From NCBI GenBank assembly GCA_013166775.1, contig JABLTJ010000002.1, forward strand, positions 128,001-192,000: DNA of 64,000 bases, in the 5' to 3' direction. The position numbers and the translations under genes are program-made. Of this stretch, positions 1 through 64,000 are shown piece after piece. Every line of letters starts with the position of its first letter. Positions within the stretch are counted from its first letter, which is position 1. This DNA is from Promethearchaeati archaeon. Its GTDB lineage: Archaea > Asgardarchaeota > Heimdallarchaeia > Heimdallarchaeales > Heimdallarchaeaceae. Under the pieces are notes generated by a model. It was not told where the DNA came from. It saw only the letters and a list, made by a program, of their open reading frames with translations, and ran no database searches.

Positions 1-377
1 TCAGTTTCATCGTATGCATGCCAAAGTGCAAGAAATTGTAAGTTCGAGAAAAGTATTGTCAAGGTTTCCTCAGTTTTAGTTCTTTTGGTAAACATCTCTA
101 ATAATTTCTCCTTAAGCTTAAACTGAATAGGTCCAGCCTGAGGTTTTTGCCAATTAAGAGGTTTAACACCTGTAGGTCCATGCATTATTATTGAGAGATC
201 TTTCTTTATAAAAAGAAAACGATCACCATCTTCTAACGTTGACTTGATTCTACCATCAAAGAAAGCTTTACAGTGACCAGCAAGGATAATCATTTTTTCA
301 CCCACTGCTGAATTCAATCTCTTAACAACTTCCGTTAATGAATCAAGTGATAGAATTTCAAAGTTAGTTATATCCAT
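1..377 (-). CDS. nucS: Mismatch-specific endonuclease NucS/EndoMS, N-terminal part (runs off window start)
   Basis: Manual translation from ATG at 377: MDITNFEILSLDSLTEVVKRLNSAVGEKMIILAGHCKAFFDGRIKSTLEDGDRFLFIKKDLSIIMHGPTGVKPLNWQKPQAG. Matches the NucS N-terminal pattern C-x-x-x-[YF]-x-GR...GDR...K-x-D...H...P-x-NWQ. Not in the ORF track because it has no stop in the window. Confidence 0.85.
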   Translation of the reverse strand, partial: MDITNFEILSLDSLTEVVKRLNSAVGEKMIILAGHCKAFFDGRIKSTLEDGDRFLFIKKDLSIIMHGPTGVKPLNWQKPQAGPIQFKLKEKLLEMFTKRTKTEETLTILFSNLQFLALWHAYDET

Positions 378-527
378 TTAAAGTCCTCTTGAATTGTGAT
401 AACTAATCGATAAAGATTAAATCTGTTTTTATATTTATTTACTATTCAACAATAATAAAATCAATAAAAAACTATAAATGAGCAATTAATGAAGATATTA
501 AATATCATATAATAGATGTGAGAATTA

Positions 528-1346
528 ATGGCTGAGATTATCCAAATTATGTTGTATATACAGGTTGCTACAGTTGTTGGCTGTTTAGCATACAGCGCTA
601 TTATAGACCTGATAAAAAGAGAAATTTCTGATATCCCATGGATAATAATGGCTGTTGAGGGAGTCATTACAACCATAATCATAATCATTTTTTCCAATAG
701 AAGTAGTTTGTACACAAGACAACAAGTAGGCATATCAGTAGCAATTAACCTTGTCGTGGGAGTACTATTGGGATACTTACTCTATTATACAGGCGTAATG
801 GGAGGTGCAGATGCTAAAGCTCTAATGGCTTTATCAATAAACTCTTCAGTTTATCCTTTTCTAATTGGAGTAACTCAATTGGATGTTTACAGGTTTATGC
901 CTTCAGTTTTCAACACATTTTTTAACTGGCTGTTAACAATGGTAATTATCTATCCCTTACCGCTTCTATTTTACAACGTCTACCTAAAATCTAAGGGAGC
1001 AAAACTATTCGAAGTAACTTCTGCTAATTTTGCTAGTAAAATTCTCATGATGATTTCAGGATATCTAATTCCAGTTGAAAAAGCTTTGAATAGAACAGAT
1101 GTTGTATACTCTGAAACATTCGATGAAGAAGAAGAAAAATGGGAAATCAAGCATTTCTTGCAAGTACAGGAAATAGAAGAAGAAGAGGAATTCAAGAAAG
1201 AGATAGAAGAGAAGATAAAAGAAACCAGAAGGAAAAAAATCTGGGTAAAAGTACTACCACCAGGAATTGTATTCCTTTTGATTGGTTACATAATAAATAT
1301 ACTTGCAGGAAATATTCTATTCCTTATTTATCATTTCACCTTGTAG
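528..1346 (+). CDS. Prepilin/preflagellin peptidase, A24 family (FlaK/PibD-like)
   Basis: Multi-TM protein with catalytic Asp motifs AIIDLIKREI and MGGADAKAL; C-terminal IWV..PPGIVFL segment typical of archaeal FlaK. Confidence 0.85.
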   Translation: MAEIIQIMLYIQVATVVGCLAYSAIIDLIKREISDIPWIIMAVEGVITTIIIIIFSNRSSLYTRQQVGISVAINLVVGVLLGYLLYYTGVMGGADAKALMALSINSSVYPFLIGVTQLDVYRFMPSVFNTFFNWLLTMVIIYPLPLLFYNVYLKSKGAKLFEVTSANFASKILMMISGYLIPVEKALNRTDVVYSETFDEEEEKWEIKHFLQVQEIEEEEEFKKEIEEKIKETRRKKIWVKVLPPGIVFLLIGYIINILAGNILFLIYHFTL

Positions 1347-1403
1347 AAGTATTGATTGAACTAAACAAATTTATAGGAATTGTCAACTGTTTAAACGATT
1401 AAA

Positions 1404-2090
1404 ATGGAACCAAATGAAATGGCGGAGAAAGCTATTGAGATGGTTAAGAACAAAAAAACAGATGAAATTGTTCCCTTTATTGTGAGTAAATTTGATGATG
1501 AAAAAGAAGTATTCAAAGCTCTCATTAGTGTTCAAGTACAAATGAAGGAAATAGGAGGAGGGTACCCTCCAGTTGGGGAGCAAATTAGAACTATTGACGA
1601 AATTATAGAATATACAGAGAAAGCTATCAGCTACGCTCTTGAGAATGGTAATACCCTAATAGCTGGAATATTGAATCATAATGTTGCATCATTCTGTTTT
1701 CCAAACATGGATGATGGAGTAGATGAGAGATTAATTGAACCTGGTTACAAAGCTGCAGTTAATGATTATGAACTAAGAAAGAAAATAGGCGATAAAGGTC
1801 CATTGCTTTGGGCTAAGTGGTTGGTTGGTGTTGCTGAGTTCATTAAAGGAGAAACAGAGAAGGGAATCAAAACCTTAGATGAAACAGCTAATTTAGCACA
1901 CGAAGATCCTGAAACAAAAAGCATTGAATCTTGGAGTAAATTAATGATAGGAAAATTCTACTTCAAATCTGATCCTAGTAAAGGAGCTTTAGCAATTGAA
2001 GTATTGGAAGAAGTCAAAGAGGAATTTACTTCTCAAGAAGATAAATGGGGATTGGATATATTAGAAGGAATTTTGAAAATTTATTTTTAA
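1404..2090 (+). CDS. Hypothetical all-helical (TPR-like) protein
   Basis: 228-aa ORF with amphipathic helical repeats; no recognisable catalytic motif. Confidence 0.6.
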   Translation: MEPNEMAEKAIEMVKNKKTDEIVPFIVSKFDDEKEVFKALISVQVQMKEIGGGYPPVGEQIRTIDEIIEYTEKAISYALENGNTLIAGILNHNVASFCFPNMDDGVDERLIEPGYKAAVNDYELRKKIGDKGPLLWAKWLVGVAEFIKGETEKGIKTLDETANLAHEDPETKSIESWSKLMIGKFYFKSDPSKGALAIEVLEEVKEEFTSQEDKWGLDILEGILKIYF

Positions 2091-2111
2091 AAAAGGGGAG
2101 ATAGGTCTCCC
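2089..2111 (-). terminator. Hairpin + U-tract terminator of the RIO kinase gene
   Basis: GGGAGA-TAGG-TCTCCC perfect 6-bp stem (2096-2111), followed on the minus strand by a T6 run; lies between convergent genes. Confidence 0.55.
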
Positions 2112-2121
2112 AATATGCTTC

Positions 2122-2913
2122 TTAATAGCTCATTTCATGCTTCAGTTCAAGCTCTTTCTCTATCTTGTTTTTTATATCTCCAGTAATATAATCTAATACC
2201 TCATTTTGATCAGCTTGTAATCTATGACATCGTTTAAAGTATGTCAAAATTGCGTTTACATCCCTTTGCAGAATACGATAAGCTCTCGTTAAAGGGATCA
2301 ATTTAGAACCTCCATCTATTGAGTCTTTCAGAGCGAATTTTTTTGTTTGTAGAAAATCAATCACTACTATTTCTTCATTATGAAGAATAATATTGTGTTC
2401 ACTGAAATCTCCATGAACATAGTGTAATTGAAATATATCATAAAGGAAATCGATGCATTTCTCCATTAACTCAGACGGATCATCAAAATACTCCTTTGAG
2501 AAATCCTTCAGTAGAGGCGAAGGTCCCGCATTGTCTCCAATTAATTCCATTGAAAAACTGAAATCATGCCATTTGTAAGGTTGAGGAACTGGCAATTTTA
2601 ATTCGAACAGATCTAGCGTTTTATAGAATTCCAACTTAGCAAACTGTTTGATTACTTGGTAAGGAGATATTCTAGAGGTATTGTTTATTCTTTGCCTGTG
2701 TGTTGTACGGTAAATTTTATAGCTTTTTAGAGCAATTTGTCTTTCTTCTTCATCTATTCCCCAGCAAACAAAAGCTTCTTTCCCTTGTCCTATTACCTGA
2801 AAAGCTTCCCTAATAAGATTATTTTCTATAGCTTCCGCTAAAGCTTCTTGAGGAGTCAGCTCATATGCTGAAACTCCTGTTTCACGCCACATCCAATATT
2901 TTTCATTCATCAC
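2122..2913 (-). CDS. RIO-family atypical Ser/Thr kinase/ATPase
   Basis: IGQGKEAFV P-loop, IALKSYK, VPQPY, SMELIG, VHGDFSEHNII catalytic loop, VIDFLQ. Start may be ATG 2910. Confidence 0.9.
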   Translation of the reverse strand: MMNEKYWMWRETGVSAYELTPQEALAEAIENNLIREAFQVIGQGKEAFVCWGIDEEERQIALKSYKIYRTTHRQRINNTSRISPYQVIKQFAKLEFYKTLDLFELKLPVPQPYKWHDFSFSMELIGDNAGPSPLLKDFSKEYFDDPSELMEKCIDFLYDIFQLHYVHGDFSEHNIILHNEEIVVIDFLQTKKFALKDSIDGGSKLIPLTRAYRILQRDVNAILTYFKRCHRLQADQNEVLDYITGDIKNKIEKELELKHEMSY

Positions 2914-3005
2914 TTTTTGTGCACATCCTTAGGAAGTATCAAGATAAGAGAAAATGATTACAGAGAAAATATCAATCTAAAGCAAATGTGGGTAAGAATA
3001 AAAGA

Positions 3006-3086
3006 TTATCTCGATAATCGAGGTGTCACTGTATCTAGCAAACGAAGACCAACAATTTTCTTTGTATATTTACTTTTCGCTTTCAT
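3006..3086 (-). CDS. Putative leader peptide (uORF, 26 aa: MKAKSKYTKKIVGLRLLDTVTPRLSR) upstream of RIO kinase
   Basis: Strong SD TAAGGAGGTG (3098-3107, minus) and an upstream TATA-like TTATAAAT; ORF read manually. Confidence 0.5.
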   Translation of the reverse strand: MKAKSKYTKKIVGLRLLDTVTPRLSR

Positions 3087-3171
3087 TTTGCTCTTGACAC
3101 CTCCTTACTATACTGAATTGATATTGAAAAACTCATTTATAAGAATTTCTAAAAAAGATAATTATACAAGC

Positions 3172-3375
3172 CTATTCTTCTTCTATGACTCGTTGCATGT
3201 AAATATCACAGTCCTTACAAACTAAGAAATCGTAAGAATCTTTGTCCTTATAGTATATTGTATAGAACATGGTTTTATTGCATTTACCACATTTAATATC
3301 GGATTCTTCTTCTGAAACGAATAACAATTTTTTCACGTCTTCATTGGGTGTTACATATTTGGACAACTTAATCAC
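3172..3375 (-). CDS. Small zinc-ribbon protein
   Basis: CGKC...CKDC pairs. Likely start is TTG 3366 after an AGGTGA SD. Confidence 0.65.
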   Translation of the reverse strand: MIKLSKYVTPNEDVKKLLFVSEEESDIKCGKCNKTMFYTIYYKDKDSYDFLVCKDCDIYMQRVIEEE

Positions 3376-3503
3376 CTAGGTTATGTGAATCTTATTCTTA
3401 AATAAAATAGCTCACGGTTATTAATATATATTTTTTTTTGAGTAAAAATATCCTTAAAGGTAAAATTAGATAAATAATGAATAAACATATATATGTGTGA
3501 ATA

Positions 3504-3893
3504 ATGGCACACTACGTTATGATTGGAGATATCTATAACATAAAATTCATCCTCCCAAACATCGGAGAAGCAGAAGGAGAACTAATAAGAATAAGAGGAC
3601 CTCATCTCACAGAACTTATGAATCGTGAGCTCCCAATTAATTCTAGAGGATTAAAGCGAGAAAATCTTTTCCTTATTCCTGTTAATTTTATTTATGCGAT
3701 TGAAAAACCTACTACCACTGCAAAGAGAGGAGATATCGTTTTTGAGCCAAAATCCAAAGCAATCATCATACTGCTAGAGGACAGGAAATTTGATTCAAAA
3801 ATTGCTGCAATAGGTTCAATAGTTAAGAATTTGAAAATGTTTGATAAATTATCCCAATCTACTGGTGTTCGCATAGAGAGTCTGAATGAGTAA
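3504..3893 (+). CDS. Cyclophilin-like fold protein (TM1367/DUF369-like)
   Basis: Length and pattern (LPINS...IPV...GDIVF.P...IIILL...IG.I) resemble the archaeal cyclophilin-like family. Confidence 0.6.
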   Translation: MAHYVMIGDIYNIKFILPNIGEAEGELIRIRGPHLTELMNRELPINSRGLKRENLFLIPVNFIYAIEKPTTTAKRGDIVFEPKSKAIIILLEDRKFDSKIAAIGSIVKNLKMFDKLSQSTGVRIESLNE

Positions 3894-3974
3894 ACTTTAT
3901 GCTCTACTTGCTCATCAATATTTTTATAAATAGATTATACGTCAGTAAGTCGAAAGGTAATTTAAGGGATAATT

Positions 3975-4316
3975 ATGAGTAGCCGACAAAACATTGGTGA
4001 ATCTTTTAGATCAATAAGAAAGGAAATTGGAAAATTCGAATTCAGTGATAAGGTTTTAGATTTAATTTCATTAGTGGGAGTAGTATTGTTCATAATATCT
4101 TTTATCTCTGTTTTCCTGTCTGATAAATTCAACATAGTAAATATTGTATTTATATTATATCCTCTAGCTATTGGTGGTTTAGCAGCGGCTTTTCGAATGA
4201 AAAGAAGAGATAAACCTGAAGATACACCAAAAATGTTCAGAGAATGGTTAATCATAATGAGTTCCATCACAGTAATTGGTATATTAATCATCATAATTGC
4301 ACATATTCTCTTCTAA
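3975..4316 (+). CDS. Small membrane protein (3 TM)
   Basis: Three hydrophobic segments. Confidence 0.7.
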   Translation: MSSRQNIGESFRSIRKEIGKFEFSDKVLDLISLVGVVLFIISFISVFLSDKFNIVNIVFILYPLAIGGLAAAFRMKRRDKPEDTPKMFREWLIIMSSITVIGILIIIIAHILF

Positions 4317-4369
4317 AAGTATTAGACTATCAGCAATTTTTTTATATCTTGGTAGGGTTACATTATTTA

Positions 4370-5797
4370 ATGACTCATGAAACTTATCGAATTTATTCAA
4401 GAGTTTTAAAGTTTGGACAAAAAATAGGACTCAGAAGATTCATAGAAACTATTGTTTTTTCGTTAACTATCTTTGCTATTACTTCAGTTTATTTTGTAGT
4501 TCTCACTCGAACTTCAGAAGCAATACGTCTTTCAGCGTTTACAGCTGCAGGAACATACATTTTCTTTCCTCTAGGTTTATTCGCTGAAATTGCATTAATC
4601 TTAAGTTATATTGAAAATCGATATCAAATTGATATTTTTGGTGATAGTATAAACAAATTCTTTGGTTTCTTTAGTTTCATTTCAATAACTGTTATAATTC
4701 TATATTCCGCTATTCCTGGATTATATCTAGATAAGGAATTAAATGCTTATAATATCTCAATCATAGTTCTTTTCTTCCTGCTTGCTGTAATTGAAACAGG
4801 GTACTTTCTCTACTCTTCCCCAAGATTAGTAAAATCAGAAACATTTGGTTTGGAATATCAATTCTCAAACATGGAAAAAAGACTTAAAGATAAAAGATTA
4901 ATCGACTTACCGATTGAAAAAGCTATTAACAAAGGATTAAATGCTATAAAGAAGCGAATTAATGAAGAAGGATTATGGGGAGAATTGAGTTCAGTTTATG
5001 AAACAGCTTGCGTTCTTGATTTATTCCATAAGTTGGGGTACAATAGAGATACAGAATGGGTGATTTCTACCTCAGAAGGTAAAAAGACTGTTACTTTAGG
5101 GCAAACACTAGATAATATGGAAGCTATAATAAATACAGCAGAGACAATTGAAACTTCATATGAGCAATTCTATGTTCTTTATGCTCTAAGCTTATTTAAT
5201 CCAACTATATTCGATGATAGAAATCAAGAGATACAAGATTTTCATGATTCAGTTTTTGAAGAAACAGAATGGGATTTCATTAATAAATTGAACAGATTTA
5301 CACCAAATCTTAGATCAAGAACAACTCCTATTCATCTAATAATGGCCTATGTTGGAGATGTAACAGGCAATATTACTACCCTAGATAGAATGGCATCTTT
5401 ATTCTCAGCTAGCATTGAAATCGTCATAAAACGTGGATATGCTCGTTTTTCAACATCACAAACAGGGAGAACACCAATAGAAATGTTCGCAAAGCTATTG
5501 CTTGCCTTACATGATATCAGGAGAGCTCCTACAAGAAGACAACAATTCATTCAAGCTATTACAGGAACACAATTTATTGAAGGTTCTTGGGCTGGAAATG
5601 TAGGAACTACAGCTTATGTGATACAGGCTCTCATTCCTAGCGAAAATGCTGATTCTATCACATTGAAGAAAGCTGCTATCTACTTAGCTGCTATTCAAGA
5701 CAAGGAAGGATTATGGGGAGCAAACATAGAAGATACTACAATAGTTCTAAAAGCTCTAATTTCTCTTAAAAGAATGGCAGAACAAGAGACTGTTTAG
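4370..5797 (+). CDS. Membrane protein with C-terminal prenyltransferase/squalene-cyclase-like (QW-repeat) helical domain
   Basis: About 4 N-terminal TMs; QW-like motifs INEEGLWG, QFIEGSW, QDKEGLWG. ATG 4370 preferred over 4244, which overlaps the upstream gene. Confidence 0.6.
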   Translation: MTHETYRIYSRVLKFGQKIGLRRFIETIVFSLTIFAITSVYFVVLTRTSEAIRLSAFTAAGTYIFFPLGLFAEIALILSYIENRYQIDIFGDSINKFFGFFSFISITVIILYSAIPGLYLDKELNAYNISIIVLFFLLAVIETGYFLYSSPRLVKSETFGLEYQFSNMEKRLKDKRLIDLPIEKAINKGLNAIKKRINEEGLWGELSSVYETACVLDLFHKLGYNRDTEWVISTSEGKKTVTLGQTLDNMEAIINTAETIETSYEQFYVLYALSLFNPTIFDDRNQEIQDFHDSVFEETEWDFINKLNRFTPNLRSRTTPIHLIMAYVGDVTGNITTLDRMASLFSASIEIVIKRGYARFSTSQTGRTPIEMFAKLLLALHDIRRAPTRRQQFIQAITGTQFIEGSWAGNVGTTAYVIQALIPSENADSITLKKAAIYLAAIQDKEGLWGANIEDTTIVLKALISLKRMAEQETV

Positions 5798-5861
5798 ATA
5801 CAGTTCTTATTTTTCTTTATTATATATAGTTAAAAAGAGATATTTAATTTATAGAAAGGAG

Positions 5862-6362
5862 ATGAAAATGAGTACTGTCTATATTGCTTGTTCTATGATA
5901 AGATCTGTAGGAATCGATTTCTCTCTATTAGATATTTTAGAAGAGTGGATAATAAATCAGCAACTATTACCTTTTACTCCAGGAAAGATGGAAGATACAA
6001 GTCCGGATGTAATTTTCAAAAGAGATATGAAAATGTTGGAAAAATCTGATTTCATTATTGCAGACGTCAATGAACCTTCCCATGGAGTTGGGATGGAAAT
6101 CATGTATGCTTATGAACATGGAATGCCAGTTATTTGTGTACTAAACAAAGAGAACAGACCATTTTCGAGGATGGTAGATGGGAGTCCTCATGTTTACTTG
6201 ATTGAATATGAAAACAAAGAAAATCTGAAAACAAAATTAGAAAGAATCAAATTGAAAGATTTATTGATAGAATTTTGTGAAACTTGCCAGAATAGAACAA
6301 TACACTACGAGAAAGTATGTAAAAGATGTAAAAATAAAGGTAACAGCCCCAAGGCGATTTGA
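5862..6362 (+). CDS. Nucleoside 2-deoxyribosyltransferase / DNPH1(Rcl)-like N-glycosidase with C-terminal Zn ribbon
   Basis: VYIA, IFKRDMKML..SDFIIAD, PSHGVGMEIMYA motif; C-terminal CETC...CKRC. Confidence 0.8.
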   Translation: MKMSTVYIACSMIRSVGIDFSLLDILEEWIINQQLLPFTPGKMEDTSPDVIFKRDMKMLEKSDFIIADVNEPSHGVGMEIMYAYEHGMPVICVLNKENRPFSRMVDGSPHVYLIEYENKENLKTKLERIKLKDLLIEFCETCQNRTIHYEKVCKRCKNKGNSPKAI

Positions 6363-6415
6363 ACGCCTGCCTCAGGATCCAGAGTCCCGTATCCTTCCAA
6401 CTAGACTATGGGGCT
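6344..6415 (-). tRNA. tRNA-Gln(CUG), intronless, A1-U72, G73
   Basis: Folds as AGCCCCA TA GTCT AGTTGGAA GGAT A CGGGA CT-CTG-GA TCCTG AGGC AGGCG TTCAAAT CGCCT TGGGGCT G. Confidence 0.92.
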
Positions 6416-6549
6416 TTGTTTCTTATGGTGTCTGGTTTTTACCTAAATAAAATTTTTTGGTAATAACAATTAATTGAGTCCTTAATTATAGAGATAAATT
6501 CTTAAATACTTTGTATTTTTTTACTAAATGCTTATCAAAGTGGTGAAAT

Positions 6550-7128
6550 ATGCAAGAAAAGCCACTAAAAAACAGATTTATAGCAATTTTCAAGCTTCTA
6601 AGTAAAGAGTATATTCTTCTCTCGATTTGTACTTTCTTAGTTCTTTTGGCTCTTATAATAGATCTTTTTACTTCAGTAAATTATTTCTTAACAATAGTAC
6701 TTATACTCACATGTTTCTTAGTTGGAATTTTATTAAATAAAAAAATTTCAGTAATATTTGCAAGTGTAATGATTGTTATTTATTGTTCAGCTATATTTTC
6801 GTTGTTGATGGTAAATCAGGATTTATTTGATAATTCTGATCTTGCTTCGATTATGTACAGAATAGGCGGAGGAGCTTGGGGACTTTGGGGATTGTTATTA
6901 TTCCCACCTTTTATAATAATAGGTGGTTCAACTTTTCTAGGAGCATGTATTCAAGTGATTATATTTTATTCTACAACTCCAAAAGAAGAAATAGAAGAAA
7001 AACATGTAAAAAAAATATGTCCTAATTGCCTTTCAGTTAATTCAAAAGAATCAACGAATTGTAAAAAATGTGGAAAAAAATTTCAATCAGTACAGACTAA
7101 TAGTAAAAATGATTCTTTCAATTTATAG
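6550..7128 (+). CDS. Membrane protein with C-terminal zinc ribbon
   Basis: About 4 TM segments, then CPNC...CKKCG. Confidence 0.75.
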   Translation: MQEKPLKNRFIAIFKLLSKEYILLSICTFLVLLALIIDLFTSVNYFLTIVLILTCFLVGILLNKKISVIFASVMIVIYCSAIFSLLMVNQDLFDNSDLASIMYRIGGGAWGLWGLLLFPPFIIIGGSTFLGACIQVIIFYSTTPKEEIEEKHVKKICPNCLSVNSKESTNCKKCGKKFQSVQTNSKNDSFNL

Positions 7129-7141
7129 AAAAGAAAGGTAG

Positions 7142-7244
7142 TTGCCCCAAGGTGATTAATTCAAGGCTTCCCTCGAGAACACCTTTTTGAACACCTGTCT
7201 CTGGGATCAAATCCCAGCGTGATTGACCGCTACACTATGGGGCT
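7142..7244 (-). tRNA. tRNA-Gln(UUG) variant with 30-nt intron at position 58/59 (7157-7186); A1.A72 mismatch, A73
   Basis: AGCCCCA TA GTGTAGCGGTCAATCAC G CTGGG AT-TTG-AT CCCAG AGAC AGGTG TTCAA[intron]AT CACCT TGGGGCA A. A relaxed BHB (GTTC/GAAT helix, AAA bulge) restores the TTCAAAT T-loop. Confidence 0.8.
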
Positions 7245-7335
7245 GTCGATTATTTCTTTCTATTTCTCTTGATTTCCCTATTTGGTTTTAAATCCTTCTT
7301 TTTTTACCTAGTGTTAATATAACTTGGTTTCTAGA

Positions 7336-8145
7336 TTAGGACTGAACAAAGTTCCTTACTGTATTAATAAAACTATCAAACTGTTCTCTTTGAATATTAT
7401 ATCCTGTCTGCTCATAGAGAACCCATTCACCTTCCTGAAAACTATCTTTTAATGATTGAAAATACTTCTTAGGTATAACGCCATTCTCAGCTACCATTAA
7501 TAAAATTGGGACTTTTATATAAGGTAAAACTTCTCTGTATAATACACGATCTGTTCTTAATTGTCTCAGAGAAGGTTTTTGTTTTAATTGTGCAAATTGG
7601 TATTGAGCTCTAGCCCAACTTTTCTGATCTATAATGTTCCAATCAGTATTTTGCTTCGTACTCCTCTCTATAATTTCTTCCTCAGTTTTATTTCTCATTG
7701 AACTTAACCTCATACTAAAAGCGAAATAAATCATAATCTCTCTAAAGGTTAGAGATGGTTTGAAGTTAAAAGCGGGTTCTACTAAAACGATGCCTTTAAC
7801 AAGTGGTGAATATTCTTTTGCCAATAAACTAGTGATTCTTGCGCCCATCGAATGACCTAAAATCCAAGTTTTATCTAATTCAAGAGTTTTGATAAGTTCT
7901 GCAATTTCTTGCATCATTTCATAGCTATCTATTCCTTTTGAAGAAATAGAAGACAATCCATGATTCCGAAAATCGGGCATGATTACATCAAATTCTTTCT
8001 CAAACACTTGAGCTGCTCTGGTCCAACATAGACCATTGTCTGCATAGCCATGAAGTAGAATTAAAGGTGGTTTATCCCCTCCTGTTCTAGTATAATGTAA
8101 ATTCAAGCTATTGACATTAATGTAATCTGAAGTCCAGTTGTTCAT
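7336..8145 (-). CDS. Alpha/beta-fold hydrolase (catalytic His apparently replaced by Tyr)
   Basis: LLHGYAD oxyanion motif, GHSMG nucleophile elbow; C-terminal TGYNIQRE where GH is expected. Confidence 0.85.
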   Translation of the reverse strand: MNNWTSDYINVNSLNLHYTRTGGDKPPLILLHGYADNGLCWTRAAQVFEKEFDVIMPDFRNHGLSSISSKGIDSYEMMQEIAELIKTLELDKTWILGHSMGARITSLLAKEYSPLVKGIVLVEPAFNFKPSLTFREIMIYFAFSMRLSSMRNKTEEEIIERSTKQNTDWNIIDQKSWARAQYQFAQLKQKPSLRQLRTDRVLYREVLPYIKVPILLMVAENGVIPKKYFQSLKDSFQEGEWVLYEQTGYNIQREQFDSFINTVRNFVQS

Positions 8146-8266
8146 TTTAAATCCATTAGCTGTTTTTCGTAAATAAGGTATCTGAATTAAAAATGTATGT
8201 TTTCATTTGAGTAAATCTTTAATCACATAAGGTTATTCAAGTATTTATAGAATTTTTAAGAAAAAG

Positions 8267-8373
8267 TGGCAGTCCTAGGGAGATATTTTCAGGCTTTCCT
8301 CGCAAGAAACACCTTTTGAACTCCCGGTGCCAGATTCAAAGTCTGGAGTGTTTCCAGGCTACACTATAGGACT
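8267..8373 (-). tRNA. tRNA-Gln(UUG) with 31-nt intron at 58/59 (8285-8315), A1-U72, G73, encoded CCA
   Basis: AGTCCTA TA GTGT AGCCTGGAA ACAC T CCAGA CT-TTG-AA TCTGG CACC GGGAG TTCAA[intron]AT CTCCC TAGGACT G CCA; the exons total 76 nt. Confidence 0.9.
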
Positions 8374-8460
8374 GTAATGTAAGTCATTCTCTTCTAATAC
8401 GATTTTAAATTTTTCTCTTTAAACTAAAAAAAATTATGGTAAAAGAAGTAATTACTCTTT

Positions 8461-10392
8461 TCAATTACTCTTTTTTGCCCATGTATCTCTTAGTGTTATT
8501 ATTCTGTTAAAGACTAAGTTTTCTTTTGTGGAATCAACTATATCAATTACAAAGTAGCCATTTCTTTCGAATTGAAATCTTGATCCTTGTTCCTTATCCT
8601 TTAGGAATGGTTCCACATAGGAGTTCAGAATAGTTATAGCATTTGGATTAAGATAATCAGTAAACTCTTTACCTTCCTCAGTTTCCATTGGATTCTCTTT
8701 TGTATACATCCTATCATATAATCTTACTTCGGCTTCTAAGGCACTATCTGCTGATAACCAATGAATAGTTCCTTGCACCTTTCTTCCATCTGGGGATTCT
8801 CCTCCTTTACTTTCGGGATCATAGGTGCAATGGATTTCAATTATATCTCCTGTTTCTCTATCTTTAACTACATTTTCACACTTTACGAAATAAGCATATT
8901 TCAGTCTGATTTCTTTTCCTGGAGAAAGACGATAATAATCTTCGGGAGGATTTTCCATGAAATCTTCCTTTTCAATATAGAGGTTTTTTGTAAAGTTAAC
9001 TTTTCTAGTCCCCATTTCCTTATCAGAAGGGTGATTTGGTACAGTAAATTCCTCTATTTTATCATTAGGGAAATTTGTGATAACAAGTTTGATTGGATTA
9101 ATTACACTCATTACTCGTGGGCATCTTTTATCCAAATCATCTCGAATGTAGTGCTCAAAGATTGACATATCTATTAGTTTATCTCGCTTAGTGAAATTTA
9201 TTGCTAATGAGAAATTACGTATAGCTTCAGGAGTTATCCCTCGTCGTCTCATACCTGCGATTGTTAACATCAATGGATCATCCCATCCTTTAACATAACC
9301 CTCTTCAACGAGCATACGTAAACGTCTTTTACTTCCCACCATATATGTGAGATTCATTTTCGCAAACTCTATTTGTTGAGGATGGAAAATAGGATTACCA
9401 TCTTCATCGTCTAGTTGATCCAAATACCAATCATAGAGAAGTCTATGGACTTCAAATTCCAAAGTACATATTGAATGAGTTATTCCTTCTATTGAATCTT
9501 CCAAACCATGAGCCCAATCATACATTGGATAAATGCACCACTTATCACCAGTATTAGGATGATGAGCATGAAGTATTCTATACACTATAGGATCTCGCAT
9601 AAGCATGTTTGGATGAGCCATATCTATTTTTGCGCGGAGAACTTTTTCTCCATCTTTGAATTCACCATTTTTCATCCGCTCAAACAAGTCAAGATTCTCT
9701 TCAATTGATCTATTTCTGTAAGGGCTTTCTTGTCCAGGTTCTGTTATTGTTCCTCTCATTTCTCTGATTTCTTCTACACTAGAATCATCTACATACGCTA
9801 AACCTTTCTTAATCAGCTGAATAGCATAGTCATATAACTGATCGAAGTAATTGGATGCAAAAAGCAATCTGTCTTCAAAATCAACTCCTAACCAACGTAC
9901 ATCTGCAGTTATAGATTCAATGAACTCCTCTTCTTCAGTAATAGGGTTTGTGTCATCGAATCTCAGATTGAATTTCCCACCATATTCCACTGCGAAGTGA
10001 TAGTTCCTATTTATGGAATAAGCATGACCAATATGTAACCAACCATTTGGTTCAGGAGGAAAACGTGTATGAACTCGACCACCATATTTGCCTGTTTTCA
10101 TATCCTCATTGATTATTGTTCGTATGAAATCGACATCCTCTTCAGTATCTTCTTCTACTTCCTCCAATAATTCTGGATACTGCTGTTGTGCTAGTTGTTG
10201 TATCTCAGATGAGTTTAATGAATTGATGTAACTAACTTTCTTAGCTACAATTGCTTTAATGTTCTCTATATCCTTTCGCAGTTCAGGATTGGATTTAGCA
10301 ATTAATCCTATAACTGCTCCAACAACTGCTTCACCATGCTCTAAAGCATTTAGAACGGTGAACTTTTCGCACAACTTTTCTAGTGATGTCAT
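8461..10392 (-). CDS. glnS: Glutaminyl-tRNA synthetase (bacterial-type core) with archaeal GluRS-like N-terminal domain
   Basis: DFIRTIINED..TRFPPEPNGWLHIGHA, LRFDDTNP, YPMYDWAH, Gln-specific HSICTLEF, VGSKRRL (KMSKS equivalent), beta-barrel anticodon domain ending FQFERNGYF...FNRIITLRDTWAK. Confidence 0.93.
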   Translation of the reverse strand: MTSLEKLCEKFTVLNALEHGEAVVGAVIGLIAKSNPELRKDIENIKAIVAKKVSYINSLNSSEIQQLAQQQYPELLEEVEEDTEEDVDFIRTIINEDMKTGKYGGRVHTRFPPEPNGWLHIGHAYSINRNYHFAVEYGGKFNLRFDDTNPITEEEEFIESITADVRWLGVDFEDRLLFASNYFDQLYDYAIQLIKKGLAYVDDSSVEEIREMRGTITEPGQESPYRNRSIEENLDLFERMKNGEFKDGEKVLRAKIDMAHPNMLMRDPIVYRILHAHHPNTGDKWCIYPMYDWAHGLEDSIEGITHSICTLEFEVHRLLYDWYLDQLDDEDGNPIFHPQQIEFAKMNLTYMVGSKRRLRMLVEEGYVKGWDDPLMLTIAGMRRRGITPEAIRNFSLAINFTKRDKLIDMSIFEHYIRDDLDKRCPRVMSVINPIKLVITNFPNDKIEEFTVPNHPSDKEMGTRKVNFTKNLYIEKEDFMENPPEDYYRLSPGKEIRLKYAYFVKCENVVKDRETGDIIEIHCTYDPESKGGESPDGRKVQGTIHWLSADSALEAEVRLYDRMYTKENPMETEEGKEFTDYLNPNAITILNSYVEPFLKDKEQGSRFQFERNGYFVIDIVDSTKENLVFNRIITLRDTWAKKSN

Positions 10393-10466
10393 ACATAGAT
10401 TCTGAAGAAAGGGAAATAATAAATTTTTAGTCTAATGTGTTTTTGAAAAAAGAAAAAAAAGGATGA

Positions 10467-11627
10467 TTATTTCTTCTTTAAGGAAATAATAACCAAGCTA
10501 ATAAGAGATAGAAGTAAAACACCTAAAACTATTGAAGAAAATTCAGGAATAATTACTATGGAATTGAGAGGGTAAGGATCATTGTTATTAGCAGTTCCAT
10601 CAATATTATAGACTCCAGGACCTACATAGTCATCCCAATAGTTACCTTCATTTGTAGCAACATCGTACCATGTGGCATTTTGTGTGGTCAATACTGCATC
10701 ATCCTCTGCTTGTACACCTCCACCATTATTTCCTATAAAGTTATTATGATGAAGAGTACAAAAATCTACACCGGCTTCTAGATACACTCCATAAGAAGTA
10801 GTGTCTTTAATCAGGTTGAACACATAAAGTCCATTATGAGTAGATAGAATTTGGAAACCGTAGGCACCATTTTTTAGTACTGTATTATTTTCTGCAACTA
10901 GATCATTCCCATAATAATGTCCAAATCCTGCATAACTGTTGTCAGTACAATTATTGTAACGAAATGTATTAGAGTGGCTAAAATCATTTCTAATTCCCCA
11001 GGCATTTTTTTCACATTTATTATTCAAAAACAAACCATCGTTTGAGTTATTATCGATGAAAATTCCTTCATCACCATTATTCTTACAGATATTATTTTCT
11101 ACCCACAATACTGGACACTTATCCAATCTAATTCCTGTGTGGAAATTATTAATGCAATCACAATTTATTATTGTGGCTCCATTGCATCTAATAAGATAAA
11201 TACCCACACCATCCCCACCAAGAGTATTAACACAAGTGCAATTATCAATTGTAACTAAACTGGGATAAGCATCAATAATCTTTATACATACTTCTGCAGC
11301 AGTTATCCAACAATCACGGATAATAAACGAAACATTAAAACCTGTACTACCACCACTTGCATCGATTAGAATTCCTATAAGACTACTAGTAGTTATGTTA
11401 TAGTTTTCTATTATGTATGGATCACCAGGTATTCCGTTGCCAGGAAATGAACTGAATCCAGCATCAGTTGTTATTACAATTGGATCATGGTCAATTAAAT
11501 CATTCAATATAATAGGATCAGATATACTTTGATTCTTCGCGTCTGAAGAGTATGATGTAATGGTTAGTAACAGCAAAACCAAAACTACCCAAAATAACCA
11601 TTTAAGTTTGTTAATCTTTGTTTTCAT
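10467..11627 (-). CDS. Secreted right-handed beta-helix (NosD/CASH) surface protein with PEF-CTERM-like anchor
   Basis: Signal peptide, GxGxxxDPYIIEN motif, parallel beta-helix repeats, GNYWDDY; ends IPEF + TM + KKK. Confidence 0.85.
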   Translation of the reverse strand: MKTKINKLKWLFWVVLVLLLLTITSYSSDAKNQSISDPIILNDLIDHDPIVITTDAGFSSFPGNGIPGDPYIIENYNITTSSLIGILIDASGGSTGFNVSFIIRDCWITAAEVCIKIIDAYPSLVTIDNCTCVNTLGGDGVGIYLIRCNGATIINCDCINNFHTGIRLDKCPVLWVENNICKNNGDEGIFIDNNSNDGLFLNNKCEKNAWGIRNDFSHSNTFRYNNCTDNSYAGFGHYYGNDLVAENNTVLKNGAYGFQILSTHNGLYVFNLIKDTTSYGVYLEAGVDFCTLHHNNFIGNNGGGVQAEDDAVLTTQNATWYDVATNEGNYWDDYVGPGVYNIDGTANNNDPYPLNSIVIIPEFSSIVLGVLLLSLISLVIISLKKK

Positions 11628-11762
11628 TTAATTTTCTCCATTAGGATGAATTCTAAAAGCAATTTAGGGATTTCATATTTATAGTTTCCTTGAAAACTTA
11701 CATACCGTAAATCTGCACAAAAGATTTATTTGTTAGAAGAACCTACATATAAGTTGATTAAA

Positions 11763-11939
11763 ATGCCAGAACTTCCAACAACAGTTTATTGCTTTGCTTG
11801 TGGAGAAAAATTCACTAAAAGTGATCCTGAAGGATTTGAACCATGTCCCAGCTGTGGAAAGGGTTTAACAGATTTATCTGAAGATGCTCAATATGCAGTA
11901 AAGATGGTTATGAAATCAATGATAGAACATTTTCGATAA
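11763..11939 (+). CDS. Small zinc-finger protein
   Basis: CFACG...CPSCG; ATG 11763 preferred. Confidence 0.65.
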   Translation: MPELPTTVYCFACGEKFTKSDPEGFEPCPSCGKGLTDLSEDAQYAVKMVMKSMIEHFR

Positions 11940-11984
11940 GTATTCCAATACTTAATTTTTTTCTCTATTTCAATAATATAGTTA

Positions 11985-12998
11985 TCAAAGAATTAAATCC
12001 AGAAAGTTGAATCTGTTATTCATACCTATAAACACTATTAGAGCACTGAGAACCACAAAAGTTAATACTATTTGGATTATATATAACCTACTAATTTTCT
12101 TATATTGTCTAGTAGAAAATGTACCTCCTTTTACAAAAGATTGTGAGGTCCAGAAGATCATTGCACACGAAGCATAGATTGCTATTACATTCAACACTAG
12201 GAGAATCAAAGACCCAATCGCACCTTCTATTGTAGCCTTACTAGCTAATAAAACACCCACATTAGCTGCTGGTGGGCACAAAGATGCAGCAACAGCTACA
12301 CCCACAATTGCTGTACTTTCTCCGCGCATTATAAAAATTCCAGCTGCTAGTCCACTTGCTATTGCAAAGATTATATCACCATAATTTGGTACAGTTCTTA
12401 TTGTAACTTGATTACTGTTTAAGATTAAATCAGGATTGGAATAATTGTAAATCAAACCAACAATTAACCCAAAAAGAATTATGATGATTAATCCTGTTAC
12501 TTCAGCAAACATAGCTTTTCTAGAATAGATATTCTTTGGAGTCATTGTACCAATAACTGTCAGAGCTATTGGATTTAAGAGTGGAGCAATAATCATACTA
12601 GCGATCACAATAATTACGTTATCATAAATTAATCCAAAAGATGCTAATGCTCCTGCTAAGATAATTAGACCAATAAATGTAGGATTAATCATACCTAATC
12701 CTTTGATATTTGATATAATCTCATCAATACCTATTCCTCTACCTTTATGAGCAAATTCCTTAATTTTAGATCTAATTGCAAATGAAACTGGTGTTACAGT
12801 TATACTTCCAAAAACTGTTCCTACACCAACTCCTTTTAATTCCTCTAAAAGAGTTGAAGTATGATGATTTTCTATAACTGTTTCCAATGTAGCTGTATCT
12901 TCAAAAACTGAAAGGTTGAACGATATGTTTAATTTCTCTTCAAGTTCTCTAACAATTTCCAGCTTTTCAGATGGTATGATTATTTTTACCTCTTTCAT
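11985..12998 (-). CDS. DUF389/TIGR00341-family membrane protein with N-terminal PII-like domain
   Basis: IASMIIAPLLNP and VGVAVAASLCPP motifs; start ATG 12998 after GAGGT. Confidence 0.85.
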   Translation of the reverse strand: MKEVKIIIPSEKLEIVRELEEKLNISFNLSVFEDTATLETVIENHHTSTLLEELKGVGVGTVFGSITVTPVSFAIRSKIKEFAHKGRGIGIDEIISNIKGLGMINPTFIGLIILAGALASFGLIYDNVIIVIASMIIAPLLNPIALTVIGTMTPKNIYSRKAMFAEVTGLIIIILFGLIVGLIYNYSNPDLILNSNQVTIRTVPNYGDIIFAIASGLAAGIFIMRGESTAIVGVAVAASLCPPAANVGVLLASKATIEGAIGSLILLVLNVIAIYASCAMIFWTSQSFVKGGTFSTRQYKKISRLYIIQIVLTFVVLSALIVFIGMNNRFNFLDLIL

Positions 12999-13208
12999 GG
13001 TAAAACCTCTATTGTCTGATATTGATATTATTAATGATGAACCTTTAAAAGTCTTGCACAAATAAACGGTGCGAAAAATAAACAAGAAGCCTTAAAATTT
13101 AGGAATTATGATGTTAGAGTGGGATATTAAAACATTTCTTTCAAACATGATTAATTCCATTACTGTGAAAAATATGAAACGAGAAATGAGATAAAATGTA
13201 GTCTTCAA

Positions 13209-13382
13209 TTATCTGCCATTATTGTATTTGTATAACTCATAATTGAGTTTCTTTGTATCATTATCCATATAACGAGGATACTTCTTCAGAATTTTATCTA
13301 ACTCTCTATTAAGACCTTTAAGTTGTTTATCCATCTTAAATAGAACATTGTTCATTTCTTCAACTAGACTCTTGGAATCCAT
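13209..13382 (-). CDS. Small coiled-coil protein (57 aa), not in ORF track
   Basis: MDSKSLVEEMNNVLFKMDKQLKGLNRELDKILKKYPRYMDNDTKKLNYELYKYNNGR; TATAAAAA about 25 nt upstream (leaderless-type layout). Confidence 0.5.
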   Translation of the reverse strand: MDSKSLVEEMNNVLFKMDKQLKGLNRELDKILKKYPRYMDNDTKKLNYELYKYNNGR

Positions 13383-13451
13383 ATTAAAAAGATGTAAACT
13401 GTTTTTTATAGAATTAGTATGATAAGGAAACTACCGTGGTAATACAAAATG

Positions 13452-13637
13452 CTAGATTTCTTCTGCTTCCCTTTGACCTGTAATTGTTGTTCTGATATCA
13501 GGAGATAAGCAGTTTGGACAGACAGTTTTAGTTATAAAAATTCCATCTACTTCTTCCTTTAGTACTTTCTTTTCTTCATTATTAAATCTTAAATCGCAGT
13601 TATTACAAATATAAGCATCTGGTCTTTGGACTGACAT
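13452..13637 (-). CDS. Small zinc-ribbon protein
   Basis: CNNC...CPNC; AGGTGA SD. Confidence 0.7.
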   Translation of the reverse strand: MSVQRPDAYICNNCDLRFNNEEKKVLKEEVDGIFITKTVCPNCLSPDIRTTITGQREAEEI

Positions 13638-13787
13638 TACGTCACCTAAAAGACAGTTACAGTTCTGAAATATAACTTTTACTCTGCTTTTTCTTCTTTC
13701 TCAGATAGATTATTGCTTATCCAAGAGATAAAGTTAAGAACTCTCTTTGAAAAAAATAGGATAGGAGGAATATAGGAAAAAGTCTAA

Positions 13788-14924
13788 TTATATACAGCGG
13801 TGCACTGCCGATGAGCCTATTTCTTTATATTCTTTCCTCGTTACCCAAAGTTTGTTAAATGTTTTTAGTGAGCCAAGGATACTTCCTCCAATCCATACAG
13901 AATATCTTCTTTCAGGAGGAGCTATTATTCTTACTTCTGCTGTTTCAGGTACTAGTTCTGTCAATTCTCTATGCAATCTCTCCTTTAATCCAGGAAACAT
14001 TGTTGTTCCTCCAGATAAAACAATATTCGAAAATAGATCTCGACGAAGATCTACATCACAGTTTTGTACCATCTGGTAGATTAGTTCATCTAAAGGAGCT
14101 TCTTCTGAACCTACTACTCCTGGATTGAATAGTAATTCAGGTGCCATGAATCTTTCCGGTCCTATTGTAAGATTTTCTCCATCAGGTAAAACATATTGCT
14201 TCTCCATTCCAGAAACTTTCTCAGAGAGTTTGAGTTCCTTTTCCGGATCAAGTGCAACATAGCATAATCGTTCTTTCAAATCACGAACAATTTCCCTTTC
14301 AGCACTGCTAGTTAGAGAATATCCTCTTTGTTTAAGCAAAGTACGTAAATAGTTAGTTATATCTCTTCCACCAATATCTGTTCTATGTATTGCATGTGAG
14401 ATTGCAAAACCTTCATAGACAGGTACAACGTGAATTACACCGTCTCCTGCATCAACAACTATTCCTGTTGTTCTTCCAGATGCATACAGAGATAGTATTG
14501 CCTGCATCGAGATGTAGAGAGCTGGCACATTGAATGTTTCAAACATTAGTTCTGCCATTTTCTCTTTGTTTCGATTATTGTTCAAAGGTGGTTCAGTCAG
14601 CATAGTAGCATGCTCATTGGGATTTACTCTCAAATCATTGTAGAAGGTGTAATGCCAAATATTTTCCATAGCTTCCCAATCTTTCACTTGTCCATGTTCA
14701 ACAGGATAATTAAGCTTAAGAATCCCTCGAAGATTCATTGCTTCCTCTCCTATGTAGAATTCTCTTACCCAACCCTCTACATCAGGCATAACTACTGGAT
14801 GCTTAGGATATCCTATGATTGTTGGGAATACACTTCGCGGTTGATCTTCACCAGCGAAACCGTTTTTAGTGAAGCCTGTACCGTTATCAATGACCAGAGG
14901 CATGGTATGGAGTTCCTCAGACAA
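13788..14924 (-). CDS. Asgard actin (lokiactin-type)
   Basis: VIDNGTGFTKNGFAGED.PRSVFP, YPVEHG, LTEPPLN, LSLYASGRTTGIVVDAGDGV, NIVLSGGTTMFPG, APPERRYSVWIGGSIL. TTG start with AGGAGGT SD. Confidence 0.97.
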   Translation of the reverse strand: MSEELHTMPLVIDNGTGFTKNGFAGEDQPRSVFPTIIGYPKHPVVMPDVEGWVREFYIGEEAMNLRGILKLNYPVEHGQVKDWEAMENIWHYTFYNDLRVNPNEHATMLTEPPLNNNRNKEKMAELMFETFNVPALYISMQAILSLYASGRTTGIVVDAGDGVIHVVPVYEGFAISHAIHRTDIGGRDITNYLRTLLKQRGYSLTSSAEREIVRDLKERLCYVALDPEKELKLSEKVSGMEKQYVLPDGENLTIGPERFMAPELLFNPGVVGSEEAPLDELIYQMVQNCDVDLRRDLFSNIVLSGGTTMFPGLKERLHRELTELVPETAEVRIIAPPERRYSVWIGGSILGSLKTFNKLWVTRKEYKEIGSSAVHRCI

Positions 14925-14950
14925 ACTAAATACCTCCTATGGTCATTAAT

Positions 14951-15856
14951 TTACTTATTTTTATCTTTGTTTTCATCCTTTTTTTCTTTCGCTTTCTTCT
15001 CATCTTTCTTCACTGCCGCTTGTTTCAATTCTTTTTCAAAAGCAACATACTCTTCATGTTGTTTTTCTGCTTTCATTTTTCCTTCAATTTCTTCAAGTCG
15101 TTTTTCAAGTCTATCAATATCAAGTTCTTGAGCTGACTCTCGTTCACGTCTAGATAATTCTGCTTCAACTGAGTATAGTAGAAACAGCTCTTGAAATACT
15201 TCTAAAAGTTGATCAGTTCTATAAGGATTCTTCAAGTTCTGCCAATGTTTCAGATTATCTTCAATCTTTTTCTCCATGGTTGACCGTTTAGGAGAAAGAT
15301 CTTCCACGGTTTGTTGCACTTTGGTTTTCTTAGTTTTTTGGATGTATTCTAGAGTTGTAACATTAGTCTTAGGAGTTGACTTATCTTTAGTTTTTGCAAG
15401 TTTTTCTGCTAAAAGTACATCGTATGATTTGTCTTCTGTAACAATATTTCTTGAATCAAATTCTCGATCAACCGAAGGCATAATAGCACTCTCTAGAGCT
15501 GCTAGTAGTGGACTATAGTAATTTCGCTGATATCGAGTCTGAATACTATCACGTATTCTTTTCAATTCTTGAATTTCTAAATCCATAAGTTCGGAGGGAG
15601 AATATCGTCTAGTACGATCCTTAATTTGTTCATGAATATCTGAAATTTCTTCAGGAATTTTTTTGTCTGTGTAAGTAGATTTCAATATTTTGCTTTCCAT
15701 TTTATCAATCCTACCTTGTAGTTCTGAAATTCGTTTAGCTCGCGATTCTAATTTGCTCTGTTCTTCTTTCTTACGCTCACGATAGGCCTTTTTTCGTTCA
15801 GCGTCAGTAGCATATTTTCTAGGTCTTCCAGGTCCTTTTTTTTCTTCGCCTTTCAT
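14951..15856 (-). CDS. Putative DNA-binding protein: AT-hook + bZIP-like basic region/zipper, C-terminal coiled coil
   Basis: KKGPGRPRKY followed by DAERKKAYRERKKEEQSKL, then L/I heptads; ends 26 nt upstream of actin. Confidence 0.7.
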   Translation of the reverse strand: MKGEEKKGPGRPRKYATDAERKKAYRERKKEEQSKLESRAKRISELQGRIDKMESKILKSTYTDKKIPEEISDIHEQIKDRTRRYSPSELMDLEIQELKRIRDSIQTRYQRNYYSPLLAALESAIMPSVDREFDSRNIVTEDKSYDVLLAEKLAKTKDKSTPKTNVTTLEYIQKTKKTKVQQTVEDLSPKRSTMEKKIEDNLKHWQNLKNPYRTDQLLEVFQELFLLYSVEAELSRRERESAQELDIDRLEKRLEEIEGKMKAEKQHEEYVAFEKELKQAAVKKDEKKAKEKKDENKDKNK

Positions 15857-15869
15857 TTTAAATCACTTT

Positions 15870-15937
15870 ATTTTCGTCTCGAGACAATAAACGATTCACT
15901 TAATCATATAAAAATATTTTTGTCCAGAGACGAAATT
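15870..15937. promoter_or_regulatory. Promoter of the AT-hook/actin unit, flanked by two inverted palindromic boxes
   Basis: TTTCGTCTCGAGACAA (15872-15887) and TTGTCCAGAGACGAAA (15920-15935) are 14/16 identical as inverted repeats; a minus-strand TTTTTATAT TATA-like element lies between them. Confidence 0.65.
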
Positions 15938-18203
15938 AAGAACAGAAACAGCGATTTTTTCTTCTAAATCGATTAATCACAAAGATAATAGAAAAAAGCA
16001 ACAGGTAATATAACGCTATAGGAGCAGATGAAACGTCAGTAGGGACTTCTGTAGGAACTTCAGTAGCATCTTCAGGAGCAAAATCTAACACAGGATATAA
16101 ATCAAAGGATTTAGCAGAACCAGCTATGAAATATCCCCTCTCACCTATCCAATCTGACCAGTAATTTCCTTTTTTAGTGGAAGAATCATACCAAAAATTT
16201 TGAGTTCCGTTGTCTTGTGCTTGGGAATTACCTTGCAGATTATTGTTTGTAAAATTATTAAAGAAAATAATATTTTTTCTAGAATTCGCATCTATTGCAA
16301 TTCCGAATTGGTTATTTTCTTCCAATAGATTTCTAGTAAAAAGGGAGCTATTGGTATTTTTCAAAACAATTCCATTTTCACTATTATTACTTATGATATT
16401 ATTGCTAAATGTACAGTCATATGAATCGTTTAAGTATATACCATCAACTAAGTTGTTATTCATTTCATTCTCGATTATAGAAATTCGATCTGAGTTTTTA
16501 AGCATTAACCCATTATTGTTATTATTACTAATGATATTATAGCTAAATGTGCAGGCATATGAGCTTCTTATGTATGCACCATTAATCAAGTTGTTTCTTA
16601 TTATATTCCCAAGTATAGAAGTTTGTCTTGAACTTATGATTGTTAACCCATTCTTACTATTATAACTCAACTTATTGCCTTGAATTTTACCATCTTTTGA
16701 ATCATAGTAAATACCATGATCTGTATTCCACTTACAGGTATTGTTTTCAACAATATTATTGTCACCCCACACATAAATACCTGTTTCAGAATTGAAATTG
16801 CATGTGTTATCAAATATAGTACAATATTCTGCGTTGTAACTCAATCTTATTCCTATAGAATTGTTGCTACAAATATTATTTCGTATTTTTAATCTACTTG
16901 AGATAGCACGAACAAAAATGCCTGTTGCAGAATTTATGCATATATTATTGTCAATATAGGATTGCTTTAGAGTTTCCACATATATTGCAGCTCCTGAAGT
17001 TGAGTTAAAGACATTATTCCTGATCTTAATCCTATCGCCCATCCCAACTAGAAGACCATTTGTACCAGGTTTGAAATAACAATTTTCTATTATACAATCA
17101 TCTGTATACTCAACTCTAAGTTTCTTTTTGGATGTAAATTCACAATTAGAGATTAAGCAGTTTTTAGAAGTATAAATCGTTAGTCCTTCACTAATTGAAC
17201 AGTTCGCTATTGTAATAGTATCAGATTTGGAAAAATCCAAATAATAATCTATAATTCCTTCAAGGAATATATTAGTACAAGTAAAAATCATAACTTGACC
17301 ATATTCTTGATCTAAAGTAATATTGTCTTGTTTATGATATACAACAAAAGGTTTTGAGTTAACTGTGTTATTGGCAAATGTGTAAGTTCCCATTAGGTTT
17401 ACATTCATTGGGGAAAATACAAATTTCGAAGACACTAAAGTATTGTTTACATATTCTGAATAAGGTGAATCAACAAAGCTTAATGAAGCTCCTTTCAGAT
17501 AATTATTTGATACAGTTGAATATGGACATGTTCCAATATATAATGCTATAATTGGATTAGATTCTAGATTATTATGTTTAAGAATCAAACTATCACCGGA
17601 TAATATTTCAATCCCTCTGTCATTCCCAGAGCAGTTATTATGTAACACCTTAGCATATGCAGACATACCTATTCGGATTCCTGCATTGTAAAAAGAGTCA
17701 CGATTACCATCACATAGGTTTTGTTCTACTATAATATTACTTGAATAGTCTATCCTAATTCCAGAATCACCATTATATGAGCAGTTATTCCCTCTAATAT
17801 TAATCGAATTAGATCCTGAAACAAAGATTCCATATCCATTTTCATAGCAAGTATTGTTTTCAAGTATTACAGTTCCTGATGCAGTTGATTCGATTAGAAT
17901 TCCCACACTAGGACAACCACTTATAGAACAATTTCTGATTATAAAATGCATTGTAGTGCTTTTAACATAAATTCCGTAATCAGCGCTTTCATTAATAATT
18001 ATGTTTTCCATGATATATGGATTTGTTTGAGTTCCATTGCCTGGAAAGCCATAAGTAACGAAATCATCATCTGAATTGATTACAATAGATGTTGATAAAT
18101 CTGCTACTACAAAATCACTTGACCTTAGAACACTAAACACTAACAAGAAGATAATTATTGATTTCAAGTATTTCTTGTTATTCGATTTTGCTCTAAATTT
18201 CAT
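15936..18203 (-). CDS. Large secreted right-handed beta-helix (NosD-like) surface protein
   Basis: Signal peptide, FPGNGTQTNPYIMEN, many PbH1 repeats, GNYWSDW, TEVP linker repeats, C-terminal TM + basic tail. Confidence 0.85.
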   Translation of the reverse strand: MKFRAKSNNKKYLKSIIIFLLVFSVLRSSDFVVADLSTSIVINSDDDFVTYGFPGNGTQTNPYIMENIIINESADYGIYVKSTTMHFIIRNCSISGCPSVGILIESTASGTVILENNTCYENGYGIFVSGSNSINIRGNNCSYNGDSGIRIDYSSNIIVEQNLCDGNRDSFYNAGIRIGMSAYAKVLHNNCSGNDRGIEILSGDSLILKHNNLESNPIIALYIGTCPYSTVSNNYLKGASLSFVDSPYSEYVNNTLVSSKFVFSPMNVNLMGTYTFANNTVNSKPFVVYHKQDNITLDQEYGQVMIFTCTNIFLEGIIDYYLDFSKSDTITIANCSISEGLTIYTSKNCLISNCEFTSKKKLRVEYTDDCIIENCYFKPGTNGLLVGMGDRIKIRNNVFNSTSGAAIYVETLKQSYIDNNICINSATGIFVRAISSRLKIRNNICSNNSIGIRLSYNAEYCTIFDNTCNFNSETGIYVWGDNNIVENNTCKWNTDHGIYYDSKDGKIQGNKLSYNSKNGLTIISSRQTSILGNIIRNNLINGAYIRSSYACTFSYNIISNNNNNGLMLKNSDRISIIENEMNNNLVDGIYLNDSYDCTFSNNIISNNSENGIVLKNTNSSLFTRNLLEENNQFGIAIDANSRKNIIFFNNFTNNNLQGNSQAQDNGTQNFWYDSSTKKGNYWSDWIGERGYFIAGSAKSFDLYPVLDFAPEDATEVPTEVPTDVSSAPIALYYLLLFSIIFVINRFRRKNRCFCS

Positions 18204-18295
18204 TAAATATTGTAGGATTGAATACTTATAAAGATTCGTCGAAAAAATGTTAAAAGATAAAAACGAGTTGAATGCCAGCCAACTATCTATATAAA

Positions 18296-19273
18296 CTAAG
18301 ATTTTACTTCCTTATTTTTCGTTTTAGTTTTTCTTTTAGGAAACCACGGAACCATAGCACTTGCTTCTTTCATAACCTGTTTGTAATTAGGTCTTCTTTC
18401 AAGGGAACGTACATCCATGAGCCATGAACTGAAACGAAAGAAAACAGCCATTAATGCAGGTCCAACAAAAACAAGAACTGGAGATGTTTTATGTAAACCG
18501 GCAGAGATACCGAAGAACATCATGGATACCCAGAATAAAACCTCCCCAAAATAATTTGGATGTCGAGAATATTTCCAGAGACCACCGCGAAATATACCTC
18601 CTTTCTTATATTCTTCTGTTGAGCGAAATTTTTGCAATTGTCTATCTGCAAAATACAGAATAAGAACGGCAGAGAGAGCTGTAATAATGCCCAATGCATC
18701 AAAGACAGAAAAGGAGGCCTGTTCTCCTGCTGGAATATTAAGAACAAGAATACCAGGAGCAAATGCAAAGAAAACAAGGATTGTAGGGAACAGATGCATA
18801 CCGAGAAGAGAATTCAACCAGTATGGAACTGAAAAATCACGCATTTTCTCATATCGCCAGTCTTCATGAACTAATCCTGTACGCCATCCAGTCCACCTGT
18901 AGAAAATATGATATCGAGCTGACCATACAAAGAGACATACAACAATTATGATATGTCTAAAGGACCAGGGGCTTGTAAGTCCTCCACTGAATATTACTCC
19001 TAAAGCTAGCAGGGGAGGTGCAATGACCCAATAAGGATCATAGATTGATGAATTCTTATTAGCGATTGAAAATATCCATATAACTGTAGTAGCTACACAG
19101 TCAACTATTAAGACAGTGTACAAATTATTGGAAACCAGATTATACCGTTGGAATAACCACCAAGTTAGTATACCAATAGAGAGAGCGGAGATATATGCAG
19201 CATAGCAAGCAATTGCAGAAACAATCCTTTCCGGAGGTGGCATCAAACCACGATTTTCCTCTGATGAAACCAT
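18296..19273 (-). CDS. DUF1295 / steroid 5-alpha-reductase-like membrane protein
   Basis: NSSIYDPYW, EDWRY, ADRQL, GLWKYSRHPNYFGEVLFW. Confidence 0.9.
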   Translation of the reverse strand: MVSSEENRGLMPPPERIVSAIACYAAYISALSIGILTWWLFQRYNLVSNNLYTVLIVDCVATTVIWIFSIANKNSSIYDPYWVIAPPLLALGVIFSGGLTSPWSFRHIIIVVCLFVWSARYHIFYRWTGWRTGLVHEDWRYEKMRDFSVPYWLNSLLGMHLFPTILVFFAFAPGILVLNIPAGEQASFSVFDALGIITALSAVLILYFADRQLQKFRSTEEYKKGGIFRGGLWKYSRHPNYFGEVLFWVSMMFFGISAGLHKTSPVLVFVGPALMAVFFRFSSWLMDVRSLERRPNYKQVMKEASAMVPWFPKRKTKTKNKEVKS

Positions 19274-19429
19274 ATAGAAATTCTCCTATAAGTGCTTTAT
19301 ATAAAATTTAAGCCATTAAAATCTGTTAATGTTTGGAATAGTAAATACAAAATTTTGGAAATATATTAAATCTCTTTTTAGACATCATGCTGAATAATGT
19401 TTTTATCTCATAATTTTATTAGCAAAGCA

Positions 19430-20290
19430 ATGATAATTCCAATTGATGGATTAAAACCGTCTAAACAAGTACTAGAGGAGTTTGGTATTCTAGATAAAGC
19501 AGAGCTTTTACCAGGTGGACTCAGTAGAGCATTTCTAGCGGGGAATATTGTTGTGAAGTATTCCCCTGAGGATACTGAGGAAGAAGTGGTTTGGTTAGCA
19601 ACTATGTTAGATAATATTAGAAGAGAAGATTTCAGAGTTCAAAAGTTTATCAAATCAAAAAAAGGTAGATATCTTGTTGACGGATGGGTAGCCTATGAAT
19701 TTTTAGCTGGAGATTTCCGCAAAGATATAGAACATTTAAAACTAAAAAAAGAGGTACTTAGATCATTTCACGAAGCAATAAAAAATGAATCACTCCCTCC
19801 GAATTACAACTTCGAAAGAACAGATCCTTGGGGAGTAGCAGAGGATATGGTTTGGGGAGAGAGACCTATTGAATGTCACAAACGGATAATGAAAGAGATC
19901 GAAGTTCTAGTGGACTTTCTTGAACCTTTAGAGCTCCCTAGACAATTGATTCAAGGAGATCCTGGTCACGTACTCTTCTCTGATGAAGAACCTCCAGCTT
20001 TAATCGATTTATCTTGGCATTACCGACCAGCTGATTTCTCTTTAGTGGTGCTTGCAGCTGATGCTCTTTGTTGTTGGTGTGGGGATGAGTGTAATTGTCT
20101 TAATGCTGATGAGGTTTACAAAATCTTTGAAGATGTTGAGCATTTTGATCAGTTGTTGCTAAAAGCAGTACTGAGGAGAGTGTTGGAAGTAGAAGGTCAT
20201 CTTAAATTCGACATAAATTATCTTGATATGCTAGATGGACTTAAACCAGCTATTGATTTTGTTTCTAACTTGTTTTCTCGAAAGACTTAA
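19430..20290 (+). CDS. Aminoglycoside-phosphotransferase-like kinase (TIGR02569-like)
   Basis: LLPGG, VVK, VDGWVA, DPWGVAEDMVWGE, QLIQGD, PPALID; ATG 19430 preferred over 19397. Confidence 0.7.
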   Translation: MIIPIDGLKPSKQVLEEFGILDKAELLPGGLSRAFLAGNIVVKYSPEDTEEEVVWLATMLDNIRREDFRVQKFIKSKKGRYLVDGWVAYEFLAGDFRKDIEHLKLKKEVLRSFHEAIKNESLPPNYNFERTDPWGVAEDMVWGERPIECHKRIMKEIEVLVDFLEPLELPRQLIQGDPGHVLFSDEEPPALIDLSWHYRPADFSLVVLAADALCCWCGDECNCLNADEVYKIFEDVEHFDQLLLKAVLRRVLEVEGHLKFDINYLDMLDGLKPAIDFVSNLFSRKT

Positions 20291-20335
20291 GGCTAAGAGT
20301 TAAATAAGAATATTATTTTTTTTAATTGATATTGA

Positions 20336-21217
20336 ATGCAAGTTACTTTAACAAACATAGTTGACAATACAGTTAGAATAAAAGACGATTATATTCCAAC
20401 TAGTGGATTATCCTATTTATTAGAAATAGAAGGTAGAAAGATTTTATTCGACGCAGGGGACAATGGTAATGTTTTGATACATCACATGAAACTCCTGGAT
20501 ATAGATCCTAATGAAATCGAATTACTTATTTTAAGTCATGGTCATTGGGATCATACTCATGGTTTGAGAGCATTGATGTATCAAAGAGATACCAAAAAGA
20601 AGCTTAAGATTATTGCTCATCCTCATTCTTTTCGCAAAAGAAGAGTAGCTAAATTCTTACTAATCCTACCTGCATTGATAAAATATCGAATGTACAACTA
20701 TGGTTTTCCTAGATTGCCTAAGGAACTTCAAGAAATGCTTATTCTTGAACCTACTGTTGAACCTTATGAAGTTACACCCTTCCTGAAAACCACTGGAGAA
20801 ATTTCTGATAGAAAGGAGAAAACTTCTACAATTGACAAGCTGAAAATAAAAGAAGGAAGACGATTTATCAAAGATTCTCAATTAGATGATCTTTCCCTAG
20901 TTCTAAAAACTAAAGAGGGTGTTGTCCTAATACTTGGATGTGGTCATTCTGGTGTTTTGAACATTTGTGCTAGAGCTAAGGGATTTTATCCAAACGACAA
21001 GATTGTTTCTATTATCGGGGGTACTCATCTTGTTGCCCTAAAAACAGAATCTGAATTGGAATATGTAGCTAAGATACTTGAAGAAAAGTATGACAAACCT
21101 TTACTCTATTTCAGTCATTGTACAGGAAAGATTGCTTTGAAGTTCTTTGAAAAACGTTTTGGAAAAGAAACAGTTAAATCCTTTATGGTTGGAGATAAAT
21201 TAACTTTTGATTGCTAA
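20336..21217 (+). CDS. MBL-fold metallo-hydrolase
   Basis: ILFDAG, LSHGHWDHTHG, GCGHSG, GGTHL, SHCTG. Confidence 0.9.
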   Translation: MQVTLTNIVDNTVRIKDDYIPTSGLSYLLEIEGRKILFDAGDNGNVLIHHMKLLDIDPNEIELLILSHGHWDHTHGLRALMYQRDTKKKLKIIAHPHSFRKRRVAKFLLILPALIKYRMYNYGFPRLPKELQEMLILEPTVEPYEVTPFLKTTGEISDRKEKTSTIDKLKIKEGRRFIKDSQLDDLSLVLKTKEGVVLILGCGHSGVLNICARAKGFYPNDKIVSIIGGTHLVALKTESELEYVAKILEEKYDKPLLYFSHCTGKIALKFFEKRFGKETVKSFMVGDKLTFDC

Positions 21218-21272
21218 AAAAACATCTTCATAGAAAACGATATATAAAAAGACAACTCACTTTCGCTGAATT

Positions 21273-22214
21273 ATGTCAATTGCGAAAACTCAAATTGATC
21301 CAGAGAAGGTAAGAATTTTCTTAGATAAGAAATTTGATTTCAAAGTTGACAATTTAGAATTCCTAAGAGGTGGGGAATTTTCACAAGCGTTTTCTTATGA
21401 TACTCGAGGTCAGAGTCATGTTATTAAAATACGAAATACAAGAAAGCAATTTGAAAAAGAATTAAGGGCTTATGAGAGTATCAGAGAAAAAGATAATACT
21501 ATTCCTATTCCAAGGATATTTGATATAGGATTATTTCAAGAAAACGAAAATAATAAATTATATTATTGTATAAGTGAGAAAGTTGAGGGTAAGATTCTCA
21601 CAGATTACAGATATTCAGAACTGAAAATCATTGATTCATTTGTAATAAGAATGTTAATCAAGATTCACAAAGTGGATATCTCAGACACAAAGAATTTTGG
21701 TAGCTGGAGTAAGTTTGAACAGACTTCTTACAAATCATGGAAAAATTACATCTTGGATTTTATTAATGGTCAGAAAGTGTATTGGAATAAAATCTACTCT
21801 AATGGTATTTTTGAAAAAGAGCTCCATCAAACTCTTTCCAAAGAAATCGAAGAATTACTTGAGTATAGCTCTGAAAAACGATATCTTGTGCATGGTGATT
21901 ATGGTTATGACAATGTTCTAGCGATACCGAGTGGAGAGATAACTGGTGTTATTGACTGGGAAAATTCTATGTTTGGTGATTTTGTTTACGATATTGCTTG
22001 GCTTGATTTCTGGGGTTTTGTGCAAGAGAATAATTATTATAAGATTTACAAAAGAATCTATGAGAAAATTTACGAGGATAAAATCATTAACTACAATGAA
22101 AGGATAAGATGTTATAGACTCTATATAGGCTTAGGAGCACTAGCATTTTTTAGTGATTTATCCCAAAAGAAAAAATATCTCTCAGCTAAAGAAAGGGTTG
22201 AGAAACTGATTTAG
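21273..22214 (+). CDS. Aminoglycoside phosphotransferase (APH)-family kinase
   Basis: GGEFSQAF, IPIPRI, LVHGDYGYDNVL, GVIDWENSMFGD. Confidence 0.85.
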   Translation: MSIAKTQIDPEKVRIFLDKKFDFKVDNLEFLRGGEFSQAFSYDTRGQSHVIKIRNTRKQFEKELRAYESIREKDNTIPIPRIFDIGLFQENENNKLYYCISEKVEGKILTDYRYSELKIIDSFVIRMLIKIHKVDISDTKNFGSWSKFEQTSYKSWKNYILDFINGQKVYWNKIYSNGIFEKELHQTLSKEIEELLEYSSEKRYLVHGDYGYDNVLAIPSGEITGVIDWENSMFGDFVYDIAWLDFWGFVQENNYYKIYKRIYEKIYEDKIINYNERIRCYRLYIGLGALAFFSDLSQKKKYLSAKERVEKLI

Positions 22215-22245
22215 TTAACAAGCAGCAGTATTGAGGAAAAACCCT

Positions 22246-22781
22246 ATGTCAAAGAAACAAAAGATGGGAACTTATGAGCATTTATGTATCTTGATTATCG
22301 GACAAGATACTTGGAATGAGCAAGATAAACAATCGGTTCGAGATATTTCATTATCAGAGAGAAAGAAGTATGTGGATTATGACTATCATTTTTATCATAA
22401 ATTAACTTATAGAGATAAAAAACCTGAATATGGTGATTGTTGTTATGCAATCAAATTTTTATTCTTTTCAGTAATCTAAAAGGGAATAGAGATAGTCTGC
22501 TTTACCAGGGGCATCACTATCTAGAACCTGATGATGTTAAGGATATTCTAGAATATTCCGAACTAATTCTTGCTCATAGTAAAGTGAAAAAAATGTATGT
22601 CTTATACTTAGATTCATTTAAAGATTTCAAACGAGAAGTACTCAATAGTCTCAATATTGATGGATTTAAAGAACTTATTACTGAAAAAAGTTTTACTCTA
22701 AAAGAATTCAAAACAACTCTTCGAAATCACGAATTTAAGGAAAGAATCCTTTATGAGATATTAAGAGAAAAATATTACTGA
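22246..22781 (+). pseudogene. Hypothetical gene split into two overlapping ORFs by a -1 frameshift near 22450-22479
   Basis: ORF 22246-22479 and the -1 frame ORF 22437-22781 overlap across AAATTTTTATTCTTTTC; the second ORF lacks a convincing start or SD. Confidence 0.45.
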
Positions 22782-22854
22782 AGAGGGAAAGTCTAATTAA
22801 TCTAATTACTTACAGACTTCTAGAAACAAAATCACAGCAAGATAGTGAATCAAA

Positions 22855-23493
22855 ATGACTTTCACAGAAGAGTGCAAGGAAGCAATTTTAAGAGGGAACA
22901 TTGATCAAGCAGCAGTTCTTGCTCAAAAAGTTTTAGATGAAAAATTAGATATTAACGATGCGATTGATGCATTCTCATTAGCTATACGAGAGGCAGGAGA
23001 TCTATTTGAAGAAGGAGAATTCTTCTTACCTGAACTGATGCGTAGTGCAGAAGCGATGAAAGCTGCAATGACAATCTTTGAACCAGTTCTCAAAGAAGGA
23101 AAAGAAGAAAGAATTCTAGGGAAAGTTGTTATTGGAACAATCGAAGGAGACATTCATGATATTGGTAAAACCCTCGTTGCTGCTATGCTTTCAGCAGAAG
23201 GTTTTGTAGTACATGACTTAGGAGCAGACGTTCCTGTCTCAACTTTCATTGAAAAGGCTCTTGAAGTCAATGCTAATTTAATCTGTATCTCAGCCTTATT
23301 GACAACTACAATGGTAGGTCAGAAGAAATTAATTGATAGTTTGAAAGAGAAAAATCTTAGGGATCGCTTCAAGGTTCTAATTGGAGGTGCTCCTGTTTCA
23401 AAACAATGGGTAGAAGAAATAGGTGCAGATGGTTCTGCGGAAAACGCAGTTAGTGCTGTAAAACTTGCAAAAAAATTAATAGAATCCAAGTAG
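22855..23493 (+). CDS. Corrinoid (B12-binding) methyltransferase protein (MttC/MetH cap + B12 domain)
   Basis: FFLPELMRSAEAM cap; GDIHDIGK (DxHxxG); SALLTTT; GGAP. Confidence 0.93.
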   Translation: MTFTEECKEAILRGNIDQAAVLAQKVLDEKLDINDAIDAFSLAIREAGDLFEEGEFFLPELMRSAEAMKAAMTIFEPVLKEGKEERILGKVVIGTIEGDIHDIGKTLVAAMLSAEGFVVHDLGADVPVSTFIEKALEVNANLICISALLTTTMVGQKKLIDSLKEKNLRDRFKVLIGGAPVSKQWVEEIGADGSAENAVSAVKLAKKLIESK

Positions 23494-23502
23494 GTGTTTC
23501 CG

Positions 23503-24387
23503 ATGGGAGATAAAAAACCAATACTCGATTTACTTCAAGAAGAATTAATAATTCTTGATGGAGCGATGGGATCATTGCTAATCGATCAAGGTTTACCAGC
23601 AGGTGCTCCTCCAGAAATCTGGAATGTCTCAAACCCAGATAAAATCAAGAAAATTCATCAGAAGTATTTTGATGCTGGATCTAATGTTGTACTAACTAAC
23701 ACCTTTGGTGGCTCTGGTTTAAAACTAGCTGCATACAAACGCGAAAATAGTATTGAAGAATATAATCGGAAAGCAGTAGAAATTGCAATAGAATCTTGCC
23801 CAGAGAACGGTTATATAGCAGGAGATATCGGTCCTTCTGGTACATTTTTACTACCTGTAGGTGATATAACTACAATTGATTTTGAATCAAATTATCAAGA
23901 GCAAATGCAAATCTTAGCTGATGCGGGAGTAGACTTGTTTTTTATTGAAACAATGGTAGATCTACAAGAAGCTGAAGCAGCTGTTAAGTCAGTAAAGAGC
24001 GTTTCTAAACTACCTGTTTTTGTTTCCATGACCTATAAAAAGACGAAAAGAGGTTTCTTTACAATCATGGGAAACTCGATAGAACAATGTGTTGCTTCTC
24101 TACAGAAGTTAGGGGTGGATGCAATTGGAGCTAATTGTACTATTGGAAGTGATGATATGATAGAGTTAATCAAGGAACTAAACTTGTTAACAGAACTACC
24201 CATCATTGCAAAGCCTAATGCTGGACAACCTCAATTAATCAAAGGTGAAACAGTATATCCCACCACTTCAAAGGACTTCGCTAAAGACATTTCACAGATA
24301 GTAAAAAATAATGCTAGAATTGTTGGTGGTTGTTGTGGAACTGATCCTGGATTCATTGAGAAAATTGTTCAAAAAATAAAGAGGTAA
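23503..24387 (+). CDS. Homocysteine S-methyltransferase domain protein (stand-alone MetH N-terminal module)
   Basis: LDGAMGS, TNTFG, GDIGPSG, IETM, GANC, KPNAGQP, GGCCGT Zn ligands. Confidence 0.93.
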   Translation: MGDKKPILDLLQEELIILDGAMGSLLIDQGLPAGAPPEIWNVSNPDKIKKIHQKYFDAGSNVVLTNTFGGSGLKLAAYKRENSIEEYNRKAVEIAIESCPENGYIAGDIGPSGTFLLPVGDITTIDFESNYQEQMQILADAGVDLFFIETMVDLQEAEAAVKSVKSVSKLPVFVSMTYKKTKRGFFTIMGNSIEQCVASLQKLGVDAIGANCTIGSDDMIELIKELNLLTELPIIAKPNAGQPQLIKGETVYPTTSKDFAKDISQIVKNNARIVGGCCGTDPGFIEKIVQKIKR

Positions 24388-24391
24388 TTCA

Positions 24392-25036
24392 ATGAGATTT
24401 CTAGAAGATATCAAGATAACTCTTGAAGATGATGAAATCATCAGATTATTAAGAAGCAAGAATTCAATGAAGAAATCACCACCCAAAAAAATGCTTGATG
24501 ATGTAAAAAGTATGAAAGAAATAGCTCTCGAATTAATACACCCTAGAGGTGTTTTCGAGTTTTTCGACAGTAAAGAGTTGAAACCTAGATTTCTTTTTAG
24601 TAAAGCTGAAAAAACTGTTTTTGCAGTTTGTACTATCGGAAGAGAATTAGAAGAAAAGGTTTCAAGAACTATAAATGGCGGAGGATTGGCTGAAGGAGTT
24701 ATATTGGATGCAATTGCTTCTCACGCAGCAGAAGAGACAGCAGCGATAGTAAATCAGAAAATCTTAGAAGAAATTGAGAATGAGTTTAAAGATAAGGAAG
24801 CAACTTGTAGGTTTAGTCCTGGTTATTGTCAATGGAATCTGGAGGAAGGACAACAACTAATCTTTCAATTATTACCTACAGAAGTAGTTGATGTTACATT
24901 AAGTGTATCAATGATGATGAAACCAATAAAATCTGTTTCTTTTGCAATTAACATCGGAGAAGAGATCGATAAAGAGCTTGGAATAAGAAGCTGTGAAACT
25001 TGCGATTTAGTTAATTGTGCTTACAGAAGAGAGTAA
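24392..25036 (+). CDS. Methionine synthase AdoMet reactivation-domain protein
   Basis: VCTIG, LDAIAS..AE, RFSPGYCQW, MMKPIKSVS; C-terminal CETC..NCAYR. Confidence 0.88.
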   Translation: MRFLEDIKITLEDDEIIRLLRSKNSMKKSPPKKMLDDVKSMKEIALELIHPRGVFEFFDSKELKPRFLFSKAEKTVFAVCTIGRELEEKVSRTINGGGLAEGVILDAIASHAAEETAAIVNQKILEEIENEFKDKEATCRFSPGYCQWNLEEGQQLIFQLLPTEVVDVTLSVSMMMKPIKSVSFAINIGEEIDKELGIRSCETCDLVNCAYRRE

Positions 25037-25043
25037 AGCTGAT

Positions 25044-26096
25044 TTAAATTATTCTAATACCTTCAAAGTGTTTCAAAACGACTAATGCTTGTAAGGTTAT
25101 CCACTTACTTGGTTTCTTATAAGACTCAATTTGAGTGTACATTGGTGAATTATACTGTTTTTCTTTAATCCATGTTCCTTCAACATTTTTCGTTTTTATT
25201 AACTCGAGAGCTGAGCTCAATTCTTCTGTATATTCAAGGTTTATGGAAACTAAAGAACTCATTGCATCAAGTACATCAGAATTATAGTTAAGAGGAAAAC
25301 CGAATTTTGTCCACCCAGCTTTTGCAATATTTTTCATTGCAGGATATTTGTTCTTGAACTTTCTTCTTTCATCTTCCAAATCACTACCTTTCAATTTTCT
25401 TTCTTGTATTATTTTCATCCAATCTCTATTCCTATCTGGAACATATTTGTAGATTTGATTCTTAAGAAGAATTTTGATACAATAGTCTATCCCTTTTTGA
25501 ATTCTAGATGTTCGATCTTTCACAGGTATCGCACCGAATACATGCAGAATCTTTGGAATCGTCATATAACATCCTTCAATTAAACTCAATGTTCTGCAAC
25601 GAATGTATCCATCATTATCTACAAAAGTTGATAGTAGATACTCCAAAGCTCTTTTTGTTCTTTCATCTTCCCAGTAATTAAAAAATAACAATGCTCTAAG
25701 GATATTTGAAGTCAAGCAGGTGATTACTCCACTGTTAGTCCCAAACACCGAAAATCCACCATTAGGAGCTTGCCCTGTAGAAAAGAGATGTTCAACAGCA
25801 TTCTCAATCTGATTGTTTTTCAATGAATTTAGTTCGTAAAGAAAGAAAATTTGCCAAAAAGTCCCCAGATATTTCTTATAATTCTTGTCTTTTCCTTTTT
25901 CAAACCAATAAGTATTCTCTTTTTGGTTTTTCAAAATTGTTTGAATTGGTTGATATGTATTTATCTTACTTTTTGTTTCTTGAACCTCAGAATTTTGTTC
26001 ATTCAATACCAATATTTTGGTTTGTGTAAGATATTTTACTGGAGGATTGTTTTCTTCTAATAACCAGTCTATAATTCCCTGATTAACTTCATACAT
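25044..26096 (-). CDS. Hypothetical alpha/alpha-toroid (prenyltransferase-like) protein
   Basis: WLLEENNPPVKY, QAPNGGF, FGFPLNYNSDVL, PSKWITL pattern of a widespread uncharacterised family. Confidence 0.65.
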   Translation of the reverse strand: MYEVNQGIIDWLLEENNPPVKYLTQTKILVLNEQNSEVQETKSKINTYQPIQTILKNQKENTYWFEKGKDKNYKKYLGTFWQIFFLYELNSLKNNQIENAVEHLFSTGQAPNGGFSVFGTNSGVITCLTSNILRALLFFNYWEDERTKRALEYLLSTFVDNDGYIRCRTLSLIEGCYMTIPKILHVFGAIPVKDRTSRIQKGIDYCIKILLKNQIYKYVPDRNRDWMKIIQERKLKGSDLEDERRKFKNKYPAMKNIAKAGWTKFGFPLNYNSDVLDAMSSLVSINLEYTEELSSALELIKTKNVEGTWIKEKQYNSPMYTQIESYKKPSKWITLQALVVLKHFEGIRII

Positions 26097-26218
26097 GTTT
26101 CTATCAATTTTACATCTATCATGTCTCTATTAAAATTAATCTACTAGTTTTTTCAAAAAAGATTTTATAAGTAAAATGCGATATTCAAATGACTTATCTA
26201 AGTTAATGTGATATATAT

Positions 26219-27667
26219 ATGAGACCTAATATCAGTATTCTTGAAGATGATATCAAAGAAAAAGTCTTTGTTGAAGCAATGGAGATACTTGAAGAGATTG
26301 GATTCTTCGTAGAGAATCAAGAGGCTCTAGAGATTCTCCAAGAAGCAGGATTAAATGTTGATGTTGAAAAGAGGAGAGTTAAACTTCCTCCAGATTTAGT
26401 TAAGAAATCTTTACAATCCGCTCCATCGTCAATCACTCTTTTTGATAGAGAGGGTAAGGAAGTTACCAAGCTAGAAGGAGATAATATTTGTTTTGATCCA
26501 GGTTCAGCAGCGTTGAATGTTTTAGATCCAGAGACTAAGAAAATAAGAACAGCAGTAACCAAGGATTTTGTAGATTTTACAAAAGTAGTGGAACAACTAG
26601 AACATATTCAAGCTCAGAGTACTGCAATTATTTGTTCGGATGTTCCTGAAGAGGTGGGTGATAGATACCGTCTCTATCTTGCATTGATTTATTCCAAAAA
26701 ACCTATTGTTACTGGGACTTTTGCTAAAGAATCATTTGAAATTATGAAAGACATGCTTATTGCTGTCCGAGGAGATAAAAAGGAGTTAAGAAACAAACCT
26801 CTTGCAATTTTTGATGCATGTCCATCACCACCATTAAAATGGAGTGATTTAACTTGCCAAAGCATAATTGATTGTGCGAAATATGGAATACCTTCAGAAT
26901 TCGTATCAATGCCTATGACAGGTGCGAATGCTCCCGTAACATTACTAGGAGCAATTGTTCAACATGCAGCTGAGACTTTAGCCGGCTTAGTAATAACCCA
27001 ACTTGTATCCCCTGGAACTCCGGTCATCTGGGGAGGATCTCCCGCAGCTTTTGATATGAGAAAAGGGACTACTCCCATGGGATCAATAGATACTATGATG
27101 ATTGATTTGGGTTATGCTGAAATTGGCAAATATCTCAATCTTCCAACACATGCGTATCTTGGAATGTCAGATGCAAAAATACTAGACGCACAATCTGGTC
27201 TTGAATCAGGAATGGGAACCTTACTCGCAGGAATTAAAGGTATAAACATGATTTCAGGTGCAGGCATGATTGATTTTGAAACCACACAAAGCATCCAAAA
27301 AGTAATTATAGACAATGAAATTTGTGGAATGACTTACAAATTCATCAAAGGGATTATTCAACGCGATGAACCAATAGCAAAAAATCTGTTAATAGATTTA
27401 GAAGAAAGAACACATCTACTATCTCATGATCATACTCTAAAATGGTTTAGAGAAGAACAATATATTCCAAGTCAAGTGATAGATAGAGCTACAACTGAAG
27501 AATGGATAAATAAAGGAAGGAAAACAATAGGAGATAGAGCAAATGAACAAGTTAAGAAATTTCTTGATAAGTATCCAGGGGTTACACTTGACAAAGATAT
27601 TCTATCTGATATAAGTGAGATCATGAAATACAAAGGCAAAGATTTTAGAGAGAATTTAGATATATGA
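26219..27667 (+). CDS. Trimethylamine methyltransferase (MttB/MtgB) family, non-pyrrolysine
   Basis: SPPLKW, APVTLLGAIVQHAAETLAG, PGTPVIWGG, DMRKG, SDAKILDAQSGLE; no in-frame TAG. Confidence 0.92.
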   Translation: MRPNISILEDDIKEKVFVEAMEILEEIGFFVENQEALEILQEAGLNVDVEKRRVKLPPDLVKKSLQSAPSSITLFDREGKEVTKLEGDNICFDPGSAALNVLDPETKKIRTAVTKDFVDFTKVVEQLEHIQAQSTAIICSDVPEEVGDRYRLYLALIYSKKPIVTGTFAKESFEIMKDMLIAVRGDKKELRNKPLAIFDACPSPPLKWSDLTCQSIIDCAKYGIPSEFVSMPMTGANAPVTLLGAIVQHAAETLAGLVITQLVSPGTPVIWGGSPAAFDMRKGTTPMGSIDTMMIDLGYAEIGKYLNLPTHAYLGMSDAKILDAQSGLESGMGTLLAGIKGINMISGAGMIDFETTQSIQKVIIDNEICGMTYKFIKGIIQRDEPIAKNLLIDLEERTHLLSHDHTLKWFREEQYIPSQVIDRATTEEWINKGRKTIGDRANEQVKKFLDKYPGVTLDKDILSDISEIMKYKGKDFRENLDI

Positions 27668-27769
27668 GTAGCATGGTTTGAAAGCTTTCTAGCAGTAAAT
27701 CTATTTGAAATTCACAAGAATAAAGCTTATCTTTTTATACTTATTTGACAAGATATTTAGTTGATAATC

Positions 27770-27940
27770 ATGCCAGTTGGAGAATTTCGAGAGGATAAAT
27801 ATGAACTTGATGATCTTTCGTCAATCAATGTAGAGGGATTAGCATTATATGTGAATTTCATTGTACAGAAATTGGATGAGCTAATTGTAGCATTTAACGA
27901 GTTAGAAGCTAAAGTTCTAGGAATGGAAGTAAATAGATAG
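27770..27940 (+). CDS. Small helical/coiled-coil protein (56 aa), not in ORF track
   Basis: MPVGEFREDKYELDDLSSINVEGLALYVNFIVQKLDELIVAFNELEAKVLGMEVNR; TTTTTATA upstream; more protein-like than the antisense 27757-27945 ORF. Confidence 0.55.
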   Translation: MPVGEFREDKYELDDLSSINVEGLALYVNFIVQKLDELIVAFNELEAKVLGMEVNR

Positions 27941-27972
27941 TACAAAGAAACATATTAAGAGCGGGTGAGCAG

Positions 27973-29700
27973 ATGAATCTTCGATTTACCCAAAGAATGT
28001 CTATTCTAAATTATAGTTCATTGTTCATGAATTCGATTTCAATAATTTTTGGTTTCATCTATTTCTTTTTTCCTAATCGGACAACACTATGGATTTTCTT
28101 TGGTGCTTTTCTTCTTGTAACTCTTGTATTTAATTACACATATATATATCTCGCAGGAAGATATATCAACAAAGAATCTTCTTTTGGGAAGAAAATTAGC
28201 ATACTTAGTTATGTCTACCTGCTTTTTTCTCCCATAGCAGCACTTTTAATGAGTTTCGGGAATATGCTTGTATCTGTTACATATTCAAATAGACTAATTG
28301 ACAATATCGGTTCCTATTTGATGGTTTTTATTGGTTTTTTTGGCTTGTTTGTTTTATGTATGGTGATATCCATTATCATAGTTAACAATAGAAAGGACGA
28401 GAAAATATGGATAAAAACCAATCAACAAATTAAAGGTGAACAAATTCAAAACTGCAAACGGAAAAATCTAAGAATCACTTCGATTATCATTAGTCTATTA
28501 TTTCTAGGACTAGGTATTTTGACTTCTCTTTCTATGATTATAGGAGGAACAAATTCGATGTTAGGTCTTCTTGGAATTGGGGTAGCTCATTTAAGTTTAA
28601 CTTGGTTCATCATTTTTGCAAGTATGTCAGCTTTATTACTTAGAAGCATCGGAAAAGCAAATTCTATTCAATTCTATGCAGCTATGATCCTTGGGTTGAT
28701 GGTCACATCAGTCAGTTTATTTCCTTCCATAGCAATACCAAGCACAGTTAATCAAAACAAACAGAATTTTGATGAAGCTTTTAATCCCGTTTTTGGGGGG
28801 AACTGGGAAACAACTATTCCGTTAGAAATTGAAAAATTCTTTCTCAAAAAGCCTTATCATATAACGCAGTATTTCTTAGGAACTAAGCCTAAAGATTGTA
28901 CTATAATTAGAGACGTACTCTATTTCAATGGTTCTGAAAGCAGCTTTGAAGTTGACAAAAATATCCTATTGCATTTTGATGCATATCTTCCCACTAATGG
29001 AGGTTCAGGTCTTCCAGGTGAAAATTCTATCTTAATAAGAATCCACGGTGGAGGATGGTCTTTTAGTGATAAAGGGTTAACCAACATGATGCAAATGAAT
29101 AAGTATTTTGCTGCTGAAGGATATGCAGTTTTTGATATTCAATATGGATTATTTGATAGTAGAGGGTCAAATCCATTTACTCCTGAATATGTAAAAGGAG
29201 ATTTCACAAAGGAGGATTTAATCAGGCATATAGGTAATTTCACTTATTTCTTAGCTTCTCATGCATCAGACTATAATGCAAATCTAGATTCAGTTTTTGT
29301 TTCAGGAGGTTCAGCAGGTGGTCAATTAGCTTGTGCAACTGCATTGGGATTAGATAGTGGTGTATATTCCGACATCTTTAGTCCAGCATTAAATATTAGA
29401 GGATTAGTTCCTTATTATCCTGCAAACCGAATGCATGATGAGATAAATGTTTTTCAGAATCCTGCATTGCTAGTGGAAACGGATAGTCCGCCTTGCTTAA
29501 TTTTCCAAGGCAAGCAAGATGGATTAGTAGAACCAGAAATCTCTGAAGATTTACTAAATTCATATTTATCAGTAGGAAATACTAATTGCGCATTATTGTA
29601 TATGCCTTTCGCTGGCCATGCAAATGATTTCTTTTTTACTAGTAATTATAATCAAATCTTTCTATATTTCATGGAGAGATTCATGTATCTTTTTCACTAA
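27973..29700 (+). CDS. Multi-TM membrane-anchored esterase/lipase (alpha/beta hydrolase, HSL-like)
   Basis: About 7 N-terminal TMs; IHGGGW, GGSAGG, QGKQDGLV, AGHAND. Confidence 0.88.
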   Translation: MNLRFTQRMSILNYSSLFMNSISIIFGFIYFFFPNRTTLWIFFGAFLLVTLVFNYTYIYLAGRYINKESSFGKKISILSYVYLLFSPIAALLMSFGNMLVSVTYSNRLIDNIGSYLMVFIGFFGLFVLCMVISIIIVNNRKDEKIWIKTNQQIKGEQIQNCKRKNLRITSIIISLLFLGLGILTSLSMIIGGTNSMLGLLGIGVAHLSLTWFIIFASMSALLLRSIGKANSIQFYAAMILGLMVTSVSLFPSIAIPSTVNQNKQNFDEAFNPVFGGNWETTIPLEIEKFFLKKPYHITQYFLGTKPKDCTIIRDVLYFNGSESSFEVDKNILLHFDAYLPTNGGSGLPGENSILIRIHGGGWSFSDKGLTNMMQMNKYFAAEGYAVFDIQYGLFDSRGSNPFTPEYVKGDFTKEDLIRHIGNFTYFLASHASDYNANLDSVFVSGGSAGGQLACATALGLDSGVYSDIFSPALNIRGLVPYYPANRMHDEINVFQNPALLVETDSPPCLIFQGKQDGLVEPEISEDLLNSYLSVGNTNCALLYMPFAGHANDFFFTSNYNQIFLYFMERFMYLFH

Positions 29701-29879
29701 CTAGAAATTGAAAGATAGTTTTAAACGCTTGAGACTCTATGGTGGGAGATAGCGATGGTATTTCAGAATAAATACATAAAAACAGGTTGAAAGTTTTTCA
29801 GCTTACCTTCAATATATTATTCTTAAAAAATCAAATCCACTATTAATAATATCATATTTCTATAAAAGAAGAGGAAAAT

Positions 29880-31697
29880 CTAAACTAATTTAGCGGCATG
29901 TTCTACATAATCCAATGATTGGTGTCTGAAGTACATATCATAGAGCTGCCAATATTTTCCCTTGCGTTTCATGAGTTCTTGATGTGTTCCTTCCTCTTGT
30001 ATTTTAGCTTCGTCAATTAGTATGATTCTGTCAGCATTTTCTACAGTTGTTAATCTGTGAGCAATAATTATAGCTGTTCTTCCTTTAAGTAAAACTTTGA
30101 GACCTTCTTGAATAAGAGATTCAGTATATGCATCTATTGCACTTGTTGCTTCATCGAGAATAAGGATCTTTGGATCAGATAGAAGAGCTCGAGCAAAAGC
30201 AACCAGCTGTTTTTGTCCTTCGGATAATTTGGTACCTTTTTCGCCTACTTCAGTATCCAGACCTTGAGGAAGAGTACTGATAAATTCTGATGCATAAACA
30301 GCATTAGCTGCTTCAAGAATCTCTTCTCTTGTTGCATCGAGTTTTCCATATCTAATGTTGTCTTCAATTGTACCAGAGAATAGAATGTTGTCTTGTAAAA
30401 CTATACCGATATGATTTCTGTATTCATCGAGTTTTAATTTTCGTATATCTTCCCCATCAATTGAGATTTTTCCATCTTTCACATCATAAAATCTTGTTAA
30501 TAAGGATACTAATGTAGTTTTACCACCACCAGTTTTTCCAACGATTGCACATGTTTCACCAGCGGGTATAGTAAGATCGAAATCTTTGTACAAAGGTTCA
30601 TTCGGAAGATAAAAGAATGTCATATTATTGAAATCTATTCTTCCTTCAATTTTCTCAACAGGTATAGGTTCTGAATCTTCTTTGACTTGCGGTTCACTAT
30701 CCATTAAACTGAAAATTCTTTCGACTGCTGCTAATCCTGCTTCAAATTGATTAAAGAACTGAGTTATCTGCATAAGAGGGAAGAAGAAGCGATTGAGCAT
30801 TAAGATGAAGAATATTAACGTAGCAATATCTATTCTAGCGGTAACCAGGGTCCAGTACCCTCCATAATAAAGTATAAGAAAAGTTCCTATCCCAAAGAGC
30901 ATCTCCACGAATGGAAAATAAATACTGATTCCTACGGCCCTATTCAATGCTGCTCTATAATTATTCATATTTATCTCTTTGAATCTAGTAAAACCTTCTT
31001 TCTCTTGACTAAAAGATTTTGTTACTTCAATTCCAGAAATAGATTCAGCAACATTAGCGTTGAGTATTGCTATAGTTTTCCTCCATTTCTTTGATGTGGA
31101 ACGTGCTACTAATCTTGCACCCATAGCTACTGCAAAAAGAGGAGGAAGAACAGATATTGCGATTAGCGCTAGGATAGAATCAGTGACTAATAGAAGTACT
31201 AGAATGACTATCATAACTAAAATGTTAATCAGAAATGATGTAGTAATTTGAACCATATTCCCTATGGTATCTGTATCAGAGGTTACTCTACTAACTAGCT
31301 TTCCACTCTTATTTTCATCATAAAAAGCCATGTCTTGAAGAAGTAGAGTATCATAACAATCCTTTCGAACTTCTCTCAACATGTTACCAGATAATGTTGC
31401 TAGTAAATACATACTTCGATATTGCCCTAACCAATTAATAGCATAGAATAAAGCTACACAGGAAGATAAGAGATAAATAAGATAATCAATTCTACCAGCT
31501 TCTACTAGTTCAATAACGAATTTAATGAGATAGGGAATACCTACATTTGAACTTGTAGTAACAAACAACCATAGAATTAGTTTTGTGAAAGTTGGGAGAT
31601 CCTTTTGGCCCATATATGTAAATAATCTCTTAAACAAATAGAGATCACCATATTTTCTGTCATATTTCTCGTCTGGTATATCATCTATGAAACCCAT
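29880..31697 (-). CDS. ABC exporter half-transporter (TMD+NBD), consensus Walker B subunit
   Basis: GKTGGGKT, LSEGQ, ILILDEATS, IAHRL; start ATG 31697. Confidence 0.93.
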   Translation of the reverse strand: MGFIDDIPDEKYDRKYGDLYLFKRLFTYMGQKDLPTFTKLILWLFVTTSSNVGIPYLIKFVIELVEAGRIDYLIYLLSSCVALFYAINWLGQYRSMYLLATLSGNMLREVRKDCYDTLLLQDMAFYDENKSGKLVSRVTSDTDTIGNMVQITTSFLINILVMIVILVLLLVTDSILALIAISVLPPLFAVAMGARLVARSTSKKWRKTIAILNANVAESISGIEVTKSFSQEKEGFTRFKEINMNNYRAALNRAVGISIYFPFVEMLFGIGTFLILYYGGYWTLVTARIDIATLIFFILMLNRFFFPLMQITQFFNQFEAGLAAVERIFSLMDSEPQVKEDSEPIPVEKIEGRIDFNNMTFFYLPNEPLYKDFDLTIPAGETCAIVGKTGGGKTTLVSLLTRFYDVKDGKISIDGEDIRKLKLDEYRNHIGIVLQDNILFSGTIEDNIRYGKLDATREEILEAANAVYASEFISTLPQGLDTEVGEKGTKLSEGQKQLVAFARALLSDPKILILDEATSAIDAYTESLIQEGLKVLLKGRTAIIIAHRLTTVENADRIILIDEAKIQEEGTHQELMKRKGKYWQLYDMYFRHQSLDYVEHAAKLV

Positions 31698-31698
31698 T

Positions 31699-33543
31699 CT
31701 AATCCCCCATTCCTTCCATTGGTTTTTCGAATCTTTCTCGAATTTCTGAGAACCTTGCAAAAACTCTCCAGTAATCGATTGAAGTTTTTAGCAATTCTTC
31801 GTGTTTTCCTTTGGCAATTATAGCGCCTTGTTTCATTACAATTATGATATCAGAATGTCTGATTGTACTCAATCTATGAGTTATCACAAAACTTGTTCTG
31901 TTTTGTAAAACTCTATTTATAGCAGTTTGAATATCATCTTCGGTTTCACTATCTACACTAGAAGTTGCATCGTCGAATACTAAAACCTCAGGATTTGATA
32001 AAATCATTCTAGCAATTGCTATTCTTTGTTTTTGCCCTCCTGAAAGAGTCATACCTCTCTCACCTACAACTGTATCATATTGTTTATCAAAGTTCATTAT
32101 AAAATCATGAGCTTGAGCCATCTTAGCTGCTTCAATAATCTCCTCATCTTTAGCTTCTGGATTACCATAAGAAATATTCTGCTTAACAGATCCAGAGAAA
32201 AGTACTACGTCTTGTTCAATGACTCCAATGCTTTTTCTTATTCGTTCTAATGTTAATTCTTTGGTATCTTCCCCATCTAAGAGAATTTGACCATTATCAA
32301 CATCATATAATCGTGTAAGCAATTTCATAACTGTAGTTTTTCCTGAGCCAGCAGGTCCTACAATTGCCACCCGGTTTCCAGCAGAAATACTAAAGGATAC
32401 ATTGTTAACAACTTTAGTTTTACCATCATAAGAAAAGTTAACATTCTTAAAATCAATATTACCTCGGATTTTGTCTAACTCTTTTGGATTGCTTGCTACT
32501 GGAAGTACTGTTTGTTTTGCGAGAATACTTGTAATCCTTTTTGCTCCAGCTATTCCCATTTGAGTAAGAACTAAACTCCATGATAAAACCCAAACTGGAA
32601 AGAAGAAATTTGAGATCAGCATTACATAGGAGAACAATTGACCAATATTGAATATCCCTGCTTGAATTAGTATGACACCATAAACTATTGAGAAACCAAC
32701 ACTAATTCCCACAATTAGTGCAGGAAAGTATCTTGATCTTAACCGCCCTCGTGTGATAATTTGATTAGATAAAGTATCATTTTTCTCTCTAAATAGATAT
32801 CTTTCATGTTCATCTCTTGCGAAAGTCTTAACAACACTTATTCCTAGTAGTTTTTCTTGAAGATATGAAGATAAACTAGAATAAGACTCTTGTATTTCCA
32901 TTGAAATTGGCCCAACAGATTTGAAAAATCTTCTAGCTAGAAAGAATATTGGAAGTGCTATGGCTACTGGGATAAGAAGTAGAACAGGAATGCCTTTCCA
33001 GAAGGGATCAATAAGAAGCATACCTCCCATAGCAAAGAGGATTTGAATGAATGCTAGATATAACAAATGCATACATGGATTTATAAGAAAATTTACCATT
33101 CTTGTATCGAATGTAGCCCTTGCCATTACGTCTCCAGCTTTGACAGTATCATGGAACGTCATGCTTTTTGATAGCATTGAAGCATAATACTCATCTCTGA
33201 TATCTCGTTCAACTTTTTGAGATGCAACCTCTATAACTATACTATTTGCAAATCCAACTAATCCATTGATAATTGTTAAACCAAGAATTATGAAAGCAAA
33301 GAATCTAACTTGACTCCAATTTGATGCAATTATTTCATTCACTAAATTATTTCCCATAAGAATAGGGTTTATAGTACTGATAGCAGTTGATGCTGTAGAT
33401 AGGATGATGAAAGCAACTAATAGACCTTTATATGCCGTTATATGACTTAGAATCCATCTGAAATGACTTCTTTTATCATATTTTGCCATAATTGGATCAA
33501 AGAATTCTCCGGAGTTAATTCCAGGATCAGTACTTGTGACCAT
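31699..33543 (-). CDS. ABC exporter half-transporter (TMD+NBD), degenerate Walker B subunit; heterodimer partner
   Basis: GPAGSGKT, LSGGQ, VFDDATS; asymmetric heterodimeric exporter pattern. Confidence 0.93.
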   Translation of the reverse strand: MVTSTDPGINSGEFFDPIMAKYDKRSHFRWILSHITAYKGLLVAFIILSTASTAISTINPILMGNNLVNEIIASNWSQVRFFAFIILGLTIINGLVGFANSIVIEVASQKVERDIRDEYYASMLSKSMTFHDTVKAGDVMARATFDTRMVNFLINPCMHLLYLAFIQILFAMGGMLLIDPFWKGIPVLLLIPVAIALPIFFLARRFFKSVGPISMEIQESYSSLSSYLQEKLLGISVVKTFARDEHERYLFREKNDTLSNQIITRGRLRSRYFPALIVGISVGFSIVYGVILIQAGIFNIGQLFSYVMLISNFFFPVWVLSWSLVLTQMGIAGAKRITSILAKQTVLPVASNPKELDKIRGNIDFKNVNFSYDGKTKVVNNVSFSISAGNRVAIVGPAGSGKTTVMKLLTRLYDVDNGQILLDGEDTKELTLERIRKSIGVIEQDVVLFSGSVKQNISYGNPEAKDEEIIEAAKMAQAHDFIMNFDKQYDTVVGERGMTLSGGQKQRIAIARMILSNPEVLVFDDATSSVDSETEDDIQTAINRVLQNRTSFVITHRLSTIRHSDIIIVMKQGAIIAKGKHEELLKTSIDYWRVFARFSEIRERFEKPMEGMGD

Positions 33544-33704
33544 ATTCTATTCAATTCCTATCAATTATATTATCGTTGATTATATAAACTGTAAATGGTT
33601 TCTGTCTGAAATCTTATTCGATTTTTAAATATAACATTATTAACTTTATCTTCTTGTAGTTAGATAGATTTGATTATTTAAGTTAAATTCTTAAGTTAGG
33701 TTTT

Positions 33705-34712
33705 CTATAAATCAATCCAGATCTCGATTATACCATAAATCATCTGAGAGCTGGTTAAAGATGACCCAACTATTCTTAAGGGAGCTTCATTACTTTCTAA
33801 GAAAACAGAATTTCTTTTCGCAGTTAGGATATAGCTATTGTTTCTTGCAATATCATAACTATCTAGAATAATTTGCTCTTCATTGTTCTTCAGAATAATA
33901 TCATATCCTTGAAATGCTAAAGTATCATTGAAAGTGTAATGAGTACTATCTTCCAACTCTCCATCTATGAGTGAGATTATTATCCATAGAGGGATTCCTT
34001 GATAGGTATTATTGCGTGTCCCTTCCTGTAAAACGAAAAATATACTATGATTTTCTTCACCAGAACACAAAGCTGCTTCAAATGATGAACGATCAATACT
34101 ATCATTTGTTAAACCATAAAGATAGACGGACCACATGTTTACAACTTCTCTAATTTCCACTGTTTGAACTTTCTTTGCCCAGAGATTTCCATCTGTTAAA
34201 TATCCTTCTTCTGAAATGAACGCTATCCTTAATGGACCATCGTCACTTGGTATATTTGAACCAGCTACTTCATAAGCAAGCAATATTTGAAATTTTTTTA
34301 TACCTTGATTATCCCCTGTTTCATTATCATATGCAACAACATTTCCGCTTATCATTTGTGAAGTGTAAGTAACAGTCCATCCATCACTTGCTATTGCTTT
34401 TAGATCCTCATCTGAGGATATTCCTCCTACTTCATCTAATAATACATCCAGGGATACTCCTTCATACAGAGAAGATCCCACTATTGTTCCAGTAGCCTTC
34501 TTGTACCCACCATAACCTTCTACAGATTCTAACTCCATCAATTCAGTCATAGTATATTTTTTTGTAGTTATTGCACTCTGAATTGTGAAAATTATATCAG
34601 TGTCTCCTGTTTGTTTCTCATGAAAAACTCCAAAGTAAACTCCAATGATTGTTCCTGAAATAAGCACTACAAAAATAGAACCAATAAAAACAGTCCTCTG
34701 TTTATTTATCAT
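33705..34712 (-). CDS. Membrane-anchored protein with two molybdopterin-oxidoreductase-like (Oxidored_molyb) domains
   Basis: N-terminal TM; repeated YEGVSL/YQGIPL, ASDGW, ILLAY/ILTAK, GPLRI/APLRI motifs. Confidence 0.7.
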   Translation of the reverse strand: MINKQRTVFIGSIFVVLISGTIIGVYFGVFHEKQTGDTDIIFTIQSAITTKKYTMTELMELESVEGYGGYKKATGTIVGSSLYEGVSLDVLLDEVGGISSDEDLKAIASDGWTVTYTSQMISGNVVAYDNETGDNQGIKKFQILLAYEVAGSNIPSDDGPLRIAFISEEGYLTDGNLWAKKVQTVEIREVVNMWSVYLYGLTNDSIDRSSFEAALCSGEENHSIFFVLQEGTRNNTYQGIPLWIIISLIDGELEDSTHYTFNDTLAFQGYDIILKNNEEQIILDSYDIARNNSYILTAKRNSVFLESNEAPLRIVGSSLTSSQMIYGIIEIWIDL

Positions 34713-34827
34713 TGTTAGGTCATCAATCTAAGTTTGATATAAGTATTTTTAATGAACTATTAAAAACTAATCTCAAGCGTTCAATCCAAAATACATAAGA
34801 AGATGATTTTCTTATTAGGTGCATCCA

Positions 34828-36072
34828 ATGGTTTCTAAGTATCTCAAAATTACTCTTATAGCCGTATTAGTAATTGGAATAGTAGTACCTATTTTCTTCT
34901 TAAGTTTCTATAACAGATCAGATGAATCTGAAATAGAAATTTGGTATACCTATGAAGGTATTGATGTAATTAAGGAGAGAGTTTTAGAATACGAGAATCT
35001 TAATCCTAGAGTAAAAATCATTCTTCAAGAACAACCATCCTCGGGATGGTTGGATAAATTTATCAGTGTAGCGCAAACGGGAGAATCTCCAGATATCTTT
35101 CTTGCAAAGGGTTCGTGGTTCGGTGAATTAGCTGGTTTGGGATATATTCTACCCTTAACTCCATTTCTAACACCACAAAAAGAAGCGGAGTTCCTTCCAT
35201 CTGCAATAGATGGACTTAGTTATGAGAATGAACTTTGGGGATTACCTCTCTGGTATGATTCTATTTTACTATTCTATAATAAGGGTTTATTTGACCAGGC
35301 AGGGCTTTCTTATCCAAACTCTAATTGGACAGATATTGATTTGATATATGCAGCAGTTCAGTTAACAGACAGATCAGAAAACCAGATTTATGGCTTGGTG
35401 TGGAGCACTTTATCTCCTTATATGTGGCCTTCTTTTCAATATGGGTTTGATCATGGATCTCTTTATCAAAATGGTCAGATTGTTGTAAATGATACAGCTT
35501 CAGTCAATGCTATGGAATTCATTTACGATTTGAAATATTTTCATAGATGTGTAGACTATGATGATAGTAGTAATTCTGCTACTCAAGCATTTATAGCACA
35601 CAAAGGAGCTATGTTAATTTATGGTGGATGGTATACTCCTACTCTAGATACATTAGATATAAACTATGGTTTGGAAGTACTCCCAATTATCTCTTCTACG
35701 AATAAAAGGATAACCCCAATGGTTGAAATCAAAGGGTGGGGGATTTCAAAAGATGCTAAAAATTCAAGTTTATGCTACGAAATAATATCTTTTCTTACTG
35801 CAAAAGAAACTCAAGAAGACTTAATCCAATTTGAATACAAGGTACCAACACTGTTTGAATTGATAAATTCCCCTTCTGTTGCAGATAATACAGTGATAAA
35901 AACTCAGATTAATCAGATTGAGTTCAGTCAGTATTATCCTTTAGATCCAATATATAATTTTTATAGTGATTATATGAGAGCAGCTTTACAGTTTATTTTA
36001 TACGATCATCAAGATATTCAAGCAGCTTTGGATGAAGCTCAAGCTGGAATAAATGCTAATACTAGAAGTTGA
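34828..36072 (+). CDS. Sugar ABC transporter substrate-binding protein
   Basis: N-terminal anchor; PDIF, LWGLP, LFYNKGLFDQAGL, AMLIYGGW. Confidence 0.9.
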   Translation: MVSKYLKITLIAVLVIGIVVPIFFLSFYNRSDESEIEIWYTYEGIDVIKERVLEYENLNPRVKIILQEQPSSGWLDKFISVAQTGESPDIFLAKGSWFGELAGLGYILPLTPFLTPQKEAEFLPSAIDGLSYENELWGLPLWYDSILLFYNKGLFDQAGLSYPNSNWTDIDLIYAAVQLTDRSENQIYGLVWSTLSPYMWPSFQYGFDHGSLYQNGQIVVNDTASVNAMEFIYDLKYFHRCVDYDDSSNSATQAFIAHKGAMLIYGGWYTPTLDTLDINYGLEVLPIISSTNKRITPMVEIKGWGISKDAKNSSLCYEIISFLTAKETQEDLIQFEYKVPTLFELINSPSVADNTVIKTQINQIEFSQYYPLDPIYNFYSDYMRAALQFILYDHQDIQAALDEAQAGINANTRS

Positions 36073-36076
36073 TTTT

Positions 36077-39000
36077 ATGAGAACGTTGAATCGTAAAGCA
36101 ATTTTGTTTTGTTTAATTGTATTCACAATATTCCTTTCATTAAACATAATTCAAGATAACAAACTTGCTTTAATGCAGGTTTCAGCTCAAGCAGAAGAAA
36201 CCGAAATTGTTGAAATAAGAGATCGGTCCATTTCTGTTAATTGGTCTATCCCTGTAATTCATAACTTCAATAGTTTTAGAATATCTCTATTGAGTAATAA
36301 TTCTGAAGAAGAAAGTACTTGGACTATGATTCTATTCAATAGTTCTATTGAAACAACAACAAACAGTTTTTCACTAGTTAATTACAGTTCTTCTGGATCA
36401 TTGCATTCTGCTCAGAAAATCTTTACAACCAATTTTACTTCATACATAGTAGAAAATACAGCAGAAACAATACAAACTAGAATCACTGGATTACAGCCTT
36501 CATCGTTTTATACAATATTCCTTTATCTATCTAATTCTTCTCTAATTCAAGAAGAAGGAAATCAAGTAATTTATTCTGCTACTGAGGAATTGTATTGGAA
36601 CTCTACATTCATTGAAACAAAATTAAGTACCGAAGATGCACTTGAATATTCTAGGAGGGCAACAATATTATCTCTTCTTTTTATCGTTGTAATTTTCATA
36701 GTTATATTCTACATAGTTGCTAGAAAGGATGTTCCGTTTAATCGTATCGCTTATATTTTCATCTTTCCAGCTCTATTTGCACTGGTTTTACTTGAGATCT
36801 ATCCAATAATTTATGGTGTAATTCTATCATTCACGTCCTACAATTTAAAAAGAGGAGAGATACCAAAATTCAATTGGTTTCAAAACTATGCAAATGTTGC
36901 AGAAAATCCTCAGATGCCAATTGCATTCACAACTACTTTAGTATGGACAACATTGATTATAATTGCAAAGATTCTCCTAGGATTCTTAATAGCATATTTA
37001 ATTCATTTTAAAGTAAAAAGAAAGAAACTATGGTATTTGTTTCTTTACCTTCCTTGGGCCATACCTTCCTATATCAAAATACTATCCTGGCGTACATTCA
37101 TTCAAGGTAACTCGGGAGATTCATTCTTCAATATGCTTTTTGGAACGAAAGTTAATCTTGTCTCCCAACCATATGTTACTTTGATAATCGCATGTTTTGT
37201 GGAAGTGTGGGATTCAATTCCTCTAATAACAACTCTTTTCCTAGGAGGTATGAGTTCTATACCAAGAGAATTAAATGATTTAGCAGAAATTGATCAGATT
37301 GGAGAAGGAACAAAAATTAGGAAAATAGTCGTTCCTCTAATTAAACCTATTATCATTCCTGCAATTATTCTAGAAATTATCAAAACATTCGGTAGTTTTA
37401 ATGTAGCATTCTTTCTTACGAAAGGTTATCCGCTTTTATCTTATGGAACAAGTGATGCGGGAGTTATTGGAGCTACGGATTTATTCAGTACATTCACATT
37501 TTATATGTTCTATCATAAGAGAGAGGTAGGAATTGCAGCAGCTTACTCGACAATAATGAGTTTGTTGACACTATTTTTTGTTCTTATTTGGATTAAAATG
37601 TCAAGAGGAACACAGAGTACATATCAACCCACTAAAAAGAAACTTCCTTCAAGAACAAAGAATTTTCTTCCTGTTTTAGGATTATTACAAGCTTTAGGAT
37701 ACATTTTAGCAGGTATCACAGGTTTTAGATACTTCGGAATTCATTACAGCAGTACTTTAAATTATTTTATTGGTTCTTTCTATTTTCTAACTTCAATAAT
37801 TTTGATTTTCTACAGAGAAAAAATCTATAATTTGTTTAAACTTCTTATCATACTTGATTTAGTAATTTCTGTTTCACAGTTCTTTGTACTACAAATGTGG
37901 TTCGCTTTTAATTGGAATATTTTCATAGTGTTTTTTGAATTATTCATTCTTTCAGGCATAAACAAAAAATCTATCCAGTACTCTAGGAGTGAAATTTTAC
38001 GGAATATTAGGAGTAGAGTCAGATCTTTCAAATTTATGGTTACGAATTCACTAAAACAAATTGATAGATTTCTAGTTGATATGCAAACATTACATGTAAT
38101 CTTCTCACTTCAAACGCTATTCTTACTTCTGTTTAACATAATTTTGAAAAACAAATCATGGATCATGTGGAGTGTTTTTACTATCTTTCTTGTGAGTCTC
38201 AGTTTCTCATTCTTCTCAAATAGAATGCTGAAAATCTCTATTATTCTGCAAATTCCTCTTCATTTAGGATTGATTTTTAGTTCTCCTCCTATTGGGTGGA
38301 CGATTAGTCAAATCTTATTTTCAATAATTTTTATCATTAACTATGCAAAAGTAGGAGTAAACCAGAATTCTGTAATGACGAAGAATTCATTTGGAAAGAA
38401 GATTTTAAGGTTTCTATCACTTCCAAATAACAGCTCATTATTGCTATTGTTTGTAATTACTATAACTTTCATTCCTATATGGAACATAATCTGGATAGCT
38501 TTTGCTTCTGGTAATCAAATAGTTCCCACTTCCTTCATTCCCAAGAATCCTACTTTAGATAATTTTCGCCTTCTATTTACACAAGAAGAGATTTATCTGA
38601 ATTTCGGAAACTCTTTATTAGTTGCGCTAGGTTCTGCAGGTATATGCGTACTTATTACGACGCTAGCAGGTTATTCTTTTTCACGATATAACTTCAAAGC
38701 TAAAAAGGAGCTGATGGTTGGAGTTTTCGTTTTAAAGATATTTACTGGGATATTAACGCTAATACCTTTCTATCTCATTATGTTTAATTTAGGATTAATA
38801 GATACTTATTTTGGAGTGATTCTTGCTTATAGTACTCATACAATCCCGATAGCATTATGGATCATTAAAGGGTACATTGATTCTATTCCAAAAGAGCTGG
38901 ATGAAGCCTCACAAATAATGGGAAATCCCGCTTTAAGAACAATTCGTAAAATAATCCTTCCTCTTTCTGGACCAGCTTTAGCAATAACATTTTTACTTAA

Positions 39001-39241
39001 TTTTCTTGCAGCTTGGAATGGTTTCCTACTTGCTTTTGTTTTGCTTCAATCTTCATCAAAGTACACATTACCAATAAAATTATTCACATTTGTTGGTTCA
39101 ATTGAAGCAAGTACTCCTGAATGGGGTTTATTCGCTGCAGCATCTATTCTAGTTATTATTCCACTTTTGATTATTTTTATCTTTTTAAGAAATTATTTAC
39201 TCAAAGGTTTTGATAGTTCAATTGAAATGGGAGAAATCTAA
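36077..39241 (+). CDS. Fused sugar ABC permease (FN3-like extracellular domain + MalF-like + MalG-like)
   Basis: ITGLQPSSFY FN3-like motif; MalF-like AYIFIFPALF...LPWAIP...SIPRELND; MalG-like AGYSFSRYNF...IDSIPKELDEASQIMG. Confidence 0.85.
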   Translation: MRTLNRKAILFCLIVFTIFLSLNIIQDNKLALMQVSAQAEETEIVEIRDRSISVNWSIPVIHNFNSFRISLLSNNSEEESTWTMILFNSSIETTTNSFSLVNYSSSGSLHSAQKIFTTNFTSYIVENTAETIQTRITGLQPSSFYTIFLYLSNSSLIQEEGNQVIYSATEELYWNSTFIETKLSTEDALEYSRRATILSLLFIVVIFIVIFYIVARKDVPFNRIAYIFIFPALFALVLLEIYPIIYGVILSFTSYNLKRGEIPKFNWFQNYANVAENPQMPIAFTTTLVWTTLIIIAKILLGFLIAYLIHFKVKRKKLWYLFLYLPWAIPSYIKILSWRTFIQGNSGDSFFNMLFGTKVNLVSQPYVTLIIACFVEVWDSIPLITTLFLGGMSSIPRELNDLAEIDQIGEGTKIRKIVVPLIKPIIIPAIILEIIKTFGSFNVAFFLTKGYPLLSYGTSDAGVIGATDLFSTFTFYMFYHKREVGIAAAYSTIMSLLTLFFVLIWIKMSRGTQSTYQPTKKKLPSRTKNFLPVLGLLQALGYILAGITGFRYFGIHYSSTLNYFIGSFYFLTSIILIFYREKIYNLFKLLIILDLVISVSQFFVLQMWFAFNWNIFIVFFELFILSGINKKSIQYSRSEILRNIRSRVRSFKFMVTNSLKQIDRFLVDMQTLHVIFSLQTLFLLLFNIILKNKSWIMWSVFTIFLVSLSFSFFSNRMLKISIILQIPLHLGLIFSSPPIGWTISQILFSIIFIINYAKVGVNQNSVMTKNSFGKKILRFLSLPNNSSLLLLFVITITFIPIWNIIWIAFASGNQIVPTSFIPKNPTLDNFRLLFTQEEIYLNFGNSLLVALGSAGICVLITTLAGYSFSRYNFKAKKELMVGVFVLKIFTGILTLIPFYLIMFNLGLIDTYFGVILAYSTHTIPIALWIIKGYIDSIPKELDEASQIMGNPALRTIRKIILPLSGPALAITFLLNFLAAWNGFLLAFVLLQSSSKYTLPIKLFTFVGSIEASTPEWGLFAAASILVIIPLLIIFIFLRNYLLKGFDSSIEMGEI

Positions 39242-40360
39242 ATGAAAATCGAAATAAGGGAAGTTACAAAAAAGTATGAGGAAAAAAAGGCAATTGATGG
39301 CATTAAAATGGTCATTCCGGAAGGTAGTTTTACAGTAATTTTAGGACCTTCTGGAAGTGGAAAAACTACTCTTTTAAGGATTATTGCAGGACTTCTTTAT
39401 CCTACTTCAGGAAAAGTATTTTTTGGTCAAAACGATATGACAGATTTACCTGCCAATAAAAGAAACATTGCTATGGTTTTCCAGAAATATACTTTATTTC
39501 CACATATGACTGTGGAAGAGAATATTCGATTTCCTCTAGAAAGCATAAAGGAAGGAAAATTGTTCAAAAGCAGAACATACACAGATGAAGAGATTAGCAA
39601 GAAAATTGAAGAAATACTGAAACTACTACATTTAGAAGAACACAGAAACAAATACCCCTCACAATTATCAGGAGGGGAGCAGCAACGGGTTGCAATAGGT
39701 AGAGAAATAATTCGAGAACCGGTAATATTCCTATTTGATGAACCCTTGAGTAATATAGATGCAAGATTACGCTATGAAATGAGAACATGGATAAGAAGAC
39801 TGCATAAATTACTCAAGAAAACTACTGTATATGTCACACATGATCAATCAGAAGCTATGGCATTAGGAAATTTAATTGCTCTATTAAATGAGGGAAAAAT
39901 AGAGCAATTTGGTACTCCAGATGATCTTTACTATAATCCAATCAACAAGTTTACAGCTCAATTTATTGGTAATTATCCTATGAATTTTATTCCTTTTAAA
40001 TTCAAAGATGGAGATCTATATTATAACAATGAAGAAAAGATAGAGGTTCCAAAAAACATTCTAGATATAATTTCAACCCGTAAAGTCACAAAAGGTGACA
40101 TAGGTTTTCGAGCTGAATATATTAGAGAATATGATCCGAAAAAACCTGTAGATAAAGAGATGATTCTGATAGATTGCAAAATTGAGGATACAGAAAAGGT
40201 TCTAGATCAACATATAATAACGTTAAAACATCTTAATCATCAGCTCTTCTTTGTTACGAAAACGAAAAAAGAGTTCAAAAAGAAGGAAGCACTTTCTATA
40301 GTCATTCATAGCGACCATATCTATGTCTTCGATAATAGAGGCAAACGGATTCAGATATGA
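39242..40360 (+). CDS. Sugar ABC transporter ATPase (MalK-like)
   Basis: GPSGSGKT, LSGGEQQRVA, FLFDEPLSN, YVTHDQ. Confidence 0.95.
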   Translation: MKIEIREVTKKYEEKKAIDGIKMVIPEGSFTVILGPSGSGKTTLLRIIAGLLYPTSGKVFFGQNDMTDLPANKRNIAMVFQKYTLFPHMTVEENIRFPLESIKEGKLFKSRTYTDEEISKKIEEILKLLHLEEHRNKYPSQLSGGEQQRVAIGREIIREPVIFLFDEPLSNIDARLRYEMRTWIRRLHKLLKKTTVYVTHDQSEAMALGNLIALLNEGKIEQFGTPDDLYYNPINKFTAQFIGNYPMNFIPFKFKDGDLYYNNEEKIEVPKNILDIISTRKVTKGDIGFRAEYIREYDPKKPVDKEMILIDCKIEDTEKVLDQHIITLKHLNHQLFFVTKTKKEFKKKEALSIVIHSDHIYVFDNRGKRIQI

Positions 40361-40529
40361 CTCTTTTTTTTGATGAGCTAGGACTATGGTAATATTATTA
40401 ATATTCTTTAATTATTGTAATAGGAGAACAATCATACTTCCTATATTCAAAAAAAGGTCAAATAGGGTTCAAATGTAGGAAAAAAGCTGTTCTTACTCTG
40501 GGGCAATCAATATCTCTAAAGTGAATTAA

Positions 40530-43500
40530 ATGATAGAAGAGGCTATGGGGGGCATATTAGATAAAGCCAATATTGGCATAACCTTTCTTATTGATAATAA
40601 GATAAAATTCGTGAATGAAAAATTCTTACATCTTACAGATTACTCTGAAGAGGAAATAATAGAAAAATCATTTATTTTCCTTTCTACAAATGAAGAAAAG
40701 GAAAGATTGAGAAATATCGAGATAAAATTATCAGAACAAGAAATCCATCCCAAGATTATTGAGTTTTGGATAGAAACAAAAAACGGTGTAAGAAAATATA
40801 TTCGTAATAATTATTATGCTTCAGAAGATAGCAAACAGATGGAAGGTTTCCTAGTTCTTACTCATGATTTAACAAAGGAGAAGAGTAAAGAAGTTAAGGT
40901 TCTTGCATCTGAATTTAAAAAATCAAGATTTCTAGATTTTCTATCTGAACAGATAATTTTCTATGATACAGATCTTCGAATTATATGGACAAACAAAGCT
41001 GCAAGTGATTCTGTTGGAGAAATACCAGAGAGTATGGTAGGGGAAATCTGTTATGAATTATGGTATCAATCAGATACCCCCTGTTCAAACTGTCCTGTGT
41101 TAAAAGCAAAAGAAACAAGGCAAGAACAAAGTGCAGAAGTTGTTACACCAGATGATAAAGTTTGGAACATACGAGGATATCCCGTATATGGAGAAGATGG
41201 TACTCTGATTGGTATGGCAGAATTGGCAAGTGATATAACTGAAAGCAAACAAAAAATGAAAGATCTTGCTAAAAGCGAAGAAAGATTCAAACAAATTTTC
41301 CATAACACTAATGATGGAATTTTTGTTGTCACAAGAGATACTGAGGGTAAATTCATTAAAATCATTGAAGCAAACGAAATCGCATCTAGGATGTATGGAT
41401 ACACTCGAGAAGAATTCTTCGAAATGAAGCCTGCAGATTTTAATATTACTGGTGAAGAGGAAACTTTAGAATTTATAAATAATCTACTCGAGGAGAAAAG
41501 ACTTACATTTGAAAGGAATCACAGAACAAAAGATGGGAATCTCATTCTTGTAGAAATCAGTGCTCATCTTTTTACACTTGGTGAAGATACCGTAAGTATA
41601 GCTATTATTAGGGATATAACTGAAAAGAAGAAAGCTGATGAAGAGCTGATTGATAGGGAAGAAAAATTCAGACAAATATTCCAAAACTCTTCTGATGCAA
41701 TATTTATTCATTCATTATCATCTGATGGAAAACCAGGGAATTTTATTGAAGTAAATGATATAGGTTGTGAGTGGACAGGTTATTCTCGAGAAGTACTACT
41801 TAAGATTTCACCACCTGAATTAGTATTTGAAAATGCTGCCCATGATGACGATATTAGTAAGAAACTTCAATCTATGGGATTTTTAACATATGATGGCTTC
41901 ATTCAAAATAAAGATGGGTATTTAAGAAACGTAGAATATAATTCCAGCATGTTTGTGCTAAAAGGAGAGAGAGTAATACTTACTACTGCTAGAGATATCA
42001 CAGAAAGATTAATTTCTCAGCAAGAAATGAAAGAAAGTGAAGAAAGATTTAGAAAACTATTTGAAACAATTCCAGATGCACTTATTGCTGCAGACTTAAA
42101 CGGGGACATAACTTATGCTAACTATCAAGCAGCAAAACTGTATGGTGTAGAAAGCATTGATAAGCTGATGAATGAGAATACATTCCAATTCATTGCCCAA
42201 GAAGACTTGATGAGAGCTCAGAATGGTTTTAAAGCAATTTTAACAAGTGGGTATGTGAGAAATAAACAATTTCATATTGTCGATAAGGATGGTTCAAGAA
42301 CACCAGTAGAGACCAATGCATCAGTAATTTTAGATTCAGAAGGCAATCCTAATGGTTTCATAGCTGTTGTTCGAGATATTTCAGAAAAACTAAAAGCTGA
42401 AAAATCTATTCAAGATAGTGAGGAGAAATTTAGACAAATCTTTCATAGTGGTAATGATGCAATATTCATACATAAATTAACAAGGGATGGAAAACTTGGA
42501 AATTTCATTGAAGTAAATAGTGTTGCATCTGCATGGACAGGTTATGATCGAGAAAAATTATTAACAATGAAGCCAGCAGATATAAAATGGCCTGGTTTAG
42601 TCAATCATACCAAAAATATTGGAAAAGAACTACTTTCCACAGGTTCAACAACTTTTGAAGGGACGATAGTACATAAGAACGGATCTTCCAAGCCAGTAGA
42701 GTTCAGTTCACAGTTATTTTTATTAAAAGACCAAGTGGTTATACTTTCTGTTGCTAGAGATATTACAGAGAGAAAGAAATCTCAAAAAGAAATAGAAGAA
42801 AGTGAAGAAAAATTCAGGCAAATATTCCACAAAGCAAATGATGCATTCTTCCTAACTAAATTAATTAAAGAAGATGAAACAAGCAAATTCATTGAAGTAA
42901 ATGATATAGCATGTATATGGTTGGAATACACAAAGGAAGAGATTTTAGAGTTAAGATCAATAGATATTACAGCTCCTGAACAAAAGGATGCAAATAAGGA
43001 AATTATTAGAGAAATCTACGATAAGGGTTATGGAACTTTTGAGACGGTTCTTCTTGGAAAAAATGATAAGAGAATACCTGTTGAAATCAGCTCTCACATA
43101 TTTGAGTTATGGGATGAGGAGGTTGTTTTAACAATAGCAAGGAATATCACTGATAGGAGAAGAGCTGAGAAGGAAATTCAAGAAAGTGAGGAAAGATATA
43201 GACAAGTCTTTCATAATTCAGGTGATATTATCGCAATAGTGAGTGTTCCACGTGATAGATCAATCGGAAATCTTCTCGAGTTCAATGAATTAGCATGCAG
43301 GAAACTAGAATATTCTAGAGAGGATCTAATTGGATTAGGACTAGATGAAATAGTAAAGGATCTAACTGAAGAAGATATTACAAAGTATTTCAAAGAGATT
43401 ATGGAAAAGAAAAGTGTCAAATTTGAAAGAAAGTTAGTAACAAAGAGTGGAGAATCATTCCCTGTTGAAATTAATGCAGCACCCTTTCTACTCAAAGGAG

Positions 43501-43901
43501 AAATTACAGTTTTATTAACAGCTAGAGATATCACAGAGAGAGTTAAAGATGAGGAATTGATGAAGCAAGCATTTGCTCAGATAGATCAGAACATAGAAGA
43601 TTTTGATATCTTAGTAGATAAAATCAGAAATCCTCTTACAGGTATAGTTGGTTATTCCGAATTATCTGATTCTCTTCACACATCAATTATTGTAGAAGAA
43701 GCTATGAAAATAGATGAAATTATCAAACAAATTTCAGAAAACTGGATTGCTTCTGAAAAATTCAGAGAAATCTTGAGAAAACATCTGTTAGCAGAACAAA
43801 CCTCAGAAGAAGATAGTAGCAAAAATACAGAGGATGTTGTGACTGAGGTTAAGGAAGGTACAGCAGAGATTAAAACAGAGGAAACATCAACAGCGAAATA
43901 A
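40530..43901 (+). CDS. Eight-PAS sensor protein with degenerate HisKA-like tail (no HATPase domain)
   Basis: Repeated SEE[KR]FRQIF...D[AG]IF...EVN...RDITE units; C-terminal LVDKIRNPLTGIVGY helix. Confidence 0.88.
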   Translation: MIEEAMGGILDKANIGITFLIDNKIKFVNEKFLHLTDYSEEEIIEKSFIFLSTNEEKERLRNIEIKLSEQEIHPKIIEFWIETKNGVRKYIRNNYYASEDSKQMEGFLVLTHDLTKEKSKEVKVLASEFKKSRFLDFLSEQIIFYDTDLRIIWTNKAASDSVGEIPESMVGEICYELWYQSDTPCSNCPVLKAKETRQEQSAEVVTPDDKVWNIRGYPVYGEDGTLIGMAELASDITESKQKMKDLAKSEERFKQIFHNTNDGIFVVTRDTEGKFIKIIEANEIASRMYGYTREEFFEMKPADFNITGEEETLEFINNLLEEKRLTFERNHRTKDGNLILVEISAHLFTLGEDTVSIAIIRDITEKKKADEELIDREEKFRQIFQNSSDAIFIHSLSSDGKPGNFIEVNDIGCEWTGYSREVLLKISPPELVFENAAHDDDISKKLQSMGFLTYDGFIQNKDGYLRNVEYNSSMFVLKGERVILTTARDITERLISQQEMKESEERFRKLFETIPDALIAADLNGDITYANYQAAKLYGVESIDKLMNENTFQFIAQEDLMRAQNGFKAILTSGYVRNKQFHIVDKDGSRTPVETNASVILDSEGNPNGFIAVVRDISEKLKAEKSIQDSEEKFRQIFHSGNDAIFIHKLTRDGKLGNFIEVNSVASAWTGYDREKLLTMKPADIKWPGLVNHTKNIGKELLSTGSTTFEGTIVHKNGSSKPVEFSSQLFLLKDQVVILSVARDITERKKSQKEIEESEEKFRQIFHKANDAFFLTKLIKEDETSKFIEVNDIACIWLEYTKEEILELRSIDITAPEQKDANKEIIREIYDKGYGTFETVLLGKNDKRIPVEISSHIFELWDEEVVLTIARNITDRRRAEKEIQESEERYRQVFHNSGDIIAIVSVPRDRSIGNLLEFNELACRKLEYSREDLIGLGLDEIVKDLTEEDITKYFKEIMEKKSVKFERKLVTKSGESFPVEINAAPFLLKGEITVLLTARDITERVKDEELMKQAFAQIDQNIEDFDILVDKIRNPLTGIVGYSELSDSLHTSIIVEEAMKIDEIIKQISENWIASEKFREILRKHLLAEQTSEEDSSKNTEDVVTEVKEGTAEIKTEETSTAK

Positions 43902-43957
43902 TTGCTTGAGATAGGATTTCCGCTTAATTTATATATGACTCTTGATTAATATCGAAT

Positions 43958-45148
43958 ATGCATTTTGCTAAGAAATTCAAAAATTCTTTTCACTTGACTA
44001 TTTGGGAAGCTATAATCGCGATAGCAGCCATAACTGTATTTTTTATTCTTGAAAAAGTGGTTTATCATGATGTAGAACACGCTCCAACATTTCTGATAAT
44101 CTTCGGTTTTGTAGTTGGAATATGGTTAGCTTTTCGTCCATCTGAATGGGCAGTTGAAGGATTAAACAGTGGTGCGAAATATGCAGGATTATCAGAATAT
44201 GTGGCTGGAATTCTATCAAGTCTTGCTTCTAACCTTCCGGAAGCAGTAATAGCTATTTTACTTTTAATTGAAGGTCTGCAGCTGATTGCGGTAGTTACGG
44301 TTTTATCTGCAGCTGGATTCAACGCAATGATACTTGGTATTGCTATACTTATTTCAACTGTTAAAAATAAGGGGCAAATAGCTGTTCCTGAAGATTTAGA
44401 GAAGAAAGAAGCGCCTATAATTCGATGGGCTATTGTAGCTTTGTTAATGACCGTCGTTTTTGGTTTTATTGAATATTTTCAAGTAGATCAACTAGAAGAT
44501 GCATTACTGACTAAACCAGTTGCAGGATTACTCGCGGCAAGTTATTTATTTTACTTAATATATGTTATTGTAGTAAAGGATACTAATAACAAAATTTCCT
44601 TGAAAAATCATGAAGAAAAGGAAAAAGCAGAAGAAATTGAAGAAATTAAAAAAGAAGAAGAAAACGATCACGAGTCTAAGGAGCGACTACCAGTGTATTT
44701 GACTATTATTCTTTTAATTCTAGGATTTGTTGGAATTTATTTTGGTGGTGAAACACTTACTTGGGGTGTAATGGAATTAATGGAAGGAGGAGGATCGGGT
44801 ATAGGTCAGATAGGATTTGCTCTAATACTGGGGGCAGCAGGAGCGGTACCTGAACACGGTATTGCAATAATTTCTGCCGCAAAAGATAATATTGAAGTAG
44901 GAATTGGAAATGCTATGGGAGGAATTCTCCAATCTTCATTGCTGATTTTTGGGATTCTAGGAATTTTTGTTTCTATTACACTTCATCCATTTATACTTCT
45001 TCAAATAGCAGCAATCGCAGGTTCGTTATGGTTTGTGAAACGGTGCATTCAAGATAAAAAATTTGACACGTTTGAAGGGATAATGATTATCCTTCTTCAG
45101 GTACTGGTCTTTGTTATACTATTCGAAGATATTGCATTTTTCGCATAG
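43958..45148 (+). CDS. Ca2+/cation antiporter (CaCA family)
   Basis: Alpha repeats ASNLPEA and GAVPEHG; acidic central loop; about 10 TMs. Confidence 0.85.
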   Translation: MHFAKKFKNSFHLTIWEAIIAIAAITVFFILEKVVYHDVEHAPTFLIIFGFVVGIWLAFRPSEWAVEGLNSGAKYAGLSEYVAGILSSLASNLPEAVIAILLLIEGLQLIAVVTVLSAAGFNAMILGIAILISTVKNKGQIAVPEDLEKKEAPIIRWAIVALLMTVVFGFIEYFQVDQLEDALLTKPVAGLLAASYLFYLIYVIVVKDTNNKISLKNHEEKEKAEEIEEIKKEEENDHESKERLPVYLTIILLILGFVGIYFGGETLTWGVMELMEGGGSGIGQIGFALILGAAGAVPEHGIAIISAAKDNIEVGIGNAMGGILQSSLLIFGILGIFVSITLHPFILLQIAAIAGSLWFVKRCIQDKKFDTFEGIMIILLQVLVFVILFEDIAFFA

Positions 45149-45211
45149 ATAACTACACCCTTTCACTTTTTTTCTTTCTAGCTTTTTATACTCAATAATA
45201 GAACTACTACC

Positions 45212-45433
45212 ATGGGAATACAGAGGATTCTACCTCCTATTGATAAAGAAGAAGAAATTATCTTACTTCATAGAAATGGTGCTATTATTGCAATTAGCGA
45301 CACAATCTATCAAGTAAAAATATTCAGAGAACCTGAAAGGAAGATTTTTACAACCTCTTTGGAAAATGCTTACAGATTCTTACAATTAGGTATCGATAAT
45401 TATGATAGCAATGAGGGATACTATTTACAATAA
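45212..45433 (+). CDS. Small hypothetical protein
   Basis: 73-aa ORF filling the intergenic space; TATA-like TTTTTATA upstream. Confidence 0.55.
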   Translation: MGIQRILPPIDKEEEIILLHRNGAIIAISDTIYQVKIFREPERKIFTTSLENAYRFLQLGIDNYDSNEGYYLQ

Positions 45434-45449
45434 AAAATGAAGTAAGAGA

Positions 45450-46682
45450 TTAATCTACTTCATCAAATACTCTTTCAATAACTTCTAATGCCCATTCAAG
45501 TTCTTTTTGAGTAATAACCAAAGGTGGTGCAAAACGAATTGAAAACTCATGTGTTTCTTTCGCTAACAATCCTACTGGTTGATGATTTTTCATAGCTTCT
45601 GTATAGGGTCTGGCTTTTTCATTTAACTCAATTGCTACCAATAGTCCTTTTCCTCGTACTTCTTTGATTTTCTCTGAATGTTTCTTCTGAATTAGTTTCA
45701 ACTTCTTAACAAAGAATTTCCCTAATTCTGTTGATCGTTTTGAAAAATCTTCCTCATTGAGTAAATCACAAACTGATTCAAGAACAGCCATTCCTAAGCT
45801 GTTTCCACCCCATGTTGACCCATGAGAACCTGGGGTTAAAACATCCATTATATCCCAATTTGCCAAAACACCTGAAATTGGAAAGATTCCCCCACCTAAT
45901 GCTTTTGCTACTAAAACTATATCAGGTTTTACTTTTTCATGGTCGCTTGCGAAGATTGTTCCTGTTCTACAGAATCCAGTCTGTATTTCATCAACTATTG
46001 TGATGACGTTATTCTCTTTGCAGATTTTTTGTGCTTCTTTAAGATAGCCTTTTGGAGGAATCAAAACTCCAGCTTCACCTTGGATTGGTTCAAATAGGAA
46101 AGCAACTGTATTTTTGTTTATAGCTTTCTTCAAAGCCTCTGTATCACCATAAGGGATAACCTTAAACCCTGGAGTTTTGGGACCAAAACCACTGAAAGCA
46201 TCAGGATCAGTTGAGAACCCTACGATTGTAATAGTTCTACCATGAAAGTTGTTCTCACAGACAATTATCTCAGCTTTGTTTTCATCTACTCCTTTCTTCT
46301 CATATCCCCATTTTCTAGCAATTTTTAGAGCTGATTCAACTGCTTCTGCACCAGTGTTCATAGGGAGAAAAGATTCGTAACCAGTTAATTCACAGAGTTT
46401 TTTTGCAGCAGTACCCATCGAATCGTTGCAAAAAGCTCTAGATGTTAAAATAACCTTATCTGCTTGTTTCTTAAGTGCTTTAACAAGCTTTGGATTTCGA
46501 TGTCCAAAATTCTGACTTGAATATGCACTCAAGCAATCCATATATTTTTTACCTTCCACATCCCAAACCCAAATTCCTTTTGCTTTTTCTATAACAACTG
46601 GAATTGGTTTATAATTATGAGCAGTCCATTTCTTATCTAAATCAAGATAGAGTTGTGATTTGTTTTGTTCTTTTTTTAACAT
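45450..46682 (-). CDS. rocD: Ornithine--oxo-acid aminotransferase
   Basis: AHNYKPIPVV, YMDCLSAYSSQNFGH, MNTGAEAVE, FHGRT, EPIQGEAG, DEIQTG, AKALGGG, HGSTWGGN. Confidence 0.93.
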   Translation of the reverse strand: MLKKEQNKSQLYLDLDKKWTAHNYKPIPVVIEKAKGIWVWDVEGKKYMDCLSAYSSQNFGHRNPKLVKALKKQADKVILTSRAFCNDSMGTAAKKLCELTGYESFLPMNTGAEAVESALKIARKWGYEKKGVDENKAEIIVCENNFHGRTITIVGFSTDPDAFSGFGPKTPGFKVIPYGDTEALKKAINKNTVAFLFEPIQGEAGVLIPPKGYLKEAQKICKENNVITIVDEIQTGFCRTGTIFASDHEKVKPDIVLVAKALGGGIFPISGVLANWDIMDVLTPGSHGSTWGGNSLGMAVLESVCDLLNEEDFSKRSTELGKFFVKKLKLIQKKHSEKIKEVRGKGLLVAIELNEKARPYTEAMKNHQPVGLLAKETHEFSIRFAPPLVITQKELEWALEVIERVFDEVD

Positions 46683-46744
46683 GGAATCACCTGTTATGTC
46701 TGACACCTATTTGAGGAGTGAATTTATAAAATTATAGATAAAAA

Positions 46745-47749
46745 TTATTTAGGTTTGATTTTCTTTCTTTTTACATAGACTATTGACGAAAATAGAACTA
46801 TTGCTATCAGAGTACTGTAGAGAGATATTGGAGCTCTAAAAACAGTCATAAAAATTACTAAATCATCCATATTAATCAAAGTATCAATTAAAAAGACAAG
46901 AAACTCTCCTGCTGTCTGTTGTCCTTCTACCCATTCAACATTTTGCAAATTGATATCATAGTCAAAATCAAAGTTACCCAATTCAGTTCCCAAAATAATT
47001 GAAGTATTAATTCTCTTGATTCTCAAAGATAAATCTTGAAAGTTCAAAGTTATATTCTGTAGAAATAAAGCAAAATCGTTCATATCTTTATTAATATTAA
47101 CACTATCAAAGTAAAACTCATCACTGGTTTTCCATTCAAGCTCTTGATCATCTACAATAGCTGAAAGAGAGATGGATCCTTCTAGATACATTTCAGGATC
47201 AATCTCAAGTGAGATAGAACTAATATTGGCAATATCTGGATCGTTGATAGTGAATTTCATTGAATTGAAGTTAATTGGTAAGCTAATGTTTTCTCCAATA
47301 AAAGAGAAAAAATTAGCTTTTATTTCAGCAGTCCCTTCTTCGATTTCTATGAAAAAAGTATCAGTGATAGGTGTTTTAACAATGATAGTCCCGTTTAGTC
47401 CTAGAGTTATATTCCCAGGATATCCTGAAACTTGAATTCCATATGTTGCATTTTCTTTCTTAAGATCTTTATTCAGATATCCTGTTAAATTGAAAGGAAC
47501 ATTAAAATCAGTATGGAATGTAAGGTATGGATACAAACCTATTCCAAGAGTTTCATTTTCAAAAGCAAAAACCATCTTAGCATTAAAATCGTTAGAGTAA
47601 TTAGTAATTTTAGAGGAAATAACCCAATCATTCTTGTCTTCTATCGTTCCAATTTCAAACGCAGAGACTAGATTCTGATTTGTATTTCCAACGATAAATA
47701 ACATTAGAATAGAGATTAGTAAACTGAATGTTAATTTCTGAAATTTCAC
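46745..47749 (-). CDS. Secreted beta-rich surface protein with C-terminal TM anchor
   Basis: Signal peptide; ends APISLY + TM + KRKK. Confidence 0.7.
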   Translation of the reverse strand: MKFQKLTFSLLISILMLFIVGNTNQNLVSAFEIGTIEDKNDWVISSKITNYSNDFNAKMVFAFENETLGIGLYPYLTFHTDFNVPFNLTGYLNKDLKKENATYGIQVSGYPGNITLGLNGTIIVKTPITDTFFIEIEEGTAEIKANFFSFIGENISLPINFNSMKFTINDPDIANISSISLEIDPEMYLEGSISLSAIVDDQELEWKTSDEFYFDSVNINKDMNDFALFLQNITLNFQDLSLRIKRINTSIILGTELGNFDFDYDINLQNVEWVEGQQTAGEFLVFLIDTLINMDDLVIFMTVFRAPISLYSTLIAIVLFSSIVYVKRKKIKPK

Positions 47750-47853
47750 TATAACTTCCCCTACTTTAAATATAGATTTGAGCGTCTATAAAACCTTTTC
47801 ATTCAACTATTTTCTGCAAAAGATTTAATATCAAGATATAGGAATTAAGAATT

Positions 47854-48819
47854 ATGTCTGAAAAAGACGAGAACATTGAAACTGAAGTTAAAACAAAACA
47901 GAAACGAAAAGAAAAAAGAGCTAAAAAAGAAAGAGTACGTGATGGACGATACAAAGAAAGTACTAAAGAATTCTTTCTTGGTATTTGGAAGTTTATAAGC
48001 TTCTTTCTAAAGATAATTTTAGCACCCTTTTGGTTTACAGTTGTACTGTTTATTAAAGCAATCAAGTTTCTTAGAGAAAAAGGGGATCATCCATTAACTG
48101 ATGAAGATAAAGGATTCCTTTCTCTGATACCAAGTCTTTTCTTTATGATGTGTCTAAGTATCATCGCTGCATTTCTGATTTTCTATTTTGGATTGCTCGA
48201 TAAAGCAATTGAAACAATTACAAGTGATGGATTCTGGCCAGCAGTGGGATTGTTCTTCACTCAGATTGGAAAAGGAATTTACTGGTTACTTTATGTTGTT
48301 TTCGTTGATTTTTTGTATGGAATGATCATTCAACCTTTCGGAGATTTTATGCAAAATGCAAACTACTTCTGGGCTACTCTAATCATTGTTATTATAATCA
48401 TTTTACTAGTTGGTCTAGGACTTATGATGTATCATCTTATGAAAACTCAGAAACTAATAAAAGCGATAGGACGATTTTTCAAGAAAATCTGGAGTTACCC
48501 CAAAAAAGCTCACGATTGGATAAGAGAGAAAATTGTTTTGAAATATCTAGTAGGTGAAAAACATGTCGCAACGAAATCAAAGAGTTTCTTTTGGGGTGTT
48601 GTACTCATACAATTCATCATAACAATAGCTTTATTCATCCTAGCAATTGTATTAGGTGTTTTAAACTACATACAAGGCATCTGGGTTGGACCTGATATTC
48701 TAGAATACTCTTTAGTTGTAGCGGGAATACTTTTCCTTGTTATAGGAATCTTTTCAACCTGGTTCTTTGTTAGAGTTTACGCAGTAGCTACTAAAGTATC
48801 TGAAGAAGCAGCTACATAA
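47854..48819 (+). CDS. Hypothetical multi-TM membrane protein
   Basis: Charged N-terminus, about 6 TMs and amphipathic aromatic helices. Confidence 0.75.
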   Translation: MSEKDENIETEVKTKQKRKEKRAKKERVRDGRYKESTKEFFLGIWKFISFFLKIILAPFWFTVVLFIKAIKFLREKGDHPLTDEDKGFLSLIPSLFFMMCLSIIAAFLIFYFGLLDKAIETITSDGFWPAVGLFFTQIGKGIYWLLYVVFVDFLYGMIIQPFGDFMQNANYFWATLIIVIIIILLVGLGLMMYHLMKTQKLIKAIGRFFKKIWSYPKKAHDWIREKIVLKYLVGEKHVATKSKSFFWGVVLIQFIITIALFILAIVLGVLNYIQGIWVGPDILEYSLVVAGILFLVIGIFSTWFFVRVYAVATKVSEEAAT

Positions 48820-48943
48820 ACCTAAACATTTCTTTCTTTTTTTAGATTTTCTTTTGTTTATGCATATGTATAGCGAATACATATTTCATTCAGTAAAATT
48901 TAAATTCTAGTCAAATAAATAATAGATATCTTTGGTGAGATTA

Positions 48944-49957
48944 ATGAAATTACGAGTCGGTATTAACGGATTTGGACGCATTGGTCGAGGTGTCTTCAGA
49001 GCAGGCTTTGCACAATCAGATGTCGAATTTGTCGGGATAAATGATGTAGGTGATTCAAAAACTATGGCTCATTTACTCAAATATGATAGCATTCACGGTA
49101 AATTTTCTCACGATGTAGATGCATCTGAAAACCACTTAAAAGTAGGTGGTAAAGAAATCCCAATAGCTAAGGAAAGAGATCCTGCAGATATTCCGTGGAG
49201 TGAATGGAATGCAGATATAGTTTTCGAATGTGTAGGGATTTTTAGAACATATGAGCTAGCATCAAAACATCTAGATGGAGGAGCAAAAAGAGTTATCCTT
49301 TCAGCTCCCGATAAAGGAAAAACCAAACCAATCCCAGCTTTTGTTTTTGGTGTCAATGAGGACAAATATAATCCTGAAAATCACAAAATTATTTCAAATG
49401 CAAGCTGCACAACCAACTGTTATGCTCCTGTGACAAAACTCATCGATGAATCATTTACTATCAAATCAGGATATATGACAACAGTTCATGCCTATACAAC
49501 AGATCAAAAACTTCTTGATCTTCCTCACGGTGATTTAAGAAGGGCGAGATCTGCTACATTATCTATGATTCCAACATCAACAGGAGCTGCTAAAGCAGTT
49601 GGAAAAGTTCTACCGCATCTAGAAGGAAAGCTTCAAGCAATGTCAATCAGAGTACCTACACCTAATGTGTCACTTATTGACGCAGTTTACTCTGTAGAGA
49701 ATAAAGCATCAAAAGAAGAAGTAAATCAAGTTTTTGTTAATGCGTCCCTAGGAAAACTGAAAGGAATACTTGCTGTTTCTAACGAAGAACTAGTGTCTTC
49801 CGATTATAATGGAATTCCTTATTCAGCAACAGTAGATTTGCCATTAACAATGGCATTTGATAATCAAATCAAGATAATTGCTTGGTATGATAATGAAACA
49901 GGATATTCTTCAAGAATGATTGATTTAGCAAGGTATATTGCAAGCAAGGAAGGTTAA
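48944..49957 (+). CDS. gap: Glyceraldehyde-3-phosphate dehydrogenase, class I (bacterial/eukaryotic type)
   Basis: GINGFGRIGR, LKYDSIHG, SNASCTTNC, TTVHAYT, IPTSTGAAKAVG, RVPTPNVS, WYDNE. Confidence 0.96.
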   Translation: MKLRVGINGFGRIGRGVFRAGFAQSDVEFVGINDVGDSKTMAHLLKYDSIHGKFSHDVDASENHLKVGGKEIPIAKERDPADIPWSEWNADIVFECVGIFRTYELASKHLDGGAKRVILSAPDKGKTKPIPAFVFGVNEDKYNPENHKIISNASCTTNCYAPVTKLIDESFTIKSGYMTTVHAYTTDQKLLDLPHGDLRRARSATLSMIPTSTGAAKAVGKVLPHLEGKLQAMSIRVPTPNVSLIDAVYSVENKASKEEVNQVFVNASLGKLKGILAVSNEELVSSDYNGIPYSATVDLPLTMAFDNQIKIIAWYDNETGYSSRMIDLARYIASKEG

Positions 49958-49958
49958 C

Positions 49959-50336
49959 TCATCCTTCCTCTATACTTTTCATCATTCCAATAAAAGCTTT
50001 GTAAAGGCACTCTGCGCAGCTTGTTGCTTCTGGATCAATGAATAGAATTACGTCTCTCATATTTTCATAGATTTTTCTTGGAATTGCTCTATCGCCTATA
50101 ATTATTCTGCGTTGTTTTGTAGGGCATGTAATACAATCCTCTTGATCATTAGTAACAGCATTCAAACAGTAGGAGGGATTGTTAAATTCTTCTAAATTAA
50201 TATGTTCTAAATCCATTGGATCAAAAAAACTAATGACAATAACCTCATCGAATTCATCATCTAAGATACAATAAGTTGCACCTTCAAGTTCTTTATGCAT
50301 GGGGCATGGTTGTCTAATCCACAAAAGTTTGGACAT
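49959..50336 (-). CDS. Hypothetical Cys-rich protein
   Basis: CPMH, YC, YC, CITCP, CAEC. Confidence 0.65.
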   Translation of the reverse strand: MSKLLWIRQPCPMHKELEGATYCILDDEFDEVIVISFFDPMDLEHINLEEFNNPSYCLNAVTNDQEDCITCPTKQRRIIIGDRAIPRKIYENMRDVILFIDPEATSCAECLYKAFIGMMKSIEEG

Positions 50337-50430
50337 TATATCTACGTATCAACATTCAAGTTAAAAATTTTCAGATACTCTTAATCATGAAATACGTGTT
50401 TTCTAAAAAGAATAAAAAGAGAGAGCTGAT

Positions 50431-53400
50431 TTAAGCTCTGATAGGTGCTCTGCTTCTATAATCATAGTAAATTTTAGTAATTTCACTAACCATTTTCTCA
50501 TTGAAAGTTGTCATCATTACTGGATCTCCACTTGGAGCTTTGTGTCCTAGGAAACCTTCTTCAATTCCATCTCTGGTACCCATCATTACAGTTAACTGAG
50601 GATCATCCTTTACAGTAACATTTCCCATTGTAATCATTTTTGTTAGCAAAGCTTTGTCTTTTTCGTTGTGCTGTGATGTATTTGTTACAATCTCAAGTTT
50701 TCTACTGAAAGTATCCATGAATTCAGAATCTATCCATCGTAATGTTGGAGAAACTATAGTAGCTGAAGATTTTGTATGTCTTAGCAATGCCATCATTGTT
50801 GCTCTTACTTGCTCGTTTCCTGTCACTAACCACATATCTTCTACAGGATTGGGTTCAATTCCCTTTCCTAGTGATAGAACATCCCTTAGTATTTTCATTG
50901 AATCTCCTGTTGCTTCTAGAACAACGTCAATTTTACCAGGAATAGTGTTTAATAGTCCAGTAATATTAGTATCAACTGCTTCTACTTCTTGCAGAGAGCT
51001 TTTAATCAAATCTTCCTTGAAGCTCATCAGTTTAGAGTTATATTCAGTTTTCTGCGAATCTGCTATTTGTGAATCTTGAACTACCTTATCTAATTTCTCT
51101 ATAAATGAGTTAAGTAATGATCCAAAGAGGTCTGAAACAGTTTTTTCCAGATTAGTGAGATCAGATTTTATTGTTTCATTACCTGAAGTAATAGTATCAG
51201 TAAGAGTATCTCTAGTCCCTTGAACATTTGTTACTAATGCTGAGGAGTTTGAATCAGAATTTGTTATAAAACTACTTATCTGATGTTGGACATTTAGATC
51301 ATAATCCTTGCTGTCCTTGTCAAACTCTTCTTTAATAGAAGTAACATTACTCTCAAAATCAGTTGACATCTTATCGTATGATTTTTCTAAATCCTTGTGA
51401 ACTCCTTCATACATTACATCGATTTCTGCTTGTACTAATGATTTGAATTCATTAGTTGAGGTGTCTAATTTACTTGAGAAAGAGTCTGTATCCTTCTTTA
51501 TTAGCTTTGGATACTCTATAGTTAGTTTCTGCATTTCCTCCTTAGTGAGTATAACTACCTCATCTAGTTCTGAAGATTTCTCAGGAGATACATTTAATTC
51601 AGCGAGTAATTCTTCAGTACCTTCTAAGAACTGTTGAATTTCCTGATCGATTAATTCGTTTATTTCGCTTTCAACTTTTGCAGTTTGGGTAGTATAATTA
51701 GCAACTGCTTCATCTAAAGTAACAGAAACATCAGTATCTAAAGCGTTCTTAGCAGTTTCAAACTCTGATTGCATTGTTTTCATATTTGTATCCATAGAAG
51801 AGTTAACTTTAGTAACTAATTTTGTATGATCATCAATATTTGTCTTGAGTGTCTCTTGAAGAGTATTCATAACTTCTTCATTGTTTCCTTTCATCAAAGT
51901 AAAGATTTCTTCTTTCTTTGTTTGTAATGCAGTGAGTCCTTCTTCTAAATGGAGCTGCATCTTTGTTTTATCCCCTTCTTCTGCAGATACTGAGGATTTT
52001 ACAATGTCGTCTAGAGAGGTCTTAATTTTCTTTATTACTCCACTGAATGCTTTAGATTCAGCACCGACCACTTCCCTCAATCCACTTGTGCTGGTATCCT
52101 GGAGTTCAATATATTGTTCCTCGTAAGTTACATATGTTTCTTCTATTGTTTTCTTCATCTCATCTAATGATTTTGATAATTGATCGCTTATCTCGGTTCT
52201 AGATTTCTCAAGAGACTGACTAGATGATTGAATTGTATTGTTTGTAAATTGCGAAAGCTCATCTAGCCTTGCATTAACTCTTTGAAAAACTCCAGTGGAT
52301 AAAGTTGTCATAGAATCTGAAAATGTTTGAATCATATCCTCAGCTTTTGAACCAACACTATCCTTGAGAAGTTCAATATCTCTATTCATGCTTCCAATAA
52401 GTTGAGCCATTCTTGGCCCATCTTCCTTACCAAAAACTCTCTGAAGTTGCTTTTGATCTAATCCTTGGAAGGAGCTGTTAATTTCTTCAATTTTCGCTAC
52501 CGCTGATTTAAACTGATCACTAATTTCATTCAATCTATCTAAACTCGTTTTGTAATATATTTGTACTAAATCTGGTACTTCATCTCGTATGTCTCTACCT
52601 CTTTTCGAAAAATCATCTGAAAATGCTTGAATATCATTATTGAATTGTGTTTCTTTTTCTTGAATTAGATCCTTAATTGCACTATCATTGTCCTTCACAT
52701 TTTTCTCAATATTAGAAACAACTTTCTCTTTTAGCTCATTTAGGTGAGAAGTAAACACTTGTTTGAACTCATCATGAGTTGAAGTAAAAATTTTAACCCG
52801 TTCATCCAGAGATGTTTGATAATCCGTTGCAGTTTTTGACAAATCATCTAAATAAGAATTAGTTGATTCTTCAAAAGTTGTCATTATTTCATCAATAAAA
52901 GTAGTCACTTGATCACTCACTTTTTCAATTGAAGATGACAAATTTTCTTTGAAAAGGCTGAAACCATCTTCTATTCCTTTCTTGAGAAGTGATAAAAGAC
53001 CATCGCTGTTCTTTTTGAAATCTTTGAGATAAGATGATAAATCAGAGCTAAGTTTGCTTTTCATTTCTTCGGTTTTACCTTCTGTTTGAGTGATTAATGC
53101 ACCTAATTTTTCTACAGAATCAGTCTTGGTTTTATTAAGAAGATCTACGAATTGGTTTTCGTTTTCTTTTAGAATGTTTACAGCTGTTTCTTTTGATTTA
53201 TCTATTGATGATTTGATTCTGTTAGTAGTTGCTTCTTCAAGTTTCTTAAGTTCTTCATTCAATGAAGCTAGAATCAATTTTGTTTTTTCTTGATGTTTAT
53301 CTAATTTGGTTTCATAATTTGCAATTATTTTGTTTAGTGTGCCTGTTAGTTTTTTAGTTGAATCTTGAGTGGATGTCTTTGAATCAGATTTGATTTTGTT

Positions 53401-54201
53401 TACTACATCGCTAGTTACTTCATCTATAACTTTTTTCTTCCCTTTTGCAGTTTCAAGAAATGTTTGAAGCTGCAAGGATAGACTCTCCTTTATTCCTTCC
53501 ACTTTCTCCAATATTGCATCAAGTTGAACATTTATTCTTACGTTGTGTTCTTGTTGAAGAGAACCGAATGTTTCTTCAACCTTAAGCTTGAAAGCTTCAT
53601 GATGTTCTCCTATTTTGTGTATTGTGGAATCGAAGGAATTCAAAACGTTCTCTCTAACTCTTTGAGCAGATTTAGCTATATTCTCACTGTTTGTAGAAGA
53701 TATTGTTGAAGTTTCGGAATTAACTCTTTCAATAATCTCTGTTAGTTCACTCTTTCCTGTGTCTACATGTGATGATATAATTTCTAGAAATTGTTTTGAT
53801 ATCCCACTTACTTCTTGAGAATGAGCGTCTACATCTTGAGTGATTTTCTCATGAAAACTAGTTAATTGTGTTCTAAAATTCTGCATTGTTTTATTCCAAT
53901 CAACTTTAACATCATCACTCAGAGTTTTCAATTCATTTTCTAAACGTTGAGAAACGTCTTCTGTTAATTTAATTTGAGGAGGTAATGGAATATAATAAGA
54001 AGTTCCTTCTGCATTTTTTGCTTTTACCTCTTTAACATATCCGCGACCAACCAATTTTTCCAATGCTGAATTTATTTCATCAGCAGAGATCTTAACGTAG
54101 GTCTGGATTTGTCCAACAGTACGGAAACCATACTGCACAATGTTTGAATAAACTTGGATTTCATCTTTCGATAATCCTATTTTTTCTAATGTTCCTTGCA
54201 T
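50431..54201 (-). CDS. TrmB-like wHTH + ~1000-aa helical/coiled-coil rod + TrmB/PLD-like C-terminal domain
   Basis: N-terminus LEKIGLSKDEIQVY...ALEKLVGRGYV...YIPLPP; C-terminus MWLVTGNEQV...TKSSATIVSP...LEIVT...GTRDGIEEGFLG. Confidence 0.8.
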   Translation of the reverse strand: MQGTLEKIGLSKDEIQVYSNIVQYGFRTVGQIQTYVKISADEINSALEKLVGRGYVKEVKAKNAEGTSYYIPLPPQIKLTEDVSQRLENELKTLSDDVKVDWNKTMQNFRTQLTSFHEKITQDVDAHSQEVSGISKQFLEIISSHVDTGKSELTEIIERVNSETSTISSTNSENIAKSAQRVRENVLNSFDSTIHKIGEHHEAFKLKVEETFGSLQQEHNVRINVQLDAILEKVEGIKESLSLQLQTFLETAKGKKKVIDEVTSDVVNKIKSDSKTSTQDSTKKLTGTLNKIIANYETKLDKHQEKTKLILASLNEELKKLEEATTNRIKSSIDKSKETAVNILKENENQFVDLLNKTKTDSVEKLGALITQTEGKTEEMKSKLSSDLSSYLKDFKKNSDGLLSLLKKGIEDGFSLFKENLSSSIEKVSDQVTTFIDEIMTTFEESTNSYLDDLSKTATDYQTSLDERVKIFTSTHDEFKQVFTSHLNELKEKVVSNIEKNVKDNDSAIKDLIQEKETQFNNDIQAFSDDFSKRGRDIRDEVPDLVQIYYKTSLDRLNEISDQFKSAVAKIEEINSSFQGLDQKQLQRVFGKEDGPRMAQLIGSMNRDIELLKDSVGSKAEDMIQTFSDSMTTLSTGVFQRVNARLDELSQFTNNTIQSSSQSLEKSRTEISDQLSKSLDEMKKTIEETYVTYEEQYIELQDTSTSGLREVVGAESKAFSGVIKKIKTSLDDIVKSSVSAEEGDKTKMQLHLEEGLTALQTKKEEIFTLMKGNNEEVMNTLQETLKTNIDDHTKLVTKVNSSMDTNMKTMQSEFETAKNALDTDVSVTLDEAVANYTTQTAKVESEINELIDQEIQQFLEGTEELLAELNVSPEKSSELDEVVILTKEEMQKLTIEYPKLIKKDTDSFSSKLDTSTNEFKSLVQAEIDVMYEGVHKDLEKSYDKMSTDFESNVTSIKEEFDKDSKDYDLNVQHQISSFITNSDSNSSALVTNVQGTRDTLTDTITSGNETIKSDLTNLEKTVSDLFGSLLNSFIEKLDKVVQDSQIADSQKTEYNSKLMSFKEDLIKSSLQEVEAVDTNITGLLNTIPGKIDVVLEATGDSMKILRDVLSLGKGIEPNPVEDMWLVTGNEQVRATMMALLRHTKSSATIVSPTLRWIDSEFMDTFSRKLEIVTNTSQHNEKDKALLTKMITMGNVTVKDDPQLTVMMGTRDGIEEGFLGHKAPSGDPVMMTTFNEKMVSEITKIYYDYRSRAPIRA

Positions 54202-54210
54202 TTTAATCCC

Positions 54211-55665
54211 TTATCTATACAATTCATTCTTTATTGCTTCGATGTTCTTTTCTAATCTTTCTAAACGACTTATGAGATCTCTTTTCCTTTTCTCTGATTC
54301 TTCTGCTAGTTTTATATTTTGCTTTGCTTCAGTTTCCAAATCAGTTAGAGTGGTTTCTTGAGTCGCTATTATTTGACCTTTAGCTGCAGATGCGGATGAA
54401 GATAAATCAGCTACAGCATCCTTTTCAACAGATTCCAGTCTTGTAATAATTTGGCTACTGGTTTTGTCTACTGATTCAATTATATCAGAAACATCTTGCT
54501 CTATTGAAGATATTTTGTCTACAATTGTACTATTTGCTCTACTTTCGATATCAGATATCTTGCTCTCAAGATCAGTTTTCATTTCTTCAAATTTTGAATT
54601 AAGTTGTTCTTGTTCACTTGATAATAATGTTTTAGCTTCTTGTTTCATCGTATCAGACTGTTCTGAGAAAGATGTTAGAATTTTATCAACATCTTCATTA
54701 AATCCTTCTTCAAAACCTTGAAGTTCGTTGCTATGTGCTTCTAGTTGATCTTTCGCAATTCCATCATATTTCTTAATCATATCAGCTTTTGAGCTATTGA
54801 AATTTGACATTGCTACTTCATTCACATCTATCATACCTTTTTCGTATTCAGCAAGAACATCTTGAACTTTAGTAATTTCATCTACAAGGTATTTATCCAT
54901 TGTATCTGATACACCTGAAAGTTCAGCTTGAATTCTTTTTACTGCGTTACTTACTAATTGTTCCAAATCATTTTTGATTCTATTAAAACTCTCAAAGATG
55001 GATTCCATATTCTCTGTTAATTTATCACCATATTCTGAACGTAAATGTTCAATTGATTCAAGCATAATATTCTCTGTAATGTTAATATTATCATTAAGCT
55101 GTTCTTTCATATCTTCAGCGTTCTTTTCAAATGTACTAATGTTGTTGTTTTTTATTTCAACGATATTCTCTTTAGCTCCTGTAACTACTTTTCTAAAAGT
55201 GTTAATTTGGTTATTAGCTAATCTTTCCAAATCTTGGGTATGGGAGCCTATAACTGTATTAATATTATCATTAAAGGAAGTTGTATAATTTCCATACATA
55301 GTCTTGCTTTCAGATAGCAGTGAAACAATCGATTCTTTTAGATTTTCAAGCTGATTATTAGTCTCTGTGAACTTAGAATAGATAGTTTCTTTTTGGGATT
55401 CCGTCCATTCTTGAACTAAATTTTTGTTATCAGAAGTATTTTTACTAGTTTGTTCTTCTAACTTGTTTTTGTTTTCATCTATAAGATTCCTGAGATTCTC
55501 ATTCAATGCAATGAATTTATTCTGAATTAAAGTTGTTAAAACCTGATAATATCTTTGAAGCTCCAACATACCTTCCAGAGATTCTTTAAAATTTGTAACT
55601 TCATTTTCCAGATTTTCAATTTCCCTTCTTATTTTCTCTAAATCCTTTTCTACTCTTTCTGACAT
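54211..55665 (-). CDS. All-helical coiled-coil/apolipoprotein-repeat-like protein
   Basis: Continuous amphipathic helix, proline-free; ATG 55665 after an AGGTGA SD that overlaps the upstream stop. Confidence 0.75.
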   Translation of the reverse strand: MSERVEKDLEKIRREIENLENEVTNFKESLEGMLELQRYYQVLTTLIQNKFIALNENLRNLIDENKNKLEEQTSKNTSDNKNLVQEWTESQKETIYSKFTETNNQLENLKESIVSLLSESKTMYGNYTTSFNDNINTVIGSHTQDLERLANNQINTFRKVVTGAKENIVEIKNNNISTFEKNAEDMKEQLNDNINITENIMLESIEHLRSEYGDKLTENMESIFESFNRIKNDLEQLVSNAVKRIQAELSGVSDTMDKYLVDEITKVQDVLAEYEKGMIDVNEVAMSNFNSSKADMIKKYDGIAKDQLEAHSNELQGFEEGFNEDVDKILTSFSEQSDTMKQEAKTLLSSEQEQLNSKFEEMKTDLESKISDIESRANSTIVDKISSIEQDVSDIIESVDKTSSQIITRLESVEKDAVADLSSSASAAKGQIIATQETTLTDLETEAKQNIKLAEESEKRKRDLISRLERLEKNIEAIKNELYR

Positions 55666-55674
55666 TTTTTTCAC

Positions 55675-57462
55675 CTAAAAATCTAATTCTTTTTCTATGC
55701 TTTCAATTTCAATTTCTTCAACTTTTTTTGGTTCAGGTTTTGGTTCTGGTTCAGGTTCTGATTCAACCTGCGGTAATTCAACCTCAACTAATTTTTCAAA
55801 TTTCATTGATTTGAAATAATTATGATGAATACTTTCCTCATTATAAAGCTCTATTGCTTTCTTACGAATTCTCTCGTAGTTTTGTTCGTCTCCTATCTTG
55901 TTATAGCAATCGAGGGTAGATTTTATGTAACCTCTTATCGCATACTCACTTTTCGCTAATGGGAGAGATAAAGATAATTTTTCAAACTGATCTGCAGCTC
56001 TTGTATACGATCTTTTTGCCTTTAATTCTTGATCTACAGCGTCATAATATTGAGCTGATTTCACATATAATTTTGCTGCAAAGTAATAATTTTTCTCTTC
56101 AAATTCTCTTGCCATGTTTTCACAAAAGCCACCTGCTTGTTCTAATTCTTTTATTAATTCAAATTGCTGCACATTTATCAATGAAAAGTCATATGCTCTT
56201 TGATACATCTTTTTCTTTATGCATATATTTGCTATTTTCTTCACTTTGGATGTTAATGCAAAATCAGCTAAAGGATCTCTAATTTTAGCAGATAGTTGAT
56301 TGATTATCTCAATGGTTCCAGTAGATGGGGCAATATCTTTGTCAAGATCATCCAAAATGCCATCCAATTTAACCATCAGAGTTGTTAATGGTCCGAACAA
56401 TCTTATTCTAAACTTCATTGTTGTTAGAAGTGATTCTTGCAATAATCTAGCATACGTTTCACCTAACCAAAGCATACCTTTTTCTTCAAGTTTCTTCAAT
56501 GTTGGAGTTGAAATATAAGCTGATAATTGTTCAATAGGAAACAAATTCTCATTGTAAGAAGCCATTTCTAACAAAGCAGTTTCTTCTTCTTCATTTAATT
56601 CAAACAAATCTTTTAAATTGCGTTCTACAAAATTTTCAAGCCCCAAATCTGAAGAGATAAAAGCAATCCCTAAATTTAAATCAAAAATTGATCTCTTACT
56701 TGTTGTTATTAAATCCAAAACCCCTTTGTTTATCAATTGTGGAGCTTTCCTTCGCAAGTAAATTTCAGTTTCTGAAATAGACAATGCTTCTACCTTAAGA
56801 ATATTTGAATTGTCAGTAAGATATTTTTCGTAATCAAAATCATACAGAAACCTTTCATCAAATGTGCTTGTAACTATTATGTTATACTGTCGTTCCTTTA
56901 GTTCTTTAATTATAGAAGCAAAAATTGGATAGAATTCATATAAATCCAGTAATTTAAAAAGATGCAAATTATCAACGAAGAAATAAAGAAAAGTACTAGT
57001 TTCTATTAATTTTTGGTTTATCTTATCCAAATTTTCGAAGAATAAATTTACATAGAATTCTGTAAAAGAGATACTCGCTGGTTTCTTAACCTCTTCATCT
57101 AGTCCAGGTAGATCATCTCCTAATCTCTTTTTACCCACTTTTTCAAGTAAGGAGCGCCATTCAGGGGCTAATTCATCTATTTTGTTTTTCCATTCCTTAA
57201 AGAAATCCAGAAGTCCTCTTTCTTTTGGTACAAGTTCAAAACGATGTGCAATGTCTTTTCTTCCAGTAGCAGTGGTTTCAAGTTTCTGCAAAAGTGAACT
57301 TTTCCCAGTTCCTTCAGCTCCAACTATTAAGAACGATAATACTTCAGATTCTCCTCTTTTTTTCTTATTTACAAGTTCAACAAAATTATTTATTGTCTCT
57401 CTCAGACCATAAAAGTCATGTGGCTGGCATGGTTGGAAAAGACTAATATTCTCTATAGTCAT
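55675..57462 (-). CDS. P-loop ATPase (STAND/AAA-like) with C-terminal TPR/alpha-SNAP-like repeats
   Basis: DFYG.RE, Walker A GAEGTGKS, Walker B FFVDN; C-terminal AAKLYVKSAQYY...AKRSYTRAADQF helical repeats; EPEPEPKPEP tail. Confidence 0.75.
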   Translation of the reverse strand: MTIENISLFQPCQPHDFYGLRETINNFVELVNKKKRGESEVLSFLIVGAEGTGKSSLLQKLETTATGRKDIAHRFELVPKERGLLDFFKEWKNKIDELAPEWRSLLEKVGKKRLGDDLPGLDEEVKKPASISFTEFYVNLFFENLDKINQKLIETSTFLYFFVDNLHLFKLLDLYEFYPIFASIIKELKERQYNIIVTSTFDERFLYDFDYEKYLTDNSNILKVEALSISETEIYLRRKAPQLINKGVLDLITTSKRSIFDLNLGIAFISSDLGLENFVERNLKDLFELNEEEETALLEMASYNENLFPIEQLSAYISTPTLKKLEEKGMLWLGETYARLLQESLLTTMKFRIRLFGPLTTLMVKLDGILDDLDKDIAPSTGTIEIINQLSAKIRDPLADFALTSKVKKIANICIKKKMYQRAYDFSLINVQQFELIKELEQAGGFCENMAREFEEKNYYFAAKLYVKSAQYYDAVDQELKAKRSYTRAADQFEKLSLSLPLAKSEYAIRGYIKSTLDCYNKIGDEQNYERIRKKAIELYNEESIHHNYFKSMKFEKLVEVELPQVESEPEPEPKPEPKKVEEIEIESIEKELDF

Positions 57463-57662
57463 TTGAATCCTCGCGCAATTCTTAATTTGATAATATACAT
57501 TTTCTACTTATAAAATCTGTGAATGATTAACATTATGAAAAGATTTGCTTTGTTGTAAATGTTGCTTATTTTTTCTATGGCTATATATTCCAATTAGAAA
57601 GAGATAAAAATGTATTTGCCAGATTGTTCATAATAACCGCAGAGGTGAAATGATGACGATAG

Positions 57663-58088
57663 GTGAACGTTTTGTTGGCTCCAGCAATAATTCAAGTAGA
57701 AGAGCTGGAAAGAATCGAAGAATCAAAAGAAGGGATCATCTTTGCGCGAAAGAGGATAAAGGAGCTTGAGAATAGCCTTATTTTTCTAAATGAATTGTAC
57801 AATCAGAGTTTGATCATTTTACTTGATCAACTAAAAGATAAGCAAAAACAGATATTCTTTGCAGCATCGAAGATTTTAACTAAAAAGAATATATCTCTGA
57901 ATAGACTATCAAACATGCTTTCAGAAAGATTTGATTTATCATTCTCCACTATCAAATGGAATCTAACGAAGCTAAGAGATATTGGCTTGTTTGAAACCTT
58001 TGGTGAAAGAGGAAATACTAAGACTATTCTAATGCTGACACATCTTGGTCTCTCTCTTTACTCGAATTTTGCGCAAACTGGAAAATAA
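57663..58088 (+). CDS. Winged-helix DNA-binding protein with N-terminal coiled coil
   Basis: SLNRLS...LSFSTIKWNLTKLRDIGLF...LTHLG; likely start TTG 57672. Confidence 0.75.
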   Translation: MNVLLAPAIIQVEELERIEESKEGIIFARKRIKELENSLIFLNELYNQSLIILLDQLKDKQKQIFFAASKILTKKNISLNRLSNMLSERFDLSFSTIKWNLTKLRDIGLFETFGERGNTKTILMLTHLGLSLYSNFAQTGK

Positions 58089-58145
58089 AATTGTAGAAAC
58101 ACAAAATAATAAATGGTATATGCATAAAAGTAAAATGGTCGAGAA

Positions 58146-59066
58146 ATGAAATCCGATTTTAAGAAATACAAAAAATCAGGATCAATCTTAGCGGACGCTT
58201 TAAAATACGCTAAAGAGATTACAAAACCTGGAATAAAACTCATTGATATTGCTGAAAAAATGGAAAATTTCATTCGAAATCAATCTGCTCAGCCAGCTTT
58301 CCCAGTAAACATCTCAATTAATGAGATTGCAGCTCATTATTCTCCAGTAGTAAACGATGATAGTACAATACCGGAAGGATCAATTGTTAAGATTGATGCA
58401 GGAGTTTCTGTAGATGGATTCCTTACAGATGCAGCTCGAACCTTTATTTTTGATGAAAAATGGACTAAAATGAAACTTCTGGCTGAAAATGCTCTAGAAA
58501 ATGCACTAAAGGAAATTAGACCAAATGGCAGTGTTTTCAAGGTTGGAGAAATAATTGAGAAGACAATTAAGAAGGAAGGATATAAACCAATAGTGAATCT
58601 TAGTGGTCATCTAATGACCCAGTATTCCTTACATGGAGGAGTCTCAATACCAAACTACAAGATTTCAAGAGAAGCAAGAGACGATTCACATAGATTTATT
58701 CCTGGAAATGCTTATGCAATAGAACCTTTTGTAACAACAGGATCTGGAAAAGTATTTGATGATAAAAATACGACAATTTACAGACATTATCGAGATTTCA
58801 AGAAAAATGAAATTCCAGAAGATATTGAGGAAATCTATCTATATATCAAACAAAATTTCTTTAATTTACCTTTTAGCTGGAGATGGTTATTTAACTCAGG
58901 TTTCAGCGTAAAACAAATTGATAAAGCAAAAGAAATTTTGCTAAGTAAGCATATTGTACATGGTTATCCTGTTTTGATAGAATCAAAATTCGCTCCTGTG
59001 ACACAGGCGGAAGAAACTATTTATGTTAATAAGGATGAAATCATAATTCTAACAAACACAAAATAG
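58146..59066 (+). CDS. map: Methionine aminopeptidase type II
   Basis: AFPVNISINEIAAHY, KIDAGVSVDGFLTDAA, NLSGH, AIEPF, helical insert, AQ/TQAEETI. Confidence 0.95.
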   Translation: MKSDFKKYKKSGSILADALKYAKEITKPGIKLIDIAEKMENFIRNQSAQPAFPVNISINEIAAHYSPVVNDDSTIPEGSIVKIDAGVSVDGFLTDAARTFIFDEKWTKMKLLAENALENALKEIRPNGSVFKVGEIIEKTIKKEGYKPIVNLSGHLMTQYSLHGGVSIPNYKISREARDDSHRFIPGNAYAIEPFVTTGSGKVFDDKNTTIYRHYRDFKKNEIPEDIEEIYLYIKQNFFNLPFSWRWLFNSGFSVKQIDKAKEILLSKHIVHGYPVLIESKFAPVTQAEETIYVNKDEIIILTNTK

Positions 59067-59088
59067 TTTTGATAAAAGAAAAAAGAGA

Positions 59089-60273
59089 TTAGATGATTAA
59101 ATCCTCAAGTTCTCTTGGATAGGGAGTAATGTGCTCTGATCCATCTTCTGTGATGATAACAGTTTCTGAATGTCTGAATCCTCCGAATTTATATTCGTAG
59201 ATTCCAGGCTCGCATGTTAATACCATACCAGGTTTCATGATTTCATCTACACCTATATCTAGAAATGGTGCTTCATGACCTTCTAAACCTATAGCATGAC
59301 CGGTGTGGTGTTGTGTTAGATTATTCAAACCTTCTTCTTTGAAAACAGCAATTGCAGCTTTGTCAACTGCACTACATGGAACACCAGGTTTGAACGCTTC
59401 CAACGCAGTATCTTGTGCTTTTTTCATTACGTTGAAATATCGTTTTTGTTTTTCATTGGGTTTTCCAATGAACATCGTTCTCTCTAGCTCTGATAAATAT
59501 CCTGATACATTTGCAGATGCACCTGTTACAAGAACATCACCCTTCTTGAAGGCAGTTTTTTGCAGTACGGAATGAGGGATAGCTGACCATTCACCTATTT
59601 GTCCCCTGTAACCTGCACCAGCTGGTAAAAAGTTTCTAGGGATAAAACCTTCTAAATCATTTAACATTTTCTTTGAAGCTTCCATACTTGCATGCAAAGA
59701 AACATCTACTTCATTCTTACCTTCTGCAGTATACTCTTGAAGTAATCGATGTGCTAAATCACCATACTTAGCAGAGATTCTAATCAAATTCAATTCTTCT
59801 TCATCTTTGATTTTACGAATTTGTGGAATTAAAGCAGAATGAATTTCTGTTTTAGTTTTGTTTCCAATGAGATCAGTTAGTTTTGGTCCTTCATAACCCC
59901 AATAATTTGAAAATGAAGGAGCTTCCAATCCGATTTTTAAACTAGTAATCTTATTTTCAACAAGGTTATCAACGAATATTTTTGCAGGATGCTTTTCATC
60001 AGGATATTCAAAGTATAATTCCCTATGAATCCAGGGTAACTTTTCCATTAAGTGTTCTTTTTCCAATCTAGGAACAAAAAACCACGGATCATCTAGTGCT
60101 GGAAGTACAAAAGCAATTGGTCTTTCAGTTGGAATAAAATGATATCCGGTTAGATAGTAAATAGAAAGAGGATTGAAAAAAATCATTGATCCTAGTTCTT
60201 TATCCTTACAAAAATGTTGTATTTTTGCTCTTCTTTTTTTGTGATTTTCTTTTGAAATTGCATATTTGTTCAT
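59089..60273 (-). CDS. Xaa-Pro peptidase (M24B family)
   Basis: Creatinase-like N-domain; RKIKDEEEL, IPH, SELERT, HTGHAIGLEGHE, EPGIY, RHSET. Confidence 0.9.
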   Translation of the reverse strand: MNKYAISKENHKKRRAKIQHFCKDKELGSMIFFNPLSIYYLTGYHFIPTERPIAFVLPALDDPWFFVPRLEKEHLMEKLPWIHRELYFEYPDEKHPAKIFVDNLVENKITSLKIGLEAPSFSNYWGYEGPKLTDLIGNKTKTEIHSALIPQIRKIKDEEELNLIRISAKYGDLAHRLLQEYTAEGKNEVDVSLHASMEASKKMLNDLEGFIPRNFLPAGAGYRGQIGEWSAIPHSVLQKTAFKKGDVLVTGASANVSGYLSELERTMFIGKPNEKQKRYFNVMKKAQDTALEAFKPGVPCSAVDKAAIAVFKEEGLNNLTQHHTGHAIGLEGHEAPFLDIGVDEIMKPGMVLTCEPGIYEYKFGGFRHSETVIITEDGSEHITPYPRELEDLII

Positions 60274-60292
60274 TTGAAGTCACTCCGATTTT

Positions 60293-60739
60293 TTATGCGA
60301 ATCCTATGACCGTACTTGTTGGAAGTACTTTACGGAGTTCTATTAAATCCGGTTTGTATAGGTATACTAAGCTTGGAGAATGATCCTCATTATTGAAGTT
60401 TTCCCACGATTCTTTGTATTTATTGATCGCTTTACTAACAAGGAATTGTTCTATTAACTCTCCAGATATAATATAAGTTCCTCTCCCTAAATCTCTTCTT
60501 CTGATGATTAGAATTGGTAGATATACATCCTTGTGTTTTTCTTTTGGGCATAACTCTAGAAGGATTTGTATTTCTTTTTTATTGATATATAGTTGAGCAT
60601 CTTCTCTATTAACATAATAGAGATTCCCTTGTTCTGCCATCAGAAGAGTTATTCGTTTCTTAGGTAGATGGTTATTCACTGAATCTATTTCATATTTAAG
60701 GTATTTACTCAGTTTATCATCAAAACTCAATAATTCCAC
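60293..60739 (-). CDS. DUF61-family archaeal protein
   Basis: EIDSVNNHLPKKRITL, LPILI, LRKVLPTSTVIGF. Confidence 0.8.
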   Translation of the reverse strand: MELLSFDDKLSKYLKYEIDSVNNHLPKKRITLLMAEQGNLYYVNREDAQLYINKKEIQILLELCPKEKHKDVYLPILIIRRRDLGRGTYIISGELIEQFLVSKAINKYKESWENFNNEDHSPSLVYLYKPDLIELRKVLPTSTVIGFA

Positions 60740-60744
60740 CTGTA

Positions 60745-61554
60745 CTAATCAGAATATTTCCGTGGAAAGAATATTCTATCTACTTTATTATATATTAAAT
60801 AAGAACCTGTCAATATTGGTATAAATAGTGAGATTAAACTCACAAAAGCAAATATTATTACAGATCCTGATAAATAGCTTAGAAGTATATCTTTGTTCTC
60901 GAAGGCTTGTGTTGCAAATATTAGGATTACCGCTATAGCACAGTTGACAATTACATCTATGAATATTGCATAAATAATCCAATTTCTGATTCCAGATTTG
61001 TTAGCTGAGTAAGTTCTTGCAACCTTACCAACAAAAAAACCAACGAAGATAGCAAAAGGTATACCCAAAATTATAGATAGCGAGTTAATATTCAACACGG
61101 TTGTTATATCACTCGGAAATGTTGGATAAAGATCAAAATCTGCATCTACGAAATTTATTGATAAGAATGAAACTAGAAGATTTAATCCATAATGTAACGT
61201 AGAGATTATTAAAGTAAAGAGAGTTACAAATAAGAATTTTCTTCCCATAGAAAATTGAGTTCGTTTTGTTTTAAGGATATCGACAACTTCATCAAGTTTT
61301 ACTTTTTTCTTTGGAACTTCTGGGATTTCAGGGAGTGCAACTTTCTTAGATTCTACGTCTGGAGCTTCTGGAGTTTCAGAAACTTCAAGAGTGCCAGGAA
61401 TACCAGGAACACTTGGTAAATCCTTTGCATCAGGTATTTTTTCTTCCTTCTCTGTTTCTGCTGGAGCAATTTCATAATCGCAGAAAACACACTTTTTAGT
61501 GCCTTTTATATTTAGATTTCCACAATTGGAGCATCGATCAAATTCTTCACTCAT
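60745..61554 (-). CDS. Zinc-ribbon + Pro/Glu linker + 4-TM membrane protein
   Basis: CSNCG...CVFC, P/E-rich linker, four TMs. Confidence 0.75.
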   Translation of the reverse strand: MSEEFDRCSNCGNLNIKGTKKCVFCDYEIAPAETEKEEKIPDAKDLPSVPGIPGTLEVSETPEAPDVESKKVALPEIPEVPKKKVKLDEVVDILKTKRTQFSMGRKFLFVTLFTLIISTLHYGLNLLVSFLSINFVDADFDLYPTFPSDITTVLNINSLSIILGIPFAIFVGFFVGKVARTYSANKSGIRNWIIYAIFIDVIVNCAIAVILIFATQAFENKDILLSYLSGSVIIFAFVSLISLFIPILTGSYLIYNKVDRIFFPRKYSD

Positions 61555-61608
61555 TAATAAATAATATTGAGATTGAAATTAAAAAAGTATCTGAAAAAAC
61601 TTGATTTT

Positions 61609-62781
61609 TCAATAATCAACTTCATATTGTTTAGAATCTTCAATTAATTTCTTGAATAGATTCTCTTGTTTTACAGAAAAAGGCATTACATCTTTTAATT
61701 TTTCAAGCAATTCTTTTTCTTCTTCAGACATCCTTTCTGGGATTTCATAATGGATGACTGCAAGGAAATCCCCATAGTTCATACCGTAAGAAGTTTTACG
61801 TTTGATACCTTTTCTTTGTAATCTTAGAATGCTTCCTTCTTTGGTCTTTTTTGGTATTTTGATTTTCTCTGGACCATATGGAGTGGGTATAGTAAAATTT
61901 CCACCAAGAATTGCGAGGGGGAAAGGAATTAAGATTTCTACAATAATATTATCACCTTGTCTTTTATAGAAAGGGTGGGACTCAACAATTAATCGAACAT
62001 AAAGATCTCCTCTTCCTCCTCCTAATCGACCCTCTTCACCTTTACTTTTAATCCTGAGTCGAAAACCAGAATCAACACCTGGAGGAATATCTAGTTTGAT
62101 TTTTTCGTTTTCCTTTGAACGTCCAGATCCCTTGCATCCCTTACATGGTTTATCTACTATTTCTCCCTTTCCTCTACATGTACTGCAGACTTGTTGTGAA
62201 ATATACCTAGTGAAACCCATTTGACGTTCAATAGTCTCCATTCCAGATCCTTGACAGTTTTTACATGTTTCTGGGGAGGTTCCCTTTTGTGCTCCAGAAC
62301 CATTGCATTCCGTACATTCTTTCTTTATTGGTACATCTACAACTTTCTTAGTTCCATAAACAGCATCTTCAAAAGTAATTTCGTAGTTCATTAGTAAATC
62401 GGATCCTGATTGAGGACCTGTAGGACGACGACGTTGTCTTCCACCAAAAAACATACTGAAAAGATCATCTCCCATAAAGTCATCTCTGAAAAGTGAGGAG
62501 AATAGATCGGATATTGTAGAAAAATCTCTTGCGTTTACTCTAGAAAAATCAGATTGAACCCCAGCGAATCCAAAACGATCATATGAAGATCTTTTTTGTG
62601 GATCGGATAAAATCTCGTAAGCTTCACTAGCTTCCTTGAACTTCTCTGCTGCTTTTGGGTCATCAGGATTTCTATCAGGATGATTTTCCATAGCTTTCTT
62701 CCGAAAAGCTTTCTTTAGCTCGTCTTCAGTAGCATCTTTGGACACCCCTAATACTTCGTAGTAATCTCGTTTTTCAGACAT
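61609..62781 (-). CDS. dnaJ: Chaperone DnaJ
   Basis: J-domain with HPD, G/F region, four CxxCxGxG repeats. Confidence 0.97.
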   Translation of the reverse strand: MSEKRDYYEVLGVSKDATEDELKKAFRKKAMENHPDRNPDDPKAAEKFKEASEAYEILSDPQKRSSYDRFGFAGVQSDFSRVNARDFSTISDLFSSLFRDDFMGDDLFSMFFGGRQRRRPTGPQSGSDLLMNYEITFEDAVYGTKKVVDVPIKKECTECNGSGAQKGTSPETCKNCQGSGMETIERQMGFTRYISQQVCSTCRGKGEIVDKPCKGCKGSGRSKENEKIKLDIPPGVDSGFRLRIKSKGEEGRLGGGRGDLYVRLIVESHPFYKRQGDNIIVEILIPFPLAILGGNFTIPTPYGPEKIKIPKKTKEGSILRLQRKGIKRKTSYGMNYGDFLAVIHYEIPERMSEEEKELLEKLKDVMPFSVKQENLFKKLIEDSKQYEVDY

Positions 62782-62817
62782 GAATTATCACTATCATAAC
62801 TTGAGAGTAAACAATGT

Positions 62818-62867
62818 AAAAAAATAGAGATAAAAATATTATCGGTTTTTGAGAGTTTACCGATAAT
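62818..62867 (-). terminator. Hairpin + U-tract between dnaK and dnaJ
   Basis: Perfect 9-bp inverted repeat ATTATCGGT (62838-46) / ACCGATAAT (62859-67), followed on the minus strand by T-runs. Confidence 0.55.
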
Positions 62868-62868
62868 C

Positions 62869-64000
62869 TTATTCTTCATCTTCAACAGGTTCATAGTCTA
62901 CATCAATGATTTGTTCTTCATCAATATCTGCTTGTGGTGCTGCACCTGGTTCACCAGGAGCTCCAGGTCCATAAGGCATATCTCCTGGTTGAGGACCTCC
63001 GGGAGCTTGACCAGTTTCAGCGTAAATTCTTTGTGAAATCTGCATTATCTCTTGTATGAGCTCTTCAGTTTTAGCTTTGATTTCTTCAGTATTATCATTT
63101 TCTGCAGTTTTTTTCAATGTCTCAGCTTTTTCTTCGAGTGTAGATTTTTCAGTATCAGAGATTTTATCTCCCAAATCTTTTATTGTCTTTTCAGAAGTAT
63201 AAAGTGCCTGTTCTGCAGTGTTTTTAGCTTCGATAAGTTCTCTACGTACTTGGTCTTCTTCTTTGTATTTTTCAGAATCTCCCTTCATTTTTTCGATGTC
63301 CTCATCAGATAGATGAGATGATTGAATAACAATACTTTGTTCTTTTCCTGTCCCAAGATCTTTAGCAGATACTTGAAGGATACCATTTGCATCCATATCA
63401 AAGGAAACCTCAACCTGAGGTATGCCTCTTGGAGCTGGCGGGATTCCAACAAGCTGAAACTGACCTAAAGTTATATTATCAGCTGCCATAGTTCTTTCTC
63501 CTTGAAGAACATGAATTTCTACAGATGTTTGCATATCTGCAGCAGTTGTGAATACATTTTTCTTTGTTACAGGAATAGTTGTATTTCGTTCAATAAGAGG
63601 AGTCATAACTCCACCTAGTGTTTCCACACCTAGGGTTAATGGAGTTACATCCAATAGAAGAATATCTTTTACTTCACCTGCTAGAACAGCAGCTTGGACT
63701 GCTGCACCAAGAGCAACAACTTCTTCAGGTGCTACACCTTTGTGAGGTTCTAAACCGAATAATTCCTTTGCCATATCTCTAATCATTGGCATTCTTGTAG
63801 CACCACCTACTAGAATTACTTTATCTAAATCTCCAAGTTTGATTTTAGCATCTTGCATAGCTTGTTTAGAAGGTCCTATACATTTTTCCACTAAATCCTT
63901 GCTCAAATCCTCGAATTTGGCTCTTGATAATTCTAAATCAAGGTGTTTTGGACCTGATGCATCTGCTGTAATATATGGAAGACTAATTTTTGTTTTCACT
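62869..64000 (-). CDS. dnaK: Chaperone DnaK (Hsp70), C-terminal part (5' end outside window)
   Basis: [48 protein letters not shown]. Confidence 0.97.

Follow-up and report, generated by a model that had tools for sequence, protein, structure and literature searches.

A bacterial-type glutaminyl-tRNA synthetase with an archaeal GluRS-like N-terminal domain, linked to tRNA-Gln genes in Heimdallarchaeia

According to a 2022 review, all archaea lack glutaminyl-tRNA synthetase (GlnRS), a lack explained by the mismatch between bacterial or eukaryotic GlnRS and archaeal tRNA-Gln, which has A1:U72 as its first base pair and A73 as its discriminator (PMC9499178). What, then, is a gene for an apparent GlnRS doing upstream of tRNA-Gln genes in a Heimdallarchaeaceae genome, and has it taken over from the indirect route through glutamyl-tRNA synthetase (GluRS) and GatDE? 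GlnRS has been mentioned in passing for Hodarchaeales and Kariarchaeaceae (bioRxiv 10.1101/2024.07.04.601786); neither the fusion nor the linkage to tRNA genes nor the G73 genes reported here turned up in the searchable literature. The features of the locus within the window, the whole 64,000-nt stretch of DNA analysed, are collected in Table 1.

Table 1. Features of the GlnRS locus, in window coordinates
Feature	Position	Strand	Evidence
tQ3, tRNA-Gln(CUG); A1:U72, G73, no intron, CCA not encoded	6344..6415	(-)	ARAGORN; Rfam, 59.8 bits; covariance model R1, 85.7 bits
Membrane/zinc-ribbon ORF between tQ2 and tQ3	6550..7128	(+)	ORF
tQ2, tRNA-Gln(UUG)-like; A1/A72 mismatch, A73, CCA not encoded; ~30-nt T-loop intron (about 7156..7185)	7142..7244	(-)	Covariance model; ARAGORN after insert removal
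Alpha/beta-hydrolase gene between tQ1 and tQ2	7336..8145	(-)	Pfam Abhydrolase_1, 75.5 bits
tQ1, tRNA-Gln(UUG); A1:U72, G73, CCA encoded; ~31-nt T-loop intron (about 8284..8315)	8267..8373	(-)	Covariance model on 5′ part; ARAGORN after intron removal
GlnRS gene, 643 aa (P0001)	8461..10392	(-)	ORF; TIGR00440; Pfam
Bacterial-type GlnRS core (residues 88–643) and stop codon	8461..10131	(-)	Alignments, indels
Acidic linker (residues 79–87, EEVEEDTEED region)	10132..10158	(-)	Sequence, model
N-terminal helical domain (residues 1–78), homologous to archaeal GluRS N-terminal ‘YqeY’ domain	10159..10392	(-)	BLASTP, profile, model

Several lines of evidence establish the gene as an intact one for a class I synthetase of bacterial type with predicted specificity for glutamine. 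First, the protein scores 700.1 bits against the glnS equivalog model TIGR00440 (curated cut-off 425.8) over residues 107–640, and it matches the three GlnRS/GluRS domains of Pfam (tRNA-synt_1c, _C and _C2). Second, it keeps the class I motifs LHIGHA (HIGH) and VGSKR (KMSKS-like) and, aligned to 1O0B, is identical to the E. coli enzyme at all four glutamine-amide-binding residues, Arg30, Tyr211, Cys229 and Gln255. Third, it contains both the acceptor-stem unpairing loop (E. coli residues 132–141) and the G36-recognition loop, which are specific to GlnRS, GluRS having neither (PMC2978374, where the function of the unpairing loop is also given). On the archaeal GluRS model gltX_arch the protein scores 386.9 bits, below the cut-off of 401.75.

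The body of the protein is bacterial in detail. Alignments to the GlnRS of P. aeruginosa (5BNZ) and E. coli (1O0B) begin at residues 83–86, at DFIRTIINED, and end at residues 639–641, and structure–sequence scores reach 653–668 bits for bacterial GlnRS against 402 for the human and 393 for the yeast enzyme. Insertions in the bacterial state occur at residues 212–219 (RGTITEPG, the RGTxTxPG motif of the unpairing loop), in the loop at 532–534 and at residue 173, each being present in at least 70% of 45 bacterial rows and absent from at least 70% of 14 eukaryote-type and 8 GluRS rows. In the careful tree, the bacterial-type cluster is separated from the eukaryote-type outgroup with 100/100 support. 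These indel states and the separate eukaryote-type clade, along with the absence of R1/R2 matches on residues 1–100, led us to reject a eukaryotic GlnRS identity.

The N-terminal domain has a different affinity. Residues 1–74 align without gaps to residues 1–74 of the genome’s own GluRS (BLASTP E 9e-8), and a multi-sequence alignment of N-domains is free of gaps over about 75 columns. A profile built from 13 N-domains was tried on 21 Asgard GluRS frames and matches every one at the N terminus; the best E is 4e-24 and the scores run from 11.5 to 77 bits, at least 30 bits in 20 of the 21. Pfam gave no match on residues 1–100, tRNA_synt_1c_R1/R2 included, and a Foldseek search with the N-domain model returned no matches. 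The AF2 model consists of helices at a mean pLDDT of 85, followed by a linker with pLDDT below 50 from residue 82 and a length that differs between homologues. In VIA-align, the model gives matches to YqeY 8XJG (Z 5.8, rmsd 1.8 over 46 residues), 1NG6 (Z 5.4), 8XJE (Z 5.3) and the N-terminal domain (NTD) of yeast Gln4 (Z 5.3), all weak and within the chance range for helical models; residues 1–85 of M. thermautotrophicus GluRS have been called a YQEY domain (PMC2978374).

Separate phylogenies of the two parts disagree. The N-domains of GlnRS fall together with those of GluRS from a sister family, f5, at 94/82, and are nested within the Asgard GluRS N-domains; the GluRS cores form a clade of their own (SH-aLRT 100 in a quick tree made without bootstrap). 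Because the N-domain and the core have discordant histories, ‘chimeric’ is a fair description: on these comparisons, a predicted helical domain of about 80 residues from Heimdallarchaeial GluRS is joined to the N terminus of GlnRS. An earlier note, made from the DNA sequence alone, had proposed this architecture, and its account of the protein holds: the glutamine-specific motifs stand in the 643-aa ORF exactly as quoted, the E. coli-type core runs from DFIRTIINED onward, the acidic linker is present, and the first ~80 residues are homologous to the archaeal GluRS N-domain. The two parts group respectively with Heimdall GluRS and bacterial-type GlnRS.

Of 399 Asgard genomes, 41 have a GlnRS homologue, closed genomes among them; they belong to 3 of 33 Asgard families, all in one class. 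From the names of homologues and a remark in bioRxiv 10.1101/2024.07.04.601786, the three families probably correspond to Heimdallarchaeaceae, Kariarchaeaceae and Hodarchaeales, probably near the eukaryotic stem. In f5, GlnRS is without the N-domain. The suspected linkage of GlnRS to tRNA-Gln proved to be conserved across the three families, a tRNA-Gln gene adjoining GlnRS in 17 of the 20 loci fetched.

We consider acquisition from Bacteria likely. The careful tree gathers all Heimdall GlnRS into a single clade (90/84) that lies beside, and not inside, the sampled bacteria (71/25; 70% of bootstrap trees), and AU tests reject neither bacteria as one clade (p-AU 0.776) nor Heimdall next to the outgroup (p 0.757), so that ‘from Bacteria’ rests on distribution and parsimony and not on topology. 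The proposal that an Asgard archaeon acquired its GlnRS is borne out as far as the presence of a bacterial-type enzyme in a Heimdallarchaeaceae genome; the trees do not demonstrate a bacterial source. The same topology and AU tests, and the probable closeness of the three families to the eukaryotic stem, would be in keeping with a history of retention and not of grafting. In it, a GluRS that already carried the N-domain would have given rise to bacterial-type GlnRS within Heimdallarchaeia, or the enzyme would have passed through them; f5 and Bacteria would later have lost the domain, and Bacteria would have received GlnRS from these archaea. We think this unlikely, since simple retention does not predict GlnRS N-domains nested beside f5 GluRS while the cores are far apart. 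Retention also needs two losses against one gain, the domain being absent from the GlnRS of f5 and of 78 of 78 bacterial loci; GlnRS occurs in many bacterial phyla against the few Asgard families; and the basal branches of the tree are 0.02–0.09 long, their order not settled. In the classical view, GlnRS passed from eukaryotes to Bacteria. A bolder reading, which strikes us as doubtful, would make the Heimdallarchaeial enzymes not recipients but the nearest surviving kin of the donor of bacterial GlnRS; the bacterial-type enzyme would have been shaped among archaea close to the eukaryotic stem and have reached Bacteria from them. A second novelty, compatible with this one, would be two separate charging circuits in one cell, one of GlnRS and G73 tRNAs and one of GluRS, GatDE and A73 tRNAs.

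The tRNA genes are resident. The earlier note had placed three tRNA-Gln genes (CUG, UUG, UUG) directly downstream of GlnRS; all three are indeed downstream and share its strand, with tQ1 starting 88 nt past the GlnRS stop codon, but they are not contiguous, as the hydrolase gene and the membrane/zinc-ribbon ORF intervene. The hydrolase gene is probably outside the GlnRS/tRNA system; the four loci L040–L043 have none at that position, and their tRNAs are closer together. On the unedited window, ARAGORN and Rfam reported only tQ3, missing tQ1 and tQ2 because of the T-loop intron in each; with 31 nt cut at position 58/59, ARAGORN calls tQ1 as tRNA-Gln(ttg), and tQ2 without its insert is also called tRNA-Gln(UUG). 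Orthologues of tQ1 are intron-free in the sister genomes of L040–L042 and carry the same intron in L039 and L043. tQ2 is the aberrant member and may be decaying; in sister genomes, the gene at its position has an 8-nt anticodon loop.

Set against the archaeal pattern, tQ1 and tQ3 have A1:U72 and fail at the discriminator (G73), and tQ2 has A1/A72 with A73, the base found also in an unlinked gene on contig C64. A bacterial tRNA-Gln identity (U1:A72 and G73) was rejected, given the A1:U72 first pair and two archaeal traits, the encoded CCA of tQ1 and the T-loop introns. The linked tRNAs are archaeal in style, not imported, and the ‘own tRNA set’ of the earlier note is no foreign one; only the G73 of two genes is bacterial-like.

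The discriminator differs between families. In f5, the GlnRS-linked tRNA-Gln pairs that were read are all G73, with unlinked native A73 tRNAs in the same genomes, and the three f5 genomes without GlnRS that were read have A73 only. A73 alone is also found in f7 and in genera g2, g4 and g5 of f1, whose GlnRS has the N-domain; the genus of the source genome, where the domain is present too, is mixed. New here is the apparently constant company, in f5, of a GlnRS without the N-domain and a G73 tRNA-Gln pair, next to native A73 tRNAs. Also new is G73 in a family without GlnRS: it occurs in three genera of f4, so the presence of GlnRS cannot by itself account for G73.

Has direct charging replaced transamidation, as the earlier note suggested for this lineage? 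A check for the indirect route gave the opposite picture: the source genome keeps GluRS, GatD and GatE, and the classical unlinked A73 tRNA-Gln with its canonical intron. The genes for GatE and GatD lie side by side, are intact and exceed their curated cut-offs; of the 83 genomes of the class 80 have GatE, as do 29 of the 30 of the source family. It is quite unlikely that replacement is under way or complete, with GlnRS doing all glutaminylation in the source family and GatDE a relic or repurposed. Such a state would suit the lower GatE scores in that family (375–410 bits on the archaeal GatE model against 533–649 in full-length copies of the class’s other families) and the fact that the sole CUG isoacceptor found in the source genome is the GlnRS-linked G73 gene. 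Against it, besides the intact GatDE genes and the classical tRNA, stand the retention of A1:U72, which GatDE recognises (PMC2943598), in all the tRNAs but tQ2, and the 89% completeness of the genome, which makes the tRNA counts minimum figures.

That the locus stems from a bacterial contig, or from a chimeric misassembly, wrongly placed in an archaeal bin, a question prompted by the 63% identity of the core to Chloroflexota GlnRS and one for which we found no support, is vanishingly improbable: the contig is 217,890 bp long and matches its host in GC and GC3 (GC3 25.6% against 26.7% for the genome’s own GluRS), the reading frame runs on from an archaeal domain into the enzyme, the flanking tRNAs are archaeal and intron-bearing, and many independent assemblies, four single-contig genomes among them, show the same architecture and synteny. 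Host base composition and synteny with tRNA-Gln in three Heimdall families mark GlnRS as an old gene of the host genome.

The best explanation as a whole, which we hold to be probable, is a resident chimeric bacterial-type GlnRS that works alongside a retained GluRS/GatDE route, after one transfer followed by fusion. GlnRS would charge the neighbouring archaeal-style tRNA-Gln directly with glutamine, a prediction from sequence, which would give the cell two routes to Gln-tRNA(Gln). A bacterial GlnRS would expect a weak 1:72 pair and G73; archaeal tRNA-Gln already offers the weak A1:U72, but its usual discriminator is A73. The mismatch may have been bridged by two kinds of fit. In the source family and one other, where tRNA-Gln is mostly A73, the fit would be an appended helper domain with a putative role in tRNA binding, helper domains on GlnRS having precedent in yeast (PMC3333875) and D. 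radiodurans (PMC1865053); in the family whose GlnRS is without the N-domain, it would be the G73 tRNA-Gln genes. The G73 of tQ1 and tQ3 in the source genome would then be secondary. Most economically, a single transfer would have brought the bacterial-type gene into an ancestor of these families, with domain fusion in one branch.

Heimdall genomes appear to show the barrier between GlnRS and archaeal tRNA-Gln being crossed, and two ways across suggest themselves: a helper domain taken from the GluRS of the host, and a switch of tRNA-Gln genes to the discriminator used by bacteria. With direct charging and transamidation present side by side, the archaeal group nearest to eukaryotes offers an extant intermediate in which the passage from one to the other is open to study. 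The components are of modest size and expressible, which brings each proposed step within reach of in vitro work.

Of the enzymes closest to this one, bacterial GlnRS (GlnS of E. coli, 1GTR/1QTQ/1O0B; P. aeruginosa, 5BNZ; TIGR00440) is collinear with the Heimdall core from about residue 88. The Heimdall enzyme differs in its 87 extra N-terminal residues of archaeal GluRS origin, in having Ile and Val at the equivalents of E. coli Leu136 and Asp235, and in serving a host whose tRNA-Gln has A1:U72 in place of the U1:A72 of bacterial GlnRS systems.

The GlnRS of D. radiodurans (2HZ7) reportedly gains affinity for tRNA-Gln from a C-terminal YqeY extension. Like the Heimdall enzyme, whose extension may be of the same class, it combines a bacterial-type core with an appended domain, in its case a YqeY paralogue related to the GatB C terminus (PMC1865053); its extension is C-terminal and 215 residues long, whereas the Heimdall one is N-terminal, about 80 residues and from archaeal GluRS. 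The D. radiodurans enzyme is the basis of the NCBI fusion-protein model PRK14703, a type we rejected for this protein: only positions 8–560 of the 769 in the profile are matched, and with the chain ending at residue 643 the C-terminal YqeY part is missing. The NCBI name of the homologues, ‘glutamine--tRNA ligase/YqeY domain fusion protein’, reflects the model matched and not the architecture.

Eukaryotic GlnRS also has an appended N-terminal helical domain, of the GatB/YqeY kind (yeast Gln4 NTD, 3TL4; PMC3333875), and residues 119–184 of 3TL4 are the stretch that weakly matches Heimdall residues 1–63 at the chance-range Z of 5.3. The eukaryotic NTD, however, has about 200 residues in two subdomains, and Pfam R1/R2 does not match the Heimdall N-domain; the eukaryotic core is 42–46% identical to the Heimdall core and has other indel states. 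Nor is the Heimdall enzyme particularly near to eukaryotic GlnRS: its identity to a plant GlnRS is 46%, against 52% for bacterial enzymes, and it is without the eukaryotic indel states.

Finally, the archaeal non-discriminating GluRS (M. thermautotrophicus, 3AII; PMC2978374) has a homologous N-domain that aligns from residue 2, and it shares with Heimdall GlnRS the order of N-domain, Rossmann fold and beta-barrel anticodon-binding domains. Its core, by contrast, is only 31–35% identical to that of Heimdall GlnRS and is without the unpairing and G36-recognition loops.

The window encodes a glutaminyl-tRNA synthetase (GlnRS) with three tRNA-Gln genes, tQ1, tQ2 and tQ3, downstream, between which lie an alpha/beta-hydrolase gene and a small membrane/zinc-ribbon open reading frame (ORF). 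The protein scores 700 bits on the NCBI glnS equivalog (cut-off 425.8) over residues 107–640, and 837 bits on PRK14703, of which it covers profile positions 8–560 of 769 only; it falls slightly under the cut-off of the archaeal GluRS model. Pfam matches three GlnRS/GluRS domains and has no match on residues 1–100. The locus is genuine and no artefact: its contig measures 218 kb, GC and GC3 of the gene agree with those of the host and of the host GluRS, and GlnRS recurs with the same neighbours across many independent assemblies, including four single-contig ones. The upstream neighbours of GlnRS (10467–11627 and 11985–13085, minus strand) encode a NosD-like right-handed beta-helix protein, which has hydrophobic segments at its termini, and a DUF389 membrane protein. 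No cox genes adjoin GlnRS, in contrast to what has been reported for Hodarchaeales and Kariarchaeaceae.

GlnRS and tRNA-Gln genes of the window, with the basis of each call
Feature	Position	Strand	Basis
GlnRS ORF, 643 aa	8461..10392	-	ORF reading
tQ1, tRNA-Gln(UUG)	8267..8373	-	strand reading; ARAGORN tRNA-Gln(ttg) once 31 nt removed
tQ2, tRNA-Gln(UUG)	7142..7244	-	strand reading; ARAGORN tRNA-Gln(ttg) once 30 nt removed
tQ3, tRNA-Gln(CUG)	6344..6415	-	ARAGORN and Rfam

Among 399 Asgard genomes, GlnRS turned up in 41, which belong without exception to three families of one Heimdall class: the window's own family (f1), f7 and part of f5. From homologue names and a literature remark, these families are probably Heimdallarchaeaceae, Kariarchaeaceae and Hodarchaeales. 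The enzymes of f1 and f7 carry an N-terminal domain (N-domain), and those of f5 begin at the equivalent of residue 89.

The earlier note had described a bacterial-type core joined to an archaeal GluRS-like N-domain, and both halves of this description are borne out. First, bacterial GlnRSs of solved structure align to the window enzyme from residues 83–86 onwards with 653–668 bits, human and yeast GlnRS with 393–402 bits and archaeal GluRS with 222 bits. Second, we aligned 83 sequences, including 45 bacterial and 14 eukaryote-type GlnRSs (two of the latter bear names, a plant and Amoebidium), 8 Asgard GluRS rows and both Heimdall groups; at least 70% of the bacterial rows, and likewise of both Heimdall groups, share three insertions that at least 70% of the eukaryote-type GlnRS and Asgard GluRS rows lack. 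One of the three is the acceptor-stem 'unpairing loop', which E. coli GlnRS has together with a G36-recognition loop, archaeal GluRS being without either (PMC2978374). Third, the core shares 63% identity with a Chloroflexota enzyme, 59% with GlnRS from the second Heimdall family and 31% with the GluRS of the same genome; the plant GlnRS is closer to a bacterial enzyme (52%) than to that of the window (46%). The residues that hold the glutamine amide in E. coli GlnRS (Arg30, Tyr211, Cys229 and Gln255) are conserved, with the wedge residue Leu136 replaced by Ile and Asp235 by Val. Part of the f5 enzymes (loci L049–L052) have Ser at the Leu136 equivalent (RGTSE/RGTSD); this place is taken by Leu, Ile or Val in the remaining f5 enzymes and in those of f1 and f7. 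An insertion at residues 330–334, seen in f5 and in f1/f7, was rejected as evidence of common origin, the inserted residues being unrelated and several bacteria also having insertions there.

For the N-domain, residues 1–74 align without gaps to residues 1–74 of the GluRS from the same genome (E 9e-8), and a profile of 13 GlnRS N-domains matches the N-terminus of all 21 Asgard GluRS frames tested, best in f5 GluRS (71–77 bits). The N-domain alignment has no gaps across about 75 columns. The equivalent residues 1–85 of Methanothermobacter thermautotrophicus GluRS have been termed a disordered 'YQEY domain' (PMC2978374). The domain is predicted, confidently, to be helical (mean pLDDT 85). Foldseek returned no matches to it in the PDB, and an exhaustive structure aligner placed among its top 25 three YqeY proteins and the tRNA-binding domain of yeast GlnRS, with the lowest rmsd, at Z 5.3–5.8, which is the chance range for helical models.

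Separate phylogenies of the two parts, which the earlier note had proposed, are discordant. In a tree of 79 columns, and hence of low power, GlnRS N-domains group with those of f5 GluRS (94/82) and then with those of f1 and f3 GluRS (92/81), the whole nested within Asgard GluRS N-domain diversity; in the core tree, GluRS cores form a single clade distant from GlnRS. The two parts therefore have different histories. Judged by its sequence, the N-domain is derived from archaeal GluRS, and the discordance supports a fusion with the core inside Heimdallarchaeia.

Archaeal GluRS turned out to be an unreliable root for the GlnRS tree: the outgroup branch measures about 1.9 changes per site, and the quick search with this root was poor, a constrained tree being better by 30.9 log-likelihood units. 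We therefore judged origin by indels and by a careful tree with eukaryote-type sequences as outgroup. The bacterial-type cluster is recovered at 100/100 and the Heimdall GlnRSs form one clade (90/84); the sampled bacteria fall opposite it (71/25), and the basal branches measure 0.02–0.09. Approximately unbiased (AU) tests rejected neither bacteria as one clade (p 0.776) nor, in the GluRS-rooted set, Heimdall beside the outgroup (p 0.757). Together, the tree and these tests make a single origin of the Heimdall sequences likely. The tree topology is compatible with either direction of transfer. The more economical reading is that the core was acquired from Bacteria, because GlnRS is spread over many bacterial phyla versus three Asgard families only and because one domain gain is simpler than two losses; passage from Heimdall archaea to Bacteria, which the topology also accommodates, is less economical on the same counts. 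A Chloroflexota sequence was sister to f1 and f7 in one quick tree (97) and lost that place in the careful search, so we name no donor phylum.

The three tRNA-Gln genes that the earlier note had placed downstream are real, although at this locus ARAGORN and Rfam detect tQ3 only: the T-loops of tQ1 and tQ2 are each broken by about 30 nt. The insert of tQ1 behaves like an intron, since sister genomes have this gene both with the same insert and insert-free. By discriminator base, tQ1 and tQ3 are G73 genes and tQ2 is an aberrant A73 gene; another contig of the genome carries a classical A73 tRNA-Gln with a canonical intron. BLAST and a hand-written cloverleaf scan of this assembly, which is 89% complete, found no further tRNA-Gln copies, and an ARAGORN 'tRNA-Stop(tta)' on contig C45 is spurious, needing a 561-nt 'intron'. 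Across the 3.85-Mb genome ARAGORN reports 30 tRNA genes and Rfam 48, and because both overlook the two T-loop-intron genes, standard tools undercount tRNAs in this lineage. At the position of tQ2, between the UUG and CUG genes, sister genomes have a third tRNA-like gene (L039:10105-10179, L040:7093-7167 and L043:7162-7236, also L181 and L185) whose acceptor stem is normal (A1:U72, A73, CCA) and whose anticodon loop, GUUUAGGC or GUUUUGGC, has 8 nt. ARAGORN gives this gene no name; perhaps it is a tRNA-Gln copy in decay or serves unusual decoding.

Linkage of GlnRS and tRNA-Gln is conserved in f5, f7 and the window's genus. In f5, a CUG and UUG pair lies on the opposite strand just past the GlnRS 3′ end (117 kb off in one closed genome); in f7, a single UUG gene follows GlnRS; and in the window's genus a UUG gene lies about 90 nt after GlnRS, with the CUG gene a few kilobases beyond. 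All linked genes are archaeal in style, with A1:U72, introns of archaeal kind and CCA often encoded. The discriminator is described as A73 in archaea, G73 in bacteria and U73 in eukaryotes, and such differences have been blamed for the absence of GlnRS from archaea (PMC9499178). A73 is found in f3, f6, f7 and the f1 genera g2, g4 and g5. All 12 GlnRS-bearing f5 genomes have G73 in those tRNA-Gln genes that were read near the enzyme (both members of the pair in about half of these genomes). An A73 gene, unlinked, occurs as well in two f5 genomes, and A73 is the sole state in the three f5 genomes read that have no GlnRS. Within the window's genus, A73 is the rule for the UUG gene, the window itself (G73) being the exception, and the CUG gene is split between five genomes with G73 and three with A73. 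G73 was rejected as a general marker of GlnRS, since three f4 genera (g8, g10 and g11) have G73 without the enzyme; the association is limited to f5, and G73 is not merely a response to GlnRS. These f4 genes (L199, L200, L209, L210 and L213–L216) combine A1:U72 with G73, GlnRS being found in 0 of 12 f4 genomes; they depart from the stated archaeal A73 rule, and an obvious partner enzyme is absent.

The indirect route is retained. A search for gatD/gatE and gltX, suggested in the earlier note, recovered GluRS (446 bits) and adjacent GatE and GatD, both over cut-off (C76:100333-103594; L004, L005). GatE is present in 80 of 83 genomes of the class; that of f1 is divergent, at 375–410 bits versus 533–649 bits elsewhere. 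Class-wide, two types occur, canonical (533–649 bits) and divergent (about 330–440 bits): f1 has the divergent type only, f7 both, f5 either or both, and one f2 genome both. Because the linked tRNAs retain A1:U72, which GatDE recognises (PMC2943598), the direct and indirect routes may both act on them.

Two pyrrolysine-related matches arose alongside. Rfam PYLIS_3, the mttB pyrrolysine insertion element, matches 27164–27263 (47.8 bits) within a 482-aa ORF (26219–27667, plus strand), whose product we infer to be MttB-like from the Rfam family name. The ORF holds no in-frame TAG, so we rejected the match as a pyrrolysine codon marker; it reflects coding-sequence similarity. Among weaker tRNA-Gln model matches, ARAGORN called tRNA-Pyl(CUA) in two f5 genomes (L224, G071:C14; L225, G074:C11).

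In the searchable literature, Heimdall GlnRS surfaced only as a passing mention, beside cox genes in two Heimdall groups, in a preprint (bioRxiv 10.1101/2024.07.04.601786). New here are the GlnRS family without the N-domain and its G73 tRNA pair, the f4 counter-example, the tRNA-Gln T-loop introns, the N-domain tree and the finding that topology leaves transfer direction unsettled.

Bacterial GlnRS depends on G73 for the fold-back of the tRNA 3′ end, as in the E. coli complex. Such an enzyme also opens the first base pair, which in archaeal tRNA-Gln is a weak A1:U72, although the discriminator there is A73. Where the GluRS domain is appended, lineages mostly retain A73, and the lineage without it has G73 genes beside the enzyme; the domain and the G73 genes may be two ways to match GlnRS with tRNA-Gln. 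By analogy, the N-domain could be a tRNA-binding helper, likened to the appended YqeY-class domain of Deinococcus GlnRS (PMC1865053) and to the N-terminal domain with which yeast GlnRS binds tRNA (PMC3333875).

Follow-up and report, generated by a model that had tools for sequence, protein, structure and literature searches.

The wHTH proteins TrmB (3qph, 2f5t) and TrmBL2 (5bpd, 5bqt, 5box, 5bpi) are built of an N-terminal wHTH, a helix and a PLD-like domain devoid of the HKD motif, and TrmBL2, a chromatin protein of the Thermococcales, additionally lacks the sugar-binding subdomain. TrmB recognizes DNA via Tyr50/Asp51 of the recognition helix and forms a dimer, called domain-swapped, in which helix alpha5 packs antiparallel (Phe81/Ile91', Phe84/Leu88') (PMC4158304). 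A winged-helix domain on an antiparallel coiled coil is also seen in Sso10a of the Sulfolobales, a dimer that carries its DNA-binding domains at opposite ends of the rod and provides a precedent for DNA bridging (PMC4941522). In SMC, Rad50 and MukB a long antiparallel coiled coil joins the N- and C-terminal parts of the head, and the lengths of the two arms covary. Chemoreceptors (2ch7, 3g67, 1qu7) form intramolecular antiparallel hairpins with a conserved partner-binding tip, and long right-handed rods of 11-residue repeats are typified by tetrabrachion and the tail of ZorA, the latter a coiled coil of ~70 nm (PMC11946911).

Here we describe P0001, encoded in a window of 64,000 nucleotides (positions 128,001 to 192,000 of contig JABLTJ010000002.1, assembly GCA_013166775.1) from a promethearchaeal genome of the Heimdallarchaeaceae. 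Going by its sequence and modelled folds it is best explained as a TrmBL2-type protein, with a wHTH and a PLD-like domain in the same order and likewise no sugar-binding subdomain. However, where the pairing helix of the 264-aa TrmBL2 is only some 30 residues long, P0001 has ~1,010 hendecad residues with a midpoint break; furthermore, it is strongly acidic, Tyr50/Asp51 of TrmB align to Asn44/Ser45 in a recognition helix that is itself acidic, and its gene stands beside those of an ATPase and another rod protein. Sso10a differs in being a ~10 kDa protein whose rod measures a few nm, with intermolecular pairing and no PLD-like domain. An earlier reading of the DNA, hereafter the original prediction, had termed the architecture SMC-like. 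This stands for the geometry alone, and not for the heptad repeat, the hinge domain or the ABC head: P0001 has a hendecad repeat with one uninterrupted arm, lacks a globular hinge domain and zinc hook (CxxC), shows no P-loop or ABC match in Pfam and NCBIfam, and its ATPase is a separate AAA_16/STAND-type protein. In structure, the hinge-proximal model is matched best by SMC-type arms (5nnv, 5xg2, 7ogt). The relationship once suggested to arcadin-4, described there as an HTH-coiled-coil protein, has to be dropped, since arcadin-4 is a Rad50-related SMC-superfamily ATPase of the crenactin clusters (PMC9389158) and P0001 has no ATPase head. No crenactin gene adjoins the cassette. Chemoreceptor hairpins superpose over their whole length on the model, but they are heptad-based, ~20-25 nm long, membrane-anchored, obligate four-helix dimers and are unrelated in sequence and domains. 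Profiles of the ZorA tail match the P0001 rod; yet the ZorA tail and tetrabrachion are parallel homo-oligomers (pentamer and tetramer) on a membrane motor and the cell surface, respectively, in contrast to the TrmB-headed and predicted antiparallel P0001. We found no paper describing a TrmB-headed rod family.

Domain architecture and the hendecad rod

The wHTH of P0001 scores 47 bits against a PF01978 cut-off of 25.6 when the N-terminus alone is searched with Pfam, and residues 10-103 of TrmB 3qph align to it (Table 1). The C-terminal domain has no Pfam match and no PDB match at the sequence level. Its AF2 model, with a core pLDDT >90, retrieved TrmBL2 5bpd as the best match in a Foldseek search of the PDB (E 1.7e-9), with further fold matches to phospholipase D 7e0m and to TrmB 3qph and 2f5t (both ~2e-6). 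This half of the head comprises an entry helix (aa 1087-1113) followed by the PLD-like domain of TrmBL2 type, which has no HKD motif, H-x-K being present in only some members of the C-domain family alignment. Based on these matches (5bpd, 7e0m, 3qph, 2f5t) the "TrmB/PLD-like" C-domain of the original prediction is valid at the fold level; the TrmB-type wHTH that it had read at aa ~1-75 is placed by Pfam at aa 5-75, and the long helical stretch that it saw between the two domains is found as ~1010 helical, hendecad-periodic residues. A complex prediction for aa 1-321 with aa 861-1256 returned a score of 0.27, the mark being 0.32.

Throughout the rod the periodicity is coherent, with a period of 3.66 at a power ~100x background. 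In the N-arm the phase remains constant at 60-120 degrees over ~500 residues, with neither register shift nor loop, and in the AF2 model aa 323-435 and 441-578 are helical; the C-arm keeps one phase at aa 595-860 and a second one at 900-1045. Apolar residues account for 70-87% of positions a and h and 38-55% of d/e, adding up to about a quarter of all residues, and outside the midpoint the rod is nearly free of Gly and Pro. Distant homologues share this periodicity and, like P0001, interrupt it at the position of K592 in the alignment. With 46-56 repeats in unshifted register, few known hendecad coiled coils would equal these rods in length and regularity. Two family assignments were considered and rejected: ZorA of Zorya, as P0001 lacks a MotA/ExbB-like membrane domain and has a wHTH at its N-terminus, and Apolipoprotein A1/A4/E, as the score barely passes, Pro is almost absent from the rod and the apolar stripe is a narrow one.

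Table 1. Features of P0001 and the neighbouring cassette genes (nucleotide positions in the window)
Feature	Position	Strand	Residues and description
P0001, TrmB-headed hendecad rod protein	50431..54201	(-)	whole gene, 1256 aa
TrmB-type wHTH, N-terminal	53977..54189	(-)	aa 5-75; Pfam PF01978, E 2e-12
N-arm	52468..53970	(-)	aa 78-578; unbroken hendecad helix, ~46 repeats, core a, d/e, h
Hinge-proximal block, RGRDIRDEVPDLVQIYY	52549..52599	(-)	aa 535-551; D540, P543 and V546 invariant in close homologues
Hinge or apex, QGLDQKQLQRVFGKEDGP	52414..52467	(-)	aa 579-596; loop, 8-residue helix, loop
C-arm	50944..52413	(-)	aa 597-1086; hendecad helix with register shifts
C-arm discontinuity	51508..51591	(-)	aa 871-898; phase jump and amplitude dip, conserved P873 and P898
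C-terminal head half	50434..50943	(-)	aa 1087-1256; AF2, Foldseek, family alignment
P0002, upstream partner	54211..55674	(-)	487 aa; single helix without Pro, hinge-less, in one hendecad phase at aa 34-450
P0003, first cassette gene	55675..57462	(-)	595 aa; AAA_16/STAND-type P-loop ATPase, TPR/SNAP-like C-terminal region

A conserved apex at the midpoint of the rod

The hendecad signal collapses at a single site, aa 573-605, where its amplitude falls to 0.07 against ~1.2 elsewhere, and the residues G580, G591, G595, P596 and G603 are clustered here. AF2 breaks the helix at aa 579-582 and 591-593, giving an apex of 18 residues without Cys, in which the short helix between two loops is predicted to cap the turn. 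Across the midpoint the phase jumps by ~80-170 degrees, the size of the jump differing among lineages. The apex contains the conserved motif K..FGK..GP (aa 584-596): in 25 close homologues K592 is invariant and F590 and G591 are nearly so, and in a set of 34 homologues, the distant ones being ~13-19% identical to P0001, K592 is retained in at least 90%. Of the motifs in the rod, RDxVP and K..FGK alone are conserved family-wide. The midpoint motif is not a chance feature. The Gly/Pro-containing break that the original prediction located at ~aa 590 coincides with both the loss of amplitude and the conservation of K592, and where that prediction had named a non-conserved midpoint as speaking against its fold, K592 proved to be invariant or nearly so.

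Hinges were placed using windowed phase tracks and a hinge HMM instead of a single best phase split, as an alignment-free search of the latter kind was confounded by register shifts in the C-arm and by chance phase matches. Among paralogue types that lie outside the cassette (L010, L020-L029, P0058) the HMM detected no hinge, and the mirror symmetry described below therefore pertains to the cassette orthologues only; in the two short paralogues from the source genome the position of the hinge could not be placed with confidence.

Evidence for antiparallel pairing of the arms

In 39 HMM-anchored proteins, which fall into 25 length classes from 468/468 to 802/777, the lengths of the two arms covary with r=0.991, and the hinge lies at 0.496-0.516 of the length of rods ranging from 936 to 1579 aa. 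Paired changes in arm length are found inside single lineages (468 to 571 to 802; 588 to 661; 514 to 620). The sister clade differs by two roughly mirror-placed insertions, one at aa 440 (106 aa) and the other at aa 718 (104 aa); these clade-B insertions sit ~20 residues off the exact mirror positions. Conservation along the rod is likewise mirror-symmetric, with a maximum of r=0.635 at S=1180-1185. Furthermore, among the antidiagonal means of APC-corrected mutual information for 1000 values of S, the peak falls at S=1183-1186 (z 4.1-4.4, smoothed 5.1), and the quarters of the N-arm peak individually at S=1184, 1183, 1185 and 1182. This analysis used 49 sequences with an effective number of 37; a profile word search meant to enlarge the set gained only unrelated hendecad proteins. 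As the covariation is equally strong at core and non-core positions, part of it may reflect regional co-evolution and not direct contact. Based on the covariation of aa 80-200 with aa 984-1104 the pairing appears to reach the head, and the wHTH and the PLD-like domain would consequently share one end of the rod.

In the AF2 model of aa 322-860 (pLDDT 76), aa 439-741 superpose on two-stranded antiparallel hairpins, including those of the B. subtilis Smc 5nnv (252/252 residues aligned) and the P. yayanosii Smc 5xg2 (237/237), chemoreceptor hairpins and the p85 iSH2, with all superpositions centred on aa 588-591. The modelled hairpin, with its turn at aa 589-591, was read from these superpositions, whose Z of 10-13 is in a range common for long helices. 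These alignments and models support a rod in which the two halves would pair antiparallel at a constant register of i+j≈1183. The original prediction had specified an i/(~1185-i) register and had pointed to coevolution and structure prediction as checks; the antidiagonal peak and the hairpin at aa 439-741 both agree with it, as does the column covariation with the register itself, and its estimate of an arm of up to ~75 nm stands. Of its claim that the chain folds back, the antiparallel arrangement of the halves is borne out by four lines of evidence in agreement, while pairing within one chain is the favoured form.

The gene cassette and its distribution

Every hinge-bearing orthologue locus examined has its genes in the conserved order of ATPase, helix protein and rod protein. 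In at least 45 genomes a profile search recovered the ATPase no more than 8 kb from the best match to the C-domain; this search was used in place of a single-protein ATPase search, which gave no match in five distant genomes. P0003 has no PDB match by sequence. The length of P0002 does not scale with the arm length of the rod protein, its homologues measuring 482-487 aa where the arms are 514 and 620 aa long, and ~770 aa where they are 468 to 802 aa. The rod gene is present in all genomes of the two nearest families (28/28 and 11/11), and TrmB-headed rods occur in 286 of the 300 sampled Asgard genomes, often in multiple copies, with frames of 460-2092 aa.

Structural and functional interpretation

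We consider it reasonably probable that P0001 as a whole is a wHTH/PLD-like head on a ~75-nm antiparallel hendecad rod with the conserved motif at its tip. The pairing helix that follows the wHTH of TrmB proteins would have grown to ~1,010 hendecad (11/3) residues, with aa 78-583 pairing antiparallel with aa 595-1110, so as to bring the wHTH and PLD-like domain to one end and the Lys/Gly/Pro motif (aa 584-596) to a distance of ~75 nm. That the arms pair within the chain, as a hairpin, is in our estimate likely. An unlikely alternative is a domain-swapped or extended antiparallel homodimer, in which the N-arm lies on the C-arm of a second chain to give a rod of ~150 nm; each end would bear a composite head, with the wHTH and PLD-like domain coming from different chains, and the whole would be a long DNA-DNA bridge comparable to a scaled-up Sso10a or TrmB alpha5 dimer. 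Antiparallel TrmB alpha5 (PMC4158304) and Sso10a (PMC4941522) are its precedents, and it predicts the identical mirror-symmetric lengths and column covariation, as covariation is blind to the distinction between intra- and inter-chain pairing and an AF2 monomer run cannot tell the two kinds of contact apart. Against it stand the Gly/Pro cluster at the midpoint, the loss of the hendecad over ~30 residues, the modelled turn capped by a short helix between two loops, and the lineage-variable jump in stripe phase of ~80-170 degrees, which excludes a single continuous helix, although a swapped dimer with a flexible centre would still be compatible with it. The least probable of the readings, and a very remote one, is that the rod is an amphipathic helix on a lipid or membrane surface, of the apolipoprotein, perilipin or phasin type, or else a string of compact bundles with the ends apart. 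Pfam Apolipoprotein A1/A4/E (PF01442) does reach 91 bits against a cut-off of 90, with weak ApoLp-III and Phasin matches; but that family, a secreted lipid carrier, consists of class-A amphipathic 22-mer helices that are punctuated by Pro and have a broad apolar face, whereas the hydrophobic stripe here is narrow, at about a quarter of residues, and lacks Pro punctuation. Serial bundles are ruled out by an N-arm in which 500 residues follow one another without a loop or a break in register, and the midpoint is conserved, where the original prediction had linked such bundles to a non-conserved one; both models leave the covariation in arm length and along the antidiagonal unexplained.

The residues R27, R53, K57, K60 and K62, in the wing and its flanks, are conserved as basic family-wide, and we put the chances as roughly even that the head still binds DNA via this basic wing. 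In that case P0001 may act as a two-ended spacer or tether, stiff and strongly acidic, with the head on DNA and the conserved tip on another partner, assembled or remodelled together with the hinge-less helix P0002 and the AAA_16/TPR ATPase P0003. Less probable, though not negligible, is the same rod without DNA binding, in which the head is a protein or ligand module and the rod with P0002 forms an ATPase-controlled cytoskeletal or scaffold fibre. This would accord with the loss of the Tyr/Asp pair of the TrmB recognition helix and with the charge distribution, the arms having net charges of about -29 and -37 and the head domains being near neutral in a protein of about -65 overall. Moreover, pure hendecad helices make up two of the three cassette proteins, and sub-threshold SNAP/TPR matches are found in the C-terminal regions of four of the six ATPases scanned, SNAP being a known adaptor for helical bundles. 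However, the family-wide retention of the basic residues, a wHTH well over the TrmB Pfam cut-off and the chromatin protein TrmBL2 as the nearest structural relative of the C-domain all speak against it. We regard as very unlikely an anti-phage defence module, with a STAND-like ATPase as sensor and long helical effectors resembling the ZorA tail. The ATPase is indeed an AAA_16 protein with weak nSTAND1 matches, and PADLOC ZorA profiles match the rod with E down to 6e-18 (NCBIfam ZorA_3, E 6.5e-10); but these matches stem from the shared 11-residue periodicity, being confined to the tail region of the profiles and never including the MotA-like membrane part. There is also no effector domain, and the gene is single-copy and vertically conserved, its length and neighbourhood being stable throughout an order, as opposed to the patchy occurrence of defence islands.

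Returning to the DNA-bound tether, we posit, as a speculative and rather improbable proposal, that the three genes constitute an undescribed ATP-regulated rod system, restricted to Asgard archaea among the sampled genomes, which holds or links DNA at a distance. If true, a rigid acidic tether of 75 nm (to ~120 nm in relatives) with a chromatin-binding TrmBL2 head and a Lys-rich tip would work alongside a second, single-helix rod of 60-105 nm and a STAND/SNAP-like ATPase. DNA would thereby be held at a fixed distance from, or linked to, another cellular structure, for instance the membrane or cytoskeleton, making this a prokaryotic counterpart of the long coiled-coil tethers or nucleoskeletal linkers of eukaryotes.

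The TrmB-headed rods would also be a second, independent instance of the SMC-like build of a head on a fold-back arm, derived from a transcription-factor or chromatin-protein scaffold. No prokaryotes are more closely related to eukaryotes than the Asgard archaea, and a conserved tether of 75-120 nm that has a chromatin-type head and an ATPase of its own is therefore a concrete candidate for a long-range nucleoid organiser in Asgard cells.

Domain architecture of the rod protein

The TrmB-type wHTH claimed for the N-terminus of the rod protein P0001 is recovered as a Pfam TrmB match at aa 5-75 (E 2e-12), with a score that comfortably clears the Pfam cut-off. The last 177 residues gave no sequence match in Pfam or PDB. 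An AF2 model of this C-domain, built on 35 family members and with a core pLDDT >90, best matches TrmBL2 (5bpd, E 1.7e-9), followed by phospholipase D, TrmB (3qph, 2f5t) and Nuc-type PLD nucleases, and its earlier description as "TrmB/PLD-like" is thus right at the level of the fold. Judged from this model, the C-domain is most closely related to the chromatin protein TrmBL2.

Between these domains, the family alignment displays a single sharp hydrophobicity periodicity of 3.66 residues (11/3, hendecad), whose power reaches ~100-fold the median in either half of the rod. Phase tracking places aa 78-583 in one register for ~46 repeats and the hendecad amplitude collapses only at aa 573-605; in the C-arm, the phase is constant from aa 595 to 860, the pattern is interrupted at aa 860-900, a stretch containing the conserved P873 and P898, and the hendecad then continues to about aa 1045. 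Core positions are a, d/e and h, and the apolar stripe is narrow, which, as read from the sequence, suits helix-helix packing and not a lipid-binding face. Conserved Gly and Pro are almost absent from the rod save near the midpoint. In homologues at only ~15-20% identity the N-arm runs unbroken for >600 residues, with the break falling where K592 aligns, and the C-arm changes register two or three times; this unbroken N-arm and the position of the break exclude an arrangement of serial compact bundles.

Profile matches of P0001 to apolipoprotein and to ZorA, whose tail forms a right-handed coiled coil of 70 nm (PMC11946911), are explained by the shared 11-residue periodicity, and we reject both identities. 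Profile searching also returned unrelated bacterial proteins of 1438-1472 aa (P0147-P0172, one named from Melainabacteria), which give matches of the "Apolipoprotein" type only and are apparently a separate family of giant 11-residue-repeat helices.

The midpoint motif of the original prediction, QGLDQKQLQRVFGKEDGP, was found in its claimed place (aa 579-596). D540, P543, V546 and K592 do not vary among 25 close homologues, and F590 and G591 hardly do. Conservation of the midpoint had been set in advance as a check, and the motif is conserved: K592 is >=90% conserved across 34 full-length proteins, of which the distant members share only ~13-19% identity with P0001, and no rod motif other than "RDxVP" and "K..FGK" is kept across them.

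Features of the cassette, its proteins and related loci (nucleotide positions refer to the window unless a locus is named)
Feature	Location	Strand	Remarks
P0003, ATPase gene	55675..57462	-	595 aa; abuts P0002
P0002, middle helix gene	54211..55674	-	487 aa; ends 9 nt ahead of P0001
Middle helix genes, other Asgard lineages	L002 5687-7999; L003 5690-7999
P0001, rod protein ORF	50431..54201	-	1256 aa; last of three closely spaced genes on the same strand
Midpoint motif	nt 52414-52467
Conserved rod block, aa 181-210	nt 53572-53661
Conserved rod block, aa 961-1000	nt 51202-51321
AF2 helices in the aa 322-860 model	aa 323-435, 441-578, 583-590, 594-738, 745-859
Cys-rich protein gene	49959-50336	-	125 aa
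Sister-clade ORF	L001 12889-13254		121 aa
Paralogue L008	contig C1, 8318-10570	+	750 aa
Paralogue L009	contig C1, 8521-10830	+	769 aa
Two-gene form (L023)	G240:C93:51049-61439
Two small GTPase genes	L002 1589-3708

Probable antiparallel pairing of the arms

HMMs served to mark the end of the wHTH, the hinge and the beginning of the C-domain in 39 proteins of 25 length classes. Their N-arm and C-arm lengths, which range from 468/468 to 802/777, are closely correlated (r=0.991), and the hinge lies at 0.496-0.516 of a rod of 936 to 1579 aa. Within individual lineages, the two arms repeatedly change length as a pair (468 to 571 to 802; 588 to 661; 514 to 620), and a sister clade (~1471 aa) carries two insertions relative to P0001, one of 106 aa following aa 440 and one of 104 aa following aa 718, which are mirror-placed within ~20 residues. 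Furthermore, comparison of the conservation profile with its own mirror image is best (r=0.635) where the sum of paired residue numbers, S=i+j, is 1180-1185, above every other mirror or shift. Column covariation, computed as APC-corrected mutual information averaged along antidiagonals (49 sequences, effective number 37), peaks at S=1183-1186 among 1000 S values (z 4.1-4.4, smoothed 5.1); the top eleven antidiagonals all fall within S=1172-1194 and the peak is repeated in four non-overlapping quarters of the N-arm (S=1184, 1183, 1185, 1182). As this covariation is as strong at non-core as at core positions, regional co-evolution may account for some of it.

Within the AF2 model of aa 322-860 (42 sequences, pLDDT 76), aa 439-741 superpose full-length on two-stranded antiparallel hairpins, namely those of B. 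subtilis Smc (5nnv, 252/252 aligned, Z 11.9) and P. yayanosii Smc (5xg2, 237/237), as well as chemoreceptor hairpins, p85 iSH2 and HP0958, with all aligned ranges centred on aa 588-591. The register i+j≈1183 also fits aa 80-200 with aa 984-1104; therefore the wHTH, which ends at aa 76, and the PLD-like domain, which starts near aa 1115, must lie together at one end of the rod. Arm lengths, insertions, mirrored conservation, covariation and the AF2 model together support the antiparallel i/(~1185-i) pairing in the register originally predicted.

Outside the hinge, the most conserved rod blocks, aa 181-210 and 961-1000, comprise "..IGEHHEAFKLKVEE" with a conserved His and the Ser/Asn-rich "SFITNSDSNSSALVTNVQGT". 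They stand opposite each other at i+j≈1183, ~17 nm from the head, and may constitute a putative partner- or metal-binding site.

Hairpin versus swapped dimer

Covariation and monomer AF2 modelling give the same outcome for intra-chain and inter-chain pairing, and a possible rival to the hairpin is an elongated antiparallel dimer, domain-swapped and with a flexible centre. It is a natural rival because of two precedents: the pairing helix alpha5 of TrmB forms an antiparallel intermolecular coiled coil, with contacts Phe81/Ile91' and Phe84/Leu88' (PMC4158304), and in Sso10a two wHTH chains dimerise on an antiparallel rod (PMC4941522). A single helix running uninterrupted across the centre is opposed by the clustering of Gly and Pro at the midpoint, by the disappearance of the hendecad signal over ~30 residues there and by a phase jump of ~80-170 degrees that differs in size among lineages. 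We consider it fairly probable that the arms pair within one chain as a hairpin.

P0001 is a derivative of TrmB/TrmBL2 through its two head domains, without the short linker and recognition Tyr of the TrmB family. The proposed SMC-like architecture without an ABC head stands as regards geometry and the missing head; however, the likeness to SMC, Rad50 and MukB goes no further, as P0001 also lacks a hinge domain and zinc hook and is built of hendecads. The suggested link to arcadin-4 proved wrong, because arcadin-4 is a Rad50-related ATPase (PMC9389158). A search of the published literature for TrmB-headed rod proteins found nothing on this family.

Gene neighborhood and phyletic distribution

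The DNA studied here has a G+C content of ~32%. Every one of the 11 hinge-bearing orthologue loci read has its genes in the sequence AAA_16 ATPase (570-612 aa), helix protein (482-778 aa) and rod protein. Named P0001 homologues come from Heimdallarchaeota/Heimdallarchaeaceae MAGs, with more distant ones from Promethearchaeota and Thorarchaeota. Of the 300 genomes sampled from the phylum, 286 (69 of 70 genera) match the C-domain profile, the matches listed lying mostly in frames of 460-2092 aa, contig-end fragments apart, at one to seven per genome. The ATPase profile matches 78 of the 300 (27 of 70 genera). All sampled genomes of the window's order have such a match; in the two largest families, it occurs in 0 of 67 genomes of one and 1 of 76 of the other. 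At least 45 genomes carry the ATPase <=8 kb from their best match to the C-domain.

The middle protein P0002 is Pro-free and keeps a single hendecad phase along its whole length, and no hinge was found over the whole length of it or its orthologues. With a hendecad of ~420 aa here and ~700 aa elsewhere, it would be one predicted helix of ~63 nm here and ~105 nm in other lineages of Asgard archaea. The protein measures 482-487 or about 770 aa, independently of rod-protein arm length. The ATPase keeps Walker A (GAEGTGKS in P0003) and the Walker B Asp, the latter motif being hhhhD-N in the window's clade and D-D/E in most others. Its C-terminal region gave sub-threshold SNAP (PF14938) and TPR matches in four of six orthologue regions scanned, unlike that of P0003 itself, which gave neither; the ATPase is reminiscent of a STAND switch or of an adaptor for helical bundles of the NSF/SNAP type.

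Several neighborhood variants were also observed. The Cys-rich protein encoded 94 nt downstream of P0001 has several CxxC-like pairs and no Pfam match; the sister clade has an ORF in the same position, which is absent from distant cassettes. One Asgard lineage (L023) shows a two-gene form without the middle helix gene, a 635-aa ATPase homologue lying directly upstream of a 1130-aa TrmB-headed rod, and two genes for small GTPases of the Arf/Ras family immediately precede the cassette in one distant Asgard genome. The shorter paralogues L008 and L009 of the present genome share the wHTH, hendecad rod and C-domain architecture outside the ATPase cassette and adjoin genes for an RFC-like AAA+ protein and endonuclease III; no hinge could be placed in either.

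A candidate DNA-binding head

Against DNA binding by the head, Tyr50/Asp51 of TrmB align to Asn44/Ser45 of P0001 within an acidic recognition helix, and the head domains are near neutral in net charge, with arms of about -29 and -37. In its favor are the Pfam score of the wHTH, the family-wide conservation of R27, R53, K57, K60 and K62 as basic residues and the kinship of the C-domain with TrmBL2, and we propose DNA binding as a candidate function of the P0001 head.
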